In this document: positions 1 through 19,672 of the stretch, piece by piece
How positions within the stretch are numbered: position 1 is the stretch's first letter
Layout of the letters: every line of letters starts with the position of its first letter
From: a virus
Lineage: Duplodnaviria; Heunggongvirae; Uroviricota; Caudoviricetes
Reading direction: 5' to 3' (one strand)
IMG/VR virus record: IMGVR_UViG_2531839666_000030
Span: 1-19,672 of that record
DNA: 19,672 nucleotides
The notes under the pieces: generated by a model
The model's database searches: none
Told to the model about the DNA's origin: nothing
What the model saw: only the letters and a program-made list of their open reading frames with translations
Made by a program: the position numbers and the translations under genes

Positions 1-8407: not shown

Positions 8408-8922
8408 TGTTCTTTAAAACATCAAACCCTTCCGCGCTGGCCGCGTGGAAAAAATATCAGCAGGACTGCCAGAAAGTTAAGGATGAGGCAAAACGCCTTG
8501 AGGCCGTGCTGAATGTTGCGTGCCGGTCGGTATTTGTATCCGGTATCAGTGGCTTTTGTTTTAAAGGGCTGCGCTTTATGGATGACAAATATCCTTTTCA
8601 TCGCGACTTATGGCGAAAACCGACTGCGTCGAATGGCTGGAGCTGCACACCGCGCACATCACGTATTCCCAAAGCCCTGCGCGTTGCCTCTGACGAACTT
8701 AACAGTCTGTGGCGTGAATATTCGCCCGTCACGTATGCCAGAACCGATGCCCTGTTGTTCTGGCTGGGCATTGACTTTTCAGCAATATTGCATGGTCCCG
8801 TGAAGTGGTTCTGCGTTGACGATGTTATTTACCTTCAGTGCGAAGATGATTCCGCAAAACGGAAAATGACCGAAATTCTGTCTGATGAGTTTTATGCTGC
8901 TGAAAAGCGAGTCAGGGGGTGA
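8407..8922 (+). CDS. hypothetical protein (171 aa)
   Basis: Start overlaps the previous stop by 1 nt. No recognised domain. Confidence 0.45.
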   Translation: MFFKTSNPSALAAWKKYQQDCQKVKDEAKRLEAVLNVACRSVFVSGISGFCFKGLRFMDDKYPFHRDLWRKPTASNGWSCTPRTSRIPKALRVASDELNSLWREYSPVTYARTDALLFWLGIDFSAILHGPVKWFCVDDVIYLQCEDDSAKRKMTEILSDEFYAAEKRVRG

Positions 8923-8925
8923 TGT

Positions 8926-9477
8926 ATGATGATTTTACAACCCATGGGGCGAAAAGGCCGTGCACCCGCTCATGTCCGTGCGTGGACACCTGAAGAAGAT
9001 GCACTGCTGATTGCGCTTTATCCATCCACCCCGGTTAAGGATATTGCTGTCAGGGTAAAAAGAAGTTTCTGGGGTGTACATAACCGGATTGTTTTATTAC
9101 GCGGTACTTACCCGGAGTTGCTCAAATGCAAACGTCCAAGATTTAAACATGATGAAGATAAATTTATCCGAAAAAATGCCAGAACGATGACCGGTAAGCA
9201 AATAGGAGAATATCTGGGGCGAGACCGGGATTCTGTCCACAAACGGGCGCGATATATTGGCGTAAGCATGAAAAAATACGGAGAGTTGCTGCCCTTCACC
9301 CGTATACCTGATGATGATGTTCATCTTATTCGTGAATTACGGGATGCTGAATCACCACGACGTCTTACCTTCCGGGAAATAGGCGAGAAATTTGAATTAT
9401 CCGAGAGTACGGTGAATTTTATTTATCACCATCGCCGGACTGCCGAGGACGCTGTATTACGGGAGTTAACGCCATGA
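8926..9477 (+). CDS. putative DNA-binding protein (Myb/SANT-like N-terminal segment, C-terminal HTH)
   Basis: 183 aa with AGGGGG Shine-Dalgarno 6-7 nt upstream. WTPEEDALLIALY...KDIAVRV...GVHNR looks Myb/SANT-like; LTFREIGEKFELSESTVNFIYHHRR resembles a sigma-70 region-4 / LuxR-type HTH. Pattern-level inference. Confidence 0.45.
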   Translation: MMILQPMGRKGRAPAHVRAWTPEEDALLIALYPSTPVKDIAVRVKRSFWGVHNRIVLLRGTYPELLKCKRPRFKHDEDKFIRKNARTMTGKQIGEYLGRDRDSVHKRARYIGVSMKKYGELLPFTRIPDDDVHLIRELRDAESPRRLTFREIGEKFELSESTVNFIYHHRRTAEDAVLRELTP

Positions 9478-9659
9478 TAAAGAGACTTGTATTTTTCGCA
9501 ATTTTCGTTCCGGTGTTGGGGGTTGGTTTTATATTTGCGATTACAGGAAACCTGTCCATGATGCCAGATATTTGGTTCTTTATCAGGATGTCGCTCTTCC
9601 TGTTTATTATGAATCTTCTTATCGACATATATATCCGTATTACTGGAAAACATAAATGA
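9474..9659 (+). CDS. small hydrophobic membrane protein (61 aa, two predicted TM helices)
   Basis: MIKRLVFFAIFVPVLGVGFIFAITG...IWFFIRMSLFLFIMNLLIDIYI contains two hydrophobic stretches. ATGA overlap with upstream stop. Gene is AT-rich. Confidence 0.5.
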   Translation: MIKRLVFFAIFVPVLGVGFIFAITGNLSMMPDIWFFIRMSLFLFIMNLLIDIYIRITGKHK

Positions 9660-10030
9660 GAAAAATCACGTCCTTGTCAGAGTTACAGGAGATGAATATG
9701 AGTATTGAATTAAGATCGTCTTATGAGTATCGCAAATTTCTTATCGCCGGAGGCATGAAACCGGAAGATGTGGAAAAAATCGTTTCTTTTATGGATAAGG
9801 AATGTGATAAGCGGGATGTGTCAGAAATTATTATGGATGACATGATTCTGGATTCAGTCGTAGCGTTAAGTCCGTTATGGATTGTGCATTCTCTTGCTGA
9901 AATTGCCAAAGGCACCGATAAACAGGCAGCTGTTGCTGCCCTTCAGACGCTTAATGAAATGCGTATATCTCCACGCCCGACATTAATACATATGATTCTG
10001 TCCAGCATGGAGGATAAAGCAAATGAATAG
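9656..10030 (+). CDS. hypothetical acidic protein (124 aa)
   Basis: ATGA overlap with previous gene; AT-rich; no recognised domain. Internal ATGs at codons 14 and 16 are alternative starts. Confidence 0.45.
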   Translation: MRKITSLSELQEMNMSIELRSSYEYRKFLIAGGMKPEDVEKIVSFMDKECDKRDVSEIIMDDMILDSVVALSPLWIVHSLAEIAKGTDKQAAVAALQTLNEMRISPRPTLIHMILSSMEDKANE

Positions 10031-10220
10031 TCTACCCGCTGGATGGGCGCGCCCTCTGATGGCTAAGAAGCATCATTTTTTTAAAACTGGCGATAATATC
10101 AGTATATGTAGGCGGTGGTTATATCTGGCTCATAATCGCGAGCCGGATACATTTGAAAGCCCTGATGACTGTGCCGAATGTCGCAGAAGACTGAATAAGG
10201 AGAAAGATAATGGACAGTAG
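10023..10220 (+). CDS. hypothetical small Cys-containing protein (65 aa), possible zinc-binding
   Basis: Overlaps previous gene by 8 nt. Contains ICRRW and DDCAECRRR (C...CxxC). Speculative. Confidence 0.35.
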   Translation: MNSLPAGWARPLMAKKHHFFKTGDNISICRRWLYLAHNREPDTFESPDDCAECRRRLNKEKDNGQ

Positions 10221-10506
10221 TTCGCAGTTGTTCTGGTGTTTATATATCACATCGTTTTTCGGTGCATTCGTCATTACACGATGGCTGTGCCGGAAAGTTA
10301 TCAGTATTTTTCATAAAAAATACCTGATTGGGCAGGCGGCGACTTCTCTGATTAATGCACTTGCCAGATATCATAAGGGGGAATACTACTCAAGAATAAA
10401 AACTGATGATGGTTTTAATATTTTTGTGATTCCTCCGGAGTATCGGGTTCAGCTCGATCGGGAAAGTAATATCTATCATATCAGCAGGAGTGTTGATACA
10501 GCATGA
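10210..10506 (+). CDS. hypothetical membrane-anchored protein (98 aa, N-terminal TM segment)
   Basis: N-terminal LFWCLYITSFFGAFVITRWL is hydrophobic. Overlaps neighbours at both ends. Confidence 0.45.
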   Translation: MDSSSQLFWCLYITSFFGAFVITRWLCRKVISIFHKKYLIGQAATSLINALARYHKGEYYSRIKTDDGFNIFVIPPEYRVQLDRESNIYHISRSVDTA

Positions 10507-11012
10507 GAGGGAAACTGATATCCGCTATTCATGTGGCAAAGCGCGAGCTTGCCCTGGATGATGAGACCTACACATTCGTACTACTGGCAGCCACCGGCAA
10601 AACCAGTTGCCGGGATATGTCACCCGGTGAGTTATCCCGCGTGCTGGATGTTTTCAAAAAACGCGGTTTTAAAGTGCGTCAGAAACCGGTTAACCGGGCC
10701 TTAAAACCGGGTACGGTGACCGCCAAAATTCGCGCCATCTGGAAAGTGATGCACCGGCAGGGCTTTATCTCTGATGGTGCGGAAACCGCTCTTAACCGCT
10801 GGGTGAAATCGCAGACGGCCGCGCAGAACGGCGGCGAAGGTGTGGCAAACTGGCAGTGGCTGGAGCAACACCCCGCCCTGGCCTCAGATGTGCTGGAGCG
10901 TCTCAAGCGATGGCACCGCCGCAAAATGCTGGCCGCGATGGGAATGCCCGAACGCACGCTGATGGGGTATGACGCCGTTTGCAGGCAGTATGAAAAATCA
11001 CTTCCCCGTTAA
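10503..11012 (+). CDS. gemA: GemA-like protein (Mu gp16 family, DUF1018-like)
   Basis: N-terminal KLISAIHVAKRELALDDETYTFVLLAATGKTSCRDMSPGELSRVLDVFKKRGF matches the conserved GemA/gp16 signature as recalled. Lies immediately upstream of mor as in Mu. Confidence 0.78.
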   Translation: MRGKLISAIHVAKRELALDDETYTFVLLAATGKTSCRDMSPGELSRVLDVFKKRGFKVRQKPVNRALKPGTVTAKIRAIWKVMHRQGFISDGAETALNRWVKSQTAAQNGGEGVANWQWLEQHPALASDVLERLKRWHRRKMLAAMGMPERTLMGYDAVCRQYEKSLPR

Positions 11013-11016
11013 CCCC

Positions 11017-11047
11017 AAATCCCGCCACAACGCGGGATTTTTATTTT
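11017..11047 (+). terminator. intrinsic (Rho-independent) terminator candidate between gemA and mor
   Basis: 9-bp stem AAATCCCGC (11017-11025) / GCGGGATTT (11032-11040), 6-nt loop CACAAC, followed by TTTTATTTT. Confidence 0.7.
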
Positions 11048-11081
11048 AAACTTACCGGGAACGCGAGAACCGGAGGCTGAT

Positions 11082-11507
11082 ATGGCAGAAACTCAGATGA
11101 GCATGTTTGGTGGTGACAGTGAGCAACTGCACGCCCTTATCGACCGCCTTGATGACATCCCTGATGATGTTCTCAAAAAGAACTGGCCGCGGACCCTGTC
11201 AGAACTGGTTGAAGTCACCGGCGCAGAACTTCAGCGTCAGGGGATTGAGCCGGTACTGGCCGGTAAACTGGCACGCAAGGTGGCTGCGGCTCAGGCAGCC
11301 TATATGGGCGGACGGGGTTATTACCTGCCGGTCGGGGAATCTCTCTTTGCCGAGCTGCGAAACAATGAGATATTTTCGCGCTGGGACCGGGGCGAGAAAA
11401 TTGAATCCCTTCGCCGCCATTACCGGATGTCAGAAACCCAGATTTATACCGTCATACGTGAACAGCGCCGTCTGCATCTGGCAAGAACGCAACCGCCACT
11501 TTTCTGA
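11082..11507 (+). CDS. mor: Mor/C-family transcriptional activator (middle/late gene activator)
   Basis: 141 aa. Acidic N-terminus and C-terminal GGRGYYLPVGESLFAELRNNEIFSRWDRG...SETQIYTVIREQRR parallel the Mu Mor/C fold (GGxxxYIP...HTH) as recalled. Sits between gemA and lys. Confidence 0.8.
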   Translation: MAETQMSMFGGDSEQLHALIDRLDDIPDDVLKKNWPRTLSELVEVTGAELQRQGIEPVLAGKLARKVAAAQAAYMGGRGYYLPVGESLFAELRNNEIFSRWDRGEKIESLRRHYRMSETQIYTVIREQRRLHLARTQPPLF

Positions 11508-11578
11508 TATTCCGCAAAGCCTGCCGCCTTTCCTTCACCGTTACGCTGACTCAGAGAACATCATGAGACAGCGTAACA

Positions 11579-12079
11579 ATGCCAAAACTCCCCGCACCAC
11601 TGCGTAAAAAGCTGATTGCCCTTGTTCTGGCCGGTGCCGGGACGTTCACGATTGCCACGCATTACACCGGTTACTGGGAAGGGAAAGAAAACTCCACGTA
11701 TATCGATCCCACCGGTACACCCACCATCTGTTACGGCCATACCGGCCCGGATGTGAAACCGGGTATGACCCTGACGGATGAAGAATGCCTGGAACTACTG
11801 GAAAAGGACATGAAATGGGCCTTTGCGGCCATTGATCGGCGTGTTCAGGTGCCGCTTACCCGTGGTCAGACGGTGGCGCTGGCTTCGTGGATCTTCTGGG
11901 CCGGTGAAACGAACTTCCGCAACTCCACGCTTCTGCGCCTGATCAATGCCGGGCAGATGCCCGCGTCCTGTAAGCAGTATATCCGCTGGATTTATTCAAA
12001 GGGGGTGAAACTCCCCGGCCTTGAGGCCCGCCGTTCGGCGGATGAATGGTTATGTCGCTACGACTTGCCGAAAGTCTGA
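11579..12079 (+). CDS. lys: endolysin, T4-lysozyme-like (GH24) with N-terminal SAR-type signal-anchor
   Basis: 166 aa. Gly/Ala-rich weakly hydrophobic N-terminus KKLIALVLAGAGTFTIAT, then catalytic-region motifs YWEGKENSTYIDPTGTPTICYGHTG (E...D...T triad) similar to Mu Lys as recalled. Confidence 0.88.
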   Translation: MPKLPAPLRKKLIALVLAGAGTFTIATHYTGYWEGKENSTYIDPTGTPTICYGHTGPDVKPGMTLTDEECLELLEKDMKWAFAAIDRRVQVPLTRGQTVALASWIFWAGETNFRNSTLLRLINAGQMPASCKQYIRWIYSKGVKLPGLEARRSADEWLCRYDLPKV

Positions 12080-12152
12080 ACCGCTTCTGGCGACCGCTCA
12101 TGATAGCGCTGCTGTGTGCGGTACTGCTGTTACGGGGTGTCCTGTGGCTGCG

Positions 12153-12542
12153 GTGAATAATGCCTTACCGGCCCTGATTGCCGGGGCGTGCATGGCGGCG
12201 CTGGGGATTATCGCTGTACTGGTTGCTGCGATATGGGGAATGCACCAGAAGACGCAGCGCCTTGAGGACAATAATCAGGTACTTGTACGTGAGCGGGATG
12301 AGGCGCGTCAGGTGCTGGCAAATCAGCAGCACACCCTGCAACTCATTTCACAAATCAGTGAGGCGGCCACGAATGAAAAGCAACAGAACATTCAGCACAC
12401 CGAGGAGCAACAGAGCGTTGTCCGCCGGTCGCTGGCAGCAGTGCCTGCTGCCTCTGCCCCTGTTCCTGATGATGTGGCTGATCGGGTGCGCCGGGCCGTC
12501 TGTGAAATACGTGCCTGTGAAGCCGGTGCCGATCCCCGCTGA
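12153..12542 (+). CDS. i-spanin (Rz-like inner-membrane spanin); start uncertain (GTG 12153, ATG 12192 or ATG 12042)
   Basis: N-terminal TM segment LPALIAGACMAALGIIAVLVAAIWG followed by a charged, Gln/Glu-rich predicted coiled coil. Immediately follows the endolysin and contains an embedded out-of-frame lipoprotein gene. Confidence 0.6.
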   Translation: MNNALPALIAGACMAALGIIAVLVAAIWGMHQKTQRLEDNNQVLVRERDEARQVLANQQHTLQLISQISEAATNEKQQNIQHTEEQQSVVRRSLAAVPAASAPVPDDVADRVRRAVCEIRACEAGADPR

Positions 12543-12744
12543 ATGGCTGGCTGACTGCCTGGTCCCTCCTGCGCCGGAGCCGTTCACGTTTGGGGCATCG
12601 GTCACTTACAACCTGCAACTGCTGGCGGTGATCAAGAACTGCAACGTGGACAAGGCCAGTATTCGTCGTCTGGAGGCGCGGCGACAACATGAATTTACTG
12701 ATATGGCCGGAACGCCTGCTGTTCCGGCAGGAAAGACGAAGTAA
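12373..12744 (+). CDS. o-spanin (Rz1-like outer-membrane lipoprotein), overlapping the i-spanin gene in the +1 frame
   Basis: Lipobox L-I-G-C after a hydrophobic stretch (LLPLPLFLMMWLIGC), then a proline-rich mature region CAGPSVKYVPVKPVPIPAEW...PPAPEP. Start may instead be the in-frame TTG near 12418, which is preceded by GAGGAG. Confidence 0.72.
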   Translation: MKSNRTFSTPRSNRALSAGRWQQCLLPLPLFLMMWLIGCAGPSVKYVPVKPVPIPAEWLADCLVPPAPEPFTFGASVTYNLQLLAVIKNCNVDKASIRRLEARRQHEFTDMAGTPAVPAGKTK

Positions 12745-12754
12745 GGAAAAAGGT

Positions 12755-12982
12755 ATGGATGATTCAGATCGTGCTCAGGCTGTGATGGAGCGGGGATCAG
12801 AACGCGCCCTTTGTAACCGGCTGACACGTAAGCGCCGGGCAATGGATGCTCCGGGCAGACGTGTCTGCGCGGACTGTGGCGGAGAGATCCCCGCCGCACG
12901 TCTTGTTGCTGTGCCGGATGCCATCCGTTGTGTGAACTGCCAGAACATCATGGAGGCCCGTCATGTGGGTCAGCATCGTTAA
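12755..12982 (+). CDS. TraR/DksA-family C4 zinc-finger protein
   Basis: 75 aa from ATG 12755, which has AAGGAAAAAGG upstream. C-terminal CADCGGEIPAARL...PDAIRCVNCQ is the CxxC-(17)-CxxC signature of the DksA/TraR zinc finger. Confidence 0.78.
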   Translation: MDDSDRAQAVMERGSERALCNRLTRKRRAMDAPGRRVCADCGGEIPAARLVAVPDAIRCVNCQNIMEARHVGQHR

Positions 12983-13274
12983 AGATTATGTTGTGCCGAT
13001 CCTTTCGGCGACGGCAACCGCTGGCGGGATATTCATGGCGCTGATGCGCAAAACGTTTGTCCCCCGCGAGGCCTTTGAAAAACTCTCCGACCGCGTTGAG
13101 AAGGTGGAAACCCGCCTGTCGTCACTGCCGACAGAAGCTGAGGTCAACCGTCTGAATGTGGAAATCGTGACCCTGCGGGGTGAACTGAAAACCACGAACG
13201 CCACGCTCCGCTCTGTCTCCTATCAGAACGAACTGCTGCTGGAGCAGGCTGTAAGGAAAAAAACGAATGAGTGA
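12963..13274 (+). CDS. single-pass membrane protein with coiled-coil (DUF2730-like); possible lysis-associated protein
   Basis: 103 aa. N-terminal TM VVPILSATATAGGIFMAL, then heptad-like region EKLSDRVEKVETRLSSLPTEAEVNRLNVEIVTLRGELK. GGAGG upstream of the ATG. Function inferred only from position after the lysis genes. Confidence 0.5.
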   Translation: MWVSIVKDYVVPILSATATAGGIFMALMRKTFVPREAFEKLSDRVEKVETRLSSLPTEAEVNRLNVEIVTLRGELKTTNATLRSVSYQNELLLEQAVRKKTNE

Positions 13275-13557
13275 TTTCATTACTGAAGATCAGCGTCTGG
13301 TCATTCTGCGGTCGCTGGCAGATTACAACGGTGAACTGGGTGAATCCGTGCTCCAGGACTGTCTGGATGATTACGGCCACCGCGTGTCCCGCGACACCGT
13401 TCACACCCACATTGCCTGGCTTGCCGAGCAGGGACTGGTGCGTAAGCGCACGCTCGTTAACGGTTATTTCATCGCGGAACTGACCGGCCGGGGGCAGGAT
13501 GTGGCGGAAGGCCGCGCCAGCGTTCCAGGTGTGAAGAAACCACGCGCAAGGGGGTAA
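13267..13557 (+). CDS. hypothetical protein (96 aa), position-equivalent to Mu gp26
   Basis: ORF with AAGGA Shine-Dalgarno; no recognised domain. Confidence 0.5.
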   Translation: MSDFITEDQRLVILRSLADYNGELGESVLQDCLDDYGHRVSRDTVHTHIAWLAEQGLVRKRTLVNGYFIAELTGRGQDVAEGRASVPGVKKPRARG

Positions 13558-13559
13558 CG

Positions 13560-14141
13560 ATGGACAAGCCGACGCGTGGACGCGTGCGCAAGGTGGATTT
13601 GCTCCCCGACAGCATCCGTAAGCCACTGCTGGAAATGCTGCGTGAAAAACGTCTGACGCAGGTCCAGATACGCGAGGAAATCAACCGTCTGATCCGTGAG
13701 GCGGGCCTGCCGGAAGAGCAGCAGCTTTCACCGGCGGCCATCAGCCGGGAAGCCTCCCGTAATGAGCTGATTGCCCGTAACCTGCGTGATTTACGCGAGC
13801 AGACAAAAGCCATGATGGCCGAACTGGGAGACAAGCCAACCGGTGAAACCACAGCGCTGATTCTGGAGATGTCCCGCGCCCTGATGTACCGCCGTCTGCG
13901 TGCCGCGACCGAATCCCTGAACAGTGACAGCGACGTGGATATGCGTCTTATTAAGGACATCCTCCTGTCAGCACAGCGTGCGGAAAGTGCCGCCGAGCGC
14001 AGCATTAAGCGTGAAAAAGAAATCCGGGCCGCATTTGCTGAAGAGATGGCAAACGCCGTCACCGACGAGCTGCGCGGCGTGGACGGGATGAGTGAACAGC
14101 TTGAGTCCCGTATTAAGGGGATTCTGTTGGGTAAAGCCTGA
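13560..14141 (+). CDS. Mu gp27 (D)-like protein, putative small terminase subunit
   Basis: 193 aa, highly charged and helical, directly upstream of and translationally coupled (TGATG) to the large terminase. Assigned by synteny with Mu D/gp27. Confidence 0.6.
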   Translation: MDKPTRGRVRKVDLLPDSIRKPLLEMLREKRLTQVQIREEINRLIREAGLPEEQQLSPAAISREASRNELIARNLRDLREQTKAMMAELGDKPTGETTALILEMSRALMYRRLRAATESLNSDSDVDMRLIKDILLSAQRAESAAERSIKREKEIRAAFAEEMANAVTDELRGVDGMSEQLESRIKGILLGKA

Positions 14142-15805
14142 TGAATAACGCCGAAGAACTCTCCCCCTTACTGACGAATACCGTCTCCACCCGCAAAATT
14201 GATCTGGCCGGTGAAAAAGCCCTGCTGGGCGTGGATGTGCCGGACAGCCTTGATTTGCCCGGTGATATGCCGGTATTTCTGGATTATCAGGCCCGCTGGT
14301 TTGAGGATGAAAGCGAGGTCTGCATCGCGGAAAAATCCCGCCGCACCGGGCTTACCTGGGCGGAAGCCGGGCGTAACGTCATTACCGCCGCAAAGCCTAA
14401 GCGGCGTGGTGGCCGCAATGTGTTTTATGTGGGGTCAAAGCAGGAGATGGCGCTGGAATATATTTCTGCCTGCGCACTGTTCTCCCGTGCCTTTAACCAG
14501 CTGGCAGATGCTGATGTGTATGAGCAGACCTTCTGGGATCGGGATAAAAAAGAAGAAATTCTGACCTACATGATCCGCTTTCCGAACAGTGGATTCAAAA
14601 TTCAGGCACTGTCTTCCCGTCCGTCAAACCTGCGCGGCCTTCAGGGGGATGTGGTGATTGATGAAGCCGCGTTCCACGAGTCACTGGATGAGCTTCTCAA
14701 GGCGGCAATGGCGCTTACCATGTGGGGCGCGCGCGTGCGTATTATCTCCACGCATAACGGCGTCGATAATCTGTTTAATCAGTACATTCAGGAAGCCCGC
14801 GAAGGGCGCAAGGATTACAGCGTCCACCGCATTACCCTGGATGATGCCATTGCGGACGGGCTGTACCGTCGTATCTGTTATGTCACCGGCCGCGAATGGT
14901 CACCGGAAAGCGAGCAGAAGTGGCGTGATGATCTCTACAAAAACGCCCCGACCCGTGAGGATGCCGACGAGGAATACGGCTGTATCCCGAAAAAATCCGG
15001 CGGTGCCTATATTCCTCACGCGCTTATTGAAATGGCGATGATCCGCGACATCCCGATTCTGACGTTTGAAGCCCCGGACGACTTCATCAGCCGTGCCGCA
15101 TGGCTGCGTGAATCGGAGGTTTTAACCTGGTGTGAAGAACATTTAAAACCGCTTTTAGAGGCGTTAAATTCCCGTTCCCGCTTCAGCTTCGGGGAAGACT
15201 TTGCCCGCACCGGAGACCTGTCCTGTTTTGTGCTGCTGGAAATCACTGAATCCCTGGCAAAACGCGAGGTGTTTCGCGTGGAGCTGCGCAACCTGCCGTA
15301 TGCCCAGCAGGAGCAGGTGATGATGTACATCCTGACCCGCGTTCCGGCGCTGGTCGGTGCGGCGTTCGACGCCACCGGTAACGGCGGCTATCTGGCCGAA
15401 GCCGCGCTGCTGGCCTTTGGCCCGGACATCATCGACTGCGTGATGTTATCGCCGAAGTGGTACGGCGAGTGGATGCCAAAACTGAAGGCCGAGTTTGAGG
15501 ATCAGAATATCCTCGTCGCCCGCCATCAGACCACGCTTGATGATTTGCGCCATGTGAAGGTGGTGAACGGTATCCCGCAAATCGACAAGGGGCGCACGAA
15601 GGACCAGAACGCAACGGCTGTGAACGCCCGCCGCCATGGCGATTTTGCCGTGGCGCTCTGTATGGCAAACCGGGCGTCATACATGGAGGGCTTCATCCTG
15701 GATGAATCAGCCTGTCAGGCGCTGCCGGAGCGGTCGCGGGCCATGGAGGGCGGTTATCGTGATGACGATGAGGCATATCATGAATTTGATCGGGGGTGCT
15801 GGTAG
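14141..15805 (+). CDS. terminase large subunit (Mu gp28/E-like)
   Basis: 554 aa. Walker-B-like VVIDEAAF and synteny (after gp27-like, before portal). Confidence 0.75.
   Translation: MNNAEELSPLLTNTVSTRKIDLAGEKALLGVDVPDSLDLPGDMPVFLDYQARWFEDESEVCIAEKSRRTGLTWAEAGRNVITAAKPKRRGGRNVFYVGSKQEMALEYISACALFSRAFNQLADADVYEQTFWDRDKKEEILTYMIRFPNSGFKIQALSSRPSNLRGLQGDVVIDEAAFHESLDELLKAAMALTMWGARVRIISTHNGVDNLFNQYIQEAREGRKDYSVHRITLDDAIADGLYRRICYVTGREWSPESEQKWRDDLYKNAPTREDADEEYGCIPKKSGGAYIPHALIEMAMIRDIPILTFEAPDDFISRAAWLRESEVLTWCEEHLKPLLEALNSRSRFSFGEDFARTGDLSCFVLLEITESLAKREVFRVELRNLPYAQQEQVMMYILTRVPALVGAAFDATGNGGYLAEAALLAFGPDIIDCVMLSPKWYGEWMPKLKAEFEDQNILVARHQTTLDDLRHVKVVNGIPQIDKGRTKDQNATAVNARRHGDFAVALCMANRASYMEGFILDESACQALPERSRAMEGGYRDDDEAYHEFDRGCW

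Positions 15806-19672: not shown

What the first reader, a model, noticed from the sequence alone, without database searches (positions are those of the whole stretch)
9474..10506. AT-rich cassette of four small genes with membrane proteins, probable moron
Sampled stretches here are about 27-43% GC by my hand count, clearly lower than the flanking phage genes. The cassette encodes a 61-aa two-TM protein, a 124-aa acidic protein, a 65-aa Cys-containing protein and a 98-aa TM-anchored protein, all overlapping. This has the hallmarks of a horizontally acquired cargo module such as superinfection exclusion, abortive infection or a toxin/antitoxin-like system. The low GC may also make it an H-NS-silenced locus.
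Basis: partly seen in the sequence, partly recalled or inferred. Interest (0 to 1): 0.7.

Follow-up and report, generated by a model that had tools for sequence, protein, structure and literature searches.

The report
Variable accessory genes in Mu-like prophage
This AT-rich stretch is the swappable, function-unknown tail end of the early operon of a known E. coli Mu-like prophage (Sakai Sp18 type): four real small genes that phages exchange one gene at a time, which is an ordinary feature of phage genomes and not a self-contained defence or toxin module.

Summary
Window 9474-10506 has 40.4% GC, against 52.7% for the whole window and 55-57% for the flanking core genes. It is the lowest-GC 1033-bp stretch inside the prophage.

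The window is a Mu-like prophage of the O157 Sakai Sp18 type. The four genes lie inside the early operon, between a 183-aa HTH gene and gemA. They are on the same strand with coupled starts. No promoter-like or terminator-like site of their own was found. The first terminator follows gemA.

The slot is a mosaic. Of 232 E. coli genomes with this backbone, o61 is in 109, o110 in 214, o65 in 210 and this o98 allele in 71. Other variants carry unrelated genes, and exchange junctions sit at start codons. Mu holds different genes in the slot. SfMu has an o110 homologue there. A Salmonella Mu-like element has an o65 homologue next to gemA, and o65 relatives also occur in Pbunavirus phages (virulent, from my own knowledge).

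No match to any defence, toxin-antitoxin or other known family was found. Best reading: a plastic accessory region of the early lytic operon, not a classical moron. Low interest.

The parts
8407..8922 (+). Mu gp12-like early gene (171 aa). It is the last gene before the slot that has a homologue in Mu, so it serves as the left anchor.
   Evidence: 53% identity to the Mu_12 region by tblastn; phrog_2314.
8926..9477 (+). 183-aa HTH / Myb-like DNA-binding protein. It is absent from Mu and has low GC3, so it belongs to the compositionally odd block. It is present in every Sp18-type variant examined, as two deeply divergent alleles.
   Evidence: phrog_323 'transcriptional regulator, D5-like' at 2e-58. 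Weak HTH Pfam hits. No Mu match. GC3 0.40. dS of 0.56-0.65 between alleles.
9474..9659 (+). o61: 61-aa basic protein predicted to form a two-TM hairpin (N-in/C-in by the positive-inside rule). The start overlaps the HTH gene's stop (ATGA).
   Evidence: Hydropathy. dN/dS 0.15-0.26. Weak phrog_19804 hit. Found in 109 of the 232 backbone-carrying E. coli genomes. Replaced by unrelated 103-aa and 116-aa genes in L006.
9698..10030 (+). o110: 110-aa acidic (pI 4.9) all-helical protein. It belongs to a very small family confined to Mu-like phages and is a homologue of SfMu_14.
   Evidence: Homologue lengths. Junction alignment. SD and ATG. dN/dS 0.14-0.20. phrog_1988. 37% identity to SfMu_14 in the same slot. 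Only 10 hits among 1.84 billion representatives. AF2 predicts six helices at pLDDT 50.
10023..10220 (+). o65: 65-aa basic protein with the conserved motif GWxxP..KxHxF..SxCGxW...C..C. His18, Cys29, Cys50 and Cys53 are the likely metal ligands. It belongs to a widespread small phage protein family.
   Evidence: Alignment. phrog_2358. dN/dS 0.07-0.11. Homologues in Klebsiella, Pantoea, Buchananvirus and Pbunavirus phages. Homologues in lambdoid and other prophages, and directly upstream of gemA in a Salmonella Mu-like element. AF2 pLDDT 76.
10210..10506 (+). o98: 98-aa basic protein with an N-terminal TM anchor and a C-terminal domain of about 70 aa that is probably cytoplasmic. It has two alleles (51% identity) that share an identical TM segment. 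Its stop overlaps the gemA start (ATGA).
   Evidence: Alignment. Hydropathy. phrog_17269. DNA homology to the Sakai allele stops after nt 131. The window allele is found in 71 genomes.
10503..11012 (+). GemA (Mu gp16 family). It is the conserved right anchor of the slot.
   Evidence: PF06252 at 9.5e-30; 43% identity to Mu GemA.
11017..11040 (+). Intrinsic-terminator-like hairpin (9-bp stem followed by a T-run). It is the first one downstream of the four genes and probably marks the end of the early transcript.
   Evidence: Consensus scan.

Best explanation
The four genes are the plastic, non-core tail of the early (Pe-driven) operon of an Sp18-type Mu-like prophage. This is the counterpart of Mu's gp13-gp15 slot in the 'semi-essential early' region, and of the 'regions of genomic plasticity' described in Pseudomonas Mu-like phages.

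Shown:
- They are real genes.
- They lie on the same strand as A, B, gam and gemA.
- Three of the four internal junctions have coupled or overlapping start and stop codons.
- They have no promoter-like or terminator-like site of their own.
- Each is an independently exchangeable unit. Recombination junctions fall at start codons, and the genes come from a low-GC pool shared among phages.

Inferred:
- They are silent in the lysogen, because the c repressor shuts off Pe.
- They are made in the first minutes after induction or infection as part of the long early transcript, which probably ends at the hairpin after gemA.
- Their products are dispensable modifiers of the host cell during lytic growth.
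- o61 and o98 insert in the inner membrane.
- o65 is a small His/Cys3 metal-binding protein, and o110 is an acidic helical protein. Both probably act by binding a host or phage macromolecule.

My committed guess for their role is host takeover or counter-defence during lytic development, not protection of the lysogen. I put about 0.8 on the architectural and expression part and only about 0.3-0.4 on that functional class.
For: - Identity of the element: A, B, Gam, gp11_C, GemA and Mor family hits, and 96-99% DNA identity to E. coli prophages including Sakai Sp18.
- Real genes: dN/dS 0.07-0.26 for o61, o110 and o65.
- Operon-internal: no plus-strand promoter-like site anywhere in 8800-11700, and no plus-strand terminator-like site before 11017-11040, after gemA. 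Shine-Dalgarno motifs and overlapping stops and starts are visible in the sequence.
- Plastic slot: Mu has unrelated gp13, gp14 and Mu_54 there. SfMu has an o110 homologue inserted between its gp13 and gp14 homologues.
- At least six different gene complements occur in Sp18-type prophages.
- Per-gene prevalence among 232 backbones is 109, 214, 210 and 71.
- Junctions fall at start codons.
- The slot is low-GC in every variant, at 40-47%.
- Lytic-cycle role: o65 homologues occur in early gene clusters of Pbunavirus phages such as F8 and in Buchananvirus Sa179lw; Pbunavirus phages are virulent from my own knowledge. In other phages they lie near DNA methyltransferases, Lar and an annotated anti-restriction gene. 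In an unrelated Salmonella Mu-like element one sits directly upstream of gemA.
- The same architecture (small accessory ORFs in GC valleys of the early arm) is described for Pseudomonas Mu-like phages (PMC4378225).
Against: - No transcript data were available. Consensus promoter scans are weak evidence, and AT-rich DNA can hold non-canonical or H-NS-regulated promoters.
- Function is not established for any of the four proteins or for any alternative gene in the slot; all belong to PHROGs of unknown function.
- The neighbourhood association of o65 with anti-restriction genes is anecdotal.
- Two small membrane proteins are also what an exclusion function would look like.
Confidence: 0.8

Rival explanations
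1. This is a classical moron or lysogenic-conversion module. [quoted passage not shown]
For: - Low GC and variable presence.
- Two small membrane proteins. Their topologies recall T4 Imm and Sp, a comparison from my own knowledge.
- In a Pseudomonas Mu-like phage, small genes near the repressor/ner region do exclude other phages (PMC9936078).
Against: - No promoter-like or terminator-like site on the coding strand within the cassette.
- The genes are embedded and translationally coupled in the early operon.
- No PADLOC, Pfam or NCBIfam hit.
- The o65 family also occurs in Pbunavirus phages, which are virulent from my own knowledge.
- The genes assort independently and do not behave as a unit.
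Confidence: 0.12
2. This is a toxin-antitoxin-like pair. The 61-aa membrane protein would be the toxin, and a neighbouring gene would neutralise it.
For: o61 is small, hydrophobic and basic, and it lies next to an acidic protein, o110.
Against: - o61 is absent from about half of the prophages that keep o110 (109 against 214 genomes).
- All four o61/o98-allele combinations exist among the variants.
- A 38-nt gap separates o61 from o110, so the two are not coupled.
- No toxin or antitoxin domain was found.
- There is no autonomous promoter.
Confidence: 0.03
3. The ORFs are chance reading frames in AT-rich non-coding or regulatory DNA, for example an H-NS-bound spacer.
For: The proteins are short, three of the four have few relatives outside Enterobacteriaceae, and AT-rich DNA has fewer GC-rich stop-free frames to compete with.
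Against: - Substitutions are enriched at third positions and dN/dS is 0.07-0.26 in the plus-strand frames.
- All four proteins match PHROG families: o110, o65 and o98 at E <= 2.6e-33, and o61 only weakly at 1.3e-5.
- o65 and o110 are conserved at 30-65% identity in other phages.
- Shine-Dalgarno motifs precede each start.
Confidence: 0.01

Closest known systems
Regions of genomic plasticity (accessory ORFs) in Pseudomonas aeruginosa Mu-like phages (Cazares et al. 2014, PMC4378225)
   Same: Both consist of small ORFs (34-100 codons there, 61-110 here). They sit at fixed positions, mainly in the left (early) arm. They differ between otherwise collinear phages and coincide with GC valleys. No common recombinase target is found at the junctions (for the paper; here).
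   Different: The host and phage lineage differ (E. coli Sp18-type), and no gene is shared with the Pseudomonas set. In the Pseudomonas phages some accessory ORFs are known anti-CRISPRs. Here no function is known for any member.
Phage Mu semi-essential early region, genes gp13 (E14), gp14 (E15) and Mu_54, between gp12 and gemA
   Same: Same position, same strand, same operon, and a similar mild GC dip (46.5% in Mu). Another Sp18-type prophage (L010) carries a Mu gp14 homologue (49% identity) in this slot. SfMu carries an o110 homologue there.
   Different: None of the four window proteins resembles Mu gp13, gp14 or Mu_54. The window additionally has a 183-aa HTH gene that Mu lacks.
Morons of lambdoid phages (Juhala/Hendrix sense; definition as quoted in PMC4378225)
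   Same: Extra DNA sits between genes that are adjacent in relatives, and its base composition is deviant.
   Different: No flanking promoter or terminator was detected. The genes are read as part of the early lytic operon. It is several independently assorting genes, not one unit.
Small membrane exclusion proteins: T4 Imm and Sp (my own knowledge) and the Fc02 exclusion genes (PMC9936078)
   Same: A 2-TM protein and an N-terminally anchored protein of about 100 aa. T4 Imm and Sp are early phage genes (my own knowledge). Fc02 gene 10 follows ner in the operon switched on at induction, whereas its olg1 is transcribed with the repressor in the lysogen.
   Different: There is no sequence similarity to anything annotated, and no functional data. 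The resemblance is one of topology only.

Membership tests
Moron (autonomous 'more DNA' unit) | Inserted between genes that are adjacent in related phages | tested here: met
   The slot content differs between Mu, SfMu and six Sp18-type variants, while the HTH/gp12 and gemA anchors are conserved.
Moron (autonomous 'more DNA' unit) | Own promoter upstream and terminator downstream | tested here: not met
   No plus-strand sigma-70-like site and no plus-strand terminator lie within 9300-10506. The first terminator is at 11017-11040, after gemA. Starts are coupled to upstream stops. Caveat: this was a consensus scan only.
Moron (autonomous 'more DNA' unit) | Base composition different from the neighbouring genes | tested here: met
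   40.4% GC against 50-57% in the flanks, and GC3 of 0.38-0.44 against 0.52-0.66.
Moron (autonomous 'more DNA' unit) | Expressed from the repressed prophage | not testable with these tools
   No transcript data. Literature searches for the Sakai locus tags ECs4956-4960 found nothing.
Accessory genes of the Mu-type early operon (SEE region / region of genomic plasticity) | Located between B/gam and gemA/mor, on the early-operon strand | tested here: met
   The gene order is A, B..., gam, gp11-like, gp12-like, HTH, o61, o110, o65, o98, gemA, all on the plus strand.
Accessory genes of the Mu-type early operon (SEE region / region of genomic plasticity) | Not conserved among close relatives; small ORFs; GC valley | tested here: met
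   Prevalence of 109, 214, 210 and 71 among 232 backbones. The ORFs are 61-110 codons. The slot is 40-47% GC in every variant.
Accessory genes of the Mu-type early operon (SEE region / region of genomic plasticity) | Dispensable for lytic growth | not testable with these tools
   Natural variants that lack o61, o65 or o98 exist, which suggests dispensability. Their viability as phages was not tested.
Known anti-phage defence systems (PADLOC models) | Significant match to a defence-system protein model | tested here: not met
   None of the four proteins had a hit at E <= 1.
Toxin-antitoxin system | Recognisable toxin or antitoxin domain, and obligate co-occurrence of the two partners | tested here: not met
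   No Pfam or NCBIfam domain was found. o61 is present in only about half of the prophages that carry its neighbours.
Zinc-ribbon-like small proteins (o65 / phrog_2358) | Four conserved metal ligands | tested here: met
   H18 is invariant, and C29, C50 and C53 are at least 90% conserved, across 20 sequences down to 30% identity. They are invariant in the 16-sequence set.
Zinc-ribbon-like small proteins (o65 / phrog_2358) | Fold or sequence match to a described zinc-finger family; metal binding | tested here: inconclusive

The most novel reading that the evidence does not exclude
At least one of these four uncharacterised proteins is a new early-expressed host-takeover or counter-defence factor. 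The best candidates are o65, a His/Cys3 mini-protein found across temperate phages and Pbunavirus phages and often near methyltransferase, Lar or anti-restriction genes, and the Mu-lineage-specific acidic o110. Alternatively, the membrane proteins o61 and o98 could form a new early superinfection-exclusion function. In either case the gp12-gemA slot of Mu-like phages would be an 'anti-defence / exclusion island' worth mining.
Probability: 0.3. Interest if true: 0.55.

Novelty: new member of a known kind. Interest (0 to 1): 0.25.

Why it matters
The practical value is modest. The analysis corrects one gene start (o110 begins at 9698) and shows that the 'cassette' is four independently shuffled genes. 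It places them in a defined hot spot for gene exchange, the slot from gp12/HTH to gemA, which is shared by Mu, SfMu, Sp18-type prophages and a Salmonella Mu-like element.

That slot holds at least ten protein families of unknown function. One of them, o65, is widespread across unrelated phages and has no Pfam family. Such hot spots in other Mu-like phages have yielded anti-CRISPRs, so this list is a reasonable shortlist for functional screening. Nothing here is surprising to a phage biologist.

Tried and rejected
- Family scans of the four proteins: Pfam, NCBIfam and PADLOC found nothing. PHROGs gave only 'unknown function' families.
- Member-by-member Pfam scans of the o65 and o110 alignments at E <= 10 returned only noise (Kunitz, DUF6011 and others).
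- Profile searches against PDB sequences returned only noise.
- AF2 of o110 gave pLDDT 50, too poor for a fold search.
- My recollection that the o65 motif resembles actinobacterial DUF3039 proteins was not supported by any sequence search. It remains an untested lead.
- The afdb50 fold library was not available.
- Direct comparison with Mu gp13 and gp14 showed no similarity.
- The reverse-strand 79-aa gene of L010 is not similar to the Mu/SfMu reverse-strand 88-aa ORF, so I dropped that idea.
- No Rfam family, no tRNA and no flanking direct or inverted repeats suggesting an IS or integration cassette.
- Literature searches for the Sakai locus tags found no papers. The Sp18 papers give no data on these genes.
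- Antisense ORFs (9419-9653, 9721-9915, 10119-10274) were rejected because the substitution pattern fits the plus-strand frames.
Full report
**What the window is.** The window carries a Mu-type transposable prophage.
- Gene order: a repressor on the minus strand (1298-1816), then on the plus strand a Ner-size gene, transposase A (2236-4344), the AAA+ B protein (4415-5347), a run of small early genes, Gam (6700-7230), a Mu gp11-like gene (7874-8407, PF25754), a Mu gp12-like gene (8407-8922), a 183-aa HTH protein (8926-9477), the four genes of the finding, GemA (10503-11012, PF06252), a Mor/C-family activator (11082-11507), a lysozyme, and head genes.
- At DNA level the finding is 99.4% identical to a prophage in E. 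coli STEC2017-197.
- The surrounding 7874-11507 region is about 96% identical to prophage Sp18 of O157:H7 Sakai.
- Sp18 is described in the literature as an apparently intact Mu-like prophage (PMC2669165).

**Check of the observation.**
- GC of 9474-10506 is 40.4%. The whole window is 52.7%, A/B are 54-55%, the remainder of the early region is 49.1%, gemA is 56.3% and the late genes are 57.1%.
- It is the lowest 1033-bp window anywhere inside the prophage.
- The deficit is strongest at synonymous sites: GC3 is 0.38-0.44 against 0.52-0.66 in core genes.
- The four ORFs exist as described.
- Comparison with 89-98% identical copies gives dN/dS of 0.07-0.26, with most changes at third codon positions, for o61, o110 and o65. 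These are therefore genes, and the antisense ORFs are not.
- o98 has too few within-allele differences for that test. It has a specific PHROG and a conserved frame in both alleles.
- Correction 1: the '124-aa' ORF starts at ATG 9698 and is 110 aa. Every homologue is 102-111 aa. AGGAG lies 6 nt upstream. In variants with a different upstream gene, homology starts about 8 nt before this ATG.
- Correction 2: the genes are therefore not 'all overlapping'. A 38-nt gap follows o61. The other junctions do overlap (ATGA at 9474, 8 nt at 10023, 11 nt at 10210, ATGA at 10503).
- Hydropathy supports two TM segments in o61 and a 17-residue TM core followed by RWLCRK in o98. o110 has pI 4.9.

**Anatomy.**
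- All four genes are on the early-operon strand, and each is preceded by a Shine-Dalgarno motif.
- A consensus scan of 8800-11700 found no sigma-70-like site on the plus strand. Two were found on the minus strand, against 4.3 expected by chance.
- There is no plus-strand terminator until a strong hairpin with a T-run at 11017-11040, immediately after gemA.
- There are no flanking repeats, no Rfam family and no tRNA.
- The genes therefore look like internal cistrons of the early transcript and not an autonomous unit.

**Comparison with relatives.**
- In phage Mu, the stretch between gp12 and gemA holds three unrelated small genes: Mu_13 (Cys-rich, 60 aa), Mu_14 (100 aa) and Mu_54. It shows a milder GC dip of 46.5%.
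- SfMu has an o110 homologue, SfMu_14 (37% identity), inserted between its gp13 and gp14 homologues.
- Of 5426 complete E. coli genomes, 232 carry the Sp18-type backbone around the slot.
- Among those genomes, o61 is found in 109, o110 in 214, o65 in 210 and the window's o98 allele in 71.
- Fetched variants show at least six different gene complements:
  - o61-o110-o65-o98 (this window, Sakai, FORC_069).
  - 103aa-116aa-o110-o65-o98.
  - o61-75aa-103aa-116aa-o110-o65-o98.
  - 109aa-116aa-frameshifted o110-reverse-strand DUF2513.
  - 110aa-Mu gp14 homologue-reverse-strand 79aa.
  - 103aa-o98 allele only.
- Homology breaks fall exactly at start codons. Inside o98 the break comes just after the TM segment.
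- The slot is low-GC (40-47%) in every variant.
- All the alternative genes are also of unknown function.
- The 'cassette' is therefore not one co-inherited unit. It is a gene-by-gene mosaic in a fixed hot spot.

**The four proteins.**
- o61: only a weak PHROG match, and it is confined to these prophages.
- o110: an exhaustive phmmer search of 1.84 billion representatives found just 10 hits. These are proteins of about 100 aa sharing the motifs LIAGG...E and LSxxWI...L..IA.G.DK.AAV.AL. The AF2 model is all-helical but of low confidence. There are no Pfam or PDB matches.
- o65: a broad family.
  - It occurs in Salmonella, Citrobacter, Buttiauxella, Trabulsiella and other enterobacterial prophages.
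  - It also occurs in a Klebsiella phage (next to a DNA methyltransferase), Buchananvirus Sa179lw (after a ParB-like gene, 1 kb from an annotated anti-restriction gene), Pantoea phage PA1, and Pbunavirus phages of Pseudomonas, which are virulent from my own knowledge.
  - In lambdoid prophages it lies among the delayed-early, nin or ea genes, near Lar or Ead/Ea22.
  - In an unrelated Salmonella Mu-like element it lies directly upstream of, and overlapping, gemA.
  - The alignment shows conserved G7, W8, P11, H18, F20 and W32, with near-invariant C29, C50 and C53. This suggests a His/Cys3 metal site.
  - AF2 gives pLDDT 76. Fold searches return only uncharacterised phage proteins or insignificant PDB matches.
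- o98: restricted to E. coli. It has two alleles at 51% identity with an identical TM segment.
- None of the four matches PADLOC, Pfam or NCBIfam.

**Interpretation.**
- The best-supported reading is that this is the plastic accessory tail of the Mu-type early operon. It is transcribed from Pe with A, B and gam after induction or infection and is silent in the lysogen.
- It is filled by small genes drawn from a low-GC pool that phages exchange at gene boundaries.
- This matches the 'regions of genomic plasticity' reported for Pseudomonas Mu-like phages: small ORFs, early arm, GC valleys, no recombinase signature. Some of those turned out to be anti-CRISPRs (PMC4378225).
- The o65 family occurs in Pbunavirus phages and in early lytic clusters. 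For that protein, this argues for a role in lytic growth and against lysogenic conversion.
- I therefore favour host takeover or counter-defence as the functional class. This step is inferred, not shown.
It has no direct support here.
- The toxin-antitoxin idea is contradicted by the independent assortment of o61 and its neighbours.

**Verdict.** The 'moron / defence cassette' interpretation is only partly supported. The feature is an ordinary example of phage mosaicism in a prophage known since the Sakai genome. It is annotated as hypothetical proteins, and no function is yet assignable to any of them. Interest is low (0.25). The most useful outputs are the corrected gene model, the definition of the gp12/HTH-gemA slot as an exchange hot spot, and the o65 family as a widespread, unclassified mini-protein.

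Noticed in passing
window 1-1050 (L001 1-1505): The Mu-like prophage sits inside another, lambdoid-type prophage. The left flank encodes an exonuclease, followed by a DUF4224 gene that PGAP marks as truncated ('missing C-terminus') just before the Mu-like repressor region. The prophage probably transposed into that gene.
   Followed up: partly
window 11017-11082 and 11082-11507: A strong terminator-like hairpin lies between gemA and the only Mor/C-family gene. That gene is closer to Mu C (39% identity) than to Mu Mor (27%). No second activator or middle operon is visible before the lysozyme. This phage type may therefore run a simpler early-to-late cascade than Mu. How the activator is transcribed past the terminator is unclear.
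   Followed up: partly
window about 18712-18791, minus strand (L001 19239-19318): RefSeq/PGAP annotates a 'tRNA-OTHER' here, between the minor head protein gene and the virion morphogenesis gene. ARAGORN and Rfam find no tRNA or other RNA family anywhere in the window.
   Followed up: partly
window 8926-9477: The 183-aa HTH/Myb-like gene exists as two deeply divergent alleles (dS 0.56-0.65, dN 0.16-0.17) in prophages whose neighbouring genes are 95-98% identical. It has low GC3 (0.40) and no Mu counterpart. It looks like another exchanged module, possibly a regulator.
   Followed up: partly
L011 3070-3727 (NZ_AP045179): A second plastic site. In this variant a reverse-strand 140-aa gene and a 78-aa gene (35% GC) lie between gemA and the Mor-family gene. 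These are the kind of opposite-strand insertions that could be true morons.
   Followed up: no
L008 2865-3275 (NZ_AP022811): In this variant a reverse-strand DUF2513 gene (39% GC) replaces o65 and o98, and o110 is frameshifted. It is another candidate for an autonomously expressed insertion in the same slot.
   Followed up: no
L017 (Salmonella GCA_010869825.1): This is a different Mu-like element (rve transposase, AAA B protein, DUF2528, Gam, GemA, Mor). It ends right after Mor and runs into the host genes lnt, corC and ybeY, so it looks like a truncated prophage that retains only the early region. It carries an o65 homologue overlapping the gemA start.
   Followed up: no
window 1006-2235: The repressor/ner control region has even lower GC (37.8%) than the finding, as in Mu itself (36-41%). 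Low GC in this prophage is therefore not unique to the four genes.
   Followed up: yes

What the first reader, a model, noticed from the sequence alone, without database searches (positions are those of the whole stretch)
11082..11578. No separate C gene between mor and lys
In Mu the Mor-dependent middle promoter drives C, which then activates the late promoters, and C lies upstream of lys. Here lys starts 71 bp after the single Mor/C-family gene. Either this phage uses one activator for both steps, or its late activator is encoded elsewhere. The 71-bp gap (11508-11578) must hold the promoter for the lysis and head operon.
Basis: partly seen in the sequence, partly recalled or inferred. Interest (0 to 1): 0.45.

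Follow-up and report, generated by a model that had tools for sequence, protein, structure and literature searches.

The report
Single C-type late activator, Mu-like prophage
This Mu-like prophage has only one Mor/C-family regulator gene, which looks like phage Mu's late activator C sitting next to a C-type promoter for the lysis genes; this one-activator layout is the ordinary state of Mu-like phages, and Mu's extra regulator Mor is the exception.

Summary
A 141-aa Mor-family gene lies at 11082-11507. lys starts 71 bp later, at 11579. No second Mor/C gene exists in the window or in the complete, 98%-identical prophage.

The label "mor" is probably inverted. The protein matches Mu C better than Mor (39% against 27% identity). 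Its 39% equals the divergence of the flanking orthologues gemA, lys and o-spanin (39-43%). It carries both clamp-binding motifs described for MuC and sits directly upstream of lys. What this phage lacks relative to Mu is mor plus gp18-20.

The 71-bp gap holds a conserved box (11504-11525), then a variable spacer, then a -10 hexamer TACGCT (11542-11547). The same box, spacing and -10 recur upstream of protease gene I. The pentamer CGCAA ends exactly 24 nt before the -10, the geometry of all four Mu C-dependent promoters.

A hairpin with a U-run (11017-11040) separates gemA from the activator gene. How the activator gene is switched on is unresolved; terminator read-through is my best guess.

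The layout is common. 84 of 86 related viral loci and 63 of 77 GenBank phage records have one Mor/C gene; only the 14 Mu-group records have two. This is an ordinary feature and a new member of a known kind.

The parts
10503..11012 (+). gemA (gp16) homologue, last recognisable gene of the early region
   Evidence: Pfam GemA E=9.5e-30; 43% identical to Mu GemA.
11017..11050 (+). Hairpin AAATCCCGC-cacaac-GCGGGATTT followed by TTATTTTAAA; an intrinsic-terminator-like element between gemA and the activator gene
   Evidence: Found by the terminator scan. RNA fold gives -13.5 kcal/mol, z=-4.6, comparable to the hairpin after Mu mor (-12.2). The arms are conserved and the loop varies in lineages whose activators are 49-57% identical to this one. 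Its function as a terminator is inferred.
11047..11052 (+). TAAACT, a possible weak -10 for the activator gene (speculative)
   Evidence: A -10-like hexamer (TAAACT, TATACT or TATAAT) follows the hairpin in four lineages. There is no -35, and the consensus promoter scan found nothing here. It is not in register with the late-promoter geometry.
11082..11507 (+). Single Mor/C-family activator gene (141 aa), C-type
   Evidence: Pfam Mor E=2.8e-32. 39% identity to Mu C against 27% to Mor. PDB best hit 9l0x 'Late transcription activator C', E=1e-26, against Mor 1rr7 at 2e-9. Carries QMSMF (residues 5-9) and QPPLF (137-141), matching the clamp-binding motifs of PMC12867686.
11504..11525 (+). Late-promoter box CTGATATTCCGCAAAGCCTGCC, the predicted activator binding site; it overlaps the activator's stop codon
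   Evidence: Invariant except one position (G/T at 11519) in variants whose activator protein is 83-88% identical, while the adjacent spacer varies. A second copy lies upstream of gene I. CGCAA ends 24 nt before the -10, as at the Mu late promoters.
11542..11547 (+). -10 hexamer TACGCT of the lys promoter; predicted start site about 11553-11554; no -35 hexamer
   Evidence: Conserved block GTTACGCTGACTCAG. Same spacing to the box as at the gene I promoter. No sigma-70 consensus promoter in 9500-13000 on the + strand. The start site is inferred.
11579..12079 (+). lys, endolysin, first gene of the late lysis/head operon
   Evidence: Phage_lysozyme E=6.3e-37; 39% identical to Mu gp22.
19431..19483 (+). 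Second copy of the same promoter type upstream of protease gene I: box 19431-19452, -10 TATGCT 19469-19474, ATG 19481
   Evidence: Pattern match with 0 mismatches. Footprint in relatives. The downstream ORF hits Mu-like_Pro.

Best explanation
The 141-aa protein is the phage's only Mor/C-family activator and works like Mu C. It binds a box centred near -43 in promoters that lack a -35 hexamer and recruits host sigma-70 RNA polymerase. One such promoter fills the 71-bp gap (box 11504-11525, -10 at 11542-11547) and drives lys and the downstream lysis and head genes. A second one drives protease gene I.

The phage has no Mor tier. Its cascade is early to late rather than early to middle to late. 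The activator gene lies behind a terminator-like hairpin at the end of the early region. It is most likely expressed by limited read-through from the early promoter. Because no terminator follows it, its transcripts continue into lys. The two clamp-binding motifs suggest that late transcription is also coupled to phage replication, as reported for MuC.

Shown here: gene content, family membership, absence of a paralogue, conserved promoter anatomy, and the commonness of the layout. Inferred: DNA binding, start sites, read-through and clamp coupling.
For: Family and C-likeness:
- Pfam Mor hit.
- Mu C 105 bits against Mor 51.6 bits.
- PDB best match is 'Late transcription activator C', E=1e-26; Mor is 2e-9.
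- Invariant linker residues G76, Y81, P83 and near-invariant G77 are present; G85 is invariant in the narrower alignment.
- Synteny with equal divergence: gemA 43%, C 39%, lys 39%, o-spanin 39%, Mor 26%. Mu gp18-20 have no homologue.

No paralogue.

Promoter:
- A 45-nt colinear pattern occurs exactly twice in the window, upstream of lys and of I. The same two sites are the only ones in the 42.5-kb full-prophage locus.
- In variants whose activator is 83-88% identical, the box and -10 are conserved while the spacer varies.
- In 14 late promoters from five lineages the pentamer C-N-N-A-A ends exactly 24 nt before the -10. These include the four experimentally defined Mu promoters as annotated in AF083977.
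- There is no sigma-70 consensus promoter.

Clamp motifs: QMSMF and QPPLF against the consensus Qx[D/E][L/M]F and QPDLF (PMC12867686).

Terminator-like hairpin. No comparable hairpin lies between the activator gene and lys.

Generality: one Mor/C gene in 84 of 86 viral loci and in 63 of 77 GenBank phage records. The gemA-activator-lysis order is also seen in Pmp9 and SuMu; MuM16-1 has gemA-activator with lysozyme several genes downstream.
Against: - 138 of 143 family representatives score higher against Mu C than against Mu Mor. Mor is therefore a divergent outlier, and 'closer to C' alone does not prove orthology.
- Only two copies of the box were found. None was found for tail genes or com/mom, whereas Mu has four late promoters.
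- The box is not an obvious dyad.
- No start-site, binding or expression data exist for this phage.
- The hairpin resembles Mu's early terminator in stem, loop, energy and U-run. From my recollection of the Mu literature (not retrieved here), read-through of that terminator does not suffice for C expression. Read-through may therefore be insufficient here, and a promoter for the activator gene may exist.
Confidence: 0.75

Rival explanations
1. One self-activating regulator. The activator also binds the perfect palindrome upstream of its own gene (the hairpin DNA) and stimulates its own promoter. A trickle of read-through then flips a positive-feedback switch that replaces the Mor-to-C relay.
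For: CCCCAAATCCCGCC at 11013-11026 matches the core of the late box with 2 mismatches. It is one of only five such matches (two or fewer mismatches) in the 42.5-kb locus, and three of the five lie upstream of the activator gene, lys and I. The arm AAATCCCGC is identical to part of the gene I box. In Mu the Mor site is likewise the early-terminator palindrome. A -10-like hexamer follows the hairpin in four lineages.
Against: The full 22-nt box scores only 14/22 there; P=0.08 in shuffles. It is out of register with the N24 rule by 1 or 4 nt. The hairpin arms stay the same in lineages whose late boxes differ (CGTAA/TCCC, CGGAA/TCCC), so they do not co-vary with activator specificity. Variants L023, L035 and L036 lack the left arm or the whole hairpin.
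Confidence: 0.15
2. The gene is a true Mor-type middle regulator. Late promoters are activated by a non-homologous protein encoded elsewhere, for example the TraR/DksA zinc-finger protein (12689-12982) or the early HTH protein (8926-9477).
For: The gene directly follows gemA, as mor does. A DksA/TraR zinc-finger ORF and an HTH ORF do exist.
Against: The zinc-finger gene lies inside the lys operon, so it cannot start that operon. The late promoters have the Mu C geometry. The protein is more C-like and carries both clamp motifs. There is no second Mor/C gene for a 'middle' regulator to switch on.
Confidence: 0.06
3. The prophage is a defective Mu derivative that lost mor and the middle operon by deletion, and the arrangement is non-functional.
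For: Relative to Mu, about 1.2 kb (mor-gp18-20) is absent.
Against: The same layout occurs in 282 of 5426 complete E. coli genomes, with up to 5 copies per genome at different sites. It occurs in four diverged lineages and in isolated phages. The intergenic elements are conserved. The related O157 Mu-like prophage Sp18 was judged intact in PMC2669165, though I did not verify its identity with this prophage.
Confidence: 0.03

Closest known systems
Phage Mu late activator C (gp21) and its promoters Plys, PI, PP, Pmom
   Same: Same protein family. 39% identity and almost the same length (141 against 140 aa). The gene sits directly upstream of lys. Both N- and C-terminal clamp-binding-type motifs are present. 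Target promoters lack a -35 hexamer and carry a conserved box whose promoter-proximal pentamer ends 24 nt before the -10.
   Different: The box sequence differs: CTGAWATYCCGCAAA here against TTAT-N5-6-ATAA in Mu. Only two box-bearing promoters were found, against four in Mu. No terminator lies between the gene and lys. The gene is not preceded by a Mor-dependent promoter or by gp18-20.
Phage Mu middle regulator Mor (gp17) and promoter Pm
   Same: Same family. Like mor, the gene follows gemA. A hairpin palindrome with a T-run lies between the early region and the next gene, as at Pm/t9.2.
   Different: Only 27% identity. The C-terminal motif is QPPLF rather than Mor's QPSLL. The gene is separated from gemA by 69 bp instead of overlapping it. 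The hairpin lies upstream of the gene, not downstream. There is no second family member to activate.
Single Mor/C activators of other Mu-like phages (SuMu, KS10, BcepMu, Pmp9, MuM16-1, Vibrio and Pseudomonas transposable phages)
   Same: One family member per genome, next to gemA and upstream of lysis or head genes. It is annotated variously as 'Mor' or 'late transcriptional activator'.
   Different: In several of them the gene overlaps gemA and is followed by a terminator. Here the terminator-like hairpin precedes it.

Membership tests
[quoted passage not shown] | Significant match to the family profile over the whole domain | tested here: met
   E=2.8e-32, 111.3 bits against a cutoff of 24.9; residues 34-140 cover profile positions 2-107 of 107.
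[quoted passage not shown] | Invariant beta-strand linker GG-x3-Y-x-P-x-G (C residues G70, G71, Y75, P77, G79; PMC2582627) | tested here: met
   G76, G77, Y81, P83 and G85 are present in YMGGRGYYLPVGE. They are invariant or nearly invariant in family alignments.
[quoted passage not shown] | Small protein (about 100-150 aa) with an acidic N-terminal half, a basic C-terminal half and a C-terminal helix-turn-helix | tested here: met
   141 aa. Read from the sequence, the N half is rich in D/E and the C half in R/K. It aligns end to end with solved C and Mor chains, including their HTH.
[quoted passage not shown] | Binds a dyad-like element centred near -43.5 and activates a sigma-70 promoter lacking a -35 hexamer | not testable with these tools
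   Only the promoter anatomy is consistent. No binding or transcription data are available.
C-type (late) activator, functional counterpart of Mu C | Gene directly upstream of lys, with the lys promoter in the intervening gap | tested here: met
   71-bp gap holding a conserved box and -10.
C-type (late) activator, functional counterpart of Mu C | Closer to C than to Mor, at the divergence level of neighbouring orthologues | tested here: met
   39% against 27% identity; neighbours 39-43%. Caveat: most family members are closer to C.
C-type (late) activator, functional counterpart of Mu C | Two clamp-binding motifs, N-terminal Qx[D/E][L/M]F and C-terminal QPDLF (PMC12867686) | tested here: inconclusive
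   QMSMF (5-9) and QPPLF (137-141) are near-consensus by reading. Q137 and L140 are nearly invariant in the family. Clamp binding was not tested.
C-type (late) activator, functional counterpart of Mu C | A shared box upstream of several late operons (four in Mu) | tested here: inconclusive
   Two copies, at lys and I, with identical spacing. None was found for tail genes or com/mom.
C-type (late) activator, functional counterpart of Mu C | Expressed from a Mor-dependent middle promoter | tested here: not met
   The prophage has no Mor and no second family member. This is a feature of the Mu cascade, not of the protein's mode of action.
Mor-type (middle) regulator | Last gene of the early operon, overlapping gemA, followed by the early terminator/Pm | tested here: not met
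   A 69-bp gap with the hairpin lies upstream of the gene, not downstream.
Mor-type (middle) regulator | Its target is the promoter of a second Mor/C-family gene | tested here: not met
   No second gene exists.

The most novel reading that the evidence does not exclude
The perfect palindrome AAATCCCGC-N6-GCGGGATTT upstream of the activator gene is both the early-operon terminator (as RNA) and a high-affinity site for the activator itself (as DNA). One protein then forms a self-amplifying switch that does the job of Mu's Mor-to-C relay. The Mu Pm/t9.2 arrangement would be a derived, duplicated version of this ancestral design.
Probability: 0.15. Interest if true: 0.5.

Novelty: new member of a known kind. 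Interest (0 to 1): 0.2.

Why it matters
It corrects a likely mislabel. Single Mor-family genes in Mu-like prophages are routinely called "Mor", but here, and probably in most relatives, they behave positionally and by sequence like the late activator C. It gives a concrete, testable promoter map for the lysis/head and protease operons of a prophage found in about 5% of complete E. coli genomes, including many Shiga-toxin producers. It also shows that Mu's textbook three-tier cascade is a Mu-group speciality rather than the norm. None of this is surprising to a Mu specialist.

Tried and rejected
- Weak tblastn hit of Mu Mor at 5452-5565 (E=0.005-0.05). I rejected it as a paralogue: the family HMM gives nothing there and the ORF has no Pfam hit.
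- Eye alignment of the gap with the Mu C-to-lys gap first suggested that the Mu hairpin was the C site. The annotated Mu promoter coordinates showed that the C box lies after the terminator, so I dropped that alignment.
- Family-wide alignments A1 and A2 could not be used for the search for related loci because no stretch was conserved enough. I used four single-protein scans instead.
- Autoregulation test: the box score upstream of the activator gene is not significant (P=0.08) and is out of register. I kept it only as a minority hypothesis.
- A Pm-like promoter with the hairpin centred at -43.5: the variants with 83-88% identical activators have TGTAAT at the right distance, but the window has AACGCG there (read by hand). 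Rejected for this window.
- A second Mor/C hit in L060 is a 67-aa truncated duplicate beside an insertion, not a second activator. The weak second hit in L056 (E=5.5e-5) was not examined.
- No Rfam family and no tRNA in the window.
- I searched for a paper stating explicitly that Mu-like prophages have one Mor/C gene. I found only gene lists that imply it.

Full report
**What the window is.**
The window holds the left 18.7 kb of a Mu-like transposable prophage inserted in a truncated Na+/H+-exchanger (KefC-like) gene. The gene order is:
- repressor (1298-1816, minus strand), ner, transposase A and B;
- small early ORFs, gam, a gp11-like gene, gemA (10503-11012);
- a Mor-family gene (11082-11507);
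- lys (11579-12079), spanins, a TraR/DksA zinc-finger ORF, DUF2730, gp27;
- large terminase, portal, F, G, and the start of protease gene I.

Prophages 97-98% identical occur in 282 of 5426 complete E. coli genomes, at different sites and with up to five copies per genome.

**Checking the observation.**
The coordinates are right. The ORF at 11082-11507 encodes 141 aa with a strong Shine-Dalgarno sequence and hits Pfam Mor at E=2.8e-32. lys starts at 11579, the first start codon of its frame, so the gap is 71 bp.

I looked for a second family member in three ways.
- tblastn with Mu Mor, Mu C and the 141-aa protein, down to E=20, against the window and a complete prophage. That prophage is L002 from NZ_CP075665; it is 98.2% identical and its activator is 100% identical.
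- A profile HMM built from 143 family representatives plus Mu Mor, Mu C and the 141-aa protein, run with filters off on all six-frame ORFs of at least 40 aa. It gave one hit at E about 1e-49; the next best was E=4.
- The RefSeq annotation, which lists one Mor-family protein.

There is no second gene.

**Which Mu gene does it correspond to?**
In Mu (AF083977) mor overlaps the end of gemA. After it come the middle promoter Pm, gp18-20, C (140 aa), a terminator, Plys in a 94-bp gap, and lys.

Several lines place the window's protein with C.
- It is 39% identical to C (105 bits) and 27% identical to Mor (51.6 bits).
- Its best solved-structure relatives are 'Late transcription activator C' (E=1e-26), against Mor at 2e-9.
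- The flanking orthologues are equally diverged from Mu: gemA 43%, lys 39%, o-spanin 39%. Mu gp18, gp19 and gp20 have no homologue.
- The protein carries QMSMF at residues 5-9 and QPPLF at its C-terminus. These match the two clamp-binding motifs recently shown to be needed for MuC-dependent transcription. Mor has only a partial N-terminal motif (PMC12867686).

One caveat applies. 138 of 143 family representatives also score higher against C than against Mor. Mor is thus the divergent outlier, and similarity alone is weak evidence. Synteny and the promoter evidence carry the argument.

I conclude that the gene is the counterpart of C. The block this phage lacks relative to Mu is mor-gp18-gp19-gp20.

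**The 71-bp gap.**
I aligned the window with relatives whose activator protein is 83-88% identical. This shows a classic footprint.
- CTTTTCTGATATTCCGCAAA(G/T)CCTGCC is conserved.
- The next ~14 nt vary.
- GTTACGCTGACTCAGAGAACA(T/C)CATGAGACAGCGTAACAATG is conserved.

The same box, the same 15-nt spacing and a TTAYGCTG block occur upstream of protease gene I (19431-19475). These are the only two matches in the window. The same two sites are the only ones in the 42.5-kb full-prophage locus. The gene I copy shows the same conserved-variable-conserved footprint. There is no -35 hexamer and no consensus sigma-70 promoter here.

I then lined up 14 late promoters by their -10 hexamers. The set comprised the four Mu promoters as annotated, the two from this window, and promoters from the 84% variant and from lineages with 57%, 49% and 45% identical activators. 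In every case a pentamer of the form C-N-N-A-A (CATAA, AATAA, CGCAA, CGTAA, CGGAA, GGTAA) ends exactly 24 nt before the -10 and is followed by a C-rich stretch. This puts the box centre near -43, as reported for C and Mor (PMC2582627, PMC4287176).

The gap therefore does hold a C-type late promoter:
- box 11504-11525, overlapping the activator's stop codon;
- -10 TACGCT at 11542-11547;
- predicted start near 11553-11554;
- leader of about 25 nt.

Binding and start sites are inferred, not shown.

**How the activator gene itself is expressed.**
The 69-bp gap after gemA holds a 9-bp-stem hairpin followed by UUUUUAUUUU (-13.5 kcal/mol, z=-4.6). It is very like the hairpin after Mu mor (-12.2), which is Mu's predicted early terminator and overlaps the Mor binding dyad. 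No terminator follows the activator gene, whereas Mu has one (-16.1) before Plys.

My best guess is limited read-through from the early promoter, giving a two-tier cascade. Delay would come from the terminator and, by analogy with MuC, from dependence on clamps loaded during phage replication.

I tested the alternative that the activator binds the palindrome and activates itself.
- In favour: a 14-nt core of the box matches there with two mismatches.
- Against: the full box scores 14/22 (P=0.08). It is out of register with the N24 rule. The hairpin arms stay constant in lineages whose late boxes differ. Some variants lack the arm or the hairpin altogether.

I keep this alternative at about 15%.

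**Is the layout unusual?**
No.
- 84 of 86 IMG/VR loci from four activator lineages, with up to 10 kb on each side, contain one family member. The Mu control contains two. One of the two exceptions is a truncated duplicate; the other, a weak second hit, was not examined.
- Of 77 GenBank phage records matching Mu Mor, 91 places were found in all, and the 14 records listed with two places are all Mu-group phages: Mu, D108, SfMu, PhiR68_1 and Yersinia vB_YpM phages. The other 63 have one each; 17 of these were not listed individually. They come from Vibrio, Pseudomonas, Burkholderia, Pasteurella, Shewanella and other hosts.
- Published gene lists for SuMu (gp16, Mor, peptidoglycan-recognition protein) and KS10 (gp16, Mor, protease) show the same thing.
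- Pmp9 has activator then amidase. MuM16-1 has gemA overlapping the activator.

**Verdict.**
It is mislabelled, because C is present and Mor is absent. The feature is ordinary for Mu-like phages. It is a new member of a known kind, and interest is low. The open point is how the single activator gene is switched on.

Noticed in passing
window 19431-19483: The promoter-like element upstream of protease gene I leaves only 6 nt between the -10 (TATGCT, 19469-19474) and the ATG (19481), with no Shine-Dalgarno sequence. This predicts a leaderless mRNA. The same -10-N6-ATG geometry is seen in lineages with 49-57% identical activators (CACACT-GGCGGC-ATG, GACAAT-GGGGGA-ATG). An inverted repeat, CCGGC-ttatgct-GCCGG, brackets the -10.
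   Followed up: partly
window 12689-12982 (+): A TraR/DksA-type C4 zinc-finger ORF (Pfam 7.7e-12) lies inside the lysis operon. A DksA-like zinc-finger gene sits at the same place in Pasteurella phage Pmp9. It may act on host RNA polymerase late in infection.
   Followed up: no
window 8926-9477 (+): An early ORF of 183 aa has several sub-threshold helix-turn-helix matches (AsnC-type, sigma-70 region 4). It is an uncharacterised DNA-binding candidate and could regulate the activator gene.
   Followed up: no
window about 18711-18790 (-), = L002 19146-19225: RefSeq annotates a 'tRNA-OTHER' between genes F and G of the near-identical prophage. ARAGORN and Rfam find nothing there in the window.
   Followed up: partly
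window 11013-11030; loci L017, L023, L024: A mosaic junction lies inside the gemA-activator hairpin. Relatives with different upstream genes become identical to the window from CCACAGCGCGGGATTTTT onward. L023 has lost the left arm of the hairpin.
   Followed up: partly
L060 8483-8686: A 67-aa truncated duplicate of the activator lies 1.4 kb downstream of the intact gene, flanking inserted ORFs. It looks like the scar of an insertion.
   Followed up: partly
L042, L043, L047, L059 upstream and downstream of the activator gene: In the lineage with a 45% identical activator, TGCGCA-containing palindromes lie about 18.5-19 nt upstream of -10-like hexamers, both before the activator gene and (in L042) before the next operon. 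They are unrelated to that lineage's late box and may be an operator for another regulator.
   Followed up: no
window 1-1005 and about 1006-1300: The window starts with a truncated Na_H_Exchanger (KefC-like) gene. The prophage left end lies just after it, so the phage has disrupted a host potassium-efflux gene.
   Followed up: no
window 11563-11607 (+): A 14-codon mini-ORF (ATGAGACAGCGTAAC...) begins in the predicted lys leader and overlaps the lys start in another frame.
   Followed up: no

What the first reader, a model, noticed from the sequence alone, without database searches (positions are those of the whole stretch)
11579..12744. Lysis cassette: SAR-type endolysin plus overlapping spanin pair, no obvious holin
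The endolysin has a Gly/Ala-rich N-terminal signal-anchor typical of SAR endolysins. The o-spanin (lipobox LIGC, proline-rich) is encoded out of frame partly inside the i-spanin gene. No classical holin ORF is apparent nearby, so lysis timing may depend on a pinholin-independent mechanism or on the downstream membrane protein.
Basis: partly seen in the sequence, partly recalled or inferred. Interest (0 to 1): 0.4.

Follow-up and report, generated by a model that had tools for sequence, protein, structure and literature searches.

The report
Mu-type holin-less phage lysis cassette
This is the cell-bursting gene set of a Mu-like prophage of E. coli: a membrane-tethered lysozyme, a two-part outer-membrane disruptor and, just downstream, a homologue of the Mu "releasin", so the missing holin is the known Mu arrangement; the one new item is a conserved, unannotated 36-codon membrane-peptide gene inside the cassette.

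Summary
Window 11579-12744 encodes a GH24 lysozyme with a weakly hydrophobic N-terminal anchor. It also encodes an overlapping i-spanin/o-spanin pair with lipobox LIGC. No holin-family protein is encoded anywhere in the window.

The window is a Mu-like prophage inserted in E. coli kefC. It is about 99% identical to prophages in 231 of 5,426 complete E. coli genomes.

Each cassette gene is a syntenic homologue of phage Mu gp22, gp23, gp23.1, gp24, gp25 and gp26. The "downstream membrane protein" at 12963-13274 is a full-length DUF2730 protein, 34% identical to Mu gp25. Chamblee et al. 2022 (PMC9239132) showed that Mu has no holin and that gp25, the "releasin", frees the SAR endolysin gp22 from the membrane. 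This is a new member of a known kind.

A 36-codon ORF (12046-12156) bridges the lysozyme stop and the i-spanin start. It encodes a small hydrophobic peptide and shows protein-level conservation across a clade in which the lysozyme falls to 55% identity. Its function is unknown.

Function throughout is inferred from homology, not tested.

The parts
11082..11507 (+). Mor/C-family transcription activator (141 aa). It is the only one between gemA and lys and is the presumed activator of the lysis/late promoter.
   Evidence: Pfam Mor PF08765, 111 bits. 40% identical to Mu C, E 8e-33. It occupies the same position as Mu C, directly upstream of lys.
11512..11547 (+). Late-promoter-like element: a conserved box CCGCAAAGCC (11512-11521) and a -10-like TACGCT (11542-11547). 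Inferred, not tested.
   Evidence: The box and the TAnnCT hexamer align with the region upstream of lys in clade relatives and in Mu. No sigma-70 consensus promoter occurs in 10900-13700, as expected for an activator-dependent promoter.
11579..12079 (+). Endolysin (166 aa): GH24 muramidase with an N-terminal SAR-type signal anchor.
   Evidence: PF00959, 127 bits. E34-x8-D43-x5-T49. 39% identical to Mu gp22 over the whole length, including the N-terminus.
11612..11659 (+). SAR domain coding segment: residues L12-T27, LIALVLAGAGTFTIAT, preceded by K3, R9, K10 and K11.
   Evidence: 9 of 16 residues are G/A/S/T, and the KD19 maximum is 1.39. The motif (I/L)P..L(K/R)..L(I/L)A...AG(A/G)G is shared with the gp22-type endolysins next to DUF2730 genes.
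12046..12156 (+). Conserved, unannotated small ORF (36 codons; 34 from the second ATG at 12052): MVMSLRLAESLNRFWRPLMIALLCAVLLLRGVLWLR. It has a basic N-terminal part and one hydrophobic stretch. It overlaps the lys 3' end and the i-spanin start. Function unknown.
   Evidence: Open and of constant length in all 19 distinct variants of the clade. In the spacer outside lys and the i-spanin, pN/pS is 0.53 in this frame against 1.85 in the i-spanin frame. A randomised-substitution test gives P 0.0005-0.006 in this frame against 0.5-0.8 in the other. KD19 is 2.31. There is no CDS here in RefSeq. The exact sequences are absent from the 15-billion-protein collection. One 34-aa clade relative has been called as a gene.
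12144..12542 (+). i-spanin (132 aa from GTG 12144): an N-terminal TMD followed by a helical periplasmic domain.
   Evidence: phrog_214 Rz-like spanin, E 1.2e-32. 27% identical to Mu gp23. TMD KD19 is 2.64. The GTG aligns with the ATG start in Citrobacter and in L034, and GGGGT lies 6 nt upstream. The frame upstream of 12144 shows no protein-level conservation.
12373..12744 (+). o-spanin (123-aa precursor from ATG 12373; alternative start TTG 12418). Lipobox LIGC with the lipidated Cys at codon 12487-12489. Overlapped architecture.
   Evidence: PF23793 LysC, 59.9 bits, with the model starting at the lipobox. phrog_3001, E 7.8e-42. 40-49% identical to Mu gp23.1. Ala at +2 and 13% Pro. The ATG and the 39-residue signal length are conserved in Citrobacter.
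12755..12982 (+). TraR/DksA-type C4 zinc-finger protein (75 aa) in the position of Mu gp24. No lysis role is known.
   Evidence: PF01258, 45 bits. TIGR02419, 77.8 bits. Synteny with Mu gene 24.
12963..13274 (+). DUF2730 protein (103 aa), homologue of the Mu gp25 releasin. It has an N-terminal TMD (YVVPILSATATAGGIFMALM), an R-K junction and a helical cytoplasmic domain.
   Evidence: PF10805, 71.4 bits over the full model length. 34% identical to Mu gp25, E 2e-17. P12, A20-G21-G22 and M28-R29 are invariant with Mu. It is annotated 'releasin' in Mu record AF083977.

Best explanation
This is the late lysis cassette of a Mu-like transposable prophage. It most likely works as in phage Mu, without a holin.

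1. The Mor/C-family activator turns on a promoter just upstream of lys.
2. The lysozyme is exported by Sec but stays tethered to the inner membrane, inactive. It is held by its weakly hydrophobic N-terminal SAR domain and the flanking basic residues K3, R9, K10 and K11.
3. The DUF2730 protein is a bitopic N-out/C-in membrane protein made from the same transcript. [quoted passage not shown]
4. The released enzyme refolds and degrades the peptidoglycan.
5. The i-spanin/o-spanin complex then disrupts the outer membrane.

Sequence features, gene order and homology are shown here. Every functional step is inferred from the Mu experiments.
For: **Context.** The window is Mu-like. It has GemA, Mor, Gp27 and DUF2730 families and a Mu-type transposase and Gam. 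The prophage end abuts a disrupted kefC.

**Gene-for-gene synteny with Mu 22-23-23.1-24-25-26-27**:
- lys is 39% identical to gp22.
- The i-spanin is 27% identical to gp23.
- The o-spanin is 40-49% identical to gp23.1.
- A zinc-finger gene sits in the gp24 slot.
- The DUF2730 protein is 34% identical to gp25.
- The gp26-like protein is 63% identical to gp26.

**SAR domain.** The N-terminus aligns with the gp22 SAR domain and shares a motif with all gp22-type endolysins found next to DUF2730 genes.

**Mu experiments** (PMC9239132). gp22 is a SAR endolysin. Mu has no holin. gp25 is required for release of gp22 and also helps to release unrelated SAR endolysins.

**No holin here.**
- No holin family is present in the window.
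- None is annotated in the complete prophage of a 99%-identical relative.
- The two other small membrane proteins of the window (9474-9659 and 10210-10506) lie in the early region. Among the relatives compared they have a homologue only in L014, the closest one.

**Conservation.** The order lys, small ORF, spanins, Zn finger, DUF2730, gp26 is conserved in Citrobacter and in IMG/VR relatives down to 55% lysozyme identity.
Against: - No experiment exists for this prophage.
- The residues that make Mu gp22 depend on gp25 (K6, K7) align with A6 and P7 here. The basic cluster here is R9-K10-K11, and R9 aligns with Mu K9, which was irrelevant in Mu. Releasin dependence is therefore not assured.
- The SAR segment here has 2 Gly, against the six-Gly run of gp22 that the authors suspected might matter.
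- A signal-peptidase site (TIA|T) cannot be excluded.
- The cassette contains an extra conserved membrane-peptide ORF that Mu lacks. The mechanism may therefore have an additional component.
- DUF2730 proteins also occur with non-SAR endolysins, so their general role is unsettled.
Confidence: 0.72

Rival explanations
1. The lysozyme does not need the DUF2730 protein. Either its N-terminus is an ordinary cleavable Sec signal peptide, or it is a SAR domain that leaves the membrane spontaneously. Lysis timing is then set only by late transcription and enzyme accumulation. The DUF2730 protein would do something else.
For: - Possible cleavage sites follow the hydrophobic core (T24-I25-A26|T27).
- The Mu determinants K6/K7 are not conserved in position.
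- There is no poly-Gly run as in gp22.
- DUF2730 genes are also paired with cytoplasmic endolysins.
- Classical SAR endolysins release spontaneously at some rate.
Against: - The N-terminus is homologous to the gp22 SAR domain, which carries a similar TIA|G motif yet stays membrane-tethered.
- Four basic residues flank the anchor. Added N-terminal basic residues lock SAR domains in the bilayer.
- The DUF2730 gene is strictly co-conserved with this lysozyme type, two to four genes downstream.
- A freely secreted lysozyme would leave lysis without any timing control.
Confidence: 0.13
2. The cassette does have a holin-like component. The conserved 36-codon membrane peptide (12046-12156) would act as a very small pore-former or depolariser, or as an antiholin-like regulator, that triggers or tunes SAR release. 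It might act alongside the DUF2730 protein.
For: - The ORF shows protein-level conservation, lies within the late cassette and has one hydrophobic stretch.
- It is more conserved (61%) than the neighbouring i-spanin (38-46%) between the window and L004 or L034.
- It occupies the slot between endolysin and i-spanin. In P2, lysA sits in that slot (from memory, not tested).
- Peptides of this size, the type I toxins, can depolarise the E. coli inner membrane (general knowledge).
Against: - It matches no holin family. The best match is phrog_3427 at E 0.2, for one variant only.
- At 36 residues with one short hydrophobic stretch interrupted by Arg, it is smaller than any characterised holin that I know of.
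- It is absent from Mu and from the nearest outgroups that have DUF2730, so it is not part of the core mechanism.
- Its ribosome-binding site is weak.
- Translation is unproven.
Confidence: 0.1
3. The cassette is an inactive remnant in a defective prophage and no longer causes lysis.
For: Many E. coli prophages are defective. One IMG/VR relative carries a lys-i-spanin fusion ORF (P0049; L005).
Against: - All cassette ORFs in the window are intact.
- They are under purifying selection across Escherichia, Shigella and Citrobacter.
- The related prophage in a complete genome has a full Mu-like gene set.
- The Mu-like prophage Sp18 of O157 Sakai was judged intact (PMC2669165). Identity of the window to Sp18 was not tested directly.
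Confidence: 0.04

Closest known systems
Phage Mu lysis cassette: gp22 (SAR endolysin), gp23/gp23.1 (spanins), gp24, gp25 (releasin, DUF2730). Chamblee et al. 2022, mBio (PMC9239132).
   Same: Same gene order downstream of a Mor/C-family activator. All five proteins are homologous (27-49% identity). [quoted passage not shown]
   Different: - Sequences are highly diverged.
- The basic residues lie at 9-11 (plus K3) rather than at 6, 7 and 9.
- The SAR segment has 2 Gly instead of the six-Gly run.
- The i-spanin starts 65 nt after the lys stop instead of overlapping it.
- An extra conserved 36-codon ORF fills that gap.
- There is no equivalent of the Mu middle-operon membrane genes 19 and 20.
- There is only one Mor/C-type gene.
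Pinholin plus SAR endolysin systems (phage 21 S21/R21, P1 Lyz).
   Same: A GH24 lysozyme with the E-x8-D/C-x5-T motif and an N-terminal Gly/Ala-rich signal-anchor-release domain, followed by Rz/Rz1-type spanins.
   Different: Those phages encode a pinholin or holin upstream of the endolysin that sets timing by depolarisation. No such gene or family is present here, and a DUF2730 gene is present instead.
P2-type lysis genes K-lysA-lysB-lysC and lambda Rz/Rz1 spanins.
   Same: The o-spanin matches the Pfam LysC (Rz1-like) family. The genes are in the overlapped arrangement, as for P2 lysB/lysC (from memory). The small ORF occupies the slot between endolysin and i-spanin where P2 has lysA (from memory).
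   Different: P2 has a holin (Y) and a soluble endolysin. lysA is a much larger multi-TMD protein. Lambda Rz1 is fully embedded in Rz, whereas here the o-spanin extends 202 nt beyond the i-spanin.

Membership tests
SAR endolysin (Mu gp22 / R21 / P1 Lyz type) | Muralytic catalytic domain (GH24 lysozyme with E-x8-D/C-x5-T) | tested here: met
   PF00959, 127 bits. E34, D43 and T49.
SAR endolysin (Mu gp22 / R21 / P1 Lyz type) | N-terminal uncharged, weakly hydrophobic segment rich in Gly/Ala/Ser/Thr, preceded by basic residues | tested here: met
   LIALVLAGAGTFTIAT has 9 of 16 G/A/S/T. KD19 is 1.39, against 2.64 for the i-spanin TMD. K3, R9, K10 and K11 lie upstream.
SAR endolysin (Mu gp22 / R21 / P1 Lyz type) | N-terminus homologous to an experimentally proven SAR domain | tested here: met
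   It aligns with gp22 residues 1-21, with P5, L8, L12, A14, A18, G19 and G21 invariant. The motif is shared across DUF2730-linked endolysins.
SAR endolysin (Mu gp22 / R21 / P1 Lyz type) | Not cleaved by signal peptidase; a membrane-tethered inactive form is released by depolarisation, pinholin or releasin | not testable with these tools
   This needs fractionation, Western blots and lysis assays. No SignalP or TMHMM was available. A possible TIA|T site exists here, and a similar one exists in gp22.
Releasin (Mu gp25, DUF2730 type I) | Full-length match to DUF2730 (PF10805) and significant similarity to gp25 itself | tested here: met
   71.4 bits against a cutoff of 24.9, covering model positions 3-101 of 102. 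34% identity to gp25, E 2e-17.
Releasin (Mu gp25, DUF2730 type I) | N-terminal TMD with N-out/C-in topology and an R-R or R-K motif at the membrane-cytoplasm junction | tested here: met
   The hydrophobic stretch is residues 10-28 (KD19 1.80), followed by R29-K30. The N-terminal tail is only 9 residues. Topology rests on the positive-inside rule only.
Releasin (Mu gp25, DUF2730 type I) | Gene within five genes downstream of the endolysin in the late operon of a transposable phage | tested here: met
   It is the fourth annotated gene after lys (fifth counting the small ORF). The genome has GemA, Mor and a Mu transposase.
Releasin (Mu gp25, DUF2730 type I) | Cognate endolysin carries the charge arrangement that confers releasin dependence (Mu K6, K7) | tested here: inconclusive
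   The aligned positions are A6 and P7. The basic residues are K3, R9, K10 and K11. In Mu the arrangement mattered, not the total charge.
Releasin (Mu gp25, DUF2730 type I) | Required for, or accelerates, release of the SAR endolysin | not testable with these tools
   This needs a knockout or co-expression lysis assays.
Two-component spanin, overlapped architecture | i-spanin: N-terminal TMD plus periplasmic helical domain, with a family match | tested here: met
   phrog_214, E 1.2e-32. KD19 is 2.64. 27% identical to Mu gp23.
Two-component spanin, overlapped architecture | o-spanin: lipoprotein signal with lipobox Cys, no Asp at +2, short Pro-rich mature part | tested here: met
   LIGC with Cys39. 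Ala at +2. 85-residue mature part with 11 Pro. PF23793, 59.9 bits.
Two-component spanin, overlapped architecture | o-spanin gene starts inside the i-spanin gene in another frame and ends beyond it | tested here: met
   12373-12744 against 12144-12542: a 170-nt overlap and a 202-nt extension.
Holin / pinholin | Match to any described holin family | tested here: not met
   No significant holin hit for any ORF tested in Pfam, PHROGs or NCBIfam. The best was phrog_3427 at E 0.2, for one small-ORF variant.
Holin / pinholin | Small membrane protein with one or more TMDs encoded in the late lysis cassette | tested here: inconclusive
   The only unassigned candidate is the 36-codon ORF 12046-12156. 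It has one hydrophobic stretch of about 18 residues containing an Arg.
Holin / pinholin | Lethal hole formation that can be triggered prematurely by energy poisons | not testable with these tools
   This needs DNP or CCCP triggering assays.

The most novel reading that the evidence does not exclude
The conserved, unannotated 36-codon ORF between the endolysin and the i-spanin (12046-12156) encodes a bitopic inner-membrane peptide that is a working part of lysis control in this holin-less Mu-like lineage. It could be a minimal depolariser or holin-like trigger, or a modulator of SAR-domain or spanin TMD behaviour. It possibly arose from a duplicated i-spanin N-terminus.
Probability: 0.25. Interest if true: 0.5.

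Novelty: new member of a known kind. Interest (0 to 1): 0.25.

Why it matters
On its own the cassette only extends the Mu releasin paradigm to a common E. coli, Shigella and Citrobacter prophage lineage, found in 231 of 5,426 complete E. coli genomes.

It is still useful as a natural variant for dissecting releasin function. Here a gp25 homologue is paired with a SAR endolysin that lacks both features suspected to cause releasin dependence in Mu, namely basic residues at positions 6 and 7 and the poly-Gly run. Testing this pair would show what really determines dependence.

The small conserved membrane-peptide ORF is a cheap, testable candidate for an additional lysis factor. RefSeq annotation lacks it.

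The work also corrects two RefSeq start calls. The lysC start is placed after the lipobox, and the i-spanin start is placed too far upstream.

Tried and rejected
1. **Search for a holin.**
   - A hydropathy scan of all ORFs and family scans gave no holin family.
   - The 61-aa two-TMD protein (9474-9659) has a class-II-holin-like topology. It lies in the early region, upstream of a terminator-like hairpin, and only the closest relative compared (L014) has a homologue. I rejected it as the lineage's holin.
   - The 98-aa protein at 10210-10506 fails for the same reasons.
2. **RefSeq i-spanin start at GTG 12114**. Rejected. The frame upstream of 12144 shows no protein-level conservation, and L034 has a stop further upstream in that frame.
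3. **Fusion of the small ORF to the i-spanin by a -1 frameshift.** Rejected. There is no slippery heptamer, and a two-TMD product would put the spanin domain in the cytoplasm.
4. **Small ORF as a duplicated i-spanin N-terminus.** Its similarity to Mu-type gp23 N-termini is weak (z 2-3.9) and it shows none to other outgroups. Inconclusive.
5. **Searches that gave little.**
   - The genome-contig scan with the DUF2730 protein returned one locus.
   - The search for homologous proteins with the i-spanin returned only relatives of 80% identity or more.
   - phmmer of the small ORF against 1.84 billion representatives gave one genuine 34-aa clade member and two spurious repeat proteins.
6. **Alternative o-spanin start at TTG 12418.** It has a good GAGGAG 9 nt upstream. 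I kept it as an alternative only, because ATG 12373 and the 39-residue signal length are conserved in Citrobacter.
7. **Structure prediction** was not run. It would not discriminate a SAR domain from a signal peptide.
Full report
**What is in the interval**

- The 166-aa product of 11579-12079 is a phage lysozyme.
  - It matches Pfam PF00959 (127 bits, cutoff 22.3) and PHROG endolysin phrog_7 (E 7.6e-51).
  - It carries the catalytic motif E34-x8-D43-x5-T49.
  - Its first 11 residues, MPKLPAPLRKK, carry four basic side chains.
  - They are followed by LIALVLAGAGTFTIAT, in which 9 of 16 residues are Gly, Ala, Ser or Thr.
  - The best 19-residue Kyte-Doolittle mean is 1.39. It did not pass a 1.5 threshold that ordinary TMDs in the window pass easily.
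- The next gene is an Rz-like i-spanin.
  - It matches phrog_214 (E 1.2e-32).
  - Its TMD has a KD19 of 2.64.
- The ORF from ATG 12373 to 12744 lies in another frame and is an Rz1/LysC-type o-spanin.
  - It matches PF23793 (59.9 bits, cutoff 27), and the model match begins at the lipobox.
  - It also matches phrog_3001 (E 7.8e-42).
  - It has a lipobox L-I-G-C with Ala at +2.
  - The 85-residue mature part is 13% Pro.
  - It overlaps the i-spanin by 170 nt and runs 202 nt beyond it.

**Genomic context**

The window is a Mu-like transposable prophage.

- Bases 1-992 are E. coli kefF/kefC, present in 5,423 of 5,426 complete genomes. No complete genome has this junction. The prophage has therefore transposed into kefC, with its left end at about 993.
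- The prophage carries the following, in Mu order:
  - a Mu-type transposase and AAA ATPase;
  - Kil, Gam and GemA;
  - one Mor/C-family activator;
  - Gp27, large terminase, portal and head genes.
- The 2.6 kb around the cassette is at least 95% identical in most of the 231 matching E. coli genomes, out of 5,426 complete genomes. These include O157:H7 strains.
- It is also 99% identical to 'inserted Mu-like phage' regions in two Stx-phage records.
- The literature calls the O157 Sakai Mu-like prophage Sp18 and judges it intact (PMC2669165). I did not test identity to Sakai directly.

**Comparison with Mu**

I fetched the Mu record and compared proteins. Each gene has its Mu counterpart in the same order.

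| Window gene | Mu counterpart | Identity / evidence |
|---|---|---|
| lys | gp22 | 39%, E 7e-33, aligned from residue 1 |
| i-spanin | gp23 | 27% |
| o-spanin | gp23.1 | 40-49% |
| TraR/DksA Zn-finger protein | gp24 slot | PF01258, TIGR02419 |
| 103-aa protein, 12963-13274 | gp25 | 34%, E 2e-17 |
| next gene, 13267-13557 | gp26 | 63% |
| following gene, 13560-14141 | Gp27 | Pfam Phage_Mu_Gp27, 116.6 bits |

The 12963-13274 protein matches DUF2730 (PF10805) over the whole model, at 71.4 bits against a cutoff of 24.9. Its TMD is followed by R29-K30, the junction motif noted for gp25.

**What is known about Mu**

Chamblee et al. 2022 (PMC9239132) showed the following.

- gp22 is a SAR endolysin, releasable by the phage 21 pinholin.
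- gp23 and gp23.1 are the spanins.
[quoted passage not shown] DNP does not trigger lysis but delays it.
- gp25, the prototype of DUF2730, is required for timely release of gp22. The authors named it a 'releasin'.
- Dependence on gp25 is conferred by basic residues at positions 6 and 7 of gp22.
- gp25 also promotes release of unrelated SAR endolysins.

The current Mu GenBank record annotates gene 25 as 'releasin'.

**Is the N-terminus really a SAR domain?**

No signal-peptide predictor was available, so this rests on homology and composition.

- Across 65 IMG/VR loci found through their DUF2730 gene, the adjacent gp22-type lysozymes share an N-terminal pattern. The pattern is (I/L)-P-x-x-L-(K/R)-x-x-L-(I/L)-A-x-x-x-A-G-(A/G)-G.
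- The window protein fits this pattern and aligns with gp22 from residue 1.
- A possible signal-peptidase site (T-I-A|T) follows the core. gp22 has T-I-A|G and nevertheless accumulates as a tethered form. The motif therefore does not discriminate.
- Two differences from Mu matter.
  - The positions aligned with K6 and K7 are A6 and P7. The basic cluster here is R9-K10-K11 plus K3.
  - The segment has two Gly rather than the six-Gly run.
- Whether release here depends on the DUF2730 protein is therefore likely but not assured. This is the main rival reading.

**Is there a holin anywhere?**

- A hydropathy scan of all ORFs leaves two real genes with TMDs outside the cassette. One is a 61-aa two-TMD protein (9474-9659). 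The other is a 98-aa protein with an N-terminal TMD (10210-10506).
  - Both hit only PHROGs of unknown function.
  - Both lie in the early region, upstream of a strong terminator-like hairpin at 11017-11040.
  - Among the relatives compared, only L014, the closest one, has homologues of them. Those relatives keep the whole lysis cassette.
  - They are not the lineage's holin.
- The other early proteins have no holin match.
- The complete prophage of a 99%-identical relative has no annotated holin.

**A conserved small ORF that had been overlooked**

While fixing the i-spanin start I compared the lys/i-spanin junction in diverged relatives. The relatives were Citrobacter braakii L004 and several IMG/VR loci, including L034.

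- A third-frame ORF, 12046-12156, starts inside the last codons of lys and stops 10 nt after the i-spanin start. Its product is MVMSLRLAESLNRFWRPLMIALLCAVLLLRGVLWLR.
- It is open and exactly 36 codons long in all 19 distinct variants of the clade.
- Seventeen codons lie outside both neighbours (window 12082-12132).
  - There, pN/pS is 0.53 in this frame and 1.85 in the i-spanin frame.
  - I placed the observed number of substitutions at random. Amino-acid similarity as high as observed arose with P 0.0005-0.006 for the window against L004, L027 and L034.
  - In the i-spanin frame the same test gave P 0.5-0.8.
- Between the window and L034 the lysozyme is 55% identical, the i-spanin 38% and the small ORF 61%.
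- The peptide has a basic N-terminal half and one hydrophobic stretch (KD19 2.31).
- It has no significant Pfam, PHROG or NCBIfam match.
- The window's sequence and three clade variants are absent as exact sequences from the 15-billion-protein collection. RefSeq has no CDS there.
- A full phmmer scan of 1.84 billion representatives found one genuine relative. It is a 34-aa call from the same clade, starting at the second ATG.
- The ORF is absent from Mu, from Mu-type loci and from the nearest DUF2730-bearing outgroups (L087, L088, L092). In those, the i-spanin start overlaps the lys stop.
- Its C-terminal 'RGVLWLR' weakly resembles the end of the Mu-type gp23 TMD ('SGVLWHR'). A shuffle test is only marginal, so origin by duplication of the i-spanin 5' end is an open idea.
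- I estimate about two chances in three that it is translated. Its function is unknown.

**Gene starts**

- The i-spanin start that fits the comparative data is GTG 12144.
  - It aligns with the ATG in Citrobacter and in L034.
  - GGGGT lies 6 nt upstream.
- RefSeq places the i-spanin start at 12114. It names the protein 'endopeptidase', an old misnomer for Rz.
- RefSeq places the lysC start at GTG 12502, downstream of the lipobox Cys. That would remove the lipoprotein signal.
- ATG 12373 is used by other gene callers and is conserved in Citrobacter, with the same 39-residue signal length.

**Promoter**

- No sigma-70 consensus promoter occurs in 10900-13700.
- A box (CCGCAAAGCC, 11512-11521) and a TAnnCT hexamer (11542-11547) align with the region upstream of lys in relatives and in Mu.
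- This fits an activator-dependent late promoter in front of lys.
- This step is inferred, not tested.

**Verdict**

The finding is real and its interpretation is sound. It describes a diverged member of the already published Mu-type holin-less lysis system. Interest is low to moderate. The added value is the conserved small membrane-peptide ORF and a natural SAR/releasin pair that lacks the features thought to cause releasin dependence in Mu.

Noticed in passing
window 1-1000: Bases 1-992 are E. coli kefF/kefC (99-100% identical, present in 5,423 of 5,426 genomes). The match stops at 992, so the Mu-like prophage is inserted in kefC and truncates it. None of the complete genomes has this junction, as expected for near-random Mu-type transposition.
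   Followed up: partly
window 18711-18790, minus strand: A tRNA-like element lies antisense in the gap between the head-morphogenesis (F-like) and virion-morphogenesis (G-like) genes. It matches Rfam tRNA RF00005 at 31 bits (gathering score 29) when the region is searched alone, with an over-long anticodon-arm region. ARAGORN and the whole-window gathering scan miss it. RefSeq calls it 'tRNA-OTHER' in a relative.
   Followed up: partly
window 11017-11507: A strong terminator-like hairpin (9-bp stem, T run) follows gemA directly. Only one Mor/C-family gene (11082-11507) lies between gemA and lys. Mu has separate Mor and C genes and a middle operon (genes 18-20) here. The transcription cascade of this lineage may therefore have two stages rather than three.
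   Followed up: no
window 9474-9659 and 10210-10506: Two small early-region membrane proteins: one of 61 aa with two TMDs and a basic C-terminus (holin-like topology), and one of 98 aa with an N-terminal TMD. Both fall in PHROGs of unknown function. Among the clade relatives compared, only the closest (L014) has homologues, so they are accessory early genes.
   Followed up: partly
window 12114 and 12502 (RefSeq starts seen in L001): In a 99%-identical genome, RefSeq starts lysC at the GTG after the lipobox Cys, which removes the lipoprotein signal. It starts the i-spanin ('endopeptidase') 30 nt upstream of the start that comparative data support.
   Followed up: yes
L003 2000-6100 (NZ_CP075632.1, outside the window): In this relative the same Mu-like prophage sits inside a lambdoid prophage. 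Near its right end, between the invertase and com/mom, it carries a block also typical of Stx-phage late regions: a 685-aa DUF6645 protein, a 59-aa single-TMD DUF1378 protein and a DUF826 protein.
   Followed up: no
L131, L139, L140, L146 (IMG/VR): Unrelated phages with SAR-type lysozymes and no detected DUF2730 gene downstream of lys carry a 52-55-aa single-TMD ORF between the lysozyme and the i-spanin. A small membrane peptide in this slot may therefore recur independently.
   Followed up: no
L005 / L081 and protein P0049: One IMG/VR relative has lost the lys stop. This gives a 216-aa lysozyme-i-spanin fusion ORF (PF00959 plus PF10828). It is either a sequencing error or a defective copy.
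   Followed up: no

What the first reader, a model, noticed from the sequence alone, without database searches (positions are those of the whole stretch)
12755..12982. Phage-encoded TraR/DksA-like zinc finger between lysis and packaging genes
The C4 zinc finger CxxC-(17)-CxxC typical of DksA/TraR is present in a 75-aa protein. Phage and plasmid TraR homologs are known to bind the RNA polymerase secondary channel and reprogram host transcription (for example rRNA promoter inhibition). Its placement in the late region suggests host-transcription manipulation late in infection.
Basis: partly seen in the sequence, partly recalled or inferred. Interest (0 to 1): 0.45.

Follow-up and report, generated by a model that had tools for sequence, protein, structure and literature searches.

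The report
Mu-like prophage TraR-family zinc-finger gene
This is a real 75-residue gene for a TraR-family protein (small factors that plug into bacterial RNA polymerase and turn down ribosome synthesis) in the late operon of a Mu-like prophage of E. coli; standard annotation already labels it this way, so it is ordinary and experimentally untested.

Summary
Window 12755..12982 (+) encodes a 75-aa protein with CxxC-17-CxxC. It passes the curated cut-offs of Pfam zf-dskA_traR (45.9 vs 24.9 bits) and NCBIfam TIGR02419, the phage/plasmid TraR family (77.8 vs 59.7). The Arg matching TraR R48 is present and invariant in 130 homologs. The AlphaFold model's best PDB match is RNAP-bound TraR. The window is a Mu-like prophage found in 231 of 5426 complete E. 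coli genomes. RefSeq already names the protein "TraR/DksA family transcriptional regulator". The gene is packed tightly between the Rz1 spanin gene and the gp25/gp26/gp27/gp28 homologs, downstream of a Mu C-like late activator. This slot is shared by Mu-like phages of Vibrio, Pseudoalteromonas, Pasteurella, Shewanella and Burkholderia. Two nuances are new: all experimentally tested phage homologs sit in early regions, and the three TraR residues that contact the beta' Si3 insertion (needed for full activation, not for inhibition) are not conserved here. The most likely function is a late-expressed RNAP secondary-channel inhibitor of host rRNA and r-protein promoters. That function is inferred, not shown. 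Interest is low.

The parts
12755..12982 (+). CDS of the 75-aa TraR-family C4 zinc-finger protein (positional counterpart of Mu gp24)
   Evidence: ORF; Pfam PF01258 45.9 bits; TIGR02419 77.8 bits against a cut-off of 59.7; PHROG 54; identical RefSeq CDS WP_000342749.1
12743..12747 (+). Shine-Dalgarno-like AAGGA, 7 nt upstream of the ATG; it overlaps the TAA stop of the Rz1/LysC gene (12742-12744)
   Evidence: read directly from the sequence
12758..12775 (+). Codons 2-7, D-D-S-D-R-A: the DxxDxA motif, which in TraR and DksA reaches the RNAP active-site region
   Evidence: phmmer alignment to TraR chains 5w1s and 6n57; D2 121/130, D5 121/130, A7 110/130 in homologs; functional role of the motif from PMC9239242
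12866..12877 (+). First zinc knuckle, C38-A-D-C41
   Evidence: sequence; C38 and C41 invariant in 130/130 homologs
12899..12901 (+). [quoted passage not shown]
   Evidence: alignments; invariant in 130/130 homologs; role from PMC9239242
12929..12940 (+). Second zinc knuckle, C59-V-N-C62, at the start of the C-terminal helix
   Evidence: sequence; C59 130/130 and C62 128/130; AF2 helix 60-73
11017..11040 (+). Intrinsic-terminator-like hairpin with a T-run after the gemA/gp16-like gene; likely end of the early transcript
   Evidence: sequence
11082..11507 (+). Mor-family activator, closer to Mu C (late activator) than to Mu Mor
   Evidence: Pfam Mor 111 bits; 39% identity and 105 bits to Mu C against 27% and 51.6 bits to Mu Mor
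11579..12079 (+). Endolysin (phage lysozyme), first gene of the presumed late lys operon
   Evidence: Pfam Phage_lysozyme 127 bits; RefSeq annotation
12114..12542 (+). Rz-like i-spanin gene
   Evidence: PHROG 214; RefSeq CDS at L001 12515-12943, which is the window coordinate plus 401
12502..12744 (+). Rz1-like o-spanin gene (LysC); it ends 10 nt before the TraR-like start
   Evidence: PHROG 3001; RefSeq lysC
12963..13274 (+). DUF2730 gene (Mu gp25 homolog); its start overlaps the last 20 nt of the TraR-like gene
   Evidence: Pfam DUF2730 71 bits; PHROG 736
13267..13557 (+). Mu gp26-like small winged-helix protein
   Evidence: PHROG 436; 62.5% identical to Mu gp26
13560..14141 (+). Mu gp27-like small terminase subunit
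   Evidence: Pfam Phage_Mu_Gp27 116.6 bits; PHROG 426
14141..15805 (+). Mu gp28-like large terminase subunit
   Evidence: 72.6% identical to Mu gp28

Best explanation
The gene encodes a TraR-family RNA-polymerase-binding factor of a Mu-like prophage. The proposed mechanism is as follows. The gene is transcribed as an internal gene of the C-activated late lys operon (lysozyme, Rz, Rz1, TraR-like, gp25, gp26, terminase and onward) and translated from its own ribosome-binding site. The 75-aa protein folds into a long N-terminal helix, a C4 zinc globule and a C-terminal helix. It inserts the N-terminal helix into the secondary channel of host RNAP, so that D2/D5/A7 (DxxDxA) approach the active-site region while R49 holds the beta' rim helices. 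As with F TraR and lambda Orf73, and without needing ppGpp, this would destabilise open complexes at rRNA and ribosomal-protein promoters. That would free host RNAP, NTPs and amino acids for late phage gene expression and virion production. The three TraR residues that contact beta' Si3 and are needed for full activation (E46/R49/K50) are A47/L50/V51 here, so I predict the protein is biased towards inhibition, with weak activation. What is shown: the ORF, family membership, motif conservation, predicted fold, synteny and operon-like packing. What is inferred: RNAP binding, promoter targets, late timing and benefit to the phage.
For: Family membership: TIGR02419 77.8 bits (cut-off 59.7), PF01258 and PHROG 54. 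The best solved-structure relatives are TraR (5w1s, 6n57; E about 2e-5), then DksA. Functional residues: DxxDxA aligns with TraR D3/D6/A8, and R49 aligns with TraR R48 and DksA R125. Across 130 full-length homologs, D2 and D5 are each 121/130, A7 110/130, the four Cys 128-130/130, R49 130/130, P54 124, Q63 112 and E67 117. Fold: AlphaFold2 gave mean pLDDT 83.2 with helix 3-31, a zinc region and helix 60-73. The Foldseek top PDB hit is TraR in the RNAP complex 6n57_M (probability 1.00, TM 0.52), followed only by DksA, DksA2 and YbiI. Precedent: all 5 phage homologs tested bound RNAP, inhibited rrnB P1 and complemented a dksA deletion. D3N and D6N variants of lambda Orf73 lost activity, and Orf73 raised burst size (PMC9239242). 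Late operon: the activator just upstream is C-like. A terminator lies before it, and there is no sigma-70-like promoter or credible terminator from 11100 to 14300. Genes abut or overlap. GC content matches the neighbours. The slot is shared by Mu-like phages of Vibrio, Pseudoalteromonas, Pasteurella, Shewanella and Burkholderia. It is also seen in 26 of 80 IMG/VR loci, 22 of them with DxxDxA intact. Si3 triad: E46A, R49A and K50A TraR inhibit nearly normally but activate about 2-fold less (PMC6970531). Here the residues are A47/L50/V51.
Against: There is no experimental datum for this protein or for any homolog in a Mu-like late operon. All tested homologs are only about 35% identical or less and lie in early or regulatory regions. 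The positional counterpart in Mu itself, gp24, keeps only the zinc finger. It has E-D-Q-N-R-A in place of DxxDxA, lacks the invariant Arg and fails Pfam. So the slot does not always carry a canonical TraR. In one pairwise comparison with an 83%-identical E. coli variant, dN/dS is 0.50 against 0.03-0.15 for neighbouring genes. The counts are small (15.5 non-synonymous and 9.5 synonymous differences), and all 13 changes fall in residues 11-47. Some C4 zinc-finger proteins classed as TraR/DksA do not act like DksA (PMC9239242). Late timing rests on homology with Mu and on a simple consensus scan, not on transcript data.
Confidence: 0.7

Rival explanations
1. The RNAP-binding mechanism is the same, but the relevant targets are the phage's own promoters. 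The protein would act as a timing switch: shutting off early (Pe-type) or middle transcription, or assisting the C-dependent late promoters. Reprogramming host rRNA synthesis would not be its main role.
For: The gene sits in the first late transcript, immediately after the C-like activator and the lysis genes. The KS10 authors proposed this kind of role for KS10 gp7, which occupies the same slot (PMC2628397). TraR itself increases transcription from F-element promoters in vitro (section title). PMC9239242 explicitly leaves this open for other homologs.
Against: [quoted passage not shown] The Si3-contact triad needed for full activation is absent here, which argues against a co-activator role. 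No phage promoter was identified or tested here.
Confidence: 0.17
2. It is a zinc-ribbon accessory protein of the lysis or packaging module, for example acting with gp25, gp26 or the small terminase, or binding nucleic acid. It would have no regulatory action on RNAP, and the TraR similarity would reflect only the shared fold.
For: Synteny with DUF2730, gp26, gp27 and gp28 is tight and recurrent. Mu gp24 in this slot keeps the C4 finger but not DxxDxA or the invariant Arg. The stop of the TraR-like gene overlaps the start of the gp25 homolog. dN/dS is relatively high.
Against: The residues under the strongest conservation are exactly those that matter for RNAP action: DxxDxA, R49 and the C-terminal helix residues Q63 and E67. 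Close homologs also occur outside any Mu-like packaging context, for example next to a primase in L099 and next to P2-like tail genes in L107. Pseudomonas phage JBD25 has the gp25-gp28 block without a zinc-finger gene.
Confidence: 0.09
3. It is a decaying, functionless remnant in a domesticated or defective prophage.
For: dN/dS is 0.5 in one comparison. The Mu counterpart is degenerate.
Against: The ORF is intact with a good ribosome-binding site. It is 100% identical over the 501-base query in every listed record, with 231 genomes matched in all. The key motifs are unchanged even in variants at 83-87% identity. The surrounding prophage genes are intact.
Confidence: 0.04

Closest known systems
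F-plasmid TraR (PDB 5W1S, 6N57; NCBIfam TIGR02419 family)
   Same: The length is similar (75 vs 73 aa) and the architecture is the same: an N-terminal helix, a C4 zinc globule and a C-terminal helix. DxxDxA is at the extreme N-terminus, R48 is matched, and Q62 and E66 are matched by Q63 and E67. The protein scores above the family cut-off.
   Different: Identity is only about 35%. The protein scores far below the F-TraR equivalog model NF010268 (24.8 vs 108 bits), so it is not an ortholog. The Si3-contact residues E46/R49/K50 are A/L/V here. It is encoded in a phage late operon rather than a conjugation operon.
Phage TraR homologs tested in PMC9239242 (lambda Orf73, P2 Orf82, VP882 Orf61, VHML Orf8, X. 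bovienii Gp34)
   Same: These are phage-borne proteins of about 73 aa in the same family, carrying DxxDxA and the C4 finger. The closest is VP882 Orf61, at 35% identity over 74 residues. The expected mechanism is the same: RNAP binding and rrnB P1 inhibition independent of ppGpp.
   Different: According to the paper, the phage-encoded tested homologs lie in early, lysis-lysogeny or replication regions. This one lies in the late lysis-packaging operon. The four whose sequences were aligned here (lambda Orf73, P2 Orf82, VP882 Orf61, X. bovienii Gp34) and TraR all have Arg-Arg where this protein has Arg-Leu.
E. coli DksA
   Same: It shares the zinc-finger domain. The local sequence RRLEARP in DksA is ARLVAVP here, including Leu at the position of TraR R49. 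DksA also carries a DxxDxA tip and uses the same binding site on RNAP.
   Different: DksA is 151 aa with a coiled coil and ppGpp-site-2 residues. This protein fails the DksA equivalog models (25.5 vs 115.5 bits and 23.2 vs 289 bits) and has a single N-terminal helix like TraR.
Mu gp24 and the gp24-slot genes of Mu-like phages (KS10 gp7, HS6 gp35, Pmp9_0011, MuM16-2 p23, Vibrio phage NVP1028O_23)
   Same: The genomic slot is identical: after the lysis genes and before the gp25(DUF2730)-gp26-gp27-gp28 block. Most are annotated as DksA/TraR zinc-finger proteins, at 27-40% identity to this one.
   Different: Mu gp24 itself (64 aa) has lost DxxDxA, the invariant Arg and the C-terminal helix, and is not recognised by Pfam. 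The window's protein is a canonical family member.

Membership tests
TraR family (NCBIfam TIGR02419 C4_traR_proteo; Pfam PF01258 zf-dskA_traR) | Scores above the curated profile cut-offs | tested here: met
   TIGR02419 77.8 bits against 59.7, covering residues 2-67 of the protein and positions 1-64 of the 64-position profile. PF01258 45.9 bits against 24.9.
TraR family | C4 zinc finger, CxxC-17-CxxC | tested here: met
   C38/C41 and C59/C62 with 17 residues between them. The four Cys are present in 128-130 of 130 homologs.
TraR family | N-terminal DxxDxA motif (TraR D3, D6, A8), required for function | tested here: met
   D2-D-S-D5-R-A7 aligns with TraR D3-E-A-D6-E-A8. Conserved in 121, 121 and 110 of 130 homologs. 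The requirement is documented in PMC9239242.
TraR family | Size of about 73 aa with a three-part fold: a single N-terminal helix (no coiled coil), a zinc globule and a C-terminal helix | tested here: met
   75 aa. The AF2 model has pLDDT 83.2 with helices 3-31 and 60-73. The best PDB fold match is TraR 6n57_M, probability 1.00, TMq 0.52. The TM-score is moderate because the relative helix orientation is uncertain in a free monomer model.
TraR family | Arg equivalent to TraR R48 (binds the beta' rim helices) | tested here: met
   R49 aligns with TraR R48 and DksA R125 and is invariant in 130/130 homologs.
TraR family | Residues contacting beta' Si3 (TraR E46, R49, K50), needed for full activation | tested here: not met
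   The equivalents are A47, L50 and V51. In the homolog set, position 50 is Leu in 82 and Arg in 25 of 130. Alanine variants of TraR at these positions still bind and inhibit but activate about 2-fold less (PMC6970531). This is therefore a modulating feature, not a family-defining one.
TraR family | Binds the RNAP secondary channel, inhibits rrnB P1 without ppGpp and complements a dksA deletion | not testable with these tools
   This requires purified protein and genetics. The precedent is 5 of 5 tested homologs (PMC9239242).
F-plasmid TraR ortholog (NCBIfam NF010268 equivalog) | Scores above the equivalog cut-off | tested here: not met
   24.8 bits against 108. The protein is a family member, not the F TraR ortholog.
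DksA (NCBIfam TIGR02420, NF008045) | Full-length DksA with coiled coil and ppGpp-binding residues; scores above the equivalog cut-off | tested here: not met
   25.5 against 115.5 bits and 23.2 against 289 bits. Only the C-terminal 61 residues of DksA align.
Mu-type late (lys) operon gene | Lies between the C-type activator/lysis genes and the terminase genes, co-oriented, with no internal promoter or terminator; syntenic with Mu gp22-gp28 | tested here: met
   Gene order and overlaps. The C-like activator is 39% identical to Mu C. The scan found no sigma-70-like promoter in 10800-14300; the only '+'-strand terminator-like sites after 11040 are weak ones inside coding sequence. Actual late transcription was not measured.

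The most novel reading that the evidence does not exclude
The gp24-slot TraR-like proteins of Mu-like (transposable) phages may form a distinct functional subclass. They would be made only with the first late transcript and would lack the beta' Si3 contact triad. They would act as inhibition-only plugs of host RNAP that shut down rRNA and r-protein promoters (and possibly the phage early promoter) at the early-to-late switch. C-activated late promoters, being resistant, would then capture the polymerase. If so, this is a late-phase host shut-off device not described for Mu, with Mu gp24 as a degenerate descendant.
Probability: 0.25. Interest if true: 0.45.

Novelty: already known. Interest (0 to 1): 0.2.

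Why it matters
[quoted passage not shown] That would extend the TraR/Orf73 paradigm from early-region genes to a late-operon gene. It would also offer a natural variant lacking the Si3-contact residues for separating inhibition from activation. As it stands, this is a correctly annotated member of a well-studied family and does not change current understanding.

Tried and rejected
1. The word-indexed protein search returned only close E. coli variants. The exhaustive phmmer search was needed to see the family.

2. The genome-contig scan mostly hit unrelated zinc-finger stretches in Acidobacteriota and other MAGs. None showed Mu-like neighbours by tblastn, so it was uninformative for synteny.

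Both were redone with alignments A3 and A4.

4. I looked for an association between Leu at position 50 and the Mu-like context. There is none: Mu-like loci are RL 12 and RR 10; other loci are RR 33 and RL 8. The idea was rejected.

5. I asked whether X. bovienii Gp34, a tested homolog of unknown context, belongs to this clade. Its sequence from Table S4 resembles P2 Orf82, and BLAST aligns only residues 38-69 of the query, at 34% identity. The idea was rejected.

6. Moron or own-promoter hypothesis: there is no sigma-70-like promoter, no flanking terminators, and GC equals that of the neighbours. Rejected.

7. The terminator-like hairpin at 12875-12898 inside the gene has a poor T-tract (CGTCTTGTTG) and simply spans the codons of the zinc-finger region. 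I treated it as chance: 6 sites were found against 3.0 +/- 1.6 expected.

8. Minus-strand ORFs overlapping the gene (for example 12606-12899, 97 aa) were not examined further. The plus-strand gene and its neighbours account for all family matches obtained for this stretch.

9. Rfam and ARAGORN found nothing in the window.

10. Literature searches found no functional study of a TraR-like gene in a Mu-like late operon.

11. The Mor row of the dN/dS table was discarded because of a 1-codon length difference between the two genes.

Full report
**Observation**

Window 12755..12982 (+) is an ATG-to-TAA ORF of 75 codons. It encodes MDDSDRAQAVMERGSERALCNRLTRKRRAMDAPGRRVCADCGGEIPAARLVAVPDAIRCVNCQNIMEARHVGQHR. 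An AAGGA sits 7 nt upstream of the ATG and overlaps the stop codon of the preceding Rz1/LysC gene.

The match to the family is far above chance:
- Pfam zf-dskA_traR: E 5.4e-12, 45.9 bits against a cut-off of 24.9.
- PHROG 54 'DksA-like zinc-finger protein': E 9e-20 over residues 1-74.
- NCBIfam TIGR02419 'phage/conjugal plasmid C-4 type zinc finger protein, TraR family': E 6.8e-22, 77.8 bits against a cut-off of 59.7, full length.

A mechanical 97-aa extension from 12689 exists, and many automatic gene calls use it. It overlaps LysC, has no ribosome-binding site and would bury the N-terminal motif. RefSeq uses the 12755 start, and 74 of 130 homologs have their Met at that alignment column.

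**Where it is**

The window is a Mu-like prophage of E. coli. A 501-base segment around the gene is found in 231 of 5426 complete E. coli genomes, 125 of them at 99% identity or more. Many of the listed strains are O157:H7 or carry STEC designations. The same DNA is annotated as an 'inserted Bacteriophage Mu-like phage' inside two Stx-converting phages. RefSeq already names the protein WP_000342749.1 'TraR/DksA family transcriptional regulator'.

The gene order is as follows:
- a gemA/gp16-like gene
- a terminator-like hairpin at 11017-11040
- a Mor-family activator (11082-11507)
- lysozyme (11579-12079)
- Rz-like gene (12114-12542)
- Rz1/LysC (12502-12744)
- the TraR-like gene (12755-12982)
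- DUF2730, the gp25 homolog (12963-13274)
- gp26-like gene (13267-13557)
- gp27, small terminase (13560-14141)
- gp28, large terminase (14141-15805)
- portal and further head genes

The Mor-family protein is closer to Mu C, the late activator (39% identity, 105 bits), than to Mu Mor (27%, 51.6 bits). Genes in the block abut or overlap. The TraR-like stop overlaps the gp25-homolog start by 20 nt. The scan found no sigma-70-like promoter in 10800-14300, and after the hairpin at 11017-11040 only weak terminator-like sites inside coding sequence. GC content matches the neighbours. By homology with Mu, where C activates Plys and the lys transcript runs through the packaging and head genes (established knowledge of Mu), this is an internal gene of the first late operon. 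The timing is an inference; no transcript data were available.

**What the protein is**

By sequence, the closest solved structures are F-plasmid TraR (5w1s and 6n57, E about 2e-5), then DksA and YbiI. In those alignments D2, D5 and A7 pair with TraR D3, D6 and A8, which form the DxxDxA motif. R49 pairs with TraR R48 and DksA R125.

An exhaustive phmmer search of 1.84 billion cluster representatives found 820 clusters at E <= 0.001. Most of the 150 listed are 65-80 aa and match over nearly the whole query. In 130 full-length homologs, conservation falls on the functionally defined positions:
- D2: 121/130
- D5: 121/130
- A7: 110/130
- the four Cys: 128-130/130
- R49: 130/130
- P54: 124/130
- R58: 116/130
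- Q63: 112/130
- E67: 117/130

An AlphaFold2 model built on 50 homologs has mean pLDDT 83.2, with helix 3-31, a zinc-binding region and helix 60-73. This matches the three-element architecture described for TraR (PMC6970531). Its best PDB match is TraR in the RNAP complex (6n57_M, probability 1.00, TM 0.52). The next matches are only DksA, DksA2 and YbiI; every further match has E above 1.

**Differences from the characterised members**

The protein is about 35% identical to TraR and to VP882 Orf61, and less similar to lambda Orf73, P2 Orf82 and X. bovienii Gp34 (sequences from Table S4 of PMC9239242). It fails the F-TraR and DksA equivalog models. It is thus a family member, not an ortholog of either.

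TraR residues E46, R49 and K50 form the interface with the beta' Si3 insertion. Alanine substitutions leave binding and inhibition nearly intact but halve activation (PMC6970531). The equivalents here are A47, L50 and V51. The local sequence ARLVAVP resembles DksA's RRLEARP more than TraR's ARRKIFP. TraR and the four tested homologs aligned here all have Arg-Arg at this point. In the homolog set, Leu is the majority residue at position 50 (82 against 25 Arg). There is no association between Leu and the Mu-like context. I predict a factor that inhibits well and activates poorly. This is an inference.

**Is the genomic slot conserved?**

Yes. The same arrangement, with lysis genes, then a small DksA/TraR-type zinc-finger gene, then DUF2730, gp26, the small terminase and the large terminase, occurs in:
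- Vibrio phage 1.028.O
- Pseudoalteromonas phage HS6
- Pasteurella phage Pmp9
- Shewanella phage MuM16-2
- Burkholderia phage KS10, where gp7 was noted in 2008 and suggested to control head-gene transcription (PMC2628397)

Among 80 IMG/VR loci encoding relatives, 26 have at least two of DUF2730, gp26, gp27 and gp28 directly downstream. Seven of those are copies of this same prophage. DxxDxA is intact in 22 of the 26.

Other relatives sit in other contexts. One is next to a primase, an early context (L099). Another lies between Rz and tail-completion and baseplate genes of what looks, by gene order, like a P2-type late region (L107). Pseudomonas phage JBD25 has the gp25-gp28 block without a recognisable zinc-finger gene.

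In Mu itself the slot is occupied by gp24, a 64-aa protein. It keeps CxxC-17-CxxC but has E-D-Q-N-R-A in place of DxxDxA. It lacks the invariant Arg and the C-terminal helix, fails Pfam, and matches the family profile only over the zinc finger (hhalign probability 60%).

**Mechanism proposed**

The shown elements are the ORF, family membership, conservation of the RNAP-contacting motifs, the predicted fold, and the operon-like packing and synteny.

The inferred chain is this. After C-dependent activation of the lys promoter, the protein is made together with the lysis and packaging proteins. It binds host RNAP in the secondary channel, placing DxxDxA near the active site and R49 on the rim helices. 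Independently of ppGpp, it inhibits promoters with short-lived open complexes, namely the rRNA and r-protein promoters. This diverts RNAP and precursors to phage late expression.

The precedent is strong. All five phage homologs tested bound RNAP at the DksA site, inhibited rrnB P1 and complemented a dksA deletion. Lambda Orf73 D3N and D6N variants lost activity, and Orf73 increased phage yield (PMC9239242). According to the paper, the tested phage-encoded homologs are encoded in early or regulatory regions. A late-operon member has not been examined.

**Rivals**

1. The mechanism is the same but the targets are phage promoters, giving an early-to-late switch or cooperation with C. This is compatible with the position and with the KS10 proposal. 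It is weakened by the missing activation contacts and by the lack of any Orf73 effect on lambda promoters.

2. The protein is a zinc-ribbon accessory of the lysis or packaging module that does not act on RNAP. The tight synteny, the degenerate Mu gp24 and a dN/dS of 0.50 suggest this. That ratio comes from one pair, with 15.5 non-synonymous and 9.5 synonymous differences, against 0.03-0.15 for neighbouring genes. Against it, conservation is concentrated on the RNAP-acting residues. All 13 substitutions in the 83%-identical variant lie in residues 11-47. Close relatives also occur outside any packaging context.

3. The gene is a decaying remnant. The intact ORF, the ribosome-binding site and the population-wide identity argue against this.

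**Novelty and verdict**

Nothing here is unexpected. A curated family model, PHROGs and RefSeq already label the gene. The family's mechanism is well worked out, and the same slot was noticed in a Mu-like phage in 2008. The modest points of interest are the conserved late-operon position, in contrast with the early-region homologs studied so far, and the missing Si3-contact triad. I rate it as already known, with low interest (0.2). The most novel reading not excluded, a late-phase inhibition-only RNAP plug characteristic of transposable phages, gets a probability of about 0.25.

Noticed in passing
L002:2525-2719 (phage Mu gp24, NC_000929 11524-11718): Mu's own gp24, annotated 'hypothetical protein', occupies the slot of the TraR-like gene. 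It keeps CxxC-17-CxxC but has EDQNRA in place of DxxDxA, lacks the invariant Arg and the C-terminal helix, and fails Pfam. It looks like a degenerate TraR-family descendant.
   Followed up: partly
window 11017-11507: Only one Mor-family gene is annotated across the prophage's early and late regions, and it is C-like. It sits directly after the gemA/gp16-like gene and a terminator-like hairpin, and directly before lysozyme. Mu has separate mor and C genes with gp18-20 between them. This suggests a two-tier rather than three-tier transcription cascade.
   Followed up: partly
window about 325-564 (L001 726-965) and the flanks: RefSeq annotates a truncated DUF1367-family pseudogene, with a DUF7146 gene upstream, immediately before the prophage's repressor end. 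The same Mu-like DNA is annotated as an insertion inside two Stx-converting phages. The Mu-like element has therefore apparently transposed into another prophage.
   Followed up: no
window about 18711-18790 (-), L001 19112-19191: PGAP annotates a 'tRNA-OTHER' on the minus strand between the head-morphogenesis (F-like) and virion-morphogenesis (G-like) genes. ARAGORN finds no tRNA in the window, and Rfam finds nothing at gathering threshold.
   Followed up: partly
window 12689-12982: Many automatic gene calls in public data use a 97-aa version starting at the ATG at 12689 (for example P0001, with 337 member sequences, and P0003, with 162). This version overlaps LysC and would add 22 residues in front of the N-terminal DxxDxA. 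It is probably a start-site mis-call.
   Followed up: partly
window 12755-12982 against L130:4001-4228: The TraR-like gene evolves faster at the protein level than its neighbours. dN/dS is 0.50 against 0.03-0.15 for lysozyme, DUF2730, gp26 and gp27. All 13 substitutions lie in residues 11-47, which cover the middle of the helix, the linker and the first half of the zinc domain. This is one pairwise comparison with small counts.
   Followed up: partly
window 14141-15805: The 554-aa Mu gp28-like large terminase has no Pfam-A match at E <= 0.01, despite 72.6% identity to Mu gp28. RefSeq calls it 'hypothetical protein'.
   Followed up: no
L107:3983-6100 (IMG/VR contig 3300008717_000018): In a contig whose gene order looks P2-like, a TraR-family gene (41% identical to the window's) lies between lysozyme/Rz and ORFs followed by large downstream ORFs that I read as tail-completion and baseplate genes. 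Those neighbours were not searched against any family library. Late, lysis-adjacent placement of TraR-like genes may therefore not be restricted to Mu-like phages.
   Followed up: partly
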